A stretch of DNA of 59,797 nucleotides from Nitrosopelagicus sp. REDSEA-S31_B2 (GTDB lineage: Archaea; Thermoproteota; Nitrososphaeria; Nitrososphaerales; Nitrosopumilaceae), in assembly GCA_001627235.1 (NCBI GenBank), contig LUPB01000086.1:1-59797 (forward strand), written 5' to 3'. Position numbers and translations under genes: made by a program. Under the pieces are notes generated by a model that saw only the letters and a program-made list of their open reading frames with translations, was not told where the DNA came from and did no database searches. Positions 1 to 59,797 of this stretch are shown piece by piece (within the stretch, counting starts at the first letter, position 1; every line of letters starts with the position of its first letter).

Positions 1-12
1 TCTTCTGTAAAA

Positions 13-1263
13 ATGGCAAATGATGCAAATGTAAAATTATTAGATTACACAGTAGAGTTATTCAAAAACAACGGTCTGTTTAGTGATTATTATGGTTATC
101 ATAACGTTGATCATGAACTTGAAGTAACTTATGTAACATTACTTTCTGGTATTCAATCTCTAAAAGACGACTATCTAAATCTTGAAGATTTGAATTATCT
201 TTATGCTGCTGCACTACTACATGACTTTGATCCTAAAAAAGAAATTGATAAACCTCATGAAAAAAATGTCATTCAGTTTATTTCAAAAAATAAAACTATT
301 CAGAAACTTCTTGCAGCTGCAAAACTTGACCAAAATCTAATTTGTGCACTTATTTGTCGAACCGTATATCCTTGGAAAGGAGATATAGTTACAACCTCTG
401 AAAAGTTAATTGATAGTTATTTTGCAAAATCAAAAATTAAAAAGAACAAAAAACAACAGCAACATTTTCGTGAATTAGGTCATTTCTTGTCCGTCTCTGA
501 TAGGATTGGGGGTTATTCATTAGGTGATTTTCAAAAAGCAATGGAAATGGCAAAAATGAATGCTCATTCATCTAGTTGGCATCCTGCATTTATTGTAAGA
601 CGTTCTGTTGGATTTTTTGAAGACATGCTAAATTCTGAACCTGATATGTGTCAAAGAGTTCTAAATGGATTGCCAAAACACATGCGAAAAAACTTCCTAG
701 ATAACATTGTTGGATTTATGAAATTACGTCAAGAAGAAATCCAAATCTATAATCAATTTGTTTATGATGGATTACCACTTGTACCATCTATTGAAAAACA
801 TGCTGTAACTGATGATGTTGCAGATGTACTTCTATCAATCTATCGTGAACTCCCAAAACCATTACAATTCACACGTGATGATTTTATTGAATCCATAAAT
901 GATCCTGATACAATTCTTAACACTTTACGTGTAGGTAATTCTAAAGGTCCGATAGTTGGATTTGCAAAAGGAGGTCCATTAGAAAAATATCATTTTGATC
1001 TAGAATTTGAGGATAGAAATCGTGGAAAAAACAATACTGTCTTCTTAGAACCTGTTGCAATAAAAAATGGATATTGGGGATTTCATGGAGGTCGAGAAAT
1101 ACGACAATTATTCATGATGCAGGTTCAATCAAAGGGATACAAATTCATGACTAGTTTTGCAATGCGTGATGTTATAGACGAGCGAAAACAAAATGACAAA
1201 AATGTTGTATTTGTAAAAAAATTCAATCCTGAGCGATGGGATTATTTCAGAGTAACTCTATAG
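13..1263 (+). CDS. HD-domain protein with C-terminal GNAT-like domain (may be 5'-truncated by the window)
   Basis: YHNVDH...LLHDFD...SDRIG HD-superfamily residues; C-terminal FLEPVAIKNGYWGFHGGREI...GYKFM resembles GNAT motif A; frame is open to position 1. Confidence 0.7.
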   Translation: MANDANVKLLDYTVELFKNNGLFSDYYGYHNVDHELEVTYVTLLSGIQSLKDDYLNLEDLNYLYAAALLHDFDPKKEIDKPHEKNVIQFISKNKTIQKLLAAAKLDQNLICALICRTVYPWKGDIVTTSEKLIDSYFAKSKIKKNKKQQQHFRELGHFLSVSDRIGGYSLGDFQKAMEMAKMNAHSSSWHPAFIVRRSVGFFEDMLNSEPDMCQRVLNGLPKHMRKNFLDNIVGFMKLRQEEIQIYNQFVYDGLPLVPSIEKHAVTDDVADVLLSIYRELPKPLQFTRDDFIESINDPDTILNTLRVGNSKGPIVGFAKGGPLEKYHFDLEFEDRNRGKNNTVFLEPVAIKNGYWGFHGGREIRQLFMMQVQSKGYKFMTSFAMRDVIDERKQNDKNVVFVKKFNPERWDYFRVTL

Positions 1264-1270
1264 AAAATTA

Positions 1271-1498
1271 GTGACTGAAATAAAAATTCTAATTCAAAAG
1301 GGAACTGAAAATTTACGTGATGGTAACTTTGAAACTGCACTAAGTTTCATTGATCAAGCTTTACTTTTAGAGCCTGAAAACCCTGATTTGTGGAATCAAA
1401 AGGGCATTGCGTTAAGAAGTCTTGGACGGTATGATGAGGCATCTGATTGCTATAACAAATCTCTACAGTTGGATCCTCGTGATCGTGCTTCGTCCTAA
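1271..1498 (+). CDS. small tetratricopeptide-repeat protein
   Basis: Two TPR units (ALSFIDQALLLEPENPDLWNQKGIALRSLGRYDEA); GTG start. Confidence 0.85.
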   Translation: MTEIKILIQKGTENLRDGNFETALSFIDQALLLEPENPDLWNQKGIALRSLGRYDEASDCYNKSLQLDPRDRASS

Positions 1499-1728
1499 AT
1501 CTGATTTTGCTTTTTCTTTCCGTAAATTATCATTAAAACTCCAATTCCTATCACAGCAATTGATAATTTCTCTGCAGTGATATCTGAAGATGTAAAGTAC
1601 TTGAGAACAAATTCTGGTCCCCAAATCACTAAATTTTGCAATGGAATTATTGCCCCGCTAATGAAAAATAAAATACTAAATGCACCAAAAACGTTTTTTG
1701 GAAAAAAAGAAGAAGATTTTTCAGTCAA
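1495..1728 (-). CDS. small membrane protein, two predicted TM segments
   Basis: Two hydrophobic stretches and a basic C-terminal tail; fills the gap between neighbouring genes. Confidence 0.65.
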   Translation of the reverse strand: MTEKSSSFFPKNVFGAFSILFFISGAIIPLQNLVIWGPEFVLKYFTSSDITAEKLSIAVIGIGVLMIIYGKKKQNQI

Positions 1729-1734
1729 TTTACA

Positions 1735-2334
1735 CTAGTATCCACCTTTAACAAATTCATATTCTTTTTTGTTAAAGTCGAATTGTGTCACTAGCACTTC
1801 GCCCATTGCATCAACTGCAGTTTGTACCACATCGGGTTGTGTTGAGAAGAATCCTTTGAATTTTCCAATTCCATACTCTTCTGCGATTAAACCAATCGGT
1901 CCATCTGGTCCTCTTGTTACTACTGCCCATACTGTAGATAGTGGTGTTCCAACGCAACTCAGAACGACACAGCTGTCAGGTGTTTCTTGAGCCAAGTGTG
2001 GATTGTTGAAGTTTCCAATAACCCATGTTCTTGGAAGTTTTTTCATGAGTTTTAGGTATCTGTCCTTAACAAACTCATATCGCTTGTCTGTCTCAAATGA
2101 TGCAAGTAATGGGGCCGTATGTTTTGATGCATAGTTCTCAATCATTATGCTTAGTGCAAAAAGATCTGAACGGTCTGCTTTGAAGTTTAGATATCCTCCG
2201 TCTTGAAAGTCCTGAAAATTCCAGTTTACAAAAATCTCGTCACCTTGTTCGGCAACATCTCTTTTTTCAGGAAATCTTGCAAAGACTGTTTCAATCAAAC
2301 TGTCATTTGTTAAACCCATAATTTGTATTATCAT
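1735..2334 (-). CDS. stand-alone DICT sensory domain protein (start may be 2319)
   Basis: LFALSIMIENYA...LLASFE...RY..L...WAVV...LIAEE...FKGFFS.QPDVV follows the DICT pattern. Confidence 0.7.
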   Translation of the reverse strand: MIIQIMGLTNDSLIETVFARFPEKRDVAEQGDEIFVNWNFQDFQDGGYLNFKADRSDLFALSIMIENYASKHTAPLLASFETDKRYEFVKDRYLKLMKKLPRTWVIGNFNNPHLAQETPDSCVVLSCVGTPLSTVWAVVTRGPDGPIGLIAEEYGIGKFKGFFSTQPDVVQTAVDAMGEVLVTQFDFNKKEYEFVKGGY

Positions 2335-2377
2335 TTTGAATATTTAACCTAGTGGAAACTACCAATAATAGTGGTAA

Positions 2378-3229
2378 TTATTTCTTTTTTATAATTCTAG
2401 GAATCTGTTCTAATGCATGTGCATCAGTGATGAGTTTTCCATCAAATTTGAAATTTGTCTTTTCTGAAAATGCTTGACCCCCTATGAATATAGGTAATTT
2501 TTTGTATGATTCATGAATCTTTTTGACCATTCTTTGTCCTGACCTAACATTGTCCTCCAATGTTATTGATACAATTAGTGCATCTGGTTTGGCAGTTTTT
2601 ATGAACTCGATTAATGATTCGGCAGGTGTTGATGGAGATAAATTAAATGTTGTAAATCCTTTTGAGACTAAAAATGAATCAAGCACATTACAACCTAAAT
2701 TATGATCTTCACCAACTGGAGTGGTTAGCACAATTTTTCCTTTCTCTTTTTTTGCTTTTCTGTTTTCATCTGCTATCACTTTGACTAAACTATGTGCAAT
2801 ATTGCTTGCAACATGCTCTGTGGCAATTGATAACTTTCCTTCAGACCATAAATATCCAATTTCTGCCATAACTGGTGTCATAATTCTTTCATAAAATTGG
2901 TCCAAAGAATTGCTTGTAACAAAGGCGGTGTAAACATCCATTGTATCTTTTAGACTGCCTTCAGTTAATGCTGAGAATAATTTTGTTCTTAATTGTTCAA
3001 TTAGATTTTCCCGTTTTTCTCTATCTTTTGGAGTATTTTGTAGCAGAAATGAGTTTATTTTTGCATTTTCTCTAAATTCCTCAGGAATATCATCTCTAGT
3101 TACTGATGATGATTCTCCTAGGTATTTGATGGTCTCTTGTCTGGATGTCTTTTTTTCTTTATCCCAGGTACTTTTCACTAAATACAGGTAATCTACTCCT
3201 TTAACCTTCTTTTTTCTTAGATATACCAT
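2378..3229 (-). CDS. cobalamin-binding protein with CarH/LitR-like four-helix cap and Rossmann B12 domain; non-MerR basic N-terminal domain
   Basis: W-SEGKLSIAT-EH (W-x9-EH); E-D-H-NL-G-x41-SIT-x26-GG. Confidence 0.85.
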   Translation of the reverse strand: MVYLRKKKVKGVDYLYLVKSTWDKEKKTSRQETIKYLGESSSVTRDDIPEEFRENAKINSFLLQNTPKDREKRENLIEQLRTKLFSALTEGSLKDTMDVYTAFVTSNSLDQFYERIMTPVMAEIGYLWSEGKLSIATEHVASNIAHSLVKVIADENRKAKKEKGKIVLTTPVGEDHNLGCNVLDSFLVSKGFTTFNLSPSTPAESLIEFIKTAKPDALIVSITLEDNVRSGQRMVKKIHESYKKLPIFIGGQAFSEKTNFKFDGKLITDAHALEQIPRIIKKK

Positions 3230-3380
3230 GTTTTAGCATGTTCATAGTGACTAATAAGCATATCTAGTGCTAACTCTGATATTTTGTGCCTAAAAACACA
3301 AAAAATCATGAAAAACTAGTGATTTTAAATATTACCACTATGACGAAACTTAAAAGACGGATTGTCGACGTTTGTACTAG

Positions 3381-3653
3381 TTGGCAAGAGAAAAAAGAAC
3401 ACGTATTCAATTGTATTTCGATATTATCTCGGCGATAATACAAGAAGAGGATATCTCTCCAACAAGAATTCAGTTCAAATGCAATACCTCGTATGATAAA
3501 TTAATGAGATATTTGGAAGAAATGGAAAAACGTGAAATCATAGCCAAAAATGGTTCTATCGGTGTCACCGATAAAGGCAAAAAATTTCATAATGATTATT
3601 CAAAAATCAATGATCTAATATCTGAAATTAGTAAAACGATTACGGAAGAGTAA
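3381..3653 (+). CDS. archaeal winged-helix transcriptional regulator (HTH_45-like)
   Basis: KRTRIQLYFDII...PTRIQFKCNTSYDKLMRYLEEM...VTDKGKKF; TTG start; divergent from the B12 gene. Confidence 0.8.
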   Translation: MAREKRTRIQLYFDIISAIIQEEDISPTRIQFKCNTSYDKLMRYLEEMEKREIIAKNGSIGVTDKGKKFHNDYSKINDLISEISKTITEE

Positions 3654-4191
3654 ATAATTCAGTACCTTTCTCTTTTGTCTGAAATATTATTGCTTTATGA
3701 GATTCTAACAACTGATTCAAAAATCTGTCTCTCAGTTCCTCGTTAATTTGTTTAACCTCAAATGAACAAACAAAGTTTCCGTTAATTTTCTCAAAACCAT
3801 CGTCTACACACTGCTCAATTTCTGCCATTCGGTCAGTTTTCTCTTCAGTATTGAAGTCAAAGTAATGTGTTGATACAACCCTGATTTTGGCCTCTTCAGG
3901 CAAACCTTCTACTTTGTCTAGAATCATCTTTGAGTAATCCTCAAATTTCTCTGGGATTTCTACTATGTGTAGAAATTCATTGTTTTCTCCATCCTCGATT
4001 CCATGTGCTTTCATCTCTTCTAGGATTTTTTGAGGTTTTTGTGTAGTGTAGAAGCAGTGCTCGCCTTTCTCTAGTCCTTTTCTAATAAACCCATATTCTG
4101 TTTTTTTAGTCTCATCATTACCATCATGGAACAGCACCACATGTGTACGCTCTAACGTCTCGAGAAAATCCTCTGACTGAGTACTCATCAT
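3640..4191 (-). CDS. stand-alone MEDS domain protein
   Basis: HVVLFH...FIRKGLEKGEHCFY...EIEQ...FVCSF...LLESHKAII fits the MEDS pattern. Confidence 0.7.
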   Translation of the reverse strand: MMSTQSEDFLETLERTHVVLFHDGNDETKKTEYGFIRKGLEKGEHCFYTTQKPQKILEEMKAHGIEDGENNEFLHIVEIPEKFEDYSKMILDKVEGLPEEAKIRVVSTHYFDFNTEEKTDRMAEIEQCVDDGFEKINGNFVCSFEVKQINEELRDRFLNQLLESHKAIIFQTKEKGTELFTLP

Positions 4192-4295
4192 ATTTAGTAA
4201 TTTTTGGAGTATATATGAATCCCCTCACCTAAGTGAGTTTCTTGATTCCTACTGGTTATATACAAAATTTGCTTTTCTTAGTTTAGGTAACAAAT

Positions 4296-4454
4296 ATGTT
4301 AAAAGATCCAAAAGTCAACTGTGTATTCTGCAACAAGTCATTATATGACCACTCTAATTTCGAGAGTAGAGAATGTCTTTCAAAACATCTCCAAGTACAA
4401 AAAATCCTTCAAAATGCCATGGGCGAAGATGGGATAACCAACCACTTTTCTTAA
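4296..4454 (+). CDS. 52-aa putative zinc-binding microprotein (not in ORF track)
   Basis: Hand translation MLKDPKVNCVFCNKSLYDHSNFESRECLSKHLQVQKILQNAMGEDGITNHFS; CxxC-x6-H-x7-C; TTATATA about 35-40 bp upstream and T-rich tract downstream. Confidence 0.6.
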   Translation: MLKDPKVNCVFCNKSLYDHSNFESRECLSKHLQVQKILQNAMGEDGITNHFS

Positions 4455-4491
4455 TTTTTCTATTTTTTATAAAAAAAGAAAATTTTTGAAT

Positions 4492-5961
4492 TTATGAATA
4501 ATCTGTATTGTAGACCGGTCTTGCACCACTTGGTACTTCTGCACCAGCAGATTCCTTGACTGATTCTCCTCTTGCCTGGTAAACTCTGACTTTATGAAAT
4601 ACATTGTGTGATGAGAATATTGCCAGTCCTGCAATTCCCGCTCCTATGAAATTTCTTAATGTTACATCGATGCTTGGTTCTGTACCTATTATCGACATCT
4701 GGAATACAACGTAAAAATTGTCAAATAACCAAAATGCCAAAGTTACCCATGATAGCAATCCTCCAATAAGATAGCCTAGCCTTGCTTTTTGTCTTACAAA
4801 TAAAATTGCAAAAATAATTGCAACATACCAGATAAATGATCCAAATAACCATGATATCTCCCATACGTCTGTTCTATCGTCCATCCAGTAGTATGTGGAA
4901 CCAATTATTGCCATAGCGCAAAGTGAAATCAAAAGTAATTTTTGATTAACTTTGTAAGATGTTTTTTCTTCAGGTGTTTTTTCAATTGGTTTGAAAGCTA
5001 TTTGTTCTTCTCTTGCCTCTTTGATTGCTTCAGTCATATGTTTGAGATTTACCGGAACAAATTCTTCTACTGACTTGTCTTTTACATAAGAGTCGTGAAC
5101 TAAACTATCCACTAGTGGTCTTGCAAGTGATGCCTTTACTGGAGTAACCAAATCAATCCAGTATGATGATAATCTTGGTGTTAAAAATGGAATCTGTATG
5201 ATATTCAAATTTCTATTAATTATTGATGAATACAATCTCATCATTTGCTCGTATGTCATTTTATCTGGTCCACCAATCTCAAATATTTTTCCGGCCGTTG
5301 ATGGATTTTTCATAGCTCCGACTAGATAGTCTACAACATTTTCGACTGCAATTGGTTGTGTTGTAGATTTTACCCATCTTGGACAAACCATTAGTGGTAA
5401 TCTTTCAACAAGATATCGGAGCATTGCGTATGAACCCCCCTCTGCACCCACAATTACTGATGCTCTTAATTCTGTAACTGGAATGGTTCCTGATGCTAAA
5501 ATTTTGCCAACTTCGTGCCTACTTCTCATGTGTTTTGATAATTCTAAACTTTCGTTTACTAATCCTCCAAGATAGATTATTCTTTTTACTCCTGCGTTTT
5601 CAGCAGCTTTTAGAAAATTTTGTGCTTGAACTTTTTCTCTATCTGCAAATTGTTCCCATTCTTTTTTGGACCCTTCCATAGAATGTAGAAGGTAAAATGC
5701 AGTTTCTATTCCCTTGAATGCATTAGATAGTGTGTCCAACTCTAATGCATCAGCTGCCACAAATTTCACATTATCTGAATTTTGATGTAGTGTTCTTGAC
5801 ATCGCGGTAACTTTGTACCCTGTTTTGGATAACCTCTCGGTTAGTTTTTTTCCAATGAATCCTGTAGCCCCTGTTACTAAGATTGAATAATCACTGATTT
5901 TGGCACTTTCTTTTAATGCTGCCATTTTCTCTAAATTACTTGAACTTGCTTTCTGACTCAT
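4492..5961 (-). CDS. atypical SDR / NAD(P)-binding protein (YbjT-like) fused to a C-terminal multi-pass membrane domain
   Basis: VTGATGFIG Rossmann motif; YLLHSM, SKHMRSRHEVG, LRASVIVG, PFLTPRLSSYWIDLVT; about four hydrophobic C-terminal helices. Confidence 0.8.
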   Translation of the reverse strand: MSQKASSSNLEKMAALKESAKISDYSILVTGATGFIGKKLTERLSKTGYKVTAMSRTLHQNSDNVKFVAADALELDTLSNAFKGIETAFYLLHSMEGSKKEWEQFADREKVQAQNFLKAAENAGVKRIIYLGGLVNESLELSKHMRSRHEVGKILASGTIPVTELRASVIVGAEGGSYAMLRYLVERLPLMVCPRWVKSTTQPIAVENVVDYLVGAMKNPSTAGKIFEIGGPDKMTYEQMMRLYSSIINRNLNIIQIPFLTPRLSSYWIDLVTPVKASLARPLVDSLVHDSYVKDKSVEEFVPVNLKHMTEAIKEAREEQIAFKPIEKTPEEKTSYKVNQKLLLISLCAMAIIGSTYYWMDDRTDVWEISWLFGSFIWYVAIIFAILFVRQKARLGYLIGGLLSWVTLAFWLFDNFYVVFQMSIIGTEPSIDVTLRNFIGAGIAGLAIFSSHNVFHKVRVYQARGESVKESAGAEVPSGARPVYNTDYS

Positions 5962-5963
5962 TT

Positions 5964-6335
5964 TTACTCCTTGTCTAGTTTACGAAGTTCTTTAAGATCT
6001 ACAATCTCGATATCTTTACTCAAAGTAACTAGTGATGATAATTTTGGTTTTGCATTTTTGCCCATTTTTAGAACTAGCTTATCTTTGTGTAATATCTCAA
6101 GCGTTACATTCTCATTTTTTAGGACTTTGCCTATGTGTTTTGCTTCGGTTAGCTGTTTTAGTAGGCTCATTTTTCCAGGAATTTTTGTAGGAAGTCGCAT
6201 AATGTTTACTCGTCTTATATCTCCTTTTGAGGTAAATTCGATGGCTGTGCCATCTCCATCGCTAATGGTTAAATCTCCGCTTCGGAGGTAAAGTAAAAAA
6301 TTGGCAGGAAGGTTGTTTTTCATTTTCATATCCAT
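5964..6335 (-). CDS. hypothetical protein
   Basis: 123-aa ORF packed 2-6 bp from both neighbours on the same strand. Confidence 0.7.
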   Translation of the reverse strand: MDMKMKNNLPANFLLYLRSGDLTISDGDGTAIEFTSKGDIRRVNIMRLPTKIPGKMSLLKQLTEAKHIGKVLKNENVTLEILHKDKLVLKMGKNAKPKLSSLVTLSKDIEIVDLKELRKLDKE

Positions 6336-6341
6336 TCCTGT

Positions 6342-6530
6342 TTAGGTTTTTGTTGTTATAGTCAAGCCACCTGTTAGTACAACTGTTCCTGTTGAAACTT
6401 TCTTGCCGTTGCGGTCAACCATTCCACTAAGTTCTAACTTGTCGAACTTGTATGTAATGGCTGCATGCTTTGCAGTTAGTTTATCAAAAACTTCTGCCAG
6501 GAGACTTGCCCATTCTTGTTCTTCTGTCAT
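6342..6530 (-). CDS. hypothetical protein, first gene of the operon leading to the SDR fusion
   Basis: ATG at 6530 (MTEEQEW) preferred to the GTG at 6572, which runs into the motif-rich intergenic region. Confidence 0.6.
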   Translation of the reverse strand: MTEEQEWASLLAEVFDKLTAKHAAITYKFDKLELSGMVDRNGKKVSTGTVVLTGGLTITTKT

Positions 6531-6612
6531 AATGAATCTAATTACATTATAGTATAAAACGCTAGTGACCAAAGGTGAGTCTAGTGCCTAAATATTATCA
6601 CCATGTTCTGTA

Positions 6613-6633
6613 TAGTGGTAAAATTTACCACTA
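6613..6633. promoter_or_regulatory. perfect palindrome TAGTGGTAAA-A-TTTACCACTA, candidate operator between divergent operons
   Basis: 10-bp arms with 1-bp spacer read directly; further TAGTG copies at 6563, 6582 and 6643. Confidence 0.55.
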
Positions 6634-6664
6634 GAAATACCCTAGTGCATAACCCATAAATATT

Positions 6665-7267
6665 ATGAATGGCAAAAACTGTTTAATGAGCACAACACAA
6701 ACACTTCCAACAAAGATCGCATTGATAAAAGGTGGAATCGGGGCAGGCCTCATGGGCGGATTTGCACTCTTTTCATCATTCTTTGCAATTGATCAAATGT
6801 TGGATATACCGGCAGGAACATTCTACAAAACTATCGGTGTTACAATGGGTGTGGATGAAACTTCAGCAATTGCAGTGGGCTTTATAGCCCACATGGGCGT
6901 TGCAGCATTGATTGGAGCCATGTATTTTTTGGCTTCGAACATTTGGAGGTTCTTCAGATTGGTAACTGTTCCAAAAGCACTAATTACTGGTGTTTGGACA
7001 GGGCTAATTGTTTTCACATTAGCATTCCTACCAATTCACATGTTTGTAATGACTCCGATGATGGAGGTAGAATTGATTATCACCGATGTATCCCAATTTG
7101 ACTTGGAACAACAAAAAGCACTAGCTACCTTGTTGTATGAAAGCGACAAAATTTACATCAATGCTTTGGTTCTCCACATAATCTACGGAGCAATCACTGG
7201 ATTCATTGGAGGTTGCATAATGCATGAAGACTACAAAGGAGTGAAAAGAATTGGCAAAATCTGGTAA
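6665..7267 (+). CDS. multi-pass membrane protein with intramembrane histidines (start may be 6686)
   Basis: Four hydrophobic segments; GFIAHMG, LPIHMF, LVLHIIYG. Confidence 0.75.
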   Translation: MNGKNCLMSTTQTLPTKIALIKGGIGAGLMGGFALFSSFFAIDQMLDIPAGTFYKTIGVTMGVDETSAIAVGFIAHMGVAALIGAMYFLASNIWRFFRLVTVPKALITGVWTGLIVFTLAFLPIHMFVMTPMMEVELIITDVSQFDLEQQKALATLLYESDKIYINALVLHIIYGAITGFIGGCIMHEDYKGVKRIGKIW

Positions 7268-7622
7268 CAACAACGAAAGAGGTCAAAAACTTGAAGGTAT
7301 GTACAATACCTTCATGGGAGACGTTTCACAACTATTCCCAAAGACCGACTCAAACCTATTACTCAATGTAATGGCTTTGGAAAGAAAGTTCCCAGACATG
7401 ATGCCTCATGTTCACTTGGAGATAATCTTCAACAAAGGCACAGATGTCGAATTGCCAAAATATGAGATTACTGAAAAGTATCATGTTCAGGCTGCAGTTC
7501 ACCGATGGGACAAGAATATTCTTGTTGTCACCGGAATGATGAACGTAGACATTATTGCCGAAATAGCAGATCACAAAACTGTGGAAAAAATATCTGGCAC
7601 TGCTAACGCAGCCTTTTATTAA
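7251..7622 (+). CDS. hypothetical protein
   Basis: 123-aa ORF overlapping the previous stop region; followed by a T-rich tract. Confidence 0.7.
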   Translation: MAKSGNNNERGQKLEGMYNTFMGDVSQLFPKTDSNLLLNVMALERKFPDMMPHVHLEIIFNKGTDVELPKYEITEKYHVQAAVHRWDKNILVVTGMMNVDIIAEIADHKTVEKISGTANAAFY

Positions 7623-7688
7623 TCCCTTTTTTCTCTTTATTTTGAAATTTTAACTACTGTTATATTTGATCATTTTTGCCAAAATTTC

Positions 7689-8066
7689 ATGGTAAAAAAT
7701 ACTGAACTTGATAATTTAATTCAAAAAATTGGCAAACTTCACAAAAAAATCCGTTTTGTTGCAATTATCAACAAAAATGGCAAAATCCTAAAAACCGAAA
7801 TGAGAGATGAAGTACCTTCCCTACTCAAAACAAAAAATGAGGAAAAATTCTGTCAGGATGTAACAGTTCGCAGAAAGATGAGAGAGGAATTTGACAACTC
7901 TCTAGGTAAAGTTAGATTTGTAAATGTAGAGCGTGAAAATATTTCTCAAATCGTAATGTATGCAAAAACTAAATCTTTGTTTGTTACAGTAGAACCTGAA
8001 ATTTCAATTAACGATAAAACCAAAATCATATCCCAACTAAAAAAATTAACCGCTAATCTAAAATGA
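7689..8066 (+). CDS. thaumarchaeal roadblock/profilin-like family protein (DUF6659-like)
   Basis: KIRFVAIINKNGKI...MREEFDNSLGKVRFVNVERE pattern typical of this expanded family. Confidence 0.65.
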   Translation: MVKNTELDNLIQKIGKLHKKIRFVAIINKNGKILKTEMRDEVPSLLKTKNEEKFCQDVTVRRKMREEFDNSLGKVRFVNVERENISQIVMYAKTKSLFVTVEPEISINDKTKIISQLKKLTANLK

Positions 8067-8335
8067 AAATTCTAGTTGATGAGATGGATGATGGTATGGA
8101 TGAGCGCCTAATACAACTTGGTCATGATGCCTACAGTGTAAAAAAATTACGAAGTGAAGGCAAAAAACTCCATACTGATTATTCAGTCATTAATTACGCA
8201 AAAGAAAATGGTATGGTTCTGATTACTCGTGATACTGAGAGTGGTCAGGCATGCGAGGAAAATGATTTGCCCTGTATACTCCTAGATAATGAGGCAATAT
8301 TCAAAATTGTTACCGAAAAACTACAGAATTTTTAA
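8063..8335 (+). CDS. PIN-like protein (DUF5615 / Mut7-C N-terminal type)
   Basis: MKILVDEM...LGHDA...DYSVINYAKENGMVLITRD. Confidence 0.75.
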   Translation: MKILVDEMDDGMDERLIQLGHDAYSVKKLRSEGKKLHTDYSVINYAKENGMVLITRDTESGQACEENDLPCILLDNEAIFKIVTEKLQNF

Positions 8336-8371
8336 TCAAAGTTATTTATTCTCCCATTTCTAAAATTTTAT

Positions 8372-8626
8372 ATGAAATATTGTGATGGACGGGGAACCTC
8401 ATATCGAAATGGCAATTCTTATGAAGATTGCAAAAAGATTGCCGAAGACATCAATACTCGTTTGAAACCTATCATAAATGAAAAAGGCATACTTCCTTGG
8501 AAACAACTATCTGAAGAAGTTGAACATGATGAGTTAGTTTACAAACTGGTTCTAAAATATTTGAGACGAGACGGGTTTGATATTGGAACTTTTAACAACC
8601 CTCAAATCAGCGTGAAATCTAATTAG
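8372..8626 (+). CDS. hypothetical protein
   Basis: 84-aa ORF with upstream TTATTTA. Confidence 0.65.
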   Translation: MKYCDGRGTSYRNGNSYEDCKKIAEDINTRLKPIINEKGILPWKQLSEEVEHDELVYKLVLKYLRRDGFDIGTFNNPQISVKSN

Positions 8627-9431
8627 GATTAGTCTGAGATTTTATTATTCTTCTTGATATGAGAAATGGCGTCAAGATCAAAATCGGTATTGAAATAGCA
8701 ATGAACAGCGTTTGTAATTCTGTTATTGCAATTGTAAACGCAACTGCACTTGTTGCCCCTATGAACAATGACAAAAATGAACCCACGCACGTGGGGCATG
8801 CAATGAACAGTCCTGTTGTAGCACCAATACTTCCAAGACCTCCTGTCTTTTTGGTTACGGCAATTGCATTTACTGCAAGAGCAGTGTTTAATGCAACCAA
8901 ATATGAGACTACAATTTGCAATAATAGATTAATTGGTATTACGTTGAGACCCACATGCTCTGTCAAATATGCTACAAACTTTGGCATGTATCCTGGTGCT
9001 CCACAACATGGTGTTATGTGTGCCGAAGGAACATCTGCCCCATAATGATACGAAAATACAACTTCGGGCTGATATACCAAAATCCCTGATGTCATTGAGA
9101 AGAATATTCCATAAACTATGAACGTCACAACAAATGTTTTTTTTGCTCTACTGTCTAACGTGTTACTACAAATCATTGATAGGACTGTAGTATTTCCTGT
9201 AGCTGCAATTCTTTTCTGAAATTTACGTAAACCTATTCCAATCATTCCTATTGAAATTGTAAACAATACATAAAATCCCATTCCTAATCTCTCAATAGAT
9301 TGTACTGCATCTGGAGTGATGTCTTGACTTTCGAATCTAGAATAGATCAAAAATAAAATTGCAATTGATACAAATCCTAAAATGATTAATTTCTTGTCAT
9401 TTTGACCGCCCTTGGCAGTCTGTGTTTTCAT
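8619..9431 (-). CDS. multi-pass membrane protein with CC and CPTC motifs
   Basis: About six hydrophobic segments; TPCCG and IACPTCVG. Confidence 0.75.
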   Translation of the reverse strand: MKTQTAKGGQNDKKLIILGFVSIAILFLIYSRFESQDITPDAVQSIERLGMGFYVLFTISIGMIGIGLRKFQKRIAATGNTTVLSMICSNTLDSRAKKTFVVTFIVYGIFFSMTSGILVYQPEVVFSYHYGADVPSAHITPCCGAPGYMPKFVAYLTEHVGLNVIPINLLLQIVVSYLVALNTALAVNAIAVTKKTGGLGSIGATTGLFIACPTCVGSFLSLFIGATSAVAFTIAITELQTLFIAISIPILILTPFLISRRIIKSQTNPN

Positions 9432-9491
9432 GTGGGATCTCTTACTTGGTTCATTATATTTTTAACATATTATCTGCAACTTATTTTGAAT

Positions 9492-9923
9492 ATGGAAATT
9501 AATGAAGTTCAAGATCCTGATTATGAGGTTGTCACAATAAGTAATCTGGGGTTTGTTGATCCATATGGCAATGAGGGTCTTGTAATCTTGCACTCTGACG
9601 ATAAACGGGAATTTCACATGCGTGCATTTTCTGGTGAAGTCTCAAGGCATATTGCAAGTTTTCTAGATGGGGACCACGATACAGTTCCAACCATCTATAA
9701 AATGCTTGAAGATATATGTGAAGCAAATGAACTCTTGTTAGTCAAAGTAAAAATTTATGAAAGTGGAGATGCATTACGGGCAAATCTCTATCTTACTGGA
9801 AAAAAAGACATTGTTCTACGAAATTATCGTGCTTCTGACGCTGTGGCTCTTGCGGTATACTATAACATTCCAATTTTAGTTCGAAGTAATATGCTAAAAA
9901 GCCCAATAGAAGAGACTACGTAA
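9492..9923 (+). CDS. bifunctional nuclease family protein (DUF151)
   Basis: LLVKVKIYE...RANLYL...RASDAVALAVYYNIPILV; ATG 9492 preferred because the longer ORF overlaps the divergent gene. Confidence 0.75.
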   Translation: MEINEVQDPDYEVVTISNLGFVDPYGNEGLVILHSDDKREFHMRAFSGEVSRHIASFLDGDHDTVPTIYKMLEDICEANELLLVKVKIYESGDALRANLYLTGKKDIVLRNYRASDAVALAVYYNIPILVRSNMLKSPIEETT

Positions 9924-11007
9924 CTATCTCTTTGATTCTATCTTCTTCTACTGCACGTTTAATTTCCATTGCAATACGTCTACCAATTCCAAATGTAGTT
10001 CCATACTGATATTTGGTATACGGACTGGTTGTTGCAACAATTGGATTTCCTGGAACTCTCAATGATACATCATAGACAATCATTTCCAAATCTTTTGTAA
10101 TTACACTTTGTAGTGAAAATGGTCCAATTATTCCTGGGGCATATTCTTTTTTCACAGCACGAACAAATTTGTCTCCCATTTTGAAGACCTTCTCTAACAA
10201 TGACTCTCTAATACTTGCTGGTGTATGACCAACCTCTATATTTTGTAATGGAATGTCCATCTCTAACTGTTGTTTTGCAGGAAGTGCATTGTAATCATGA
10301 ATATTTGTCTGAAGGCGTCTTTCTATTCCAATAAAGTCCACTTGGTCTGAAATTGGTGTGTGAAAGAAGTTGAAATTTAGATATGTTCCAATTGCCAATT
10401 CCTCAATACTTGCTTTTTCCAAATCCTTTCTTGCTATGATTCCTTTTTTGATCTTCTCTTCTGACTTCTCTTTGTAATCTGCATATGATGTAACTGTGAA
10501 AAATGCCCGTTCTAGTTTTCTGTCCTTTTCCATGACTTTTACGATTGCCGGCTTGTTGATGGATTTTGGATTCTCAAATATTTTTGGGAATTTAACTCCC
10601 GCCTTTTTTAGTAAATAATACTGATTCCTCTTATTTTCTCTCTCTTCAGCTTGAAACAGCTTCCTATTTCCAAATATTGGAACCTTTAGCTTGTTTTCCA
10701 ATATGTCATATCCAAGATATGCAGTTAACGAGCGATGTGGAACGATGATGGTATTTTCATCTCTCATCATCTTTTGATTTGCAGGGCTTGCCATATCCTT
10801 GAATTTTTTGATAATCTTAATTTCATCTGCAATTCTATTGAATCTTTGATATGGTACTTCTCTGCCTTTTTGACAAAATACCATTGTCTCAAAATCTTCA
10901 TCCTTGGCCCCATCCATTATCTCTAGTGCTGAATGACTTCCAAGTACCCCGATTTTTGGATCTGTATATTCTGATGCAATCTTTTGCATCTCAGATCTCT
11001 TAATCAT
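9916..11007 (-). CDS. purP: formate-dependent AICAR formyltransferase (PurP family, ATP-grasp)
   Basis: IGVLGSHSALEIMDGAKDE; GHTPASIRESLLEKVF; IGPFSLQ; GRRIAMEIK. Confidence 0.88.
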   Translation of the reverse strand: MIKRSEMQKIASEYTDPKIGVLGSHSALEIMDGAKDEDFETMVFCQKGREVPYQRFNRIADEIKIIKKFKDMASPANQKMMRDENTIIVPHRSLTAYLGYDILENKLKVPIFGNRKLFQAEERENKRNQYYLLKKAGVKFPKIFENPKSINKPAIVKVMEKDRKLERAFFTVTSYADYKEKSEEKIKKGIIARKDLEKASIEELAIGTYLNFNFFHTPISDQVDFIGIERRLQTNIHDYNALPAKQQLEMDIPLQNIEVGHTPASIRESLLEKVFKMGDKFVRAVKKEYAPGIIGPFSLQSVITKDLEMIVYDVSLRVPGNPIVATTSPYTKYQYGTTFGIGRRIAMEIKRAVEEDRIKEIVT

Positions 11008-11081
11008 ATTGTATCGATTTGTCTTGTAAAATTAAATGCTTCTTTGGAAGAGTTTTCTACTTGTAATTTTCTAGTTAAATC

Positions 11082-11201
11082 ATGCAAGTTGAAATGGTTC
11101 TTGTTGGAATGATTCTATTTGGCGGTATGGTTGCAGCAGGTGTTAAGGTTTGGTTAAACAAAAGAAAAGAATCTGAGGAATTGGATGAAACCCACGCGTA
11201 A
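11082..11201 (+). CDS. 39-aa single-pass membrane microprotein (not in ORF track)
   Basis: Hand translation MQVEMVLVGMILFGGMVAAGVKVWLNKRKESEELDETHA. Confidence 0.5.
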   Translation: MQVEMVLVGMILFGGMVAAGVKVWLNKRKESEELDETHA

Positions 11202-11247
11202 ATTATCATATTCAGTTATATTTTGTAAAATTTGATCAAACAAGTAC

Positions 11248-11805
11248 ATGAAACTTGTAGTTGGAATCACTGGAAGTACTGGAGTCATTTATGGAATCCG
11301 CCTATTGGAGGTTCTAAAAGAAAAAGGAATTGAGACAAATCTTGTCATGTCTGAATGGGCAAAAAAATGTGTTCCAATGGAAACTAAACATGATATAGAA
11401 TATGTTGAATCTCTTGCCACTGAAGTGACAGATGAAAAAAACATGGCTGCAAATGTTTCAAGTGGAACTCACAAAACTGATGGAATGATTGTAATTCCGT
11501 GCACAATGAAAACACTTTCAAGTATTGCAAATGGTTATGATGAAACTTTAGTTGCCCGTGCTGCAGGAGTTACTATGAAAGAGGCTAGAAAGTTAATTCT
11601 AGTTGCAAGAGAAACACCTCTTACTGCCATAAATCTGGAAAATATGTTAAAACTCGCTAGACTTGGTATTGTAATTTTGCCTCCTGTCACTGAATTTTAT
11701 ACAAATCCTACATCGATAGACGCAATGGTTGATCACATTGTTGGAAAATGTCTTGATCAATTTGATATTGAACATGATCTATTTACTCGATGGGGAAGTA
11801 AATAG
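11248..11805 (+). CDS. ubiX: flavin prenyltransferase UbiX
   Basis: VVGITGSTGVIYG; SSG; PCTMKTLSSIANG; RAAGVTMKEARKLILVARETPL. Confidence 0.93.
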   Translation: MKLVVGITGSTGVIYGIRLLEVLKEKGIETNLVMSEWAKKCVPMETKHDIEYVESLATEVTDEKNMAANVSSGTHKTDGMIVIPCTMKTLSSIANGYDETLVARAAGVTMKEARKLILVARETPLTAINLENMLKLARLGIVILPPVTEFYTNPTSIDAMVDHIVGKCLDQFDIEHDLFTRWGSK

Positions 11806-11842
11806 CCCAAAAAAATTTACACTAGTTTTATTTTGAAAACTC

Positions 11843-12262
11843 ATGTTGAAGATAACTTTTGAACGTGAAATTAATGCCGATATTGAAAAATCATTCGAAG
11901 TGATGACAAATTTTGAAAACTTCCAAAAACTATTCCCTGATTATTATCCCTCTATTTTGATTAAATCTGTACGAGATGAAAGTTCTCTTGTGGCTGAACA
12001 TCTCAAACTTCACGATAAGGAATTCATAATCATGGCTAAACATTTTTTCTCTAAACCTAACACTCATGAGATGCGTGTTGTTGGGGGAGATATTAAAGGC
12101 AGTAGCATCAATGAAAATTTTACATCTGATAATGGTAAAACACATCTAAAAGTTAATGCAGAACTAGATGTCAAATCCTCACGCTTTTCAAAGAAAAATC
12201 CATACGGAGAATCCTTAACTGAATTATACGACAAAATGATTAAAGAAATAGAAAAATCCTAA
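11843..12262 (+). CDS. SRPBCC/START-fold protein
   Basis: FEREINADIEKSFEVMTNFENFQKLFP N-terminal pattern. Confidence 0.7.
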   Translation: MLKITFEREINADIEKSFEVMTNFENFQKLFPDYYPSILIKSVRDESSLVAEHLKLHDKEFIIMAKHFFSKPNTHEMRVVGGDIKGSSINENFTSDNGKTHLKVNAELDVKSSRFSKKNPYGESLTELYDKMIKEIEKS

Positions 12263-12456
12263 TCTTTACTTTCTTTGAACTCTTTTAGTTCTTTATCTGC
12301 TTCAATTTCGCCTTTCTTGTATTCGCCTTTTGCTTTACCAAATGTTTTTGCCAATTCTGGAATTTTTTTTGCTCCAAATAGCAAAACACCTGCTGCAACG
12401 ATTACAATTATCCATTCGCTTCCTCCTGGAATGAAATTGACAACGTTCTCAATCAT
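12259..12456 (-). CDS. tatA: twin-arginine translocase TatA/E
   Basis: EWIIV...LLFGAKKIPELAKTFGKAKGEYKKG. Confidence 0.92.
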   Translation of the reverse strand: MIENVVNFIPGGSEWIIVIVAAGVLLFGAKKIPELAKTFGKAKGEYKKGEIEADKELKEFKESKD

Positions 12457-12481
12457 GATTCATCTAGTGTTAATTTCTCAT

Positions 12482-13273
12482 TTAAGTCTTGATAGTCTGT
12501 CTTTCTTGTCTTTCTGCAATAACCATGCCTGCAAAGTATAGTGCAACCATAGGTAATGACACAAACCACATTGTGACCCCACTACCATCAGGTGTAATTA
12601 CTGCACCAAATACAATTATTGCAATAATTGCATATCTCATATTTCTTCTCCAGAATTTTGCATCTACTAGTCCTGAAAGACTAACTGCATACATTATGAG
12701 TGGAAGTTGAAATGATATGCCAAATGCCAACAAGAATTGTAAAACAAATGTTACAAAATCCATTATATTCAAAAACGTGACAAGACCTGCAGATTCCCCA
12801 TATCTATAAAGAAAATCTAAAATGAATGGAATTACCGCTGAATATGAAAATGCACATCCTGTAATGAATAATCCAATTGCTGGAAGTGTAATTGTGCGTC
12901 CAACATGAATCTCTCTTTCTTTTAATGCAGGTTTCAAAAATGATATGAACTCTCTCACTATGATTGGTATACTTAGAACAATTCCAATTAATGCTGCAAT
13001 GTAGACTTGTGAAAAGAATGCTTGACCTGGTGCTGTTTGAATGAGTTGAACTCCTTCTGGAACAAGCTCACCTCTCATTACATTTGTAAATTGTGCTGCA
13101 ATGTTGTCTAAAGGCTCTGGATATGGATAGTATAGAGTAACTCCCATCACATCCACAGGTGTTGCATGGAACGTTAAGATGAATACTGTAATAACTAGTA
13201 TTGATATGACTGAACGAACTACTCTTTTTCGTAATTCTTCTATGTGTACATTTATCTCATTTAGCTCTGACAT
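12482..13273 (-). CDS. tatC: twin-arginine translocase TatC
   Basis: HIEELRKR; FLKPALKERE; FQLPL; ITPD. Confidence 0.93.
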   Translation of the reverse strand: MSELNEINVHIEELRKRVVRSVISILVITVFILTFHATPVDVMGVTLYYPYPEPLDNIAAQFTNVMRGELVPEGVQLIQTAPGQAFFSQVYIAALIGIVLSIPIIVREFISFLKPALKEREIHVGRTITLPAIGLFITGCAFSYSAVIPFILDFLYRYGESAGLVTFLNIMDFVTFVLQFLLAFGISFQLPLIMYAVSLSGLVDAKFWRRNMRYAIIAIIVFGAVITPDGSGVTMWFVSLPMVALYFAGMVIAERQERQTIKT

Positions 13274-13319
13274 CTAATCTCCATGATGGCATATCTTCAA
13301 CAAAAATGTTTCAAACATT

Positions 13320-13781
13320 CTAGGTAGGGATTGGTAAAAGTTTAGCCTCAGGATATCCCCATTCTTTTAACTGTTCTTGAGTTGTATCATGTAATTCGAC
13401 TGTAATTACAGTAGTTACGGTAAACTCCTCTTCTAGTTCTTTTGCTAATTTTGCAATCTCTTTTCCTGAATAGATTTCTTTAGAACCTTCAAGAATGATT
13501 CTTTCTCCTTTTTCAACTTCATTTCCACCAAATCGTTTTTTCAGGAATTTTGTAATACTTGGCAATTCACTTCTCTCGATATTGTTGTGGAAATAGGTAA
13601 TTCCTTTCTTTGATTCGTAATCATGTGGAGTTCCTGCTTTGTAAAGAAATACTCCAAAAAATACTGCCTCTTCTTCTGGCTCTCTAGTACATTTGATATC
13701 CCAATTGAGAACTTTATCTTCATTATGAGTTAGTTTTTCCATCTCCTCGATTGTCATCTTCCAATAGCGAAATTTTGCCAT
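13320..13781 (-). CDS. hypothetical protein
   Basis: 153-aa ORF with ordinary globular composition. Confidence 0.7.
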   Translation of the reverse strand: MAKFRYWKMTIEEMEKLTHNEDKVLNWDIKCTREPEEEAVFFGVFLYKAGTPHDYESKKGITYFHNNIERSELPSITKFLKKRFGGNEVEKGERIILEGSKEIYSGKEIAKLAKELEEEFTVTTVITVELHDTTQEQLKEWGYPEAKLLPIPT

Positions 13782-13881
13782 ACCTCAAAATATTTTTGCC
13801 ATTATAAATTCAATTCCATATGCAAAATGATCCCTTTTGTCAAAAAAACGGCTTATATTATATCACTCATTGTAAAACATC

Positions 13882-14142
13882 ATGCCTGATTTTCAAGTTA
13901 GCATCGTAATTGAAAACAAACCTGGAATTAGTGACCCTGAAGGTGATACCATACTAAATGATCTTGTCTTGAAAGGTAAGAACAAAAACATTTCAAAAAT
14001 TCGCTCTGGAACCATCCTCAAGTTCTCAATTACTGAAAATGATGAAAATGCTGCAAAAGATGAGGTTCTAAAAATTTGTGATGAACTTCGAATTTACAAT
14101 CCTCTTGTCAGTAAAGTCACTGCAACTGTAGAAAAAATCTAA
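13882..14142 (+). CDS. purS: FGAM synthase subunit PurS
   Basis: KPGISDPEG...IRSG...YNPLV. Confidence 0.88.
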   Translation: MPDFQVSIVIENKPGISDPEGDTILNDLVLKGKNKNISKIRSGTILKFSITENDENAAKDEVLKICDELRIYNPLVSKVTATVEKI

Positions 14143-14555
14143 TCGTTGCTAATACTCTTTATTGTACCATCGACCAAAAGTTGATCTCTAAGATAGCTTG
14201 CAAGGTCTGTTTGTGTTATGACTCCAACTAATTTTTCATTATCTGTAACCAGTAATCTTCGTATATTCTTGTTTAACATTTTTTGAACTGCGTCCTCGAT
14301 TGTGGTAGTTGGATCTACTGAACGAAACTTGTATGACATGATGTCTGAAACCTTGACTTCACTTGATTTTTTGTCTGCGGCAGCAATCTTGCGAACAAAA
14401 TCACTTTCGCTTAATACTCCTTGTGGAATTCCATCATTAATGACTACTAGAAAACTAATGTCTTTTTCAGCAATTATCTCTGCTGCTTCTTGAGCAGTTT
14501 TGTCATTTTCTATTGTGATGACGTTTTTTTCCATAATATCTCTAATTTGTCCCAT
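14139..14555 (-). CDS. CBS-pair protein
   Basis: Two CBS repeats (GVLSESDFV; VGVITQTDL). Confidence 0.9.
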   Translation of the reverse strand: MGQIRDIMEKNVITIENDKTAQEAAEIIAEKDISFLVVINDGIPQGVLSESDFVRKIAAADKKSSEVKVSDIMSYKFRSVDPTTTIEDAVQKMLNKNIRRLLVTDNEKLVGVITQTDLASYLRDQLLVDGTIKSISND

Positions 14556-14632
14556 AAGAGAAATTGGAAATTTCTAAAATAAAAACATGTCATCACAAAA
14601 TCAAATTTATACCACGAAATTGATGTTAAATT

Positions 14633-15313
14633 GTGAAAGTCGGGGTTATCGTTTTTCCTGGCAGTAATTGTGATCGTGACATGCATCACGTACTTACTGA
14701 TGTATTTGACTTAAACGCCGAATTCTTTTGGCATGAAAAAAACCTCCCTGAAAATATTGATGCTGTGGTACTTCCTGGTGGGTTCTCTTATGGAGACCGA
14801 TTAAGAGCAGGTGTAATTGCGGCTCATAGTCCAATTATCTCTGATGTAAAAAAATTAGCTGAAAAGGGTATCCCTGTTTTGGGCGTATGCAATGGATTTC
14901 AAATTCTTGTAGAGTCTGGACTTCTTCCGGGCGTTTTATTGAAAAATGAATCATTGAATTTCATGTGTGAGTGGACAAATCTAATTGTAAAAAATAACAA
15001 AACCCCTTTTACAAACAAACTTGAACTTAATCAAAAAATCCCAATCCCGATTGCAAACGGTGAAGGTAGATACTTTGTTGATGAACAAACTCTTGAACAA
15101 CTAGAAAAAAATAATCAAATTGTATTTTCTTATGAAAATAAAGTTAATGGCTCTGTATCTCAAATAGCAGGCGTTTGTAATTCTGATGGCAATGTTGTTG
15201 GAATGATGCCTCATCCTGAACGTGCAGCTGAAAAAGAAATCAATCAAATTGATCACAAGCCTTCTTCTCTAATCTTTGAATCTCTTGTTGAAACGGTAGG
15301 TATGAAAAAATGA
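14633..15313 (+). CDS. purQ: FGAM synthase glutaminase subunit PurQ
   Basis: FPGSNCD; PGGFSYGDRLR; GVCNGFQIL; MMPHPER. Confidence 0.96.
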   Translation: MKVGVIVFPGSNCDRDMHHVLTDVFDLNAEFFWHEKNLPENIDAVVLPGGFSYGDRLRAGVIAAHSPIISDVKKLAEKGIPVLGVCNGFQILVESGLLPGVLLKNESLNFMCEWTNLIVKNNKTPFTNKLELNQKIPIPIANGEGRYFVDEQTLEQLEKNNQIVFSYENKVNGSVSQIAGVCNSDGNVVGMMPHPERAAEKEINQIDHKPSSLIFESLVETVGMKK

Positions 15314-17469
15314 GTTTCCAAGAACATGAAAAATTGCACATTGAAAAAAATGTTAAACGAGAACTAACTACTACTGAATCACAAATCCTTGCAGCAGAAT
15401 GGTCTGAACACTGTTCATACAAGTCCTCAAAGCAACATCTCAAGATGTTACCGACGACAGGTCCAAATGTTATTGTAGAGAAAGGATATGATTCCGGTGT
15501 TTTAGATGTTGGCGATGGTTATGTAGTAACTGTTCACATTGAAAGTCATAACCATCCTTCTGCTGTAGAGCCCTTTGGTGGGGCTGCAACTGGTGTTGGT
15601 GGTGTCATTCGTGATATTCTATCTGCAGGTACCAGACCAATTGCACTATTTGACGGATTACGATTTGGAAATATAGAAACTGATTCACATGCTAGATGGT
15701 TATTCAAAAATGCAGTTGCAGGAATTGCAGATTATGGAAATTGTCTTGGCATTCCCACTATTGGTGGTGAAGTTGAATTTGATGAATGCTACAAAAATTA
15801 TGCTCTAGTAGATGTTGCTGCAGTTGGTTTTGGAAAAAAATCAAAATTAATTAAAAACCATGCAAACATTGGTGATTTAGTTATTCTCATAGGAGGTTCT
15901 ACTGGTCGTGATGGTGTTGGTGGTTCTCAATTTGCATCTGATGCATTAGAAGGTGAAGACCGTTCTGCAGTACAAATTCCGGATCCTTTCATTGAAAAAT
16001 TAATCATTGAAGCAATTTTGGAATGCCGTGATCAAAACTGCATCAATGCAATGAAAGATTTAGGCGGTGGAGGATTATCTTGTGCTATATCTGAAACCGC
16101 TGAAAGTTTAGGAATTGGTATTGAATTAGATGTAAAAAATGTACATTTACGTGAGTCTGATTTGGCACCTGAAGAAATTATGATATCTGAATCTCAAGAA
16201 AGAATGCTTGTTATTGCCAGTCCAGACAATCTTTCCAAAATTAACAGTATCTGTGACAAATTTAGAATCCAATGTTCCGTTCTTGGTAAAGTAAAAGAAG
16301 ACAAAATGATGCATGTTAAAAATGGAAATGAAACTATTGCATTACTTCCTGCTGACTTTGTAGCACGAGGGCCCCTAATCTCTAGAGAGAAATCAAAACC
16401 AAAATACCTTTCAAATTTACCTGTGGCTCCTGAGCCACAAAACAATCTGTCTTTCACAGACGTATTGCTGAAATTACTTTCTTCTCCAAATATTGCAAGT
16501 AAACATTGGGTATATCGTCAATATGATCATGAAGTTGGAATTAGAACCGTGATTAAACCTGGATATGACAGCTCAGTATTACGTCTGGATAATGGAAAAT
16601 CATTATCTGTAAAAATAGATGGTAATCCGAAGCATTGTTACCTGAATCCTAGACAGGGAGCAATTGGTTGTTTTGAAGAAGCATGTAGAAATGTTGTATG
16701 TACTGGCGCTACTCCGATAGGAATGGTTGATCATTTGCAATTTGGAAATCCTGAGGATCCTGAAATATTTTGGACATTCATGGAGTCTATTGAAGGAATC
16801 ACGGATTTTGCAAAATCTCTAAACATACCATGTGTTGGTGGTAAAGTAAGCTTCTATAACGAAACTAATGACGGTCCAATAAAACCAACTCCATTAATAG
16901 GCGTACTTGGATTAATTGACAGTTCTCCTCTCCATCCTAATCCCCCTTCAGAAAATGATGTAATTTTATTGATTGGTGAAACCAAAGATGAACTTGGTGG
17001 TTCTGAATATTATGAATACATTCACAATTTTGTTGGTGGCACCGCTCCTTCTGTAGATGTATCTAATTCAAAGAAAAACATGGAATCTGTTTTGTCGTTA
17101 ATTTCAGAAAATCTTGTCAAAACTGCACATGATTGTTCAAAAGGCGGTTTGGCAATAGCAATATCTGAATTATGTATCTTTGGAAAAGTTGGTTGCCATG
17201 TAAATCTAAACAAAGTATCAACATTGTCCACTGAAAAAATTCTATTTTCTGAAAGTCATTCAAGGTATATTCTTGTTATAGAAAAAAGCAAATTAGATTC
17301 TGTAAAAAATATCTTATCTGAAAAAAATTGTTCATTTTCAGAACTTGGAATATTTACTAGCGATCAAATTATCTTTGAATCTGATTCTAACCCTGTTTTG
17401 GAACTAATAGTTGATAAAGCAGAAAATAATTATCTAAATTCATTGGGGAAGATAATTCAAAATGGTTAA
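15310..17469 (+). CDS. purL: FGAM synthase subunit PurL
   Basis: WSEHCSYKSS; ESHNHPSAVEPFGGAATGVGG; SESQERM. Confidence 0.97.
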   Translation: MSFQEHEKLHIEKNVKRELTTTESQILAAEWSEHCSYKSSKQHLKMLPTTGPNVIVEKGYDSGVLDVGDGYVVTVHIESHNHPSAVEPFGGAATGVGGVIRDILSAGTRPIALFDGLRFGNIETDSHARWLFKNAVAGIADYGNCLGIPTIGGEVEFDECYKNYALVDVAAVGFGKKSKLIKNHANIGDLVILIGGSTGRDGVGGSQFASDALEGEDRSAVQIPDPFIEKLIIEAILECRDQNCINAMKDLGGGGLSCAISETAESLGIGIELDVKNVHLRESDLAPEEIMISESQERMLVIASPDNLSKINSICDKFRIQCSVLGKVKEDKMMHVKNGNETIALLPADFVARGPLISREKSKPKYLSNLPVAPEPQNNLSFTDVLLKLLSSPNIASKHWVYRQYDHEVGIRTVIKPGYDSSVLRLDNGKSLSVKIDGNPKHCYLNPRQGAIGCFEEACRNVVCTGATPIGMVDHLQFGNPEDPEIFWTFMESIEGITDFAKSLNIPCVGGKVSFYNETNDGPIKPTPLIGVLGLIDSSPLHPNPPSENDVILLIGETKDELGGSEYYEYIHNFVGGTAPSVDVSNSKKNMESVLSLISENLVKTAHDCSKGGLAIAISELCIFGKVGCHVNLNKVSTLSTEKILFSESHSRYILVIEKSKLDSVKNILSEKNCSFSELGIFTSDQIIFESDSNPVLELIVDKAENNYLNSLGKIIQNG

Positions 17470-18895
17470 AGAAAACTGTGGTGTAGTTGGAATCTACAGT
17501 GAAGGTGATGTAAATGTCATTCCTATGGTTATTGATGCACTACGTGCATTGCAGCATAGAGGACAAGAAGCTTGGGGATTGGCAATCCCAAACAAGGCTC
17601 CGTTAAAACGTCTTGGACTTGTATCTGCTTCTTCTAATGAATTTAAAAAAATCACTGAAGAATATGCATCACATTCTGCAATTGGTCATGTGAGGTATTC
17701 TACCGTTGGAAAAAGTGATCTTGAAAGTGCACAACCACTGAAAGTCAAAGACTTGTGTGTTGCACATAATGGAACAATTTCAAATGTCGAAGAACTTTCT
17801 AACTTGGTTGGTGGTTGTACATTCACACCTCAAAATGCTAGTGATACATTAGTTGCTGCACAAAGACTTGTCTCTCTTATAACTGAAAATGGTAAACTTG
17901 GAAGTGCATTATCAATTTTAAAAAATGAAATGGTAGGTTCTTTTTGTTTCACATTTCTATCTGATGATGACGCGGTATTTGCTGCAAGAGATCCTAAAGG
18001 ATTCCGTCCTATGGTTATGGGTCATAAAGAAGATGGTAATGTACACATTGTGACTTCTGAATCTTCTGCGATTTCTGCAATTGGTGCAAAACTTGTACGT
18101 GATGTTGTACCTGGTGAATTAATCAAAATTAGCAAAGATGGAATGGAAACTGAAATGTTCTCTGATGATAAGAATCGTGCACATTGTTCCTTTGAATTCA
18201 CATATTTTGCTCAACCTTCAAGTAAAATGGAGGGAACTAACATCTATCTTGCAAGAAAACGCATTGGTCAATTCCTTGCAAAAAAATATCCTATAAATGA
18301 TGCAGATGTTGTAATCCCTGTTCCTGACTCTGCAAGACCTGCAGCACTAGGATTTGCGCAAGAATTAGGAATTCAATTTGATGAAGGACTTTTAAAAGAT
18401 CGTTATAGTAAGAAAGGCCCATTACGTAGTTTCATTGAACCTCATCAAAGCGATAGAGTTGAAATCAATAGATGGATTATACCAATACGTGAAGTCATTG
18501 AAGGAAAACATATTGTTGTAATTGATGATAGTCTAGTTAGAGGTACTAGTTCTAAAGCAATTATCAAAGCGTTACGTCGTTCTGGTGCAAGAAAAATTAG
18601 TATGATGGTTACATATCCTCCAATTAAATTCCCATGTTATGCTGGAATTGATTTTCCATCTCAAGAAGAGCTTGCAACATTTGATGGAGGAAAAGATGTT
18701 ACTGACAAAGAAATGATTGAAAAAGTTCGTAATGACATTGGTGCAGACTTTTTGGGATACAATGATGCAGAAAATCTTGCAAATGCAGTAGGCATTCCAA
18801 AAGATTCAATGTGTTTCACTTGTGCAACTGGGGACTACACTCCTCTAGGAATAACCCCAAATTTTAATAAGATGAAACAGATGAAAAGTGTCTAA
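17462..18895 (+). CDS. purF: amidophosphoribosyltransferase
   Basis: CGVVG after short propeptide; LQHRGQE; GHVRYST; VIDDSLVRGTS; CFTC. Confidence 0.96.
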   Translation: MVKENCGVVGIYSEGDVNVIPMVIDALRALQHRGQEAWGLAIPNKAPLKRLGLVSASSNEFKKITEEYASHSAIGHVRYSTVGKSDLESAQPLKVKDLCVAHNGTISNVEELSNLVGGCTFTPQNASDTLVAAQRLVSLITENGKLGSALSILKNEMVGSFCFTFLSDDDAVFAARDPKGFRPMVMGHKEDGNVHIVTSESSAISAIGAKLVRDVVPGELIKISKDGMETEMFSDDKNRAHCSFEFTYFAQPSSKMEGTNIYLARKRIGQFLAKKYPINDADVVIPVPDSARPAALGFAQELGIQFDEGLLKDRYSKKGPLRSFIEPHQSDRVEINRWIIPIREVIEGKHIVVIDDSLVRGTSSKAIIKALRRSGARKISMMVTYPPIKFPCYAGIDFPSQEELATFDGGKDVTDKEMIEKVRNDIGADFLGYNDAENLANAVGIPKDSMCFTCATGDYTPLGITPNFNKMKQMKSV

Positions 18896-19143
18896 TGGAA
18901 ACTGCATATGTTTTAGTCCAATGTAAAATCGCTCATGAAATGGAAGTACTCAAAGCATTGTTAGAGATTGATTTAGTAAAAGAAGCAAAAGGTACATTTG
19001 GTTATTATGATATTTTTACAAAAATTCAAGGTGACAATTCATCACAGATTGAAGATGTAATCACCAAAAAAATTCGTAATATTCCTAATGTTACTGCAAC
19101 TACCACATTATCTATTATTCCTGAACAGGACTTTGAAAAATGA
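18895..19143 (+). CDS. stand-alone Lrp/AsnC ligand-binding (RAM) domain protein
   Basis: AYVLVQC...GTFGYYDIFTKI...KIRNIPNVTATTTL. Confidence 0.85.
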   Translation: METAYVLVQCKIAHEMEVLKALLEIDLVKEAKGTFGYYDIFTKIQGDNSSQIEDVITKKIRNIPNVTATTTLSIIPEQDFEK

Positions 19144-19280
19144 GTAAAGAAACACGTTCTATTGACAAAAAAGGATTTTCAAACAAGTTCTTTGAAGAAT
19201 TAGACAAAGAACATGATAATGCAAAAGAATTTGCAAAACGTCAGAAGGAATTAAAACAAAAAAAGAATCGCCAAAGCTGA
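19140..19280 (+). CDS. 46-aa charged microprotein (not in ORF track)
   Basis: ATGA overlap with the upstream stop; MSKETRSIDKKGFSNKFFEELDKEHDNAKEFAKRQKELKQKKNRQS. Confidence 0.45.
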   Translation: MSKETRSIDKKGFSNKFFEELDKEHDNAKEFAKRQKELKQKKNRQS

Positions 19281-19293
19281 TTTTTACTCTTTT

Positions 19294-19398
19294 ATACTGA
19301 TTTTGCAAGTAGTTTACAACCAGATTGGGGCTGATTTCTCATCCTTCTGCAAGTAGGCTGAATTGGCCCCACTCTTGGGTAGTTAAATACTGATTTTG
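19294..19398. other. long imperfect hairpin flanked by 12-bp direct repeats ATACTGATTTTG; candidate small RNA or miniature element
   Basis: Repeats at 19294-19305 and 19387-19398; core stem TGGGGCTGATT pairs with AATTGGCCCCA using two G-U pairs. Confidence 0.4.
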
Positions 19399-19410
19399 TG
19401 ATACTAGACC

Positions 19411-19617
19411 ATGAAATTGAGATGTACTTCATGTGCAAAATTCTGTTGTAACGCAAAAAATTGTAGCTGTTCATGCCACAAAAAATCCTTTAACAGAACC
19501 AACTCTTATCTGTCAAACGTCATGGATATGCTCACAACTCAAAAAATGAAATCTATCAAGAATATTGATCTAAGTTGGCAAAGTAACATTCTTGGCTCTA
19601 TGATGAGACTAGAATAA
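19411..19617 (+). CDS. small Cys-rich protein
   Basis: CTSC-AKF-CC-NAKN-CSCSCH: seven Cys within residues 5-22. Confidence 0.5.
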   Translation: MKLRCTSCAKFCCNAKNCSCSCHKKSFNRTNSYLSNVMDMLTTQKMKSIKNIDLSWQSNILGSMMRLE

Positions 19618-19652
19618 GAAAATCTATTATCTTAGTTTTCTGATGTTTTTTA

Positions 19653-20033
19653 ATGGTCAGTAAAATTCCTGTAATTGGTGGAATTGGTGCCGCTGTAGCT
19701 GGAATCGTATTTGTATTATTTTTTACTCCAACAGGAATTTCTCAAGATGAATATTCACTATCTGTTGATCCTACAAAAGAAAAACAAAGTTTATTCATAA
19801 TGGCACGTGTTTCTTTAGAAAACACTGGAACTAAGCCGTTGACAAATGTTGAACTTAATTTTGGTGACGGTGATAAAATTTATCTTGGAACATTAAAACC
19901 TGGTCAGTCTGAAATTATTTCTCCGCCTCAAGGTAATTCATTACAATATGTAATTGTCACATCAAGTGAGGGTGTTTATGTTAGCAAGGTTTATCGTGAA
20001 CCTATTGCGATGCCTGGTATGATGGGGTCATAG
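19653..20033 (+). CDS. membrane-anchored protein with Ig-like/CARDB-like beta domain
   Basis: N-terminal TM; [14 protein letters not shown]...LGTLKPGQS. Confidence 0.7.
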
Positions 20034-20041
20034 GTGTTATT

Positions 20042-20866
20042 ATGAAATTTCTTAATTCTGGTAAAGTAAAAGACGTTTACGATATGGGGGATGATACCTT
20101 ATTATTTAATTTTAGCAATCGTGTGTCTGCATATGATGTGAAATTTCAAGACGAAATTCCAAAAAAAGGTGAAGTGTTATGTAAATTTGCAAAATTTTGG
20201 TTTGATGAATTAGATATTGATAATCATTTTGTCAAATCCCATTCTGATACAGAAATTATTGTAAAAAAAATGGAAATGTTGCCTATTGAGTGCGTAGTTC
20301 GAGGATATTTCTATGGAAGTCTTGTTAATAGATACAAGTCTGGAGAAATTCACCTACCTGATGGAACAAAAACTGAACTTGCATCAAAACTTCTTGAACC
20401 ATTATTTGATCCTACGACAAAATCAGAACATGATGTCCCTATAACAAAAGATGATGCAATAAAACAAAATCTTGTTACTTTAGATGAATTTGAATGGCTT
20501 TCTCAAAAATCTATTGAAATTTACAATAAAATGTCTTCAATTGCAGATAATGCAGGCTTTATTCTTGCTGATTTGAAGCTAGAATTTGGTAAATTGGATG
20601 GAAAAATAACACTTGGTGATTCTATAGGTCCTGATGAGTATCGTTTATGGCCTAAATCATCATACTCTCCAGGAAAAATACAAGAGGCGTTTGATAAACA
20701 ACTTCTTCGTGACTGGTTAACTGAACATGGTTATCAAAAACAGTTTGAAGATTCACGTAAAAATGGCCAAGAGCCTATTGCTCCTGCAATCCCTCCTGAA
20801 ATAATTCAAAAAATGACCGAACGTTATGTTGCAGCCTATGAACGTACGACTGGCAGTTCTCTTTAA
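20042..20866 (+). CDS. purC: SAICAR synthase
   Basis: SGKVKDVY; RVSAYD; PIECVVRGY; ADLKLEFG; PDEYRLW; FDKQ. Confidence 0.95.
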
Positions 20867-21163
20867 CTCGATTTTAAAATTCCAGATTTTCTCTATTTGC
20901 CACTTGTTTTGACATATTTCTGACAATTTCTGGGATTTTTGCCAAATTTTGAGGATTTTCTTACCTCTACGGATTTTTTTGTAACTGTATCAACTTGTTT
21001 AATACCTCTACGAAGAATATAGTATATGTTACAATTATTATGATAGCAATACTAAATTGATACAGTCGGCTACTACATTTTTAGTTGCATAAAAAAAATA
21101 ATATCATTGGACAAAAAAATTTGATACGGATAACTTTTAGCTAAGATCTACAGCAAATACTAC

Positions 21164-21664
21164 ATGTCAACAATACTCGAAAAACCAATATCGGTGAATC
21201 GTACACTTGCAACAAGTCTGGAGCATGCAAGAGCTATCGAGGACCCCGCTAGAGCAAAAATTCTGCAACTACTGTATCGAAAACATCTAAACGCAGAACA
21301 AATCACGGCCCAGTTAAAAAAATCTGGATTCAAAAAAGCCTTGACAACCACGAGACATCATCTGGAGATTCTCAAAGAGGCTGAATTGATTGAGGTTGTG
21401 AGAATTGAGGAAAAGCGAGGTGCCATGATAAAATACTACGGTACATCGACAAAGTTACTCGACTATGAAACCCCAAAAGACTTTGAGAAAAAATACTCTA
21501 CAGTCATAAAGTCAACGTCCAAGCAAATTGAACAACTTCTAGACGTACTTTCAAAAAAGACTGGTAAGGCAAAATCCTCTCAAAGTAAGCAGGAATATAG
21601 TCAGTACTTGATGATGGAGATTGTAAATCGTGCTGTAACAACGGTCTTTGAAAAAAGACACTGA
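21164..21664 (+). CDS. ArsR-like winged-helix transcriptional regulator
   Basis: AIEDPARAKILQLL...TTTRHHLEILKEAELIEV...KYY. Confidence 0.85.
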   Translation: MSTILEKPISVNRTLATSLEHARAIEDPARAKILQLLYRKHLNAEQITAQLKKSGFKKALTTTRHHLEILKEAELIEVVRIEEKRGAMIKYYGTSTKLLDYETPKDFEKKYSTVIKSTSKQIEQLLDVLSKKTGKAKSSQSKQEYSQYLMMEIVNRAVTTVFEKRH

Positions 21665-22123
21665 TTACAATACTTCTATAATCATCGTGCCCTTGGTTTG
21701 TGGGTTTTGAAGGAGACTGACCAAGTCTCTAGGTATGTCACTGGATGCCTTGTCGCAATTGATAGCGATAGTACGGGAGCATGTGAATTTGCTCTTACGA
21801 AGTACTATGTCGCTTACATGCTTTAGCGTGAGCTTTTCTGAACCTTGACCCTGTATTTCAAAGGAAAACTTACCAACTTTTAACGTAAATTTGATTTTTG
21901 ATTTAGGATTCTGGATTTTTTTCTTCATTTTATCCGGTAAATCTATACATGAAATGTCTGAATTTACGCCTACAATACAGTCTCCTTGCGGGGTTAGTTC
22001 TTTGTCCTTTGTAATCTCTAGTGTTTTTTCATGAAGTGATAAAACATGCTTATGTCCTGTGAATGGAATTTCTAATTTCATAATATTTTCAAAATTTTGA
22101 GACATAAATATTCGATTTACCAT
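21665..22123 (-). CDS. DUF371 family protein (true start probably downstream of 22123)
   Basis: GHKHVLSLHEKTLEITKDKELTPQGDCIVGV; DIVLRKS; DKASSDIPR. Confidence 0.85.
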   Translation of the reverse strand: MVNRIFMSQNFENIMKLEIPFTGHKHVLSLHEKTLEITKDKELTPQGDCIVGVNSDISCIDLPDKMKKKIQNPKSKIKFTLKVGKFSFEIQGQGSEKLTLKHVSDIVLRKSKFTCSRTIAINCDKASSDIPRDLVSLLQNPQTKGTMIIEVL

Positions 22124-22131
22124 AATTTAGT

Positions 22132-22539
22132 GTGGATTCTAAGGCTGAAACTCTCCTAAATGGCAAAAATTTGGTATTTTTGGCCACTACGATGGTTGAT
22201 GGTTCTCCTCAAGTTACTCCAGTTTGGGGAAATTTTGAAAATTCTCACATATTGATTAACACTGCAGAAGGTAGATTGAAACACAGAAACATCATGCGTG
22301 ATCCTAGAGTGGCCGTATCTGTCGTTGACTCTAAAAACCCTCTTGATATGACTTCTATTCGAGGCAAAGTTGTTGAAATTATGCCTGATTATGAGTACAA
22401 ACATGCTAATTTTCTGACAAAACAATACATGGGTAAGGAAAAATATCCTTTCAAACGTCCTGGCGAAAAACGAATCATACTAAAAATACAACCTGAGAAA
22501 ATTTTCGTTCTTCCAGAATTAACAATGAACGACGAGTAA
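22132..22539 (+). CDS. PPOX-class (split-barrel) putative F420-dependent enzyme
   Basis: FLATTMVDGSPQVTPVW; INTAEGRLKHRNIMRDPRVAVSV. Confidence 0.88.
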   Translation: MDSKAETLLNGKNLVFLATTMVDGSPQVTPVWGNFENSHILINTAEGRLKHRNIMRDPRVAVSVVDSKNPLDMTSIRGKVVEIMPDYEYKHANFLTKQYMGKEKYPFKRPGEKRIILKIQPEKIFVLPELTMNDE

Positions 22540-22666
22540 CAAAAAACAATATTTCTTAATTCGAATTTAGAAACATTACTTATCTAACACTGTACGCATT
22601 AACATCTCTTAAAGTCAGTTTAACGTAATTTCTGTATGATTTTTTCATATTTTTTGATCAAATAAT

Positions 22667-22846
22667 GGGGGTTTAGCTTTTGTGCCTATCTTGTACAAAC
22701 ACACTATGTTGTAATGGGTAATGGTGGTGTTTTGACCTTTGGTTTTCATATTTACGAACAAATGTTAAACCCCCCCTATTTTTTGGCATTTCTGAAAAAA
22801 CCATCTATTCGTAAATTACTTTTGATATAGAGGGGGTTTAGCTTTT
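22667..22846. repeat. G-string repeats GGGGGTTTAGCTTTT (two direct copies) plus an inverted partial copy
   Basis: Identical 15-mers at 22667-22681 and 22832-22846; TAAACCCCCCCT at 22766-22777. Confidence 0.7.
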
Positions 22847-22869
22847 ACGAATAAAATTGAATTTTTGTC

Positions 22870-23322
22870 CTAAAGTGCTTTGATCAAGAAACGATTTGTT
22901 TTTTCGCTCATTTCTGTTATGTCTTGTAACGTTTTGAAGAAAAATGGCTGGTTTAGCTGTTCTTGTTTGTCTAAAACGATGTAAACTCCCACCATTTTTT
23001 TCCCATCTTCATCTAAAAATTTGTGAACTGCTTTTATTGAATAACAAAAATCATCAATTTTTTTCTTGTAATTTTCCTGTTCTGTATCGGTTAACTCTCT
23101 AAATCTAATCTGTTGTTTTGTTTTTAATGCAATCTTTATGCCTATCACCAGTATGTTTTCCTGGCCTTTTGGCTCAAATACTTCTGTATCATTGCCAAGT
23201 CCATCGGAGTTTTTTATCAGAATTTTAAAGGATGCATCCTCTGTTTTGACTTGCTGAAATTCATAACCTTCGTGTACTAGCCATCGTTCTACATTATCTC
23301 TTAGCCTTGACATGAAAAACAA
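22870..23322 (-). CDS. hypothetical protein (DUF2299-like)
   Basis: LRDNVERWLVHEGY N-terminus resembles this archaeal family. Confidence 0.6.
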   Translation of the reverse strand: MFFMSRLRDNVERWLVHEGYEFQQVKTEDASFKILIKNSDGLGNDTEVFEPKGQENILVIGIKIALKTKQQIRFRELTDTEQENYKKKIDDFCYSIKAVHKFLDEDGKKMVGVYIVLDKQEQLNQPFFFKTLQDITEMSEKTNRFLIKAL

Positions 23323-23392
23323 AATGTATGATGATATAACTAGTTTAACACGTTCAAATTAGTAATATTTCTAAATTCGAGTTTAGAAACAT

Positions 23393-23614
23393 TTAGACAT
23401 TTACGCTAAAATCTTGTTCAAAACTTCCTGTAGATAATATTGCAATGTTTAGAATTACGTTGATTAGTGTTAGTCCTATTCCTACCATCAAACATCTTTT
23501 TGCTTTTTGAGGATCGTCTCGTCTGATTGCAAAATATGCTATTATTCCTCCAATCAAACCAATGAAAATTGGCAGTAAATACCACCATCTGGAACGAATT
23601 CTCTCTGGATACAT
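23393..23614 (-). CDS. small membrane protein
   Basis: WWYLLPIFIGLIGGIIAYFAIRRDDPQKAK plus a second TM segment. Confidence 0.75.
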   Translation of the reverse strand: MYPERIRSRWWYLLPIFIGLIGGIIAYFAIRRDDPQKAKRCLMVGIGLTLINVILNIAILSTGSFEQDFSVNV

Positions 23615-23635
23615 GTTTTTTCTTGAAATTTTTCC

Positions 23636-23884
23636 CTATTTACTTTTTGCAAGTTTTTTCTGAACTTGAGTAATTTCTATTTCTACTGTCTCTAAAGGAT
23701 CTTCTGTTACGTTTCTTTTTATTGAAAACATCTTTGGTTTTTCAAAGTCTTCTGTGCAATCAGGGCATGCATATACCAAAACTCTATGTTCATTTGGTGC
23801 TTTTGGGTTTGACAACCTTGGATAATAAACTAATCTTGCACCACAATCGACACAATATCTGTTGGCTCTTCTAGTTCTGGCCAA
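23636..23884 (-). CDS. small zinc-ribbon protein
   Basis: CVDC and CPDC; TTG start preceded by GGAG on the coding strand. Confidence 0.7.
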   Translation of the reverse strand: MARTRRANRYCVDCGARLVYYPRLSNPKAPNEHRVLVYACPDCTEDFEKPKMFSIKRNVTEDPLETVEIEITQVQKKLAKSK

Positions 23885-23999
23885 TGTAACACTCCTGCAT
23901 AATTACTGTATTAGATCTAATATTAGATCGCTCCTGTCTAACGATCTCAACTAACAGCGTGCAAAAAAATGATCTAAATTACTTTTGAAAATTAGAAAG

Positions 24000-24073
24000 C
24001 GCCGCACATCAGATTTGAACTGATGACCAATCGATTAACAGTCGAACGCTCTACCAGGCTGAGCTAGCGCGGC
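24000..24073 (-). tRNA. tRNA-Asn (GTT)
   Basis: Reverse complement GCCGCGCTAGCTCAGCCTGGTAGAGCGTTCGACTGTTAATCGATTGGTCATCAGTTCAAATCTGATGTGCGGCG: acceptor stem, D arm, anticodon loop CTGTTAA, TTCAAAT T loop; no intron, no encoded CCA. Confidence 0.95.
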
Positions 24074-24117
24074 ACTAAATTTTTCTTAGCAAAATGCGAT
24101 TTAATCCTTCCGACGAA

Positions 24118-24411
24118 TTATTTTGGATTGAATTTTGAGAAAAATGCCGCAATATCGTCTGAATGTTTCTCTACTAACCCCACTATCTCCATATGCTCTT
24201 CAGCACTGGGCTCTCTTTTATGATACACTTGAAATGCACTAAGTGCAGAACCTACCATCTCTCCTACAAAAAACCCACATAGGAAATCTCCTGTATTCTC
24301 ACACTTCCAGACATCTCCTATTCTTGGAGATGCGCCTGCAGTTTTGTATAATTCTAAAGTTTCTGTAACTAATTTTTCAGTTTGTTCTTTAAAGTCGTTA
24401 TCTAAGGCCAA
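24118..24411 (-). CDS. hypothetical protein
   Basis: 97-aa ORF directly downstream of rpl6. Confidence 0.75.
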   Translation of the reverse strand: MALDNDFKEQTEKLVTETLELYKTAGASPRIGDVWKCENTGDFLCGFFVGEMVGSALSAFQVYHKREPSAEEHMEIVGLVEKHSDDIAAFFSKFNPK

Positions 24412-24422
24412 TTATTTTCTAA

Positions 24423-24980
24423 TTAATTTTCAATGCCTTTTGTTTTTTCAAATTTGTAAATTCCATCCAAAAATACACGATGATCTTTATTTTTTACTCT
24501 TGAATTATTTTCGATTTCTGCTGCAGTTTGAGAAACATCTGTCAATACATGACCTGTAATGATGACATCATCCCCTTTTGGAACAACTTTTGTTTCTCCC
24601 CAAATGTTTGTCTTTCTTGGGGCACGTTCTCCTTGGAAGTTTTCAATTAGAACTTGTTTTCCTTCTGCCTTTACTGTAATTGGAAAGTGTGAAAAAACTA
24701 CTTTCATTTTTATTGTATATCCTTCTACTACACCTTCGCATAGATTTCTAATGATTGATCTTGCAGTATTCATGATTGCGCGGTTTTTGTCTCTTGTTCC
24801 TTGTGCTTTAAACAAGACTTTATCATCAGTAACTTCAATATCAACTGGAATTTTCTTGAAACTTTTCCATGTTTTTCCTAATGGACCTTGTACAGTTATC
24901 ATTGGTTTTTTGTAAGTTACAGTAACGCCTTCTGGAATTTCTAATTCGGCTGCTAATTTATCGACTAACTCAGTAGACAT
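24423..24980 (-). CDS. rpl6: 50S ribosomal protein L6
   Basis: IPEGVTV; GPLG; SHFPI; NFQGERAPR; DHRVFLDGIY. Confidence 0.95.
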   Translation of the reverse strand: MSTELVDKLAAELEIPEGVTVTYKKPMITVQGPLGKTWKSFKKIPVDIEVTDDKVLFKAQGTRDKNRAIMNTARSIIRNLCEGVVEGYTIKMKVVFSHFPITVKAEGKQVLIENFQGERAPRKTNIWGETKVVPKGDDVIITGHVLTDVSQTAAEIENNSRVKNKDHRVFLDGIYKFEKTKGIEN

Positions 24981-25362
24981 ATCCTATCAAAAATCCTCCT
25001 AATCCCTTGTTTGCTGCCTCATGATGAGACATTACTCCTTGATTTGTTGTCACAATTAACATTCCTCTGTTAAATGATGGGAGATATTGTTTTTCCCATT
25101 CCAAATATTCATCTTTTTTTACTTTGAATCTAGGACTAATTGCCCCACATTTTGTAATTTTTGCCATCAAGTTAATTTTGTATTTTCCGCCTCTGTTGTC
25201 TTCTGTTCTCTCGTAATCTTTTATGTAACCATCTTTTTTGAGAGTGCTTAAAACATCTGTTCCAATTTTAGAAGTTGGAAGTACCACACACTCTGATTTT
25301 CTTCGAGCTTCAGTATTGTATATTGTGACAAATAGATTTGCTAGAGTATTCATTGCTGGCAT
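24970..25362 (-). CDS. rps8: 30S ribosomal protein S8
   Basis: CGAISPRF; LIVTTNQGVMSH; GGFLIGYVY. Confidence 0.95.
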   Translation of the reverse strand: MPAMNTLANLFVTIYNTEARRKSECVVLPTSKIGTDVLSTLKKDGYIKDYERTEDNRGGKYKINLMAKITKCGAISPRFKVKKDEYLEWEKQYLPSFNRGMLIVTTNQGVMSHHEAANKGLGGFLIGYVY

Positions 25363-25368
25363 AACATA

Positions 25369-25584
25369 TCACCTTAATTTCTTAAATCCTAGAGAAGTTG
25401 CAACCTCTCTGAAACATTGTCTGCATAACATTAGGTCATATTTTTGAATTGAAACATAACATCCACATCTTTTACACCATCTTGCACCACGTCCGTATTT
25501 CTTTTCGTTTTTTGTACCTGGGACACTTTCGATTCTAGGTGTGAATCCTGTTCCTCTATCTCCATATGATCTATCTTTTGCCAT
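25369..25584 (-). CDS. rps14: 30S ribosomal protein S14 (zinc-binding type)
   Basis: CKRC...[17 protein letters not shown]. Confidence 0.93.
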
Positions 25585-26105
25585 TAGTATACATTCACTC
25601 CAAATTCTTTTGTAAGATATGCCTTTGCTTCATCAGGAGTAATCTTGTGATGTTTTCCGACACTTGCTTTATGTTTACTTCTTGTTGCTACTGAAAATCC
25701 CGGTCTTGTCAATCTTATAGAAATATCTAATCCTAAAATTCCAATTTTTGGATCATATTTGATTCCTGGTATATCGATGTGTTCTAAAATACCAAATGAT
25801 ATGTTTCCCATATTATCAAAAGAACGTCCGTTAACTCTGTTACCTTTTGCCTCTAACAGTCTTTTTAACAATTCTTTTCCTTCTTCTCCTCTTACTGTTA
25901 CAGCAGCTCCTATTGGTTCTCCTTTTCTTACTCCCCAGTCTCTGTGTGGTTTTCTTGCTGATCTTTCGTTTACTTTCCTACCTGAAATTTGTCCTAATGC
26001 TTTTTTTGCAATTTCTACTGCATCGCCTGATTTTCCAAGCCCCATGTTTAGAACAACTTTCTCTAATCTAATTTCTCTCATTACATTTTGTGTTTCTTGT
26101 GCCAT
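25584..26105 (-). CDS. rpl5: 50S ribosomal protein L5
   Basis: [10 protein letters not shown]; [20 protein letters not shown]. Confidence 0.95.
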
Positions 26106-26109
26106 AAAA

Positions 26110-26826
26110 TCACCTAATCTTTATCTCCGGTTTGTCTTTTCCAATTGGCATTACCAATCTAGCTGGAATTTCAATTTGTCTTTCATCTAATGTAATGTCT
26201 AAACTTTTTGGAATACTGAATGTTCCTTCTTTAATCTCATCAATTTTTCCTATCTTTCCCGCGTTAACTCCTTTTGTAATTAAACAATTCATTCCTTTTT
26301 CTAATTTTATTACGCTGAGAATTTTTACATCTGGAATTTGTAATACACATGTGTCGCCAACTGAAACATCTGTTTCATCTAATAATGTTTTACCATCATG
26401 AAAACCTAATTGTGTTTTTCCATTCTTAACTGTGGTTTTTGATTTTACAACAACAAACTTTTTTGTTTTCTCTGCATCATCAATCTCTATTGGTTTTAGT
26501 AATGTTCCGTCCTGTGGAACTAATCTGTATGTTTTATTTGCTCCTTCTAATTCGACTACGTCCATTAATCCTGCACCGTGATGTAATGATTTTCTTATAA
26601 CTCCGTCCACTTTGATTTTTCCAGAATAAATCACTGATTTTGCTTCTCTTAGACTAGTGACGATCTTGATTGTATCTCTTAGAAATACGGAGATTGGTAT
26701 TGATGCATTTTTTGGATGAGTTCCTGGTTTTACAGTTACCACAAATCTCTTATCTTTTCTAGTAATTCCCCAGAAAAGTGGTGCCATTTGTCTTTTGAGT
26801 TTTTTACTTCCTGCAATCTTTACCAT
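26110..26826 (-). CDS. rps4e: 30S ribosomal protein S4e
   Basis: KLKRQMAPLFWGITRK; PGTH; KVDGVIR; GLMDV. Confidence 0.95.
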   Translation of the reverse strand: MVKIAGSKKLKRQMAPLFWGITRKDKRFVVTVKPGTHPKNASIPISVFLRDTIKIVTSLREAKSVIYSGKIKVDGVIRKSLHHGAGLMDVVELEGANKTYRLVPQDGTLLKPIEIDDAEKTKKFVVVKSKTTVKNGKTQLGFHDGKTLLDETDVSVGDTCVLQIPDVKILSVIKLEKGMNCLITKGVNAGKIGKIDEIKEGTFSIPKSLDITLDERQIEIPARLVMPIGKDKPEIKIR

Positions 26827-27299
26827 TATTCTTCACTTTCTCCTTTCTTTGTTTTGGATTTTGTTACTTTTTTTGTATCTTTCTTTTCTTCTTTTGGTTT
26901 CTGTTCTTTTGTTTCTGTTTTTTGAGTCTCTTCTGCTCTAGGAGCTGTTGCTTTCTTTCCTTCTAGTTTGTTAATTCTCCATTTATCGTCTGAATTTAAT
27001 CCTGAAATGACTATGTTTGTTGTATGAACATACACGTCAAATTTTTCTCCTTTCAATTTTTCTTTCTTTACTCCTTCAATATTTACTCCTCTGTCTGCAA
27101 TAGAAATTTTTGTAACTTTGCCGTCTACGCCTGCAAATTCTCCTCTTACAATACTTGCAGTATCGCCTTCTATGATTCTAGCACTACGTTTTCCGTACTT
27201 CTTTCTCAAGTCTTTTGAAAGTGCACACGATAGTTGTTTACTGGCATTTTGCATAGTTGCATAGTATATCTGCTTATTTCTCATTTTTCTTGGATTCAT
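26826..27299 (-). CDS. rpl24: 50S ribosomal protein L24
   Basis: LSKDLRKKYGKRS; KOW motif GDTASIVRGEFAG; Lys/Glu-rich tail. Confidence 0.93.
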   Translation of the reverse strand: MNPRKMRNKQIYYATMQNASKQLSCALSKDLRKKYGKRSARIIEGDTASIVRGEFAGVDGKVTKISIADRGVNIEGVKKEKLKGEKFDVYVHTTNIVISGLNSDDKWRINKLEGKKATAPRAEETQKTETKEQKPKEEKKDTKKVTKSKTKKGESEE

Positions 27300-27300
27300 A

Positions 27301-27732
27301 TCATACCACCATTTTGGCTAGGTTTGCTACCCTTGGCCATTTTTCTGTAACTTCTGATGCAACTGGACCTTTGATGTCTGTTCCTTTCATCTCTCCTTCT
27401 GGAGTGATTAACACTCCTGCGTTATCTTCGAATTGAACTCTTACACCATTTTGTCTGTGTACTGCATACTTTTGTCTAATTATAACTGCTCCATGAATTT
27501 GTTTTCTTAACTCTGCTGGACCTTTCTTTACTACGACATTACAAAAGTCTCCTACAGATGCTGCAGGAAGTCTTGAGGTTCTTGTTTTGTGTTGATGAAC
27601 ATTTACTATTTCGATAATTTTTGCTCCAGAGTTATCTGCACATACGATTTGTGCTCCTACTGGTATTGATCTTGTAATGTATGGCTTGAAGTCTTCTACT
27701 CCCTTTCCACCTTTACTACGTGCTCCGCCCAT
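27301..27732 (-). CDS. rpl14: 50S ribosomal protein L14
   Basis: CADNSGAK; FEDNAGV; IKGPVA. Confidence 0.96.
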   Translation of the reverse strand: MGGARSKGGKGVEDFKPYITRSIPVGAQIVCADNSGAKIIEIVNVHQHKTRTSRLPAASVGDFCNVVVKKGPAELRKQIHGAVIIRQKYAVHRQNGVRVQFEDNAGVLITPEGEMKGTDIKGPVASEVTEKWPRVANLAKMVV

Positions 27733-28061
27733 TACTCTTTAACCTCCACTACGACAAAAGATACTGATTTTGCTACCGGTCTACATTCTGCAGCAACGAC
27801 AACATCTCCTTCATTTACTTCAAGGTTTGATGGTACATGTGCATGGATGCTGTTTTTACTTCTTCCATATCTTTTGAATTTACTGAAATACACTGGTGCT
27901 TCTTTTTGTAGTACTACTGTGTTCTTTCCTTTTGCTTTTACAACTTTACCTTCAAACAATTTTCCGCGCACTGGGAGTGTTCCATTAAATGGATTTTTCT
28001 TATCTCCTTCTTTTGGCTCTTCTTTTGGTGCCTTTACTTTAATCCCGATATCTCGTGTCAT
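27732..28061 (-). CDS. rps17: 30S ribosomal protein S17
   Basis: VRGKLFEGKV; KFKRY; AECRPVAKSVSFVV. Confidence 0.94.
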   Translation of the reverse strand: MTRDIGIKVKAPKEEPKEGDKKNPFNGTLPVRGKLFEGKVVKAKGKNTVVLQKEAPVYFSKFKRYGRSKNSIHAHVPSNLEVNEGDVVVAAECRPVAKSVSFVVVEVKE

Positions 28062-28315
28062 GCTAATATCTCCATTCTCTCATGAGGTCTCTTGCTTAAT
28101 TTAGTTGAATCTGTCTCCAATATTCCTTGGTTATTACTAAATTGACAGATATCTTTTGGAATGTTCTTTTTTCCGTTATCTGTGTTTACTGTAATCATGT
28201 TTTTTGTTTCCATGATTACTTTGCCTTTTAGTCCTACGATTTCTTTATTCTTTGATTGTGTTATGGTAATTTCTTGTCCTATCAAATCGTACTCTGAAAT
28301 AGTCTCTAGATTCAT
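28058..28315 (-). CDS. rnp1: ribonuclease P protein subunit Rpp29/POP4
   Basis: DLIG...GLKGKVIMETKNM...KRPHER; conserved position between rpl29 and rps17. Confidence 0.85.
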   Translation of the reverse strand: MNLETISEYDLIGQEITITQSKNKEIVGLKGKVIMETKNMITVNTDNGKKNIPKDICQFSNNQGILETDSTKLSKRPHERMEILA

Positions 28316-28515
28316 TGTTTCTTTACCTCGTTTAATCTTGTCATTAATCTTGCAACCTCTTTTTTCACTTTTCTAATTTTTCCAGTTTCTTTTCTGAGTG
28401 TTCCTTTGGCATTTTCAGTTTGTAATTTTGATAGTTCAGTTTTCATTTGCTCTATTCTGTCTCTCAAATCTTTTTCATTCAATTCTCTAATTGATTTCAT
28501 TTTTAGCATAGCCAT
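28312..28515 (-). CDS. rpl29: 50S ribosomal protein L29
   Basis: IRELN..DL...KIRKVKKEVARLMT. Confidence 0.92.
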   Translation of the reverse strand: MAMLKMKSIRELNEKDLRDRIEQMKTELSKLQTENAKGTLRKETGKIRKVKKEVARLMTRLNEVKKQ

Positions 28516-29252
28516 TATTTCATCATCTCCTCATCTTCTTCCATACTGTCAATTTGTTCGATTTTCTTTTCTTCTAACTCAATTAATTCTGATTCTGTTT
28601 TTGCTGCCAAATCATCGGCTTCCTTCTTTATTCTTGCTTCTTCATCTTTTTCTGCTTGAGTTTTTCCTCTCAATTCAAATTCTGGAACAAATCTTTCTTT
28701 TCTTGCAATTCTAATTCTTACTCCGATTAATCCCATTGGGGTTTCTACATGTGCAATGTCTTCTGCTACTATTACATCTGCATGGTGTCCTGCTCTTGGT
28801 AAAATTCCTTGTGAGTGTTTTTCAAATGCTGATCTATCTCCTCTTAATTTTCCTGATATTGTAATTTCTGTTCCCATTGCACCCCCTTCCATAATTTGTT
28901 GAATAGTCCACATTGTTGCTCTTCTAAATGCAGTACCTCTTTCAAGATGTGATGCCATTCTATTACACATTACTTCTGGTGAAAGTTCTGGTTTTGTTAT
29001 TTCTTCTACTGCAATCTGTGGATTTTTTAATCCGTAATCTGACTCCAATTTCTCTGTAAGTTCTTTAATTCCTGTTCCTTTTCTTCCAATAACAATTCCT
29101 GGTCTTGTAACATGTAGTACTACTCTTGTTCCAGTTGGTGTTTTTGAAACCTCAACATTTTCAAATCCTGCATCTTTAATTTTTTCTCTTAGATAGTCCT
29201 TTAACAACATCATGTTGTAATTATCTTTGATTACGTTTTTTACTGCAGACAT
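28515..29252 (-). CDS. rps3: 30S ribosomal protein S3
   Basis: [10 protein letters not shown]; FRRA; ISGKLRG. Confidence 0.96.
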
Positions 29253-29255
29253 TTT

Positions 29256-29714
29256 CTAAAACTCCTGTGCCACCAACTCGACATGTGTTAAGACGTCATT
29301 TTTGTCAGTTGCACGACCTTGTGCTCTTGGAATGAATCTCTTTATTACAACTCCTTTGTGGGTTGTCGCATTAATTATTTTCAATCTGTCCATATCCATT
29401 CCCTTATACTCTGCATTTGATTCTAAATTATCTAATAATTTTAAAAATTCCCCTGCGGTTTTCTCTGGATATCTTCCAGACATAACTCCTGGGTCACTTC
29501 TATGTCCAACTTGATTTTTGTATCTTCTAAATGGTATTGCTCTCTCTTTAGCAATTACTGCTAACATGTAATCTCGTGCTTTTTCAATTGTAAGTCCTTT
29601 GATTGCCGTAGCAGCTTCTCTTGCATGTTTATGTGAAATTTTCTTTTCACGTATTGATGCACGAACGTGCTTTGTTGAATCAAAATTTTGAAATGCGTAA
29701 TTGTATCTTCCCAT
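29256..29714 (-). CDS. rpl22: 50S ribosomal protein L22
   Basis: GRYPEK; PRAQGRA; HVELV; ATG at 29714 preferred. Confidence 0.94.
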   Translation of the reverse strand: MGRYNYAFQNFDSTKHVRASIREKKISHKHAREAATAIKGLTIEKARDYMLAVIAKERAIPFRRYKNQVGHRSDPGVMSGRYPEKTAGEFLKLLDNLESNAEYKGMDMDRLKIINATTHKGVVIKRFIPRAQGRATDKNDVLTHVELVAQEF

Positions 29715-29719
29715 TTTAA

Positions 29720-30115
29720 TCACTTCAGTGGTACGTACAAACTAGAACGTGATGCTCCGACTCCTGGGGCTCCATGGTTCACTCTCTTGTTTGTGATTGC
29801 GTATTCTCCTATGTAATGACCGACCATCTCTGCACCGATTCCGATTGGTCTGAACTCTTTTCCGTCAAAGACGTTAATTGTTAATCCTATCATGTAAGGT
29901 AAAATAATTAGATCTCTTTGATGTGTTTTAATTGGATTTTTGTTTTTTCCTTCTTTTGCATCTTTAATTTCTTGAATCAATTTCTTTTTGTTATCTGAAA
30001 GTCCTCTTTTGAGTGATCTTCTTTGTCTTGAGTTAAGTAATGTGAATAATTCTTCATTAGATATCTTCTGTAATTCTTCAGTAGATTTTCCTTTGAAGCT
30101 AAATACTTTGGCCAT
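29720..30115 (-). CDS. rps19: 30S ribosomal protein S19
   Basis: IKTHQRDLIILP; MVGHYIGEY; HGAPGVGASRSS. Confidence 0.95.
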   Translation of the reverse strand: MAKVFSFKGKSTEELQKISNEELFTLLNSRQRRSLKRGLSDNKKKLIQEIKDAKEGKNKNPIKTHQRDLIILPYMIGLTINVFDGKEFRPIGIGAEMVGHYIGEYAITNKRVNHGAPGVGASRSSLYVPLK

Positions 30116-30166
30116 TTTCTATATTTCTCCTTGCAACGTGCTGATTTTCTGAGTCATTTATACTAA

Positions 30167-30433
30167 TCACATCATTCCTACCTTGTTTGCCAAGTCTCTT
30201 GCTTTATCTGGTGAATTGAATTTTACGAATGCCTTTTTTCCATAAATTGTTCTTGCTGTATCGATAGTTACTGCATCTTCATTGTACAATGTTTTAACAG
30301 CCTCCTTTATCTCCGGTTTTGTTGCTTCTTTTTCAACCAAGAAGCAGATCTTTTGTTCATTTTCAACTAATGCAAATGTCTTTTCTGTGACATATGGTCT
30401 TAGAATGATTTTTGTTGCAGTTTCTACATTCAT
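30167..30433 (-). CDS. rpl23: 50S ribosomal protein L23
   Basis: PYVTEK; ATKPEIKEAV; KKAFVK. Confidence 0.93.
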   Translation of the reverse strand: MNVETATKIILRPYVTEKTFALVENEQKICFLVEKEATKPEIKEAVKTLYNEDAVTIDTARTIYGKKAFVKFNSPDKARDLANKVGMM

Positions 30434-31242
30434 TGCAAAGTCACCATTAATTCTAGATGTCGTGATTTAATCTCTGCAATTTCTTCAATTGCTTTCTTTG
30501 AGAATACTGTTAATCTAATCAAGGTTCCACCTGGAGCCAAATTTAGTACGCTAAGGTCTTTTGCATTGCATACATCAATTCCTGGAATTGTCCCTGCTGC
30601 TTTTGATATATTTTCGGATTTGGATACTACAAATAGTGCACTCTTTCCAACTTTGGAAACTCTACCTCTTAGTGCAACTTTACCTGTTCTTCTCTTTCTA
30701 CTTCTTAGTCTATCTACGTCTTGTGTGATCTTTAGGTCTTCTAGAACTTTGTTTAATTCTGCAGTTTTTGAAATTTTCTCAATGTCATCTGAAATTACTA
30801 GAGGAAATGCATCTATGCCCTCTACTTTATGGCCTCTCTTTTCTACTAGATCTTTTGATGCAGTTGCAGCAATTGCTGAGCATAATGCTAATTTGTTTTC
30901 CTTTTTGTTTAATTTTTTGTAAATTACTTTGTTAGCTTTTGGTGGATGAGCTTGTCTTCCTCCTCTTGTTGATGCTACTTCTCCTGCTTGACCTGCTCTT
31001 CCGCCACCGCCACCTTTGATTTTTGCAATTCTTGCAACACCTCTTCCAGTTGGTGGATCGTTAGAGTCAGCAACTACTTCCATTCCTGCAGTTGGCTTTG
31101 TTGAATGTTTTTGGAATCCATGTGATTCTAAGTTAATGTATGCTTTGTGAATTAATGTTCTATTAACTTCTGTATTGAACACATTTGGTAGTTCAACTTC
31201 TCCATCTTTTTTACCATTGATTGTTAAGACTGGTGTTTTCAT
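30430..31242 (-). CDS. rpl4: 50S ribosomal protein L4
   Basis: GRGVARI; RGGRQAHPP; NKKENKLA; LAPGG. Confidence 0.95.
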   Translation of the reverse strand: MKTPVLTINGKKDGEVELPNVFNTEVNRTLIHKAYINLESHGFQKHSTKPTAGMEVVADSNDPPTGRGVARIAKIKGGGGGRAGQAGEVASTRGGRQAHPPKANKVIYKKLNKKENKLALCSAIAATASKDLVEKRGHKVEGIDAFPLVISDDIEKISKTAELNKVLEDLKITQDVDRLRSRKRRTGKVALRGRVSKVGKSALFVVSKSENISKAAGTIPGIDVCNAKDLSVLNLAPGGTLIRLTVFSKKAIEEIAEIKSRHLELMVTLQ

Positions 31243-32234
31243 TAGATAACTACCTCCAATACATTTGGTTTTACAACTTTCTTTGGTTCGTTTCTAATTT
31301 GTTTTCTAAGTTTGATTAATCTTCTATACGTTCCTGGAACTGAACCTTTGACTACAATGAAATCTCCATTAACGTTTCCAAAATGTTTGAATCCTCCGTC
31401 AGGATTTATTCTGAATTCTTCTTTTTCGGTATTACTCATTATCATAATTCTTTTATCATATTCGATTCTTTGATGGAATCCTGTCTGTCCTGCTCTTGGA
31501 ACTGTATACATGACGTTTTGTGGAGATATTGGACCCAATGATCCGATTTCTCTTACTGTTTTTCTTGATTTATGCTGTTTTCTTTTTGCGCCCCATCTGT
31601 AGATTACACCTTGCCAACCTTTTCCTTTTGTAATTGCGGCAGTATCTACATATGTTCCATTTTCAAATACTTCGTCTACTTTGACACTTTTTCCTAACAA
31701 ATCTTTTGTAAACGCAAATTGTTTTGGTATGTCTCCTCCTTCCACTTTTACTTCGAATATGTAGGGTTTTTTCATTTCTAGATTGACATCTAGTGGAGTA
31801 GTTGTAACAATTGCAAAAATTTCTTTAATTTTCTTTAATCTTTTCTCAGCCTCATCGACCGGTGTTCCTTCTGTTTTAATTTTTAAAATATTTTGTACGT
31901 TTTTTGGTAAATCTTTTGCAAATGAATCAAATTCTGCATGTCGACCGTTAGGATCTGAAGAATAGCCTCTGATTCCGACAATTGTAATTGGCGGTGTTGC
32001 AATGACTGTTCCAAGTGTTACTAGTTGTTTTCCATGACTTGGGGTATGTTCTCTATCATCAATGCTTACTAATTGGACACAACCTGCTTTGTAACCTGCA
32101 TGTGCTAGCAGTCGTGGTTCGTCACTATCAACTTGTGGCCAGCCTCGAATTCGAGCTTCCATGCTTTTTGCACGTCCTCTAGGAGAATATGCTAAGCTTC
32201 CTCTTCTTGGTTGACTACGTTTTCTATGTCCCAT
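31242..32234 (-). CDS. rpl3: 50S ribosomal protein L3
   Basis: PRRGSLAYSPR; GYKAG; TKGKGWQG; RAGQTGFHQR. Confidence 0.96.
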   Translation of the reverse strand: MGHRKRSQPRRGSLAYSPRGRAKSMEARIRGWPQVDSDEPRLLAHAGYKAGCVQLVSIDDREHTPSHGKQLVTLGTVIATPPITIVGIRGYSSDPNGRHAEFDSFAKDLPKNVQNILKIKTEGTPVDEAEKRLKKIKEIFAIVTTTPLDVNLEMKKPYIFEVKVEGGDIPKQFAFTKDLLGKSVKVDEVFENGTYVDTAAITKGKGWQGVIYRWGAKRKQHKSRKTVREIGSLGPISPQNVMYTVPRAGQTGFHQRIEYDKRIMIMSNTEKEEFRINPDGGFKHFGNVNGDFIVVKGSVPGTYRRLIKLRKQIRNEPKKVVKPNVLEVVI

Positions 32235-32311
32235 GGATAAATGAAAAAAGTCGTTAACCCCATTATATACTGTGAGAATCCCAATTTTCTTCGGTTTTTA
32301 TTGTAAATCTT

Positions 32312-32422
32312 CTATGGAGAATACAATTCAGATATCATTGAAAAAATAGTTACTGCTCCAATTCCTACCCCTGCAACTCCTAGCAAAACTGCCAATATCA
32401 AAAAATTTTTCTGTTTATTCAT
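32312..32422 (-). CDS. 36-aa single-pass membrane microprotein (not in ORF track)
   Basis: Hand translation MNKQKNFLILAVLLGVAGVGIGAVTIFSMISELYSP. Confidence 0.45.
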   Translation of the reverse strand: MNKQKNFLILAVLLGVAGVGIGAVTIFSMISELYSP

Positions 32423-32447
32423 ATCTTGTTTCTAATTTTTTTATCAT

Positions 32448-33266
32448 TTATTTGTTGAATTTGTATTCATTGATAATTGATAAACATCCCAAAATCGCTT
32501 CTTCTAACCTAACCGTCTCTGTACCTTGTTGAGGGAAAAAATTCCATGCTTTGAAATTTTGAATATTATTGATCTTCTTATCTAGCATTTCATGAATTCC
32601 TTTGTCTGTAGTGCCGAATACTACTAGGATTTCTTCTTTTGTTGAAAGAATTTTTTTCATATCTTCATTTTTGATTTTTTTTGATTTTCTACTGGTTAGG
32701 ATTTTTGGGCCTTTCCACTCTGTTAATAATGAAAATAAATTTCCTCCATGTTTAACATTGTAACTCCAAAAATATGGAATTTCATTTTTTGTAATGTCAT
32801 ACACAGTAAAATTTGGATAACCTTCTTTTATTTTTACAATAGTTCTTTTTCCTATATCCTTTTTACCATGATATGGTACTAGTGAATCAATTCCTATATC
32901 TACAAATTTTTTTCCATCTTTTGGAAAAATAACTCCTTCTCTAATGTCATCTTTTTTAATTTGTTTTGCATCTGATGTCCCTCTTTGATTTGGCATCTTA
33001 ATTGGTGATAATGCGCCTACGAATTGTAATAATCCTGATTTTGGAAATAGACGTTTTCTGAAATGTTGTGGTGTTTCTAAATAGCGTAAAATTGTAGATA
33101 ATAGTTTTGAATCATTTTCAAATTCACGTCCGTCCTTGTAAATTATTATGTTATTTATCTGAAATATTCCTGAAGCTCTTGCTATCTGAAAAATTTTTCT
33201 GGTTTTATTCTCGTGTTTTTTCTCATCTTTCAATGATGAATCAGGTATTGCAATAGAGAGTTTCAT
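32448..33266 (-). CDS. SPOUT-class RNA methyltransferase (DUF171/MTH1-like)
   Basis: LSIAIPDS; IARA; LRYLETPQHFRK; NFFPQQGTETVRLEEA. Confidence 0.88.
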   Translation of the reverse strand: MKLSIAIPDSSLKDEKKHENKTRKIFQIARASGIFQINNIIIYKDGREFENDSKLLSTILRYLETPQHFRKRLFPKSGLLQFVGALSPIKMPNQRGTSDAKQIKKDDIREGVIFPKDGKKFVDIGIDSLVPYHGKKDIGKRTIVKIKEGYPNFTVYDITKNEIPYFWSYNVKHGGNLFSLLTEWKGPKILTSRKSKKIKNEDMKKILSTKEEILVVFGTTDKGIHEMLDKKINNIQNFKAWNFFPQQGTETVRLEEAILGCLSIINEYKFNK

Positions 33267-33296
33267 TTCAGATTATAATTCACTATGAAAAATTAA

Positions 33297-34031
33297 TTAT
33301 TTTCCATCAGATGGATATTTTGATTTTGCATCTGCAGCATATTTTGTTATCTCATCATTTTTGATAAATTCGAAGACGCCATCTCCAGAAACTTTTGACA
33401 TCTTGATGTGGTCTATGCCTTCTTTTGTTTCACTTGAAATGTAAATTGATGCAACTGCTAATGTTGCTGCTTCGTCAAGTGATATGTCTGGTTTGTAATT
33501 TTTTTCTAAGAAATCATTTACTGCATCTGAATTTGCACCAATAGATATTGCGTCATATGATATGTACGAACCACTTGGGTCTGTCATATACAAATTAGTT
33601 CCAGCAGGATCAATTCCTCCTATGATTAATGAAACTCCAATAGGTCTTGCTCCTCCGTATTGAGTATATTGTTGACATTGATCTGCTAAATGTTTTGCAA
33701 CAGTTTCAACTTCTACTGCTTCATCATACACTAGTTTGTTACTTTGAGAAAATGTTCTTGCGTTGTCTATCTGTGAACGAGCATCTGGGATGTATCCTGC
33801 TGCGGCTGCTCCAATATGGTAATCAATCTGGAATATTTTTTGTGGTGTGTTAATTATCTGTAATTTTCGAGCTTTTTCTTCAACTGCTATGATTACACCA
33901 TCTTTTGTTTTAACTCCCACTGCTATTGCTCCTCTACGAACAGTTTCAATTGCATATTCCACTTGGTATAATCTTCCATCAGGAGAAAATACTGTAATTG
34001 CACGGTCATAACCTTGTTGTGATGGCATCAT
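33297..34031 (-). CDS. psmA: proteasome alpha subunit
   Basis: GYDRAITVFSPDGRLYQVEYA signature. Confidence 0.95.
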   Translation of the reverse strand: MMPSQQGYDRAITVFSPDGRLYQVEYAIETVRRGAIAVGVKTKDGVIIAVEEKARKLQIINTPQKIFQIDYHIGAAAAGYIPDARSQIDNARTFSQSNKLVYDEAVEVETVAKHLADQCQQYTQYGGARPIGVSLIIGGIDPAGTNLYMTDPSGSYISYDAISIGANSDAVNDFLEKNYKPDISLDEAATLAVASIYISSETKEGIDHIKMSKVSGDGVFEFIKNDEITKYAADAKSKYPSDGK

Positions 34032-34084
34032 GATGATCTATTATCCTTGCCAAGGTTAATTTAACAATTGCGCCAATATGTGAT

Positions 34085-34204
34085 ATGGGATACAAGGAAA
34101 AAATTGTCGTTATACCATTAGTTTTATGTGCAATTGCCATTTTTGGATTTGGGATCTTCAATACTGCATGCCGACATTCGTTCTTTAGCTTCCTTGGATG
34201 TTAA
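34085..34204 (+). CDS. 39-aa membrane microprotein with a C-terminal Cys pair (not in ORF track)
   Basis: Hand translation MGYKEKIVVIPLVLCAIAIFGFGIFNTACRHSFFSFLGC. Confidence 0.45.
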   Translation: MGYKEKIVVIPLVLCAIAIFGFGIFNTACRHSFFSFLGC

Positions 34205-34270
34205 AAAAATACTATATTGTTTAATGAAATTTAGCACATTTGTGATATTCTAGTATTTGAGATTTATTTT

Positions 34271-34603
34271 ATGGCAAATGAATTCTCAATAACTTCTAAA
34301 GATGATCTGTCTGAAGATGAAATTAAGAAAATTAAATCATATTTTGCGAATATGCCGATTTCTGAAATATTGATTGGTTTAAAATTTGCACAAAATCGTT
34401 GGACTGCAAAAGATGCAGGTACGCTCAAAGTTGGTAGAAAAAGTATAATCAATAATGAGGTTCACTCAATAACGCCTGAACAAGCCAATTGGCGACTCAA
34501 TAATTGGAAATTAATGATAAAGAATTATCGAAAAAGAGGATATAGCTATCCTACTATTTCTAGAATCAAAAAATTACTTCAAGAGATAGAGGAAAAAAAT
34601 TAA
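34271..34603 (+). CDS. hypothetical basic protein
   Basis: 110-aa ORF; C-terminal RKRGYSYPTISRIKK is HTH-like. Confidence 0.7.
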   Translation: MANEFSITSKDDLSEDEIKKIKSYFANMPISEILIGLKFAQNRWTAKDAGTLKVGRKSIINNEVHSITPEQANWRLNNWKLMIKNYRKRGYSYPTISRIKKLLQEIEEKN

Positions 34604-35280
34604 ATTGCTTCTCTTTCTTTTAGAATGTCTTCAATACTATTGCTGACTGGTGGCTCTGGCATACTTTGTCTTGTTTGACCTTCTACCATTGCTTGTGCTT
34701 CATCTAATATTGATTGTGCTTCGTTGTTTGATGTAGTAAATTCGCCCATTGTTCCTTCGTGGTTTATGGTTGATCCTGTGACAATATCTCCTAACATGCT
34801 TGATAGGTCTTGCATTGAATCTGCTACTTCTGGCATCATTCCTCCTAATGAGGTGCTCAATCCTTTGATAAGTGACATACATGGACTTAGTGTAACTACT
34901 ACGTCTCCTAATTCGGATACTGTGTTTAATCTAATCTGAACTTGTTCCATTGATAATTTTGCATTACTGACTGTCTTGTTTGTTTTCCTAATTTCTGCTA
35001 ATTCATTTGCATACATTTTTGCATATGATTGATTGTTTGCTTTTGTTGCTTCTACAATTTTATCCATAAACATTGAATCTTTTTGTTTTAATTTTTGCTC
35101 TGTCTGGCCTAATTTGGTTATCTGCATTTCTAATTTCTTTTGTGCTACGTCTAATCTGTGTTTTAATGGTGCTTCTGGTTTTACTGTGCCCATAAATTTC
35201 TGAGATAGGGTCTCTTTATTCTTCAGAACATTCCATTTTTCAGAGAATGATACCATGTAAGAAACTAAAAAATTTGGCAT
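34600..35280 (-). CDS. ESCRT-III / CdvB-family (Snf7) cell division protein paralogue
   Basis: Coiled coil with YANELAEIRK...LSMEQVQIRLNTVSELGDVVVTLSP...ILDEA; paralogue identity not resolved. Confidence 0.88.
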   Translation of the reverse strand: MPNFLVSYMVSFSEKWNVLKNKETLSQKFMGTVKPEAPLKHRLDVAQKKLEMQITKLGQTEQKLKQKDSMFMDKIVEATKANNQSYAKMYANELAEIRKTNKTVSNAKLSMEQVQIRLNTVSELGDVVVTLSPCMSLIKGLSTSLGGMMPEVADSMQDLSSMLGDIVTGSTINHEGTMGEFTTSNNEAQSILDEAQAMVEGQTRQSMPEPPVSNSIEDILKEREAI

Positions 35281-35354
35281 TTTATAGAACGACTAAAAAA
35301 AATTGATCTAAATGGATCAATTTTTCTTAAGTAATCATGCTTGCTATTAACAAC

Positions 35355-36443
35355 TTATCCAAAAGTAAACGTGAATATCTCAAAATTTGGCTCTGCCACT
35401 TTGATAATAATCTCGTGAGGTCCTTCCTGGTCTAATTCTATTAGGTTGTATAATCGAGGTTCTGAAATTATGACCTCTCCATTAGAATTGATATCGTAAC
35501 CTCTTGAATCTATTGGAATGATTCCTCCGTCATATTCTATCTTTAAAATCGCATTTCCATCTGCAACAATGTTTACCTGTTTTGCATTAAAATTTAATAC
35601 AATTTTTCCAGAATCTCCCGCTAGTTTCATTCCGTCTTTGTTATTTTCCCACATTCCGTCCATGTAGAAATAATGCTGTTTGAACTGATCTGGTAGTTGA
35701 TAATTTACAATATTATTTTTTGAAAAACCTTCTTGACTGCCCAGTTGGTTACGTCCTTCTGCAAATTTATACCCAAAGTATAATTCGGGGGTTCTAAAAG
35801 TTGCATGTTCAAACTCATCTAGATTCACTAACTCTTTTTCTTGAATTGTACTGCCCATTGCATTTGCTCTTTCTTTCAAAAGCAATTGAATTACTTCTTC
35901 TGTTTCTTTGTATGCTCCTTCTCCAATATGATCAAATCGAATGTATCCTTCATGATCTGCAATGTATTTTCTTGGCCAATACCTATTTTGAAAATCATTC
36001 CAGATCTCTTTGTCATTATCTTGTATGACTGGATATTTTATTCCAAATTTTTCAGTTGCAAAAACTACGTTTTCATATTTTTTTTCAAATTCAAATTCTG
36101 GTGAATGAATTCCTAAAATGACTAGACCTTCATCAGAATATTTCTCATCCCATGCTGTAAGATGTGGAATTGTTCTAATGCAATTGATACAGCTATATGT
36201 CCAAAAATCATACAAGACTACTTTTCCTTCTAATTGTTTATCCATCTCTTGTTGTGATGTATTGATGTATCCTGAGATCCCTTGCAGTTGTGGTGATTTT
36301 CTCAGAAATGTTTTATCATTTATGACACTATCATCTATTGTAGTTCTCTTTAGATCCACTTCTTCATAATAATATGATATTGAAATTATTCCTACTGCAA
36401 TTATTGCAAAAAATATTGATGCGTATTTGTATTCTTTTTTCAT
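35355..36443 (-). CDS. membrane-anchored redoxin with DipZ-like C-terminal domain
   Basis: DFWTYSCINCIRT; HSPEFEFEK; RTPELYFG. Confidence 0.9.
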   Translation of the reverse strand: MKKEYKYASIFFAIIAVGIISISYYYEEVDLKRTTIDDSVINDKTFLRKSPQLQGISGYINTSQQEMDKQLEGKVVLYDFWTYSCINCIRTIPHLTAWDEKYSDEGLVILGIHSPEFEFEKKYENVVFATEKFGIKYPVIQDNDKEIWNDFQNRYWPRKYIADHEGYIRFDHIGEGAYKETEEVIQLLLKERANAMGSTIQEKELVNLDEFEHATFRTPELYFGYKFAEGRNQLGSQEGFSKNNIVNYQLPDQFKQHYFYMDGMWENNKDGMKLAGDSGKIVLNFNAKQVNIVADGNAILKIEYDGGIIPIDSRGYDINSNGEVIISEPRLYNLIELDQEGPHEIIIKVAEPNFEIFTFTFG

Positions 36444-36444
36444 T

Positions 36445-37104
36445 TTAACCCATTAGTATTAGTTCATTTAGAATTGGAAAATTTGCAATATACTTCAAAT
36501 GATTTACAATTTTAGAAATAATCTTACTTGACTTTGAAATTAATGCTCCCATTATGATAAATGGAATTCCCATTCCAATAGAATATGCAAGTAATAGATT
36601 AAACGAAATGGATGGTGCTGTTGCGGCTAGTGTAATTATTGTACCTAAAATCGGACCTACACACGGTGTCCAGCCTGCAGCAAATGCCATTCCAAACAAA
36701 AACGATATTGGAAATCTAGCTCCTACACTTTTTGGAAATATCTTCTTTTCTACATTAAGGACTCGGATTTTATGAGTTAAAATCATGTATATTCCAAAAC
36801 CAATGATGATTATTCCTCCAATTTGGTTAAACTCTGTGATAATTTCATTTGCACTCTCCGAAAATATTGAATTTATTGCCACACCTAATGCAGAAAACAC
36901 TACTGAAAACCCTAATACAAAAAATATGGAATTAAGCAAAACATTTGATTTGTTTATAGAAATCACACTGCCTTTTGTTTTGACTTCTGATAATGTGGTT
37001 CCTGAAATATATGCCAAAAATGCGGGAACCATTGGCAGTATGCATGGTGCAAAAAATGAACCAATTCCTGCTAAAAATGCAATAACTATTGAAACTTCTC
37101 CCAC
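36445..37104 (-). CDS. ccdA: cytochrome c biogenesis / disulfide-reduction protein CcdA (last TM helix appears absent)
   Basis: FFAPCILPMVPAFLAYI; FAAGWTPCVGPILG. Confidence 0.88.
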   Translation of the reverse strand: MGEVSIVIAFLAGIGSFFAPCILPMVPAFLAYISGTTLSEVKTKGSVISINKSNVLLNSIFFVLGFSVVFSALGVAINSIFSESANEIITEFNQIGGIIIIGFGIYMILTHKIRVLNVEKKIFPKSVGARFPISFLFGMAFAAGWTPCVGPILGTIITLAATAPSISFNLLLAYSIGMGIPFIIMGALISKSSKIISKIVNHLKYIANFPILNELILMG

Positions 37105-37176
37105 ATAACTAATTTATCTTAATTTTATAAAATCGTAGCACAGTGAGTTTTTATTCTAGAACCATTAGTTTTTGAT

Positions 37177-37281
37177 ATGAATTCACGATTTTATGTCGTT
37201 ATTGGAGTTCTTGGTGTGATAATTGTTGGTGCATTTATTGCTGGCTCTCCTATGATTGGCGGCTTTGATATGATGCGTTAA
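37177..37281 (+). CDS. 34-aa membrane microprotein (not in ORF track)
   Basis: Hand translation MNSRFYVVIGVLGVIIVGAFIAGSPMIGGFDMMR; stop abuts the bioF stop. Confidence 0.5.
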   Translation: MNSRFYVVIGVLGVIIVGAFIAGSPMIGGFDMMR

Positions 37282-38418
37282 TTATTTCAGATTAAACTTT
37301 TTTTTAGCTTTTTCTAAAATTTGTATTGAATACTCTATTTCATTTTCTGATAACCATCCTGTAACTGAAATTCTAATTCGCGCTTCTTCTCTTTTTACTG
37401 TGGGATATCTAATTGCTTGAGCAAATATTCCATTTTTTCTTAAAAATTTTGAAAATTCAACAGCAGTTTTCTCTTTTCCAATAATTATTGGAATTATCTG
37501 ACTTGTAGATTTTGTTGAAAATTCAATCTCTTCTAATCTTCTATGGAATAAATTAATTTTTTTCCATAATTTTTTCCTGTAAGATTCTCTATCTGATTCT
37601 AATCGTTTAAGTGAATATTGATTGATGGATGCAGGTAATGCCGATGTGTATATGAAAGTCTTTGATGTATTAACACATAAATCAATTAGACTTTTTTTAC
37701 CCGATGCATATCCTCCAAAACTTCCTAGTCCTTTACTAAGACTACTTATGTACAAATCAACTTTTTTTTCAACATTAAAAAAATTTGAAGTGCCCTTTCC
37801 ATCTTGTCCTAGAACAAAATCTCCATGTGCATCATCTAAAATTGTTATAATGTCATGCTTTTCTGCTACTTCGGATATCTGATCTAGTTGAGACCAATCC
37901 CCATCCATACTGAATACTCCTTCTGTGATGATTATTTTTTTGCCGTTTGTACGTTGAACCTTTCTTTCTAAATCTTCAATATCATTATGTTTGAAAATTT
38001 TTATTTTTGCATTAGATAATTTGCATGCCTCCACAATACTTGCATGATTTAATTCGTCACTGAATATTGTACTATTCTTATCTGCAATCGATGAAATTGC
38101 TCCGATGTTTGCCATGTATCCTGTTGGAAAGATTATTGTTTTTTCTTGAGATTTATGTTTTGAGAGTTTCTTTTCTAGAATTGAAAAACTAATGTCATTT
38201 CCCGAAACAAGTCTGGAACTTGATTGAAATTGTGTATGCTTTATCTTCCCAGGTTTTATTCCTAGATAATCATTTGATGAAAAATTTAGAAGTTTTTTTC
38301 CATTCTGAAAAATATACTGTTTCTCAACTCTACTATCTTGAAGATTACGTAATAGATTGTTTTTTTTAATTACGTTAATCTTTTTTTCAACTGTGCCAAA
38401 TTTAGGCTTCAAGATCAA
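37282..38418 (-). CDS. bioF: 8-amino-7-oxononanoate synthase
   Basis: FSSNDYLG; TGYMAN; DELNHAS; EGVFSMDGD; DDAH; SLSKGLG; AIRYPTV; biotin cluster context. Confidence 0.92.
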   Translation of the reverse strand: MILKPKFGTVEKKINVIKKNNLLRNLQDSRVEKQYIFQNGKKLLNFSSNDYLGIKPGKIKHTQFQSSSRLVSGNDISFSILEKKLSKHKSQEKTIIFPTGYMANIGAISSIADKNSTIFSDELNHASIVEACKLSNAKIKIFKHNDIEDLERKVQRTNGKKIIITEGVFSMDGDWSQLDQISEVAEKHDIITILDDAHGDFVLGQDGKGTSNFFNVEKKVDLYISSLSKGLGSFGGYASGKKSLIDLCVNTSKTFIYTSALPASINQYSLKRLESDRESYRKKLWKKINLFHRRLEEIEFSTKSTSQIIPIIIGKEKTAVEFSKFLRKNGIFAQAIRYPTVKREEARIRISVTGWLSENEIEYSIQILEKAKKKFNLK

Positions 38419-39382
38419 TCTCTTTAATCATTTTTACATCTTTTTGCATGGAATTTCCATCTAATGTAAGATATCCTGCACTAATAATTCCATTAGCACC
38501 ACTCAAGAGCAATTCTTTTCCATCATCATTGAGATTAACTTCTCTTCCTCCTGAAATTTTAATAATGCTTTTTGGAAGTAAGAATCTTAAAACTGCAAAT
38601 GTTCTAAGAATCTCTTCTAAACTCAATGGTGTTTGAAGCTCTAATGGCGTTCCTGGAAATGGAACTAGTAAATTTACTGTAACTTCTTCAGGATTCAATT
38701 TAGATATTGCTTGAACTAATTCTTCTCTTTGTGCTCTAGTTTCTCCCATTCCTATAATTCCTCCTGTACACAACTCCAATCCTGCATTTCTTGCTGTATG
38801 AAGTGTATCAATTCTATCTTGGTATGTATGTGTTGTACAGATTTCAGGGAATTTTGATTCTGCTGTTTCTAAATTATGATTATATCTTATGACTCCTAAT
38901 TCTTTTAATTTTGTTGCCTGTTCTATAGTTAGGAATCCTAAACTACATTCTATCGATATTCCAACTTTTTCATTAACTTCCTCAATTATGTGACAAACTT
39001 TTTCAAAATCTTCTTTTGATGGCTCTCTCCATGCTGCTACTAGGCAGTATGAATGTGCTCCTGCTTTTTTTGCATCTGTAGCTTGTCTGACTACTTCTTC
39101 GGCAGACATTAACTGGTATTTGTCAATACCTGTATCAAAAAATGCAGATTGACTACAAAATGTACAATCTTCACTACAATAATTTTTTTTAATATTTGCT
39201 AACTGCTCTACATCTATTTTTGATCCTTGAAATGTACGAGTAATTTCATTTGCAGCATCCGATAATTGACTGAGAATTTTATCATTCACGTTGAATAGTC
39301 TGTTTACCATATCTTCATCAAGATTTTGATTTCTGAGTACTATTTCTTTACAATTTTGGATTAATTTCGTCTCGTTTTCCAT
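38402..39382 (-). CDS. bioB: biotin synthase (radical SAM)
   Basis: CSEDCTFCSQS; YNHNLET; CTGGIIGMGE; SGGRE. Confidence 0.96.
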   Translation of the reverse strand: MENETKLIQNCKEIVLRNQNLDEDMVNRLFNVNDKILSQLSDAANEITRTFQGSKIDVEQLANIKKNYCSEDCTFCSQSAFFDTGIDKYQLMSAEEVVRQATDAKKAGAHSYCLVAAWREPSKEDFEKVCHIIEEVNEKVGISIECSLGFLTIEQATKLKELGVIRYNHNLETAESKFPEICTTHTYQDRIDTLHTARNAGLELCTGGIIGMGETRAQREELVQAISKLNPEEVTVNLLVPFPGTPLELQTPLSLEEILRTFAVLRFLLPKSIIKISGGREVNLNDDGKELLLSGANGIISAGYLTLDGNSMQKDVKMIKEIDLEA

Positions 39383-39412
39383 ATTCCAAAGTAAAAAATT
39401 CGGTAAATAAGC

Positions 39413-39440
39413 GTTAACCTATACTAATTTTATGGTTAAC
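39413..39440. promoter_or_regulatory. BirA-type operator candidate GTTAAC-N16-GTTAAC between divergent bioB and bioA
   Basis: GTTAACC at 39413-39419 and GGTTAAC at 39434-39440 form an inverted repeat resembling the TGTTAAC-N14-16-GTTAACA BirA signal. Confidence 0.6.
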
Positions 39441-39458
39441 CATTATTTAGTCGTAAAA

Positions 39459-40793
39459 ATGATGACAGATATGAAAACAGACAGCTCCGTATGGCATCCT
39501 AATACTCAAATGTCTGAATGGAAAAATTTTCCAGAAATTGTTTCTGCTAAAGGTATGTGGCTTTATGATTCCAAAGGTGGAAAAATGCTTGATGGCGTGG
39601 CTAGCATGTGGTGTAATGTATGGGGACACTCAAAGACTGAATTAGTTTCTGAAATAATTAAACAAACCAAGATCCTCCAACACAGTCCTTTGTTTAATCT
39701 TACCCACCCCTCAGCTGAAAAATTATCAAAAAAACTCATCAAATTAAATCCAAAAATGCACTCAACTTTTTTTTCAGATAATGGTTCAACTGCAATGGAA
39801 ATTGCATTGAAAATTGCATTACAATACTGGCGCAATATTGGAGAAAATAAAAAAACAAACATTGCTACTTTGGAAAATGGTTACCATGGAGATACTTTTG
39901 GTGCCATGTCTGTAGGATATGTTCCAGAATTCTTCTCGAAATTTCGGTCTAAACTATTTTCTACATTACAATTTCCTGTCCCAAAAAGTTTTAGAATTCC
40001 CAAAAAAATGTCGGCCGATGAATACCGACAGCAATGTGTGGCAAAAATTGAAGAAAAACTTGAAAAAGATGATTCTATTGCTGCTTTTGTCATGGAAAGT
40101 GGTGCACAAATGGCAGGGGGTGTTATAATATATCCAAAAAATTATCAAAATCAGATATCCAAAATATGTAAGAAAAACAATGTACTTTTTGTTCTTGATG
40201 AAATAGCAACCGGATTTGGTAGGTTGGGTTCTATGATTGAATATAAAAAACAGAATTCTATCCCTGATATTGTCTCATTTGGTAAAATGCTAACTGGTGG
40301 CTATCAAACTTTTGCAGCAACATTAACTACAAAGAAAATTACAGAATCCTTTCTTGGTGAATTTTCAGACATGAAACATCTATTTCATGGTCACACTTAC
40401 ACTGGAAATCCAACTGCTGCTGCATTATCTCTAAAAAATTTAGAAATGTATGAGAAATTCGATTTAATTAAAAAGATACAAAAAACTTCAAAAATTTTTG
40501 AATCTAGAATTGACGAGATATCTAATCTTGAACTGGTGGGGGACATTCGTCATAAGGGCATGGTTATGGGAATTGAACTTGTACGTGATAAAAAATCCAA
40601 TAAACCTGTCTCTTTTTCACACTCAATCAATAAAGTCGTCTTTGAAGAAGGAAGAAAAAACCAAATTTATTTCCGAACCTTGGGAAATATTATCATGTTA
40701 GTTCCTCCTCTTGCAATATCTCAAAAAGATCTAAATTTCTTAATTGATGGTACGATTAAAACAATCAAATCTCTATCCGGGAAATTAGCATGA
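39459..40793 (+). CDS. bioA: adenosylmethionine-8-amino-7-oxononanoate aminotransferase
   Basis: VWHPNTQM; SMWCNVWGH; YHGDTFGAMS; DEIATGFGR; GKMLTGG; HGHTYTGNP; start is one of the ATGs at 39459-39471 rather than 39432. Confidence 0.94.
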   Translation: MMTDMKTDSSVWHPNTQMSEWKNFPEIVSAKGMWLYDSKGGKMLDGVASMWCNVWGHSKTELVSEIIKQTKILQHSPLFNLTHPSAEKLSKKLIKLNPKMHSTFFSDNGSTAMEIALKIALQYWRNIGENKKTNIATLENGYHGDTFGAMSVGYVPEFFSKFRSKLFSTLQFPVPKSFRIPKKMSADEYRQQCVAKIEEKLEKDDSIAAFVMESGAQMAGGVIIYPKNYQNQISKICKKNNVLFVLDEIATGFGRLGSMIEYKKQNSIPDIVSFGKMLTGGYQTFAATLTTKKITESFLGEFSDMKHLFHGHTYTGNPTAAALSLKNLEMYEKFDLIKKIQKTSKIFESRIDEISNLELVGDIRHKGMVMGIELVRDKKSNKPVSFSHSINKVVFEEGRKNQIYFRTLGNIIMLVPPLAISQKDLNFLIDGTIKTIKSLSGKLA

Positions 40794-41485
40794 ATTCTCT
40801 ATTTGTTACTGGCACTGATACCGATGTTGGAAAAACATGTGTTACTGCGGGAATTGTAAATCATCTTTCAAAAAAAAATATTGACGTAGGCGTAATGAAG
40901 CCCTTTGCTTCAGGTTACAAACCAACTGAAGATTTTATTTCCGAAGATGTTGAAATTCTTACCAAATATTCTGGAGTGCATGATTCTGTAGATTTGATAA
41001 ATCCATATTTTTTTGAAATACCCACTTCCCCTTATGAGGCATGTATGAAATTAAATAGAGAAATAGATATTTCTAAAGTCGTTGATGCATACAATGAACT
41101 TGAATCCAAACATGATCTTGTAATTGTTGAAGGGATAGGTGGTATTATGACTCCTATCACGCAAAATTATTTTGTGTCTGATTTGATTTCTGAATTAAAA
41201 TTAAATTCCATAATTGTCACTGGTTCTAAAATCGGTAGTGTCAATCACCTTATGTTAACATTTGAACACTCTCGACAAAAAAATCTCAATTTTAATGGAT
41301 TTTTAATAAATCAAAATGTTTCTGATGGGTATGAGTTGTCTAGTCTTCGTCAGCAAATTTCTCGATTGACAGGCCAGAAAGTCTTTGGTGCAATTCCTTA
41401 TTCCACACCTTTTAATCTTGATTCATACGTTGAAAATTTTCAAAACTTTGTTGATCTATCACATCTCGGTCTTGAAAATATTTAA
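40790..41485 (+). CDS. bioD: dethiobiotin synthetase
   Basis: FVTGTDTDVGKT; MKP; VEGIGG; GSVNH. Confidence 0.95.
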   Translation: MNSLFVTGTDTDVGKTCVTAGIVNHLSKKNIDVGVMKPFASGYKPTEDFISEDVEILTKYSGVHDSVDLINPYFFEIPTSPYEACMKLNREIDISKVVDAYNELESKHDLVIVEGIGGIMTPITQNYFVSDLISELKLNSIIVTGSKIGSVNHLMLTFEHSRQKNLNFNGFLINQNVSDGYELSSLRQQISRLTGQKVFGAIPYSTPFNLDSYVENFQNFVDLSHLGLENI

Positions 41486-42010
41486 TTTATTCATATTCTT
41501 TGTTTGAATAAAACTTTGTGTATCTCTCAAAAAATTCCCGAATGAGATTTTATCTGTCGTATAAGACCTCTGTGGAATTTCTAACAAACGCTTTGAAATT
41601 ACCCATATGTTATCATCTTTTTCTTGAATTGTTTTAATCTCTGAAATTTTATTTTGGATTTTAATCACATTTGATGTTTTCATGAATAATAAAACTATCA
41701 CATTCTGTGGATTCTTCTTTAATTCTAATGTATTTGGTATAACTAAATCTAATTCAACATTTTCATATGAAATTTTTCGTTGACTGGGTATGAGCATTTC
41801 TGTAAAAAGATAATGTGTGATACTTTCTGCTAACGTTCCAAATTTTTCATCTTCATCTATATCTTCATTAATTTTGTTGATGGCTTTATCAAACACATTC
41901 TCAAATATTACTGAAAATTCTTTTTTTAGTAATAATTCATTAATTTTATCCTGACTAATTCTATCAATTTCTGCATACAATGCATCTTTGATGGGTGAAC
42001 TTTCACTCAT
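41459..42010 (-). CDS. hypothetical protein
   Basis: 183-aa ORF abutting HMG-CoA synthase on the same strand. Confidence 0.65.
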   Translation of the reverse strand: MSESSPIKDALYAEIDRISQDKINELLLKKEFSVIFENVFDKAINKINEDIDEDEKFGTLAESITHYLFTEMLIPSQRKISYENVELDLVIPNTLELKKNPQNVIVLLFMKTSNVIKIQNKISEIKTIQEKDDNIWVISKRLLEIPQRSYTTDKISFGNFLRDTQSFIQTKNMNKLNIFKTEM

Positions 42011-43408
42011 TTATTCAACAAATGCGTATCTTCTTTCTCCTCTTTTGTCTGAGGAGATATTTTCAACATGTTCTAAAACAAATTCTTTTCTTGCATTAAG
42101 TAATGATTGGTTTGGCTCTAATTTGTTTTCATGCAATTCTTCATAATCTTCCAAGCTAAGTTTTTGTCTTTCTCCAATCTCTGTTTCTAAATTCATTTCC
42201 TTTACGATTGGTAAATGTTCTGGTTTTATGACTCCACTGAAGACCATTGCACTACTTCCGCTTCCATACGATGCAAATCCAAAACGCTTTCCTTCCAAAT
42301 TAACTCCTTTCTGGAATTCAAATTCTAAGCAACTTCTAAATCCTAAATATAATGATGCAGTATACAAATTACCAATACTCTTAGATGCTATTAATGAACT
42401 TGCAACCTTATTTTCATAAATATCTTGATAGGTACTTGTTTTTGCAAATCTTTTTGTAAACTCACTGTCTTTTGTCATAAATTCTGAATCTGCAATTATT
42501 GATTCAATAGTTCCTCGAGGATCCTTAGGAACAGGTTCATCCATTCCTACTTCTGCAATAACCTCTTTCCATTTTGGTGTATTTCTTAATTCATGTCTTA
42601 CCAGATATGCTAATGCTTTTTTCCCCATGTTACTATATGGTAAGTGCATATTGAAATAATCAATATGGTCTAACATACTTTCACCTTCTCCCATATCTAT
42701 CAGTCCTGTTTTTAGCGCCTTTCGTTTGTAGTCATTTAATGCATTTTTTACTTGAATCAGGTATAGTAAGTTTGAATATTGTCCATGAACTATCGGGGTC
42801 TCTTTTCCAAATGGTCGATAAAAGTCATATTCGTTTTTGATTGAGGTGGATGTAACTTTAGGATCAAATTCTAAAAGTCTTGGCGAATCATTTAACAACA
42901 TTGCAACTGCTCCTCCACCTTGAGTCATTTCTCCACTAGAGCCTAAATCATATTTTGCAATATCTGATACAACCACCAATGCATATTTGTCTTCTGATTC
43001 TCCTGCCCTAATCCAGTTTGTATTGTCGTATAATGCGTAAGATCCACTGACACATGCAAACTTACACTCTATTCCGCCACAGTGTTGAAATGAACCTGAG
43101 CCATAAACTTGTTCTAACATTCCTATTACGTAAGAGTTCATTGCTTTTGATTCATCAAAAGATGATTCTGTGGCAACGTATAATCTGCCAATTTGTTCTG
43201 GAGATAGTTTGTTTTTCTGCATTATCTTCAAACATGCATTTGCTGCTAAGCATGCAGGGTCTTGGTTGGCATCAACTATTGCCATCTTTGAAACTCCTAA
43301 TCCTTTAACTAATTTCTGTGGGTCTAATCCTCTTGCCTCTGCAAAATCTGCAGCATCCATGAACAATCTGGGAATGTAAATTGCAATATCGTCTATTCCG
43401 GCTGCCAT
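42011..43408 (-). CDS. mvaS: hydroxymethylglutaryl-CoA synthase
   Basis: VATES; KFACVSG; SDIAKY; EMTQGGGAVA; MHLPY; GNLYTASLY; SYGSGS. Confidence 0.92.
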   Translation of the reverse strand: MAAGIDDIAIYIPRLFMDAADFAEARGLDPQKLVKGLGVSKMAIVDANQDPACLAANACLKIMQKNKLSPEQIGRLYVATESSFDESKAMNSYVIGMLEQVYGSGSFQHCGGIECKFACVSGSYALYDNTNWIRAGESEDKYALVVVSDIAKYDLGSSGEMTQGGGAVAMLLNDSPRLLEFDPKVTSTSIKNEYDFYRPFGKETPIVHGQYSNLLYLIQVKNALNDYKRKALKTGLIDMGEGESMLDHIDYFNMHLPYSNMGKKALAYLVRHELRNTPKWKEVIAEVGMDEPVPKDPRGTIESIIADSEFMTKDSEFTKRFAKTSTYQDIYENKVASSLIASKSIGNLYTASLYLGFRSCLEFEFQKGVNLEGKRFGFASYGSGSSAMVFSGVIKPEHLPIVKEMNLETEIGERQKLSLEDYEELHENKLEPNQSLLNARKEFVLEHVENISSDKRGERRYAFVE

Positions 43409-43509
43409 TAGCTTTGCCTCATGATGTTGGTATATAAGACTTCCAGAGTAAATATGATTTACGTAGTGATTAATTTTCTGGCGATCTTGTTAATAAAATC
43501 TAAATTTTT

Positions 43510-44145
43510 CTAGTTTTCAAGCATGGAGTTAAAGATTCTTTCAAAGACTTCGTATGGCTGTGCTCCCTGAATTTGTTGAACCTGACCTGTATTTGCGGAA
43601 ATAACATAAAATGCAGGAGTGCCAGTTATTCCTAATTTTTGTGCATCATTATTACTTGTAGAAATAATTTGTGCATATTTGCCCTCAACATTACATTCTG
43701 TAAACACATCCATATTCAATTCAACTTGCTGTGCAAATTTTACAAGATTTTCATTACTTGCCCAACCACTATTTTCGCCACCCCAATTATCATATAATGT
43801 GTTATGATATTGCCAAAATTTCCCTTGTTCTCCAGCACAATGTGCTGCATGTGCAGCATTAACTGAATCTTGTCCAATTATGGTATAGTCTTTGAAAATT
43901 ACATTTACTTTCCCAGTCATCACAAAATTCTCCAAAATTTCATGTTCTGTGTTATGATAAAAAACATTACAAAAATGACACTGGTAATCCCCAAACTCTA
44001 TTAGTGTAATTGAGGCATCAGGATTTCCTAGTATAGGGGAACCATTTTGCATAAATGTTTCTTCTGAAATTTGCTGTGGTGGTTGAGGATTTTGAGATAT
44101 TTGTTTTTCAATCAATGGTTCAGAAGATTCAGAAAAATCCCCCAT
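43510..44145 (-). CDS. DsbA-family thioredoxin-fold protein
   Basis: EFGDYQCHFC; GITGTPAF; GAQPY. Confidence 0.9.
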   Translation of the reverse strand: MGDFSESSEPLIEKQISQNPQPPQQISEETFMQNGSPILGNPDASITLIEFGDYQCHFCNVFYHNTEHEILENFVMTGKVNVIFKDYTIIGQDSVNAAHAAHCAGEQGKFWQYHNTLYDNWGGENSGWASNENLVKFAQQVELNMDVFTECNVEGKYAQIISTSNNDAQKLGITGTPAFYVISANTGQVQQIQGAQPYEVFERIFNSMLEN

Positions 44146-44180
44146 CCCAAAGAAAACTCCTGCAATACAAACTAATTTTC

Positions 44181-45230
44181 ATGAAGAAAGTGTTTGTCAA
44201 TGGATATGGGTCAATTGGAAGTCGCATAATACAATTCATTAAAGATGATCCTGAAATCGAGGTAGTTGGAGTTGGAAAATATTCTCCAGATTCTAAAGTT
44301 CAAGAAGCTCTTGACCACGGATACAAAGTATACGTTCCAGAAAAAAATCAAAACGCATTCTCTAATTTTAGCATCGCGGGAAATATTGAATCTGCATTAG
44401 ATGAATCTGATTTAGTAATTGACGCATCTCCTGGCGGTATTGGCTTTAAAAATAAAAAATTATTTTATGAACCTCGTAACATCTCGTCAATTTATCAAGG
44501 TGGAGAAACAATAGAAGGCGATAGTGCTGTTTCAGATATGTTATTCAATTCAAGAGTAAATTACGACGATGCTATTGGCAAAAAACACGTTATGCAAGGA
44601 AGTTGTAATGTAACTGGAATGGGTAGGATACTAGAACCTTTACGAAAAAATTTTGGCACATCTTTAAAACGATTTGATGTAACTCTTGTTAGACGATGGG
44701 CCGACATTGAACAAACCGACAAAGATGTAACTGATACAATCGAACTTACTCAAAGTCCACATCATGGAGAAGATGTTAAATCATATTTTGGAAAAGACGC
44801 TCCGCTCTTTGTTCGTGCAATTAAAGTACCTACCAGACAGATGCACTTGCACATAATGGATATTCGATTTAATGACAATGTTCCATCGGTTGATGAATTA
44901 CACGATGTTTTCAAAAATGAATATGGTGTTGCCACTTTATGGACTGCTAAAGGTACAAAAGACATACGTGATTTTGCTGAAAAATTAGATTTTAGTTTTA
45001 AAGATACAAACATGATTCACATTCATGCAAATATGACCCAAAAAATTGATGATACTATTCAGATAATGTATTCTGATGATCAAACTGGAATTGTAATTCC
45101 CGAAAATCACATGTTAATGCAAGCAATGTTATTTGAAAAATCGTATGACGATGCAGCAAAACATACTGAAAAATTATTTAACATGTCCAAGAAAAAAGAA
45201 CTTCTTGAATCTAATTTTGGAAAAAATTAA
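44181..45230 (+). CDS. gap: archaeal type II glyceraldehyde-3-phosphate dehydrogenase
   Basis: MKKVFVNGYGSIG; YQGGE; SCNVTG; VRRWAD; HHGEDV; IVIPEN; ATG 44181 preferred. Confidence 0.9.
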   Translation: MKKVFVNGYGSIGSRIIQFIKDDPEIEVVGVGKYSPDSKVQEALDHGYKVYVPEKNQNAFSNFSIAGNIESALDESDLVIDASPGGIGFKNKKLFYEPRNISSIYQGGETIEGDSAVSDMLFNSRVNYDDAIGKKHVMQGSCNVTGMGRILEPLRKNFGTSLKRFDVTLVRRWADIEQTDKDVTDTIELTQSPHHGEDVKSYFGKDAPLFVRAIKVPTRQMHLHIMDIRFNDNVPSVDELHDVFKNEYGVATLWTAKGTKDIRDFAEKLDFSFKDTNMIHIHANMTQKIDDTIQIMYSDDQTGIVIPENHMLMQAMLFEKSYDDAAKHTEKLFNMSKKKELLESNFGKN

Positions 45231-46475
45231 TTATTTTATTTTCTCTATCCTAATCTTTTCTGGCTTGTTCTTTTCTACTTTCTCTACCATTATTCTTATG
45301 GATTCAATCTCTACTTTGTCTCCTTCTTTTGGTATGTCTCTCAATTTTTCATGTAACAGTCCATTTAGTCTTGAATAATCATCTCCCTCGGGAATGTTTG
45401 TTTTAAAAATCTCATTAATCTTGTCAATTTCAATATCTCCATTAGTCAATATCGCATCATTTCCTTCACTCTGAAATACTTGCTGAACCTTATCTTTTTC
45501 ATCACGTATTTCTCCCACTATCTCTTCTAACAAATCTTCCAACGTGACACATCCTTCTACTCCTCCAAATTCATCCATGACAATTGCCATGTGTGTTTGT
45601 CTTCCTTGCATTTCTTTTAGTAAATCACTAACACGTTTTTCTTGTGAAACAAAAATGGGCTCTCTCATTATACTTTCTAAAGATACTACTTTCTGATCTT
45701 GTTCTAAGGATTTTAAAACATCTCTTACATGCACAATTCCTACTATATTATCTTGATTTTCTGCATAAACTGGAATTCTTGAAAATCCACTGTTGTTAAT
45801 CTCCGGTAATGCTTCGAATAACATTTTTTTTGAATTCAGAGTAAACATTTTGGTACGTGGAGTCATCACGGATCTAATAACAATGTCATCAAAATTTAAT
45901 GCCCCGTGGACCAATTCACTTTCTTGTTTTTCGATTGCTTTGTCTTTGAGACCTTGGTCTATTACTCCTTTGATCTCATCTTCTGTTAGTCCTGGTGGAT
46001 TGTCACTACTTCCTGTTAATTTTATAATTCCTTTCGTTATAGCCTCTAAGATTCTGACAATTGGATAAAATGCATAACTAAATCCTAGTAAGACTCTACT
46101 ATATCTCGCTGCAATTTTTGATGCATTTGCATTACAGTATGTCTTTGGAGTAATTTCTCCAAAAATTAGAATTAAAAATGTCATAATTCCAATTGCAATT
46201 GCTAATCCCTCATTACCAAATAATTTTAGTGCAACATCTGTGGCAATAGCAGTAGCTGCTACGTTTACGAGGTTATTTCCTAGATTGACACTAGCCATCA
46301 TGCGACTAGGATTCTTTTTTAATTTTAGAAGTGATGCAGAACCTTTCACTTTGTCCTTTACCATTTGTTCAATTTTGGACATTCTTGTTCCAACTAAAGC
46401 GACTTCTAAACCGCTAAAGAATCCAGAAAGTCCAATTAAAACTACTAGAATGGGTATCTCGACTTCTAACTGCAT
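45231..46475 (-). CDS. CNNM/HlyC/CorC family membrane protein (DUF21 + CBS pair + CorC)
   Basis: SGFFSGLEVAL; GNNLVN; FGEITPK; FSRIPV; DEFGGVEG; EDLLEEIVGEI. Confidence 0.93.
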   Translation of the reverse strand: MQLEVEIPILVVLIGLSGFFSGLEVALVGTRMSKIEQMVKDKVKGSASLLKLKKNPSRMMASVNLGNNLVNVAATAIATDVALKLFGNEGLAIAIGIMTFLILIFGEITPKTYCNANASKIAARYSRVLLGFSYAFYPIVRILEAITKGIIKLTGSSDNPPGLTEDEIKGVIDQGLKDKAIEKQESELVHGALNFDDIVIRSVMTPRTKMFTLNSKKMLFEALPEINNSGFSRIPVYAENQDNIVGIVHVRDVLKSLEQDQKVVSLESIMREPIFVSQEKRVSDLLKEMQGRQTHMAIVMDEFGGVEGCVTLEDLLEEIVGEIRDEKDKVQQVFQSEGNDAILTNGDIEIDKINEIFKTNIPEGDDYSRLNGLLHEKLRDIPKEGDKVEIESIRIMVEKVEKNKPEKIRIEKIK

Positions 46476-46624
46476 TGCAAAACCTCTAATAATTTTATTT
46501 TATTGGAATAACGCCTGTGCATCATTTATTGTAGTAACCACCACATTTTCAGATTATTATAATTAAGAGGAGGTTTCTTAAAAACCCTTGAGATTAAGTA
46601 AAATTGATTTTTAATTATTTGAGC

Positions 46625-47968
46625 CTAGATTTTAGGCGGTCTTGCAAATCTATTTGCAGGATCGTTATGATAATCAATTGGTAATAGTGGTTCTTTTTGT
46701 CTTCCAGTAAGAATTCCTATCACTTTGTCATCTTTCTTGATAATTTCCTTATCTCTTAATTTTTTTATCCCTGCCACTGAAGCCCCCGATGCCATTTCAC
46801 AATCAAATCCATTTAATCCCACTACGGACATTCCATCTAACATCTCTTTGTCTGATACTTCTTCTACTATGCCATCTGTAAATTCTAGTGCACGTAATCC
46901 TTTTGCAATGTTGGATGGTTTTCCAATTTGAATTGCAGTAGCCTTTGTTTTTGGTTTCAGAGTTTCATCTTGATTCATTTTATTGTAAAACCTTTCAATT
47001 AATTCGAAATTTGGAGCACCGTCATTCCATCTTAGTTTTTCTTCTTCAAAGATTCCGTTATAGAGTTGATAAAGTGTATTTGCACCACTTGCATTAATTA
47101 CTGCAATTCTTGGAATTTTTTTAATCCATCCCCATTCATATAATTCCATTAAAGCTTTTCCACAACTAGATGTATTGCCTAATGCTCCTCCAGGATACAC
47201 TAACCAATCAGGAACTTCCCAATCTAATGTCTCTAATGCTCTAAATGGAATTGTTTTTTGACCTTCTATTCTAAATGGATTTACTGAATTGACAGTATAA
47301 CTCCCTGGTTCTTCTGCAGCTTGTAGTGATTTTGTAAATGCGTCATCAAAATTTCCATTAACTTTTACCATTTGGGTTCCAAATTGATACGCTTGACTTA
47401 GCTTTCCTGGTGCTATCTGTCCATCAGGAATGTATACATCACATTCCATATTCTCATTAGCAGCAAACATACCTGCAGACGCGGAGGTATTTCCTGTTGA
47501 TGCACAGATAATTTTTTTTGCACCCATCATTTTTCCATGTGTAACTGCGGCTGACATTCCATTATCTTTGAATGAACCGCTTGGATTGTATCCTTCTGGT
47601 TGGAACATCACATTTTCATTTTCAATTCCAATAAATTCTGAAACTTTTGTCATGTGATACGGTTTTGATTGTCTGCCTTCTGCCCCATCTAATGAGACTA
47701 GATATTTTGCACACTGTTCAATATCTTCAGTCTCAATTTCACAGAAATTTAATAACTCTCTAAATCTCCAAACTCCACTTTCATTATAGATGCTCCCTTG
47801 AGGATTTCTTCTCTCATAAAATGTCTCTTTTAGTTTGTGACTTGGAGCATGTTCGTATTTTACATCCAATAAATAATTACAAGATTCACATTTTATTGCG
47901 GTTGATCTGATAGGGTATGTTTTTCCACAATTGGGATTAATACATACTAGTTTTGCCTTTTGAATCAT
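46625..47968 (-). CDS. thrC: threonine synthase
   Basis: NPSGSFKD; CASTGNTSAS; NSVNPFRIEGQKT; N-terminal zinc ribbon. Confidence 0.92.
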   Translation of the reverse strand: MIQKAKLVCINPNCGKTYPIRSTAIKCESCNYLLDVKYEHAPSHKLKETFYERRNPQGSIYNESGVWRFRELLNFCEIETEDIEQCAKYLVSLDGAEGRQSKPYHMTKVSEFIGIENENVMFQPEGYNPSGSFKDNGMSAAVTHGKMMGAKKIICASTGNTSASAGMFAANENMECDVYIPDGQIAPGKLSQAYQFGTQMVKVNGNFDDAFTKSLQAAEEPGSYTVNSVNPFRIEGQKTIPFRALETLDWEVPDWLVYPGGALGNTSSCGKALMELYEWGWIKKIPRIAVINASGANTLYQLYNGIFEEEKLRWNDGAPNFELIERFYNKMNQDETLKPKTKATAIQIGKPSNIAKGLRALEFTDGIVEEVSDKEMLDGMSVVGLNGFDCEMASGASVAGIKKLRDKEIIKKDDKVIGILTGRQKEPLLPIDYHNDPANRFARPPKI

Positions 47969-48081
47969 ATTTTTTAGAAGAATTACCTAGTAATTTAAAG
48001 GCTGGATTGCTAATCTTTACCATATATTTTCATTAAATTTACCAAGTAAAGATTTACAACTATTTCCAATTATCTTTCTAT

Positions 48082-48459
48082 ATGGTACGTGTTGATGAAT
48101 ACATCTATGACCTTATGAAAAAAATCTTGGATTCTTATAATATCATTGATAATCTAGGAGAATCAAAAGATGATCTTTTCACATTAGATTTGGAATTAAT
48201 AAAAATTAATGGTTTGCTCAAAGTTTTACTTCGAAAAACTGATGAATTTTCTAATAAAAACTCTGATTTTATAAAACTAAATAAAAAAATTGCAAATTAC
48301 TTTGAAAACCATTTCTTTGAAAATGAGTTAGAAAAAATTAAAGAGATTTATTCTGAAGATCCTCAACGAGTAAAATCAATTCGAAATTCAATTATAAATT
48401 CACTCCAAGATAATAAGTTAATTTTTAGAATTTATGAAATTGCCAAGGATCTAAAATGA
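48082..48459 (+). CDS. hypothetical protein
   Basis: 125-aa AT-rich ORF. Confidence 0.6.
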   Translation: MVRVDEYIYDLMKKILDSYNIIDNLGESKDDLFTLDLELIKINGLLKVLLRKTDEFSNKNSDFIKLNKKIANYFENHFFENELEKIKEIYSEDPQRVKSIRNSIINSLQDNKLIFRIYEIAKDLK

Positions 48460-48771
48460 TTATTTTTTCTTTTTAGAAATCTTTGCATCTTTTTCTTTTA
48501 GTTGTTTTTCTTTTTCTGAGTTTTTATCGTCTACTGCTTTAAAGACTTCTTGAATTAAACCATCGAGGTGTCCATCTGATACTTCGGGTGTCACTGATTC
48601 AGAGATATTGTTTATTGCAGCCGATATTTCAGAACTGACCTGTTCAAAACTTTCTGGATCTTCAGCAGCAGTTGCATAAAGGCTCTTAAGATTTGCCACT
48701 TGGTTTAGAACTTGATCTGTCAGATTTAGCTTATACTCCACTCCGCTAACAACAATATCTTTGGTTATCAT
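48460..48771 (-). CDS. hypothetical protein
   Basis: 103-aa ORF with Lys-rich tail. Confidence 0.7.
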   Translation of the reverse strand: MITKDIVVSGVEYKLNLTDQVLNQVANLKSLYATAAEDPESFEQVSSEISAAINNISESVTPEVSDGHLDGLIQEVFKAVDDKNSEKEKQLKEKDAKISKKKK

Positions 48772-48811
48772 GAAATTTCTTCAAAATGTAGGTTCTTAAA
48801 GTTTCTGACCT

Positions 48812-49171
48812 TTAGAATACTATCATATCTAGCGCGGCTGCATCACTAATCAGTGTTGTATGTCTTGAATTTATGACATATCCATTCTTAATTTCTTTAG
48901 TTGGGACCCATCTATTTGTAGAGGTATAATGTCTATCCACGATTAGTTTTTTCTCGACTTCTTCAATATCTAGTTCCCCTTCTTCTACTTTCTGTGAATC
49001 TAGATGTTTGATTGTAATGAGAATTTTATTGACTTTAACTCTGTCACCAAATTTCCATTGAGAGGGGGCAGTTTCGTCAGATACTTCTACTACCTTTATT
49101 TTCATCTCTTTTGTTCCTAGAACATTCTTACTGACAAGCATACGCTCATCTATGAAATCTGAGAAGCTCAT
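48812..49171 (-). CDS. hypothetical protein
   Basis: 119-aa ORF. Confidence 0.7.
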   Translation of the reverse strand: MSFSDFIDERMLVSKNVLGTKEMKIKVVEVSDETAPSQWKFGDRVKVNKILITIKHLDSQKVEEGELDIEEVEKKLIVDRHYTSTNRWVPTKEIKNGYVINSRHTTLISDAAALDMIVF

Positions 49172-49236
49172 GAAATTATTCTTTTTTGGGCATTAATAAA
49201 CAAAGAGCCTAACTATATGACATAGTGCCAATATTG

Positions 49237-49782
49237 TCATTTTAGAAATTTTTGGTATTTTGAATTAAATGGCATTTGATAATCTTTTAACAAGAATTTC
49301 TTTTTTTGCCCGTCTTTTAATGCATATGTGGTTCCATCATATCTGCATACCATATCTGTAGGTTTTTTTCTTTGATCCCATACTTTGTAAAACTCTCGTA
49401 GTTCTCTGCTTTCATATTCTCCCACTCCAATACGTTTTTTTGACAAAAATTTGAATGCGAGTATAACTTGTCGTGTATCATACACTTCAAAATTATTTGT
49501 CCAATTTAGACATCGAATAATCTGATCATATGGAACAGTTAACGTTGTTCCAGTACCTGATTTTGCCTCAATTGTAAATAATATCTTATCTTCATTATTC
49601 ACACATAGTATGTCTGGAAGTGCTACGCTAGGAGATCCTAGCCGAAATGCTTTCCAGTTGTCCATGCTATTGAATCGTTTAACAAGTGTATCTTCCCAAT
49701 TATACCCTCTTTGACGTCTGGTTTTTGCTATTTTTTTAAAATTTAATGATTTAGTCTTAGTTACAGTTCCTTTACCATTCAT
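49237..49782 (-). CDS. Holliday junction resolvase-like PD-(D/E)xK nuclease (Hjc/Hje family)
   Basis: RGYNWEDTLV; AFRLGS; PDILC; IEAKS. Confidence 0.8.
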   Translation of the reverse strand: MNGKGTVTKTKSLNFKKIAKTRRQRGYNWEDTLVKRFNSMDNWKAFRLGSPSVALPDILCVNNEDKILFTIEAKSGTGTTLTVPYDQIIRCLNWTNNFEVYDTRQVILAFKFLSKKRIGVGEYESRELREFYKVWDQRKKPTDMVCRYDGTTYALKDGQKKKFLLKDYQMPFNSKYQKFLK

Positions 49783-49840
49783 GAAAATACTAATTCTATC
49801 TGTGATTTAGTAGAGTAGGTTATTTGGTAATGACCAACTG

Positions 49841-50164
49841 CTAATTCTTTTCAACAATAAATGAATAGACCGGCCTATTTTGAAAGCTTACTTTCATTAT
49901 TACTGATTGTCCAATATGAGGCAATTCAGAAGAAATAATCTTCCCTAGCAAACGTATATTTTCATCGATTTTCACTATACCAAAAAACTCTGATTCTTTT
50001 TTAGAAAATTCAATTATCGTTCCTTTACATGAAGATTCGACCCATGATGTATTTTCGCCACATTTGTTACAAACCTTCTGTATAGGCCAAAATACTATGT
50101 TACAATTTTTACACTTGCAGATATAGAATCTGCCTTGCTTTAGTTGCTCTTCGAAAAAACTCAA
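49841..50164 (-). CDS. DUF35 zinc-ribbon/OB-fold thiolase partner
   Basis: CKNC...PIQKVCNKC; GTIIEFS; overlaps the thiolase stop. Confidence 0.85.
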   Translation of the reverse strand: MSFFEEQLKQGRFYICKCKNCNIVFWPIQKVCNKCGENTSWVESSCKGTIIEFSKKESEFFGIVKIDENIRLLGKIISSELPHIGQSVIMKVSFQNRPVYSFIVEKN

Positions 50165-51267
50165 TTTTGTAATACCATGACTGAACTTGACGTTCCTGCA
50201 GCAGACATATTCTGGATTAATCCTGTTTTTGCATTAGAAATTTGTCTTTTATCGCATTTTTCTTGGAGTTGATTTGCTATCTCTATTGTTTGTGAAATTC
50301 CTGTAGCGCCTAGTGGATGTCCTGCTCCAATTAGCCCTCCTCGTGGATTTATCATTCTATTTTCTGTATTGAATAGATTTCTAACAAACTCTCCGCTATT
50401 TTCATTAGTTGTTAATCCTATTTCAGAAAGTGCCATTAACTCACACACTGAAAATGCATCATGAACTTCTGCTACGTCAATTTGTTCAGAAGTAATTTTG
50501 CCCATTTTCAAAGCATTTTCCGAAGCAATTCTTGTACTGGTAATTTCATCAAGATTGTTTTTTGTAAAACTTGCAGATGTTGTTTTTTGTCCTATCCCTT
50601 TAATCCAGATGGGACATTCCGATATCTTTTTAGCTTTTTCTTCCGATGCCAGAATAATTGACGAGCTGCCAGAACATGAACGTGAACAATCTAAAATTCT
50701 TAGATCTTCTGTAATTTGTTTCGAATTCATTATTTCAGAAATGGTCTTTGGTTCATTACTATATGCATGTGGGTTGTCCATTGCATGTTTGTGATTCTTT
50801 GCAGAAACAATTGCTAATTCCTCTTCAGTAGTCTGAAATTTTCGTTTATGATTTTTTGTAAGCATTGTTGCCCAAAAAATAGGATGTTCCAAATCTCCTC
50901 GTGAAATATCCCATTTCAAGACTTGACCCGGATTTGTTGCAGAATCTACTCCTGATACTAAAATCACATCTGCTAACCCTGATGAAATATAGGAATATGC
51001 TGAAATTATTGCGTTGGTTCCAGAACTACATAGATGTTCAATTGAATGAGAAATTTTTGGTTGAATGTCAGTCATTTCCGATAATATCGCACCCATGTAG
51101 TTTGAATTACCATTTGTTGAAACTAATACTCCCTCTATGTCACGTAATTCGCAATTTTTTATAGAGTTTATACAATTATTTGCAGACTCTAAAAGTAATT
51201 GCTCTACATCTTCATCGTTCTTAGAAAATTTTGTTTCTCCCGTACCTACAATTGCAACTTTATTCAT
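50161..51267 (-). CDS. archaeal-type (SCP2-like) thiolase
   Basis: LCSSG; SAKNH; AEVHDAFS; INPRGGLIGAGHPLGATG. Confidence 0.92.
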   Translation of the reverse strand: MNKVAIVGTGETKFSKNDEDVEQLLLESANNCINSIKNCELRDIEGVLVSTNGNSNYMGAILSEMTDIQPKISHSIEHLCSSGTNAIISAYSYISSGLADVILVSGVDSATNPGQVLKWDISRGDLEHPIFWATMLTKNHKRKFQTTEEELAIVSAKNHKHAMDNPHAYSNEPKTISEIMNSKQITEDLRILDCSRSCSGSSSIILASEEKAKKISECPIWIKGIGQKTTSASFTKNNLDEITSTRIASENALKMGKITSEQIDVAEVHDAFSVCELMALSEIGLTTNENSGEFVRNLFNTENRMINPRGGLIGAGHPLGATGISQTIEIANQLQEKCDKRQISNAKTGLIQNMSAAGTSSSVMVLQN

Positions 51268-52237
51268 TTGTTTCTCCCGAAAAGGTTTTTGTTAATAATT
51301 CGAAGGATTCTCTTGTGTCTCCTATCGGATTAAATTGTATAATTGGCAAATCAATTCCTATTTCTCTAAATGCATTTAGTTTCTTTAATCCCATATCAGG
51401 TGTTCCTGCGATACATAAATCATCTAACATTTTTTCCGTGACAAATTCATGTAGATTTTTTAATCCTGTTTTTTTGTATTCGTTAAAAATAATTTCAGTC
51501 TCTTTTGAATATCCCGAAGAATGTAAAAATTCTCGATAAATTTCTCCGACTGCTATGTAAAAACTCAGTGTTTGTTTTGCACGTTTAGATGCTTTTTCAT
51601 AATCATTGTCAATACAGGTAATAATTTGTAATGTTGTATCTATTTTTCTTGTTTCCTGCATTACAGAAATAGTCTTTTTCATTTCTTCTTTAGGTCTTAA
51701 ATAGAATATTATTCCGTCGCCAATCTCCCATGCTAATTCGACCATTTTCTTATTAATTGCAGCAAGATAAATTGGAATTTCTTTTCGAAGAGGTTTCGTG
51801 AGAAGTGTAAAATCTTTCAGTGAGAAAATCTTTCCTGAATAATTAATTTTTTGATTTTGTAATGCAAGACGTATGATCTCGACATATTCTCTCATCCTTT
51901 GTACCGGAAATTGAAATTCTTGCCCATGAAAGTCTTCTACAATTGGAACACTACTAGTCCCTAATCCCAGTATTAATCGTCCATTAGAGATTGCATCAAC
52001 TGTCGAGGCACCCATGGCAATTAGATTTGGACTTCGCGAATAGATGTTAATAATTGATGAACCAATCTTTGAAAAATTGTTTTCTCGTGATGCAGTTGCC
52101 ATCATTGAAAAATTTTCCATTCCCCATGTTTCAGGTATCCACATCACATCGGGTTTAATCTGTTCCAGTTTTTTAGCACATGCTAAAACTTCATCAATTG
52201 ACAGTAACGAGCCCAAACTATACGATATTCTTTCCAT
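51260..52237 (-). CDS. LLM-class flavin/F420-dependent oxidoreductase
   Basis: WIPETWG; NIYSRSP; SNGRLILGLG; IPIYLAA. Confidence 0.9.
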   Translation of the reverse strand: MERISYSLGSLLSIDEVLACAKKLEQIKPDVMWIPETWGMENFSMMATASRENNFSKIGSSIINIYSRSPNLIAMGASTVDAISNGRLILGLGTSSVPIVEDFHGQEFQFPVQRMREYVEIIRLALQNQKINYSGKIFSLKDFTLLTKPLRKEIPIYLAAINKKMVELAWEIGDGIIFYLRPKEEMKKTISVMQETRKIDTTLQIITCIDNDYEKASKRAKQTLSFYIAVGEIYREFLHSSGYSKETEIIFNEYKKTGLKNLHEFVTEKMLDDLCIAGTPDMGLKKLNAFREIGIDLPIIQFNPIGDTRESFELLTKTFSGETNE

Positions 52238-52238
52238 T

Positions 52239-52823
52239 TCAATACTTGAAATATTTGGAATACTTTTTGGATTTTATTTCTTTTGAACACTCTTCTATGT
52301 CTTTATGAGAATCTATGGAAAACCATAGCGCATTTTTGAATTTAACCGTGTTTAATTTCTTATTTTTTACCATCTTTGGGAATACTATTCCTTCCAAACT
52401 TCCTTTCTTTGGAATTATTTTCTGAATCTCTGTAGATAAATGGTATATTCCAGGATTCATCCATACATTTGTCACATCTTTCAAATTAATATTTGTAACA
52501 ATGTCTCCATTTAATACAAGAAATGAATTCTCTTCTACATGCTTCAGTGCCTTTTTAACAGCTCCACCTGTTCCCAATGGTGTCTTTTCAATTGAAAATA
52601 TTATTTCACATCCAAAATTCTTCTTTTGTTTAAGAAATTTTTCTATCAAATGTGATTTGTAACCTGTTGAAATAATTATTTCAGTAACGCCGTATTTTTT
52701 TAGATACTTTATGGTTCGTTCAATTAATGGTTTATTATTAATTGGAATTAGTGGTTTAGGAATTTTATCTGTTATTGGACGTAATCTTTTACCTCTTCCT
52801 CCTGCTAAAATTATTGCTTTCAT
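52239..52823 (-). CDS. NDP-sugar pyrophosphorylase-family nucleotidyltransferase with apparent internal deletion
   Basis: AIILAGGRGKRLRPITDKIPKPL; PLGTGGA; LNGD followed unusually soon by MNPGIY. Confidence 0.8.
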   Translation of the reverse strand: MKAIILAGGRGKRLRPITDKIPKPLIPINNKPLIERTIKYLKKYGVTEIIISTGYKSHLIEKFLKQKKNFGCEIIFSIEKTPLGTGGAVKKALKHVEENSFLVLNGDIVTNINLKDVTNVWMNPGIYHLSTEIQKIIPKKGSLEGIVFPKMVKNKKLNTVKFKNALWFSIDSHKDIEECSKEIKSKKYSKYFKY

Positions 52824-52863
52824 GATTTTTTGTTATAATCTCTATTTTTTAACTTATGTTATA

Positions 52864-53439
52864 CTATATGATTGCCTCAAATGCAGTAAGACCAAAGAAA
52901 TATCCTACCAATACCATGGTAACCCCCCATGCACATGATCCCAGAATAGTATATGTTAAAAATTTCTTAATGCTCATTTTTAACAATCCTGCGGGAATTG
53001 AAATCATTTCTCTAAATACGGGCACCATTCTTCCAAATGGAACTGAAATCATTTCTCTAAATACGGGAACCATTCTACCAAACAAAACTGCTTTATCCCC
53101 ATATTTCTCAAACCATTTTTCAACTTTATCTAATTTTTTTTCTGAAACTCTTACTTTGCTTAGATATTTCAATAATGCTGCTCTTCCAAGTTTTAGAGCT
53201 ATGAGATAGATTACTGTTGAACCAATAGATGCCCCAAATCCTCCTACAATGCCCAACATTATAGCTTCTATCACGCTTAATCCATTTTGTGATGCAATGA
53301 ATCCTGCTGTTGGGAATACTGCCATTGTGGGAATTGGCGGAATTATTGTTTCAAGTAATGCGGCAAGAAAAACACCGAGATACAAATATTCAGAAAGTAA
53401 ATCTGCAATCCATTGAATCAGGGCTTGTAATTCACTCAT
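52864..53439 (-). CDS. DedA family membrane protein containing a 15-aa tandem duplication
   Basis: LETIIPPIP; WFEKYG; FGRMVPVFREMIS(V/I)P twice. Confidence 0.88.
   Translation of the reverse strand: MSELQALIQWIADLLSEYLYLGVFLAALLETIIPPIPTMAVFPTAGFIASQNGLSVIEAIMLGIVGGFGASIGSTVIYLIALKLGRAALLKYLSKVRVSEKKLDKVEKWFEKYGDKAVLFGRMVPVFREMISVPFGRMVPVFREMISIPAGLLKMSIKKFLTYTILGSCAWGVTMVLVGYFFGLTAFEAII
52994..53083. repeat. 45-bp tandem duplication, 4 mismatches
   Basis: Copies at 52994-53038 and 53039-53083. Confidence 0.9.
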
Positions 53440-53566
53440 TGCCGTTTATCTCAGTTATGTAATAATGCAATTCTGTGTAACATTCTTTGCAATATTCTTC
53501 AAATTTTGTATGTTCGCAATCATAACCTTTGCTAGTATTTTGTCCACATTTTTCACATTTAGGCAT
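53432..53566 (-). CDS. 44-aa zinc-finger microprotein (not in ORF track)
   Basis: Hand translation MPKCEKCGQNTSKGYDCEHTKFEEYCKECYTELHYYITEINGNE; fills the gap between two minus-strand genes and overlaps the dedA start. Confidence 0.7.
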   Translation of the reverse strand: MPKCEKCGQNTSKGYDCEHTKFEEYCKECYTELHYYITEINGNE

Positions 53567-53573
53567 GTGAAAT

Positions 53574-53987
53574 CTAATTTGATGACTTCTTTATCTTTAT
53601 TGCACCTAATGCAATTTGGAATATTCCTGGAGCAAACAACATTGCTACTGATGCCATTGGGTCTCTTTCAGTACCTTCAGGTGCACTTGTTCCAACCATG
53701 GCTATTCCTCCAATGAGAATTAAAACACCTGCTATGATTATCATTCCGCCTAGACCTTTTGATGGTTCTTTCAGAGAAATGAAAAATGCTATAATTGGTA
53801 AGATAAGTGCAGGTCCGCCTAGGCCCATGCCTCTTTGCATATCATCTAATGGTAAAAATCCATCACTTTTTCCTTCGCCTCCGCCCATACTGGCTGCAAC
53901 ATCTGCACCATACAGACACAATAATACAATTGCAATTCCTGTAATTATCAACGAAGCTTTTAGTGCCATATAATTTTGAGAAATCAA
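53574..53987 (-). CDS. four-TM membrane protein
   Basis: Four hydrophobic segments; start may be the internal ATG (MALKAS). Confidence 0.75.
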   Translation of the reverse strand: MISQNYMALKASLIITGIAIVLLCLYGADVAASMGGGEGKSDGFLPLDDMQRGMGLGGPALILPIIAFFISLKEPSKGLGGMIIIAGVLILIGGIAMVGTSAPEGTERDPMASVAMLFAPGIFQIALGAIKIKKSSN

Positions 53988-54029
53988 GTATTAATAAACT
54001 ATTTTGATAGTTTATTGATTTGTACTAGG

Positions 54030-55172
54030 TTATTTTGGTTCAATGACTAGATTATTTTTTAGATCTTCTACTTGCAAAAGCAACCCTTCAATCCCTACAT
54101 TCTTTTTATCTACTATGTTGATGTGACCAATTTTCCTTTGAGGCTTGGATTCTAGTTTGCCGTACATCTTTAAGAAAATATTTTCTTCTTCACGGTGTAA
54201 TACATTGTATTCTCCTTTGAATGTATGTGGTCCTAAAATATTGTACATTATGGTAGGAGATTTGATTGACGTATCTCCCAATTCCATTCCCAGAATTGCT
54301 CTAAGGTGTAATTCAAATTGAGATATGGTACTTGATTGTAATGTGTGATGTCCCGAATTATGAACTCTGGGCGCAATTTCATTGATTAGTATTTTTTCAT
54401 CTTGTGTAACGAACATCTCTATACCAAATACCCCTGCGCCATGTAGTACTTCCATTGTTTTATGTGCAACATCTTCTGCTTCTTTTCTTACTTTTTCTGA
54501 AACTCGACCTGGCGCAATTGTCATTCTCAAAATATTATTCTCATGAAGATTTTCTACTACGGGATATGTAGAAATCTCTCCTTTAGTATTACGTGCCGCA
54601 ATTACTGATACTTCTTTTTGAAAATTAACAAATTTCTCAACCATTAGTGTTTTTCCTGCAAATAGATCTAATGCATCATCGATATCACTTTTAGAATTAA
54701 TCTTATAATTTCCTCGCCCGTCATATGCATCTCTTCGTGTTTTTAATAATAGCGGAAGACCCAATTTTTCAATCATTTTTTCTAATTCTTCTCTGTTTTC
54801 CACTTTTTCAAATTCTGCCACTGCAATTCCATTTTCTTGTAAAAATTGCTTTTGCAAGAACTTATCTTGAATGATTCGCAAGGTTTCTGGAGAAGGATTT
54901 ATCTCAGTATTTGCTTCTAATTTTTTTAAAACATCACTATTTCCGGATTCAATCTCATATGTTATGATATCTGATAATTCAGATAATTTTTTTATTGATT
55001 CTTCATCTTTGAAATCAGCAATAATCTGTTCTGCCCCAACCTTTGCTGCAGGGCAATTTTCTGTGGGATCTAATACTATTACTTTAGAAATTTCTTCTTT
55101 CATATTCTGTGCAGCTTCTGTAAGCATCATTCCTAATTGTCCCCCTCCAATAATGCCTAAAATTTTACTCAT
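54030..55172 (-). CDS. purK: N5-CAIR synthase
   Basis: GIIGGGQLGMM; YDGRGN; NEIAPRVHNSGH; SQFELHLRA; RKIGH. Confidence 0.95.
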   Translation of the reverse strand: MSKILGIIGGGQLGMMLTEAAQNMKEEISKVIVLDPTENCPAAKVGAEQIIADFKDEESIKKLSELSDIITYEIESGNSDVLKKLEANTEINPSPETLRIIQDKFLQKQFLQENGIAVAEFEKVENREELEKMIEKLGLPLLLKTRRDAYDGRGNYKINSKSDIDDALDLFAGKTLMVEKFVNFQKEVSVIAARNTKGEISTYPVVENLHENNILRMTIAPGRVSEKVRKEAEDVAHKTMEVLHGAGVFGIEMFVTQDEKILINEIAPRVHNSGHHTLQSSTISQFELHLRAILGMELGDTSIKSPTIMYNILGPHTFKGEYNVLHREEENIFLKMYGKLESKPQRKIGHINIVDKKNVGIEGLLLQVEDLKNNLVIEPK

Positions 55173-55233
55173 AACGACATGCAAATTTTGTATTACAAAT
55201 AGTTTTCAAAAAAAATTATTAAAATACCGCTTT

Positions 55234-55821
55234 ATGCATCAAAAATTATTGGTTACAAAAAAACCGCTTGTTGGAATAATTATGGGTTCGAGCTCCGATA
55301 GCCGAATAATGCATGGTGCTGCAGAGATCTTAGACTCATTTTCTGTAGCACATGAAGATCAGATAATTTCTGCACATCGTACCCCTCAACGTTTAGATGA
55401 ATATGCAAAACATGCAGAAAAAAACCAATTCAAAGTAATTATTGCAGGGGCAGGAGGGGCAGCACATTTGCCAGGTATGATTGCATCTCATACAACAATT
55501 CCTGTAATCGGGGTTCCAATCATGGTGTATAATGACAAACAAATGAAAAAAACTGATAAAAACAAATATTCTGCATTTGGAGGATTGGATTCTCTATTGT
55601 CGATATCTGAAATGCCTACCGGTTCTCCTGTTGTTGCTGTAGGAGTGAATAAAGCATCAAATGCTGGAATTTATGCCTTAAAAATTCTAGGTAATTCATA
55701 CCCCGAAATCAAAAAGAAATTAAAAAAACACAAATTTGATCAATACACTTCTGTGTTAAAAGAATCTGAAGAACTCAAAAAAATCGGATTATCAAAATTT
55801 GTAAAAAAGAAATTCCGTTAA
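55234..55821 (+). CDS. purE: N5-CAIR mutase
   Basis: VGIIMGSSSD; SAHRTP; IAGAGGAAHLPGM; GLDSLLS; MPTGSPV; start uncertain (55234 or TTG 55249). Confidence 0.93.
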   Translation: MHQKLLVTKKPLVGIIMGSSSDSRIMHGAAEILDSFSVAHEDQIISAHRTPQRLDEYAKHAEKNQFKVIIAGAGGAAHLPGMIASHTTIPVIGVPIMVYNDKQMKKTDKNKYSAFGGLDSLLSISEMPTGSPVVAVGVNKASNAGIYALKILGNSYPEIKKKLKKHKFDQYTSVLKESEELKKIGLSKFVKKKFR

Positions 55822-57026
55822 GAAATTACTTCAAATTCAATATTTTTCTGATTTAGATGATTTATCAATGCATTTGATTGATTCTGGTCTTCTGTTTCAA
55901 GACTAATTGTGACTCCTGCAGAACCTGCACTTACATTAGTACTCAAACGGTCGTGAATAATTTCAACTATGTTTACATTAATTGATGAGATTTCATCAAC
56001 TAACTCTTTTAGTGCACCTGGTCTATCCTTCAACAAAATTGAAATTTTCAACATTCTTCCCATATCTGAAAGTCCTTTTGTGACTATTTGTCCTAGAAGA
56101 TACATGTCAATGTTTCCGCCACATAAAATTGGAACTATATTTTTTCCAGATTCTGGTTTATGTTTTAAAATATACGCTAATGCCACTGCCCCTGCAGGTT
56201 CAACAACTGCCTTTGAACGTTCCATTAATAGAAACATTGCATTGATGATATCGCTATCATCCACAGTAACAATTTTGTCAATTTTCTGTTGAACAATTTC
56301 AAAAGTAAATTTTCCGGGTGTTTTTACAGAAATTCCATCTGCAATAGTCATTTTACCCTCCACAGTTGTCAATGAATTGTTTTCTAGTGATTGTTTCATA
56401 GCAGGATATGCATTTGATTCGACTCCTATAATTTTCACATTTGGATTTTTTTCTTTTATTGCAGTAATTATTCCTGCAACCAATCCGCCGCCGCCGATTG
56501 GAACATAGATTTCATCTAAATTTGGAAGTTCTTCAATAATTTCTAATCCAATCACGCCTTGTCCTGCTATGACATGCGGATCATCAAACGCATGAATAAT
56601 TGTTGCACCTGTCTCCTTTGCAATTTTTTGAGCATGAGCCCAAGATTCATCATATGTTATTCCTTCCAAAACCACATTTGCACCATATCCTTTAGTTGCA
56701 GCAACTTTTGCAGGAGATGCCGTCTTTGGCATTACGATAGTACATTGAATATTTTCAATCTGAGATGCAAATGCAACTCCTTGAGAATGGTTTCCTGCAG
56801 AAGCTGCAACCACCCCTTTACTTTTCTCCTCATCTGTTAGGGATTTTATCTTGTAATATGCGCCACGAATTTTAAATGAGCCCGTTTTCTGTTCATATTC
56901 ATTTTTCAAATACACGTTAGCCCCACAAAGCTTACTGAATGTATCTGAAAATTCTAAACTTGTTTTTCTAATCACATCACTTTGAGTTTCTTTTGCTTTT
57001 AGGATGTCTTCGTATGTTATTGTCAT
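55818..57026 (-). CDS. ilvA: threonine ammonia-lyase with a single C-terminal ACT domain
   Basis: QKTGSFKIRGA; ASAGNH; PIGGGGL; EPAGA; GGNID; DRPGAL. Confidence 0.92.
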   Translation of the reverse strand: MTITYEDILKAKETQSDVIRKTSLEFSDTFSKLCGANVYLKNEYEQKTGSFKIRGAYYKIKSLTDEEKSKGVVAASAGNHSQGVAFASQIENIQCTIVMPKTASPAKVAATKGYGANVVLEGITYDESWAHAQKIAKETGATIIHAFDDPHVIAGQGVIGLEIIEELPNLDEIYVPIGGGGLVAGIITAIKEKNPNVKIIGVESNAYPAMKQSLENNSLTTVEGKMTIADGISVKTPGKFTFEIVQQKIDKIVTVDDSDIINAMFLLMERSKAVVEPAGAVALAYILKHKPESGKNIVPILCGGNIDMYLLGQIVTKGLSDMGRMLKISILLKDRPGALKELVDEISSINVNIVEIIHDRLSTNVSAGSAGVTISLETEDQNQSNALINHLNQKNIEFEVIS

Positions 57027-57146
57027 GGAATTTTTGCACTCCTAATACATAATTAAATTATATGAAATATCTGAAAATCTGTTTTCTAGTTTTTTATGCC
57101 TAGATTTTGCAAAATATCTAAATAGTTGCGATCAAAAGCAAAATCA

Positions 57147-57198
57147 TTAGTCAAGAGGTACAGTTCCCCAAGGCATTAGCCTCTGTACCCTTGATTAA
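57147..57198. other. structured intergenic element (long stem with side hairpin); candidate small RNA or terminator
   Basis: TTAGTCAAG-A-GGTACAG pairs with CTGTACC-CTTGATTAA; internal AGGC-ATTA-GCCT hairpin. Confidence 0.45.
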
Positions 57199-58064
57199 GA
57201 CTTCATTAATTCTAAAATTTTTGTTAGTTCTATCACGATTTTGTTTTTGTCCTTGTCAGTCATAATTGACGCATCAACTAAACCTTGTTTTGCACCATCT
57301 TCGACATATTCTAAATCAATATTACATAAACACCCCTCCTCACCATTAACTAATTTCTGTTCATCAATAATGACGGGCGTTGTATGAAATGTTTCCAATA
57401 ACAAGTTGTCTAATTTTTTAAAAAGTTTATTTTTTTTGTCTTTAACATCTACAACTTCGGACTGGGATTCATCAATCATTTTTTTAATTTTCTCAGATAA
57501 CTCTTCATCATTATAAAATAACTCAAATAATTCTTGTTTTGGCATATCCTTAAAACCTAATTCATTTAATTTTTCAATAATTAATCTGTCACTTTCTTCC
57601 TCGTATTTTGTCTCAGAATTTCCTGTACTATCTATCAAATTTGCCAACTCTTTTTGTAATTCAAGAACCTCTTGTACTGGTTTGTAATACAATTGAATAT
57701 GATATTGTAATGATACATGAAGTGATAGAATATAATCTCCTAGCCTTATCTCTGATTTTGTAAAAAGTCTACGTAAATCTTCATCACTGGAACTAGATAT
57801 TCCTTGGGAACTCCAATTTGGAATGTTTGTAAAATCTGAAAAAAAATTTGTTACATTTGCAATATCAAAGGTATCTATCTTTTTGGTAGTGCTATCGCCC
57901 AACATTACATCACAATTTACAGTTCTGGTTGTATCGGCAATTTTTGCAAGAAATAGATCTTGAATCTGTTGATTAATTTCATTTAATTTGAGAAAATATT
58001 CATTATTAGTTGGATTTCCAATTCTCATATGGTTGGTTTGATATACTTCCTTAAATTCTATCAT
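57195..58064 (-). CDS. hypothetical coiled-coil protein (start may be 58028)
   Basis: Long acidic ORF with helical C-terminal half. Confidence 0.7.
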   Translation of the reverse strand: MIEFKEVYQTNHMRIGNPTNNEYFLKLNEINQQIQDLFLAKIADTTRTVNCDVMLGDSTTKKIDTFDIANVTNFFSDFTNIPNWSSQGISSSSDEDLRRLFTKSEIRLGDYILSLHVSLQYHIQLYYKPVQEVLELQKELANLIDSTGNSETKYEEESDRLIIEKLNELGFKDMPKQELFELFYNDEELSEKIKKMIDESQSEVVDVKDKKNKLFKKLDNLLLETFHTTPVIIDEQKLVNGEEGCLCNIDLEYVEDGAKQGLVDASIMTDKDKNKIVIELTKILELMKS

Positions 58065-58066
58065 TT

Positions 58067-58882
58067 ATGGAAAGTCTTACAGAAATAATATGTAATTTAA
58101 AATACGACTTTCGTGATTTATACAAAGGAAATAGTCATACTACCGAAGTACTTCCTAATTCCCCATCTAAATTTCATATTAAAGATGAGCATCTATTATC
58201 ACTCTATGCATTCCTTGAGAATAATCCTATTTACTCAAATCAAATTGTTCAGAAATTATCGGATATTGATTGTACCATATTTGAAGGAGATTTGAATAAT
58301 TATTGGATTGATAGTTTAAAACATGATTCAAGCTATGCCCCATTTTATCCAACGTGGCTGTTATCCGCATTTTGTTTATCTGTTGAATCTCAAAAACTCG
58401 GTTACGAACAAATAATTGATATCGGCTCAGGGGATGGAAGAATTGCCTATTCCGGGAAGATATTAGGATTGAATTCCATTTCAATCGAAATTGATGAAAA
58501 TTTGGTAGATTTACAAGAGAAAATTTCTGATAAAACAGGCGTAAAATTCAATCCAATTTGTTCGGATGCTACAACTTATGATTTTAGTAAAATCTCTGAT
58601 AAACCATCGATTTTCATAATCGGAGGAGTTCCTGAAATAGGAGAGGTTTTGGCAGAATCAGTTATCAAAAATGTATTAAAAATTTAACAATTATCTAAAT
58701 CTGCATTTGTTCTTACAGGAAGTCATTCTCATAGAAAATTCTCCAGAGATACAACGGATTTTGGATGGGGCCCTACAATCAAAAAATTAGGATTAAGCAT
58801 AATTTCCACACATTCACTACCTACATACTGGACAATGGACCAAAAATTTGAGACACCGTATGTTTTTGTAAAAAAAGGATAA
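58067..58882 (+). pseudogene. class I SAM-dependent methyltransferase-like gene interrupted by an in-frame TAA at 58685-58687
   Basis: IIDIGSGDGRIA and SIEID motifs; same frame continues 64 more codons to TAA at 58880-58882. Confidence 0.65.
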
Positions 58883-58908
58883 AACACAGTGTTTTTTTAA
58901 GAAATTAA

Positions 58909-59769
58909 ATGTCTGAAAAAGACGATTCAGTGTTACCTGCAAAATCCGAAGCTGCCCAATCAGATTCATCTCAAAAAGGTAGTGTAGTGGACATGATGTT
59001 AGGAAAAAGTAGTGAAAAAGTAATTGATTCGGATACAATGATCCAGGAAACTCAGAAGCGAATATGGAGGTCATTAAAAAAAGGAATCGAGTATGATGCA
59101 ACCGTAGATAGGTCTGATGCATATCTTAGAAAACATGTACATGAAAAGCAAAACATGGTGGTCATGTACGTGGATTTAGTTGGTTCAACTGATATTACTT
59201 TAACATTGCCTGAAGAAAAAGTTGCCATAATCATTAGTTCATTTGCACAAGAAATGGCATTTGCAGTTAATCATCATAATGGATTTGTGTTGAAATTTGT
59301 AGGGGATGCCGTAATTGGCTACTTTATTCACTCTAGCTCTCTCATTGCAGCAGATAATGCAGTTAGTTGTGCAAAATCTATGATTCGAATAATCGATGAA
59401 GGAATAAATCCAATTTTGAATCAATATGATTATCCTGATCTTTTTGTAAAAATTGGTGTTGATTTTGGCAACAATATGATTGTAAGATATGGCTCTGATC
59501 CTGAAAAATCTCACGTTGACCTTATTGGACCTGCAATGAACATTGCAGCTAAAATTCAGGGTAAAGCAGGTCCACAAGAAATTTTGATTGGAGAGGATGT
59601 TTACAACAGAATACATCCAACAGTTCAAAAAGAATTCTCAAAGAAGATTTGGAACAAAGATGAATGGAAATATCATAGTAGAGAGACAGGGGAATTATAT
59701 CCTGTATATTACCACACTAAACAGTTAATCTGTCTGGGCATTCAACATGTTCATAATGGTGCTCAGTAA
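58909..59769 (+). CDS. class III adenylate/guanylate cyclase domain protein
   Basis: YVDLVGST; LKFVGDAV; KIGVDFG; VDLIGPAMNIAAK. Confidence 0.9.
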   Translation: MSEKDDSVLPAKSEAAQSDSSQKGSVVDMMLGKSSEKVIDSDTMIQETQKRIWRSLKKGIEYDATVDRSDAYLRKHVHEKQNMVVMYVDLVGSTDITLTLPEEKVAIIISSFAQEMAFAVNHHNGFVLKFVGDAVIGYFIHSSSLIAADNAVSCAKSMIRIIDEGINPILNQYDYPDLFVKIGVDFGNNMIVRYGSDPEKSHVDLIGPAMNIAAKIQGKAGPQEILIGEDVYNRIHPTVQKEFSKKIWNKDEWKYHSRETGELYPVYYHTKQLICLGIQHVHNGAQ

Positions 59770-59797
59770 ATTTTTCATTAACCACATACATCACAAT
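59717..59797 (-). CDS. 3' end of a gene entering from beyond the window
   Basis: Open minus-strand frame ...IVMYVVNEKFTEHHYEHVECPDRLTV* ending at 59717; overlaps the cyclase tail. Confidence 0.35.
   Translation of the reverse strand: MVMYVVNEKFTEHHYEHVECPDRLTV

What the first reader, a model, noticed from the sequence alone, without database searches (positions are those of the whole stretch)
1735..7622. Candidate B12-dependent light- or redox-sensing island in an ammonia-oxidising archaeon
Seen: within about 6 kb lie a DICT protein, a CarH-signature B12 protein, a divergent winged-helix regulator, a MEDS protein, a zinc microprotein, a three-gene operon ending in an SDR-membrane fusion and a divergent two-gene operon, with a TAGTG motif repeated in three intergenic regions. 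Established: CarH/LitR proteins use adenosylcobalamin as a chromophore; marine AOA synthesise cobalamin and are photoinhibited. Inference: these genes form one regulon in which B12 state or light controls membrane and redox effectors, with no carotenoid or photolyase gene in the window.
Basis: partly seen in the sequence, partly recalled or inferred. Interest (0 to 1): 0.8.

Follow-up and report, generated by a model that had tools for sequence, protein, structure and literature searches.

The report
Archaeal B12 light-switch gene island
In a marine ammonia-oxidising archaeon, four promoters of one gene cluster share a conserved DNA box, and the cluster encodes a predicted vitamin-B12-binding regulator that likely holds these genes off in the dark and releases them in light, which would give a testable handle on how these light-inhibited nitrifiers sense sunlight.

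Summary
The genes and the motif are real. The 283-aa protein has the CarH upper- and lower-ligand motifs (Wx9EH, ExHxxG) and fold, but a three-stranded beta head shared with IS1634 transposases instead of MerR. 'TAGTG' is the reverse of a 10-bp box, TTAGCACTAG. In relatives it occurs as a pair 19 bp apart, touching the TATA box. The pair is in 66 of 89 family genomes with the regulator and 3 of 112 without; the reversed control is in 0 of 201. Box pairs lie before the regulator, DICT, the SDR operon and (inverted) the divergent two-gene operon. DICT, the SDR and photolyase occur almost only in genomes with the regulator, and four deep-type genomes lack all of them. It is not one regulon: wHTH-MEDS-zinc protein forms a second module with its own palindrome, and in three other genomes a light-blind regulator paralog sits beside the wHTH. 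Photolyase promoters rarely carry the pair, and the exact gene order is genus-level. Light sensing is inferred, not shown. This scan reported the regulator and operator before on other DNA; I found no paper on it.

The parts
1495..1728 (-). 77-aa two-helix membrane protein, 6 bp behind DICT; likely co-transcribed with it
   Evidence: within about 8 kb of the regulator in 11 of 60 regions
1735..2319 (-). Stand-alone DICT-like protein (194 aa from the likely start; ORF extends to 2334); predicted regulon target
   Evidence: weak Pfam DICT hit; Atlas neighbours at 0.98 carry DICT in 28% of members; in 24 of 201 genomes, 23 of them with the regulator
2341..2377 (-). Operator pair TTACCACTAT-N9-TTTCCACTAG followed by TATA (TTAAATA) before DICT
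   Evidence: same pair in five genus relatives
2378..3229 (-). 283-aa regulator: three-stranded beta head (about residues 1-40) plus CarH-type four-helix cap and Rossmann B12 domain (G125xxW128, E138-H139, E174-x-H176-xx-G179)
3244..3293 (-). Autoregulatory boxes TTAGCACTAG and TTAGTCACTAT flanking the likely TATA (TTATTAG), plus a weak third box upstream
   Evidence: box pair before 43 of 57 regulator genes examined
3332..3341 (+). Single box TTACCACTAT before the wHTH gene
   Evidence: single boxes before 3 of 9 wHTH genes, no pairs
3381..3653 (+). 90-aa winged-helix protein (HTH_45, Sso10a-like); likely binder of the second, palindromic site
   Evidence: beside MEDS in all 10 genomes with a close MEDS ortholog
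3640..4191 (-). 183-aa stand-alone MEDS sensor-domain protein, convergent with and overlapping the wHTH gene
   Evidence: Pfam MEDS 34.6 bits, over cut-off 29.8
4224..4237 (.). Palindrome CTCACCTAAGTGAG between MEDS and the zinc protein, just upstream of the likely MEDS TATA: second operator type
   Evidence: only exact copy in the own genome; pattern in 9 of 201 genomes, 7 of them at MEDS/wHTH loci; reversed control in 3 of 201
4296..4454 (+). 52-aa Cys/His microprotein, divergent from MEDS
   Evidence: no box pair in 5 of 5 copies
4492..5961 (-). 489-aa atypical SDR (NmrA/epimerase-like NAD(P) fold) with three C-terminal membrane helices; last gene of a three-gene operon
   Evidence: full-length in 66 of 201 genomes, 65 of them with the regulator; near the regulator in 30 of 60 regions
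5964..6335 (-). 123-aa protein of no known family, middle of the SDR operon
6342..6530 (-). 62-aa protein of no known family, first gene of the SDR operon (ORF extends to 6572)
6553..6621 (-). Boxes TTACCACTAT, TAGGCACTAG and TTGGTCACTAG, then TATA (TTTTATA); the spacer of the pair (ACTCACC...) resembles half of the second palindrome
6625..6662 (+). Inverted box pair TTACCACTAG-N7-CTAGTGCATAA, then TATA (ATAAATA), before the divergent operon
   Evidence: same layout at one other promoter of the own genome and before this gene in genus relatives
6686..7267 (+). 193-aa four-helix membrane protein with invariant His69 and His164 (distant DUF6789 lead); ORF extends to 6665
7251..7622 (+). 123-aa soluble protein with a conserved PHV motif, overlapping the membrane-protein gene
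   Evidence: behind a box pair in 6 of 16 copies

Best explanation
The island centres on a CarH-type regulator that likely binds adenosylcobalamin, likely sits on paired 10-bp boxes over the TFB-binding position next to TATA in the dark, and would let go when light breaks the cobalt-carbon bond, switching on its own gene, DICT, the SDR operon and the membrane-protein operon. Shown: the B12 motifs, the predicted fold, the conserved boxes, their place against TATA and their co-occurrence with the gene. Inferred: DNA binding by the beta head, repression, and light as the trigger. The wHTH, MEDS and zinc genes are a second, inserted module: the wHTH likely binds the palindrome CTCACC-N2-GGTGAG and takes its signal from MEDS. 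The two modules appear cross-wired at some promoters. The targets are likely photo-oxidative protection proteins rather than carotenoid enzymes.
For: W128, E138, H139 and H176 are all kept in 58 of 60 aligned homologs. The alignment-based model (pLDDT 89.9) matches experimentally light-sensing B12 domains best: photocobilin Z 22.6, rmsd 1.9 A over 203 residues; CarH Z 18.6; methionine synthase Z 17.7 (Foldseek agrees). The head is a basic three-strand sheet, the best-conserved part of the family, and its profile hits the N-terminus of an IS1634 transposase (E 8e-10). A matrix trained only on other genera puts 4 of the 6 best pair hits of the 1.0-Mb genome in this island; simulated genomes give 1-2 hits over the same threshold. 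51 of 63 distinct pairs are followed within 0-1 bp by a TATA-like word. The exact pair pattern is in 66 of 89 genomes with the regulator and 3 of 112 without, reversed control 0 of 201; sites away from the regulator gene are in 33 genomes, 31 with the regulator (hand-listed). CPD photolyase: 25 of 89 against 2 of 112; DICT 23 against 1; full SDR 65 against 1. Photolyase, pyrimidine-dimer glycosylase and an FAD oxidoreductase recur within about 8 kb of the regulator. In the genus, 9 of 9 genomes of the window's amoA clade have the regulator, against 2 of 7 in the sister clade; the four genomes with only a divergent, V-type-like ATPase (a deep-water WCB marker in PMC7490402) lack regulator, motif, DICT, SDR and photolyase. 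The own genome encodes CobS and a cobalamin adenosyltransferase.
Against: No binding, photochemistry or light-dependent expression was tested. 64 of 89 regulator genomes have no CPD photolyase, so the regulator is far more widespread than UV repair. Only 1 of 21 photolyase genes and 2 of 7 glycosylase genes lie behind a pair; the genus's own photolyases and the own genome's DPRP gene have no box. The GxxxP part of the SignatureFinder motif is SxxxP here (G in 18 of 60). Two genomes of the likely deep amoA clade carry a divergent regulator with the motif. In two genus relatives the cassette lies apart from the regulator with no box pair. Genomes are kin, so the co-occurrence counts overstate. 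The motif was first seen before the regulator gene, which makes part of the co-occurrence circular.
Confidence: 0.55

Rival explanations
1. The same regulator and operator, but the signal is cobalamin status or chemistry (AdoCbl supply, oxidation, nitric oxide), or a partner protein, and not light. The regulon would be a general oxidative or nitrosative stress response.
For: The regulator is in 89 of 201 genomes, 64 of them without CPD photolyase; photolyase promoters rarely carry the pair. PMC7490402 (passage) notes an NO-cobalamin interaction in stressed AOA. A class II LitR acts as effector of a separate LOV photoreceptor (PMC9758184, abstract start only). AerR and AppA folds also match (Z 17.5 and 17.2).
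Against: The Wx9EH upper-ligand motif, described as crucial for photoreceptor activity (PMC9304148, passage), is kept in 58 of 60 homologs and lost only in second paralogs. The best structural matches are proven photoreceptors. 25 of 27 photolyase genomes have the regulator.
Confidence: 0.25
2. One reading: all island genes form one regulon, with B12, DICT, MEDS and wHTH proteins acting together as one sensing unit.
For: Photoreceptor-type B12 domains are fused to MEDS and listed with DICT in other proteins (PMC11796333, section 12). All 10 close MEDS orthologs are in regulator genomes. Single boxes lie before 3 of 9 wHTH and 3 of 11 MEDS genes. The order MEDS-wHTH-B12 recurs in a second genus.
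Against: No box pair before any of 9 wHTH, 11 MEDS or 5 zinc-protein genes. MEDS has its own palindrome. wHTH-MEDS is absent from the island in one close relative, flipped in others, and unlinked from the regulator in four genus genomes. 79 of 89 regulator genomes have no close MEDS ortholog.
Confidence: 0.1
3. The boxes are an activating element or a special BRE read by an alternative TFB (or by the B12 protein acting as an activator), not a repressor operator.
For: The second box sits exactly where the BRE lies (BRE position is recalled knowledge). TFB paralogs are frequent neighbours (19 regions), and 6 of 33 lie behind a pair.
Against: A BRE is a single element, whereas these are paired boxes at 19-20 bp, or inverted. 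In this genus the second box lies on or downstream of the likely TATA of the regulator's own promoter. The motif tracks the regulator gene across genomes.
Confidence: 0.1

Closest known systems
CarH / class I LitR (Thermus thermophilus CarH, PDB 5C8D/5C8E; Myxococcus and Bacillus homologs)
   Same: Four-helix cap with Wx9EH plus Rossmann domain with ExHxxG; N-terminal DNA-binding module; tandem direct-repeat sites over the core promoter; autoregulation.
   Different: No MerR winged helix: a three-strand beta head instead. Boxes are 10 bp at a 19-20 bp period, or inverted, against 11-bp tandem TnnACA repeats (PMC9304148, passage). Archaeal TATA/BRE promoters. No phytoene synthase in 5 of 5 genomes searched. 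No His after the Trp. NCBIfam CarH score 65.5 against a cut-off of 400.
Photocobilins (SasPcob 8J2W/8J2X, AbDPcob 8J2Y; PMC10979010)
   Same: Best structural match of the B12 module (Z 22.6), with the same Trp, Glu-His and lower His.
   Different: No C-terminal biliverdin-binding globin domain and no enzyme output; has a DNA-binding-like head.
Myxococcal CarH/CarA pair (PMC9304148)
   Same: A duplicated paralog that lost the Wx9EH motif but kept the DNA-binding domain also occurs here, in three genomes.
   Different: The blind paralogs sit divergent from a wHTH (plus MEDS, or fused to a receiver domain) with a palindrome upstream; no CarS-type antirepressor was looked for.
IS1634-family transposase N-terminal domain
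   Same: A profile of the 55-aa head matches residues 1-41 of a 526-aa IS1634 transposase (E 8e-10).
   Different: No DDE domain; the same head also occurs on HNH-type and other proteins, so it is a mobile module, not a transposon.

Membership tests
CarH / class I LitR | Wx9EH upper-ligand motif in the four-helix cap | tested here: met
   W128, E138, H139; all kept with H176 in 58 of 60 homologs
CarH / class I LitR | D/ExHxxG lower-ligand motif and Rossmann B12 fold | tested here: met
   E174-D-H176-N-L-G179; model matches 5C8D at Z 18.6, rmsd 2.9 A over 201 residues
CarH / class I LitR | SignatureFinder GxxxP element | tested here: inconclusive
   S198xxxP202 in the window; P in 58 of 60, G in 18 of 60; which TtCarH residues the paper means is my reading
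CarH / class I LitR | N-terminal MerR winged-helix domain with RxWERRY | tested here: not met
   No MerR Pfam hit; residues 2-39 are three strands at pLDDT about 90; NCBIfam CarH covers only residues 77-231
CarH / class I LitR | Operator of tandem 11-bp TnnACA direct repeats | tested here: not met
   Conserved site is TT(A/G)(G/C)CA(C/T)TA(G/T) at a 19-20 bp period
CarH / class I LitR | AdoCbl-dependent, light-released DNA binding | not testable with these tools
   needs purified protein
Photocobilin | C-terminal globin-fold biliverdin-binding domain | tested here: not met
   The protein ends after the Rossmann domain; alignments cover only residues 7-213 of the 329-aa 8J2W chain
Methyltransferase corrinoid proteins (MtaC/MtbC, the label some databases give it) | NCBIfam equivalog score | tested here: not met
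   33-54 bits against cut-offs of 215-450
DICT domain (PF10069), protein at 1735-2319 | Pfam gathering score or fold | tested here: inconclusive
MEDS domain (PF14417), protein at 3640-4191 | Pfam gathering score | tested here: met
   34.6 bits against 29.8
IS1634 transposase | DDE catalytic domain | tested here: not met
   No transposase family hit for the 283-aa protein; only the head is shared

The most novel reading that the evidence does not exclude
Marine ammonia-oxidising archaea run a two-input photoprotection circuit built from undescribed parts: an AdoCbl photoreceptor-repressor with a transposase-type beta head, cross-wired to a wHTH-MEDS (or wHTH-receiver) sensor that in some lineages drives a light-blind copy of the repressor, an archaeal parallel to CarH/CarA. 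Its main outputs would be a His-bearing membrane protein, a stand-alone DICT protein and a structured small RNA, a carotenoid-free way of coping with sunlight that helps set how shallow nitrification can go.
Probability: 0.3. Interest if true: 0.85.

Novelty: new variant of a known kind. Interest (0 to 1): 0.72.

Why it matters
Light inhibition is thought to keep marine nitrification out of sunlit water, yet I found no light sensor or light regulon described for ammonia-oxidising archaea in the searches listed. This gives a named protein, a defined operator and a short target list, in a family with cultured members that makes its own B12. It would extend B12 photoreception to archaeal TATA/BRE promoters with a different DNA-binding domain, and it offers marker transcripts for light exposure in ocean metatranscriptomes, including possible artefacts from bringing deep samples on deck.

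Tried and rejected
Complex prediction of the regulator with DICT gave no answer (score 0.00); it is evidence neither way. The single-sequence model was poor (pLDDT 50) and was replaced by the alignment-based one. The head was not folded alone, so the fold searches say nothing about its fold; profile searches of PDB sequences with the head, DICT and 123-aa alignments found nothing useful. My guess that DICT is the biliverdin domain of a split photocobilin was dropped: that domain is a globin (PMC10979010, passage). RNA: contigs of eight metatranscriptome runs from seven studies cover parts of the island. In six runs the contigs over the membrane-protein operon and DICT are far deeper than those over the regulator or MEDS (run X16: 3712 and 214-722 against 3.6 and 19), while X1 and X2 are flat. 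The runs were chosen for holding this stretch, the tool states that contig depth cannot rank genes, and no light metadata were shown, so this is a lead only. Rfam found nothing in window 1-12000 or at the candidate small RNA. MEDS proteins in general do not track the regulator (20 of 89 against 27 of 112). No phytoene synthase in 5 of 5 genomes; no CPD photolyase, pyrimidine-dimer glycosylase or DUF1722 in the own genome, which is 85% complete. PMC5069720 and PMC5241685 (passages) gave nothing on these genes. The 167-of-201 tally includes methionine synthase hits; I counted only the 89 genomes with E at or below 1e-43, and scored one genome with a broken copy (G038) as negative.


Full report
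Origin and observation. Close relatives of the central protein (94-95% identical) are titled Candidatus Nitrosopelagicus, and the own genome has amoA, so the window comes from a marine ammonia-oxidising archaeon. B12-binding, HTH_45, MEDS and SDR hits pass their Pfam cut-offs; DICT and the zinc protein do not. TAGTG/CACTA is about twenty times enriched in the three intergenic regions (11 against 0.52).

The regulator. The 283-aa protein has G125xxW128, E138-H139 and E174-x-H176-xx-G179. W, E, H and H are all kept in 58 of 60 aligned homologs. These are the motifs tied to light sensing in PMC9304148 and PMC11796333 (passages read); the GxxxP element is SxxxP here. The alignment-based model (pLDDT 89.9) matches photocobilins, a Chloracidobacterium MerR-B12 domain and CarH ahead of methionine synthase (Z 22.6, 20.9, 18.6 and 17.7). 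Residues 2-39 form three strands, not a MerR helix-turn-helix. A profile of this head finds 760 representatives, among them the N-terminus of an IS1634 transposase and HNH-type proteins, and more distant proteins with the same head plus a CarH-like domain. DNA binding by the head is inferred. The gene is in 89 of 201 family genomes, in 3 of 6 genomes of two other families of the order, and in none of 64 genomes of nine further families of the class.

The operator. Upstream of the gene in other genera lies TTAGCACTAG-N9-TTAGCATTAG followed directly by TATA; 51 of 63 distinct pairs touch a TATA-like word. A matrix trained without the window's genus gave seven hits of at least 17 bits in the own genome; four of the best six are in the island (regulator twice, DICT, SDR operon), and three simulated genomes gave 1-2 hits each. 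The divergent operon has an inverted pair, also seen before a zinc-protein/FAD-oxidoreductase operon of the own genome. An exact pair pattern is in 69 of 201 genomes: 66 of 89 with the regulator and 3 of 112 without (one has a broken regulator right behind the site, one is 71% complete); the reversed control is in none. Of eight housekeeping control families in the same loci (73 genes), two cysS genes lay behind a pair and the rest did not. The position over the BRE, and on or past TATA in this genus's autoregulatory promoter, favours repression (inference; BRE position recalled).

Is it an island? In 60 regions around regulator copies the SDR was within about 8 kb in 30, DICT in 12, the two small SDR-operon genes in 11 and 10, the 123-aa protein in 8, wHTH in 6, the membrane protein in 5, MEDS in 4 and the zinc protein in 3. 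The full order is confined to part of the genus, with the wHTH flipped in several relatives and wHTH-MEDS-zinc missing in one (the loci may repeat G-handle genomes, so I do not add them). Other genera hold shuffled, larger clusters with the same genes plus photolyase, pyrimidine-dimer glycosylase, DUF1722, an FAD oxidoreductase, a 2OG oxygenase and TFB, and many box pairs. In G116 and G199 the cassette lies away from the regulator and has no pair. So the island is a reduced, genus-level version of a family-wide gene neighbourhood.

A second module. wHTH and MEDS are adjacent in all 10 genomes with a close MEDS ortholog. They and the zinc gene have no box pair. The palindrome CTCACC-N2-GGTGAG is in 9 of 201 genomes, 7 of them at these loci, against 3 of 201 for the control; one-mismatch copies lie at the other three loci. 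In G127, G102 and G051 a second regulator copy has lost W and EH, faces away from a wHTH and has a palindrome-like site upstream; in G051 that wHTH is fused to a receiver domain. This suggests the wHTH reads the palindrome and takes a signal from MEDS or a phosphorelay (inference). Single B12-type boxes before some MEDS and wHTH genes, and a palindrome half inside the SDR-operon pair, suggest cross-wiring.

Light or not. For: photolyase is in 25 of 89 genomes with the regulator and 2 of 112 without. The genus splits into two supported amoA clades: 9 of 9 in the window's clade have the regulator, 2 of 7 in the other. Four of the latter have only an ATPase A at 55-56% identity, which fits the V-type ATPase of deep WCB (PMC7490402, passage; not typed against a reference), and lack every part. 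PMC4839502 (passage) reports photolyases in epipelagic but not mesopelagic populations. Against: most regulator genomes have no photolyase, photolyase promoters seldom carry the pair (1 of 21), two genomes of the second clade keep a divergent regulator, one A-type genome (G086) lacks it, and two genomes with both ATPase types have it. Kin are not independent. RNA contigs from seven studies cover island genes but cannot rank them or show a light response.

What is known. Ten full-text searches listed no paper on this regulator, its motif or a light regulon in these archaea; 'Nitrosopumilus + CarH + cobalamin' gave 0 papers. I read passages of PMC10979010, PMC9304148, PMC4839502, PMC7490402, PMC5069720, PMC5241685, 10.1101/175141 and 10.1101/2021.01.19.427344; passages, section 12 and a supplement search of PMC11796333 (no archaeal names; its online network of 1,561 sequences was not visible and may include these proteins); passages and a supplement search of PMC13591554; and only the abstract start of PMC9758184. 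Most subscription journals are not in the library, and the supplement of 10.1101/175141 was not seen. Earlier notes of this scan describe the same regulator and operator on other genomes; they are unchecked leads, and every claim above rests on my own calls. A word search of those notes for the wHTH-MEDS palindrome and paralog returned nothing.

Verdict. A real, conserved regulon with a CarH-like sensor that fails CarH membership on the DNA-binding domain and the operator: a new variant of a known kind. My odds: the protein binds these boxes 0.85; it uses AdoCbl 0.85; light is the main trigger about 0.65; it represses about 0.8; the whole account about 0.55.

Noticed in passing
L165:250-480 (-), own genome G000:C33 about 15880-16070: The second-best operator pair of the genome plus TATA precedes two tandem 48-bp copies of a GC-rich hairpin (RNA fold z -5.6). 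Operator and hairpin (one or two copies) are kept in six other genus genomes; in G024 the hairpin remains but the operator is gone. No Rfam hit. Candidate regulated small RNA.
   Followed up: partly
L166:1-2130, L167:989-1270, L168 (own genome C14, C36, C77): Further likely regulon members outside the window: a secreted-type protein/2OG-oxygenase operon, a zinc-protein/FAD-oxidoreductase operon, and a 139-aa/312-aa gene pair behind the best-scoring site.
   Followed up: partly
L048:7552-8412, L111:5092-5964, L088:7890-8714: Second regulator copies that lost the Trp and Glu-His of the light-sensing motif but kept the beta head; each faces away from a wHTH, one of which is fused to a receiver domain.
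   Followed up: partly
window 6686-7622 and 1735-2319: In six of eight metatranscriptome runs the contigs over these genes are far deeper than those over neighbours; contig depth cannot rank genes, so raw reads are needed.
   Followed up: partly
L035:8012-8422 and L036 (139-aa ORF next to the regulator): A stand-alone copy of the SDR's C-terminal membrane part sits at the island's position in two genus genomes that lack the rest there; similar short copies occur in three genomes without the regulator.
   Followed up: no
L094:9593-14183 and L095:2114-6546: Where the cassette is unlinked from the regulator it lies next to what look like (from the translations, not scanned) methylmalonyl-CoA mutase, its B12-binding subunit, MeaB and epimerase genes, the cell's main AdoCbl users.
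   Followed up: no
G024:C3 and G116:C20: Two genus genomes carry both an A-type-like and a divergent V-type-like ATPase A subunit.
   Followed up: no
window 13-1263: 416-aa protein with no Pfam or NCBIfam hit; by eye an HD-like N-terminal part (YHNxxH...HD) joined to a GNAT-like C-terminal part; kept beside the island in the genus.
   Followed up: no
P0234, P0219, P0227, P0248, P0207: The same beta head occurs on HNH-type proteins, on a 362-aa protein and on a family of about 170-185-aa proteins of no known family.
   Followed up: partly
L087 (G038): A broken regulator copy still has an intact operator pair upstream.
   Followed up: no
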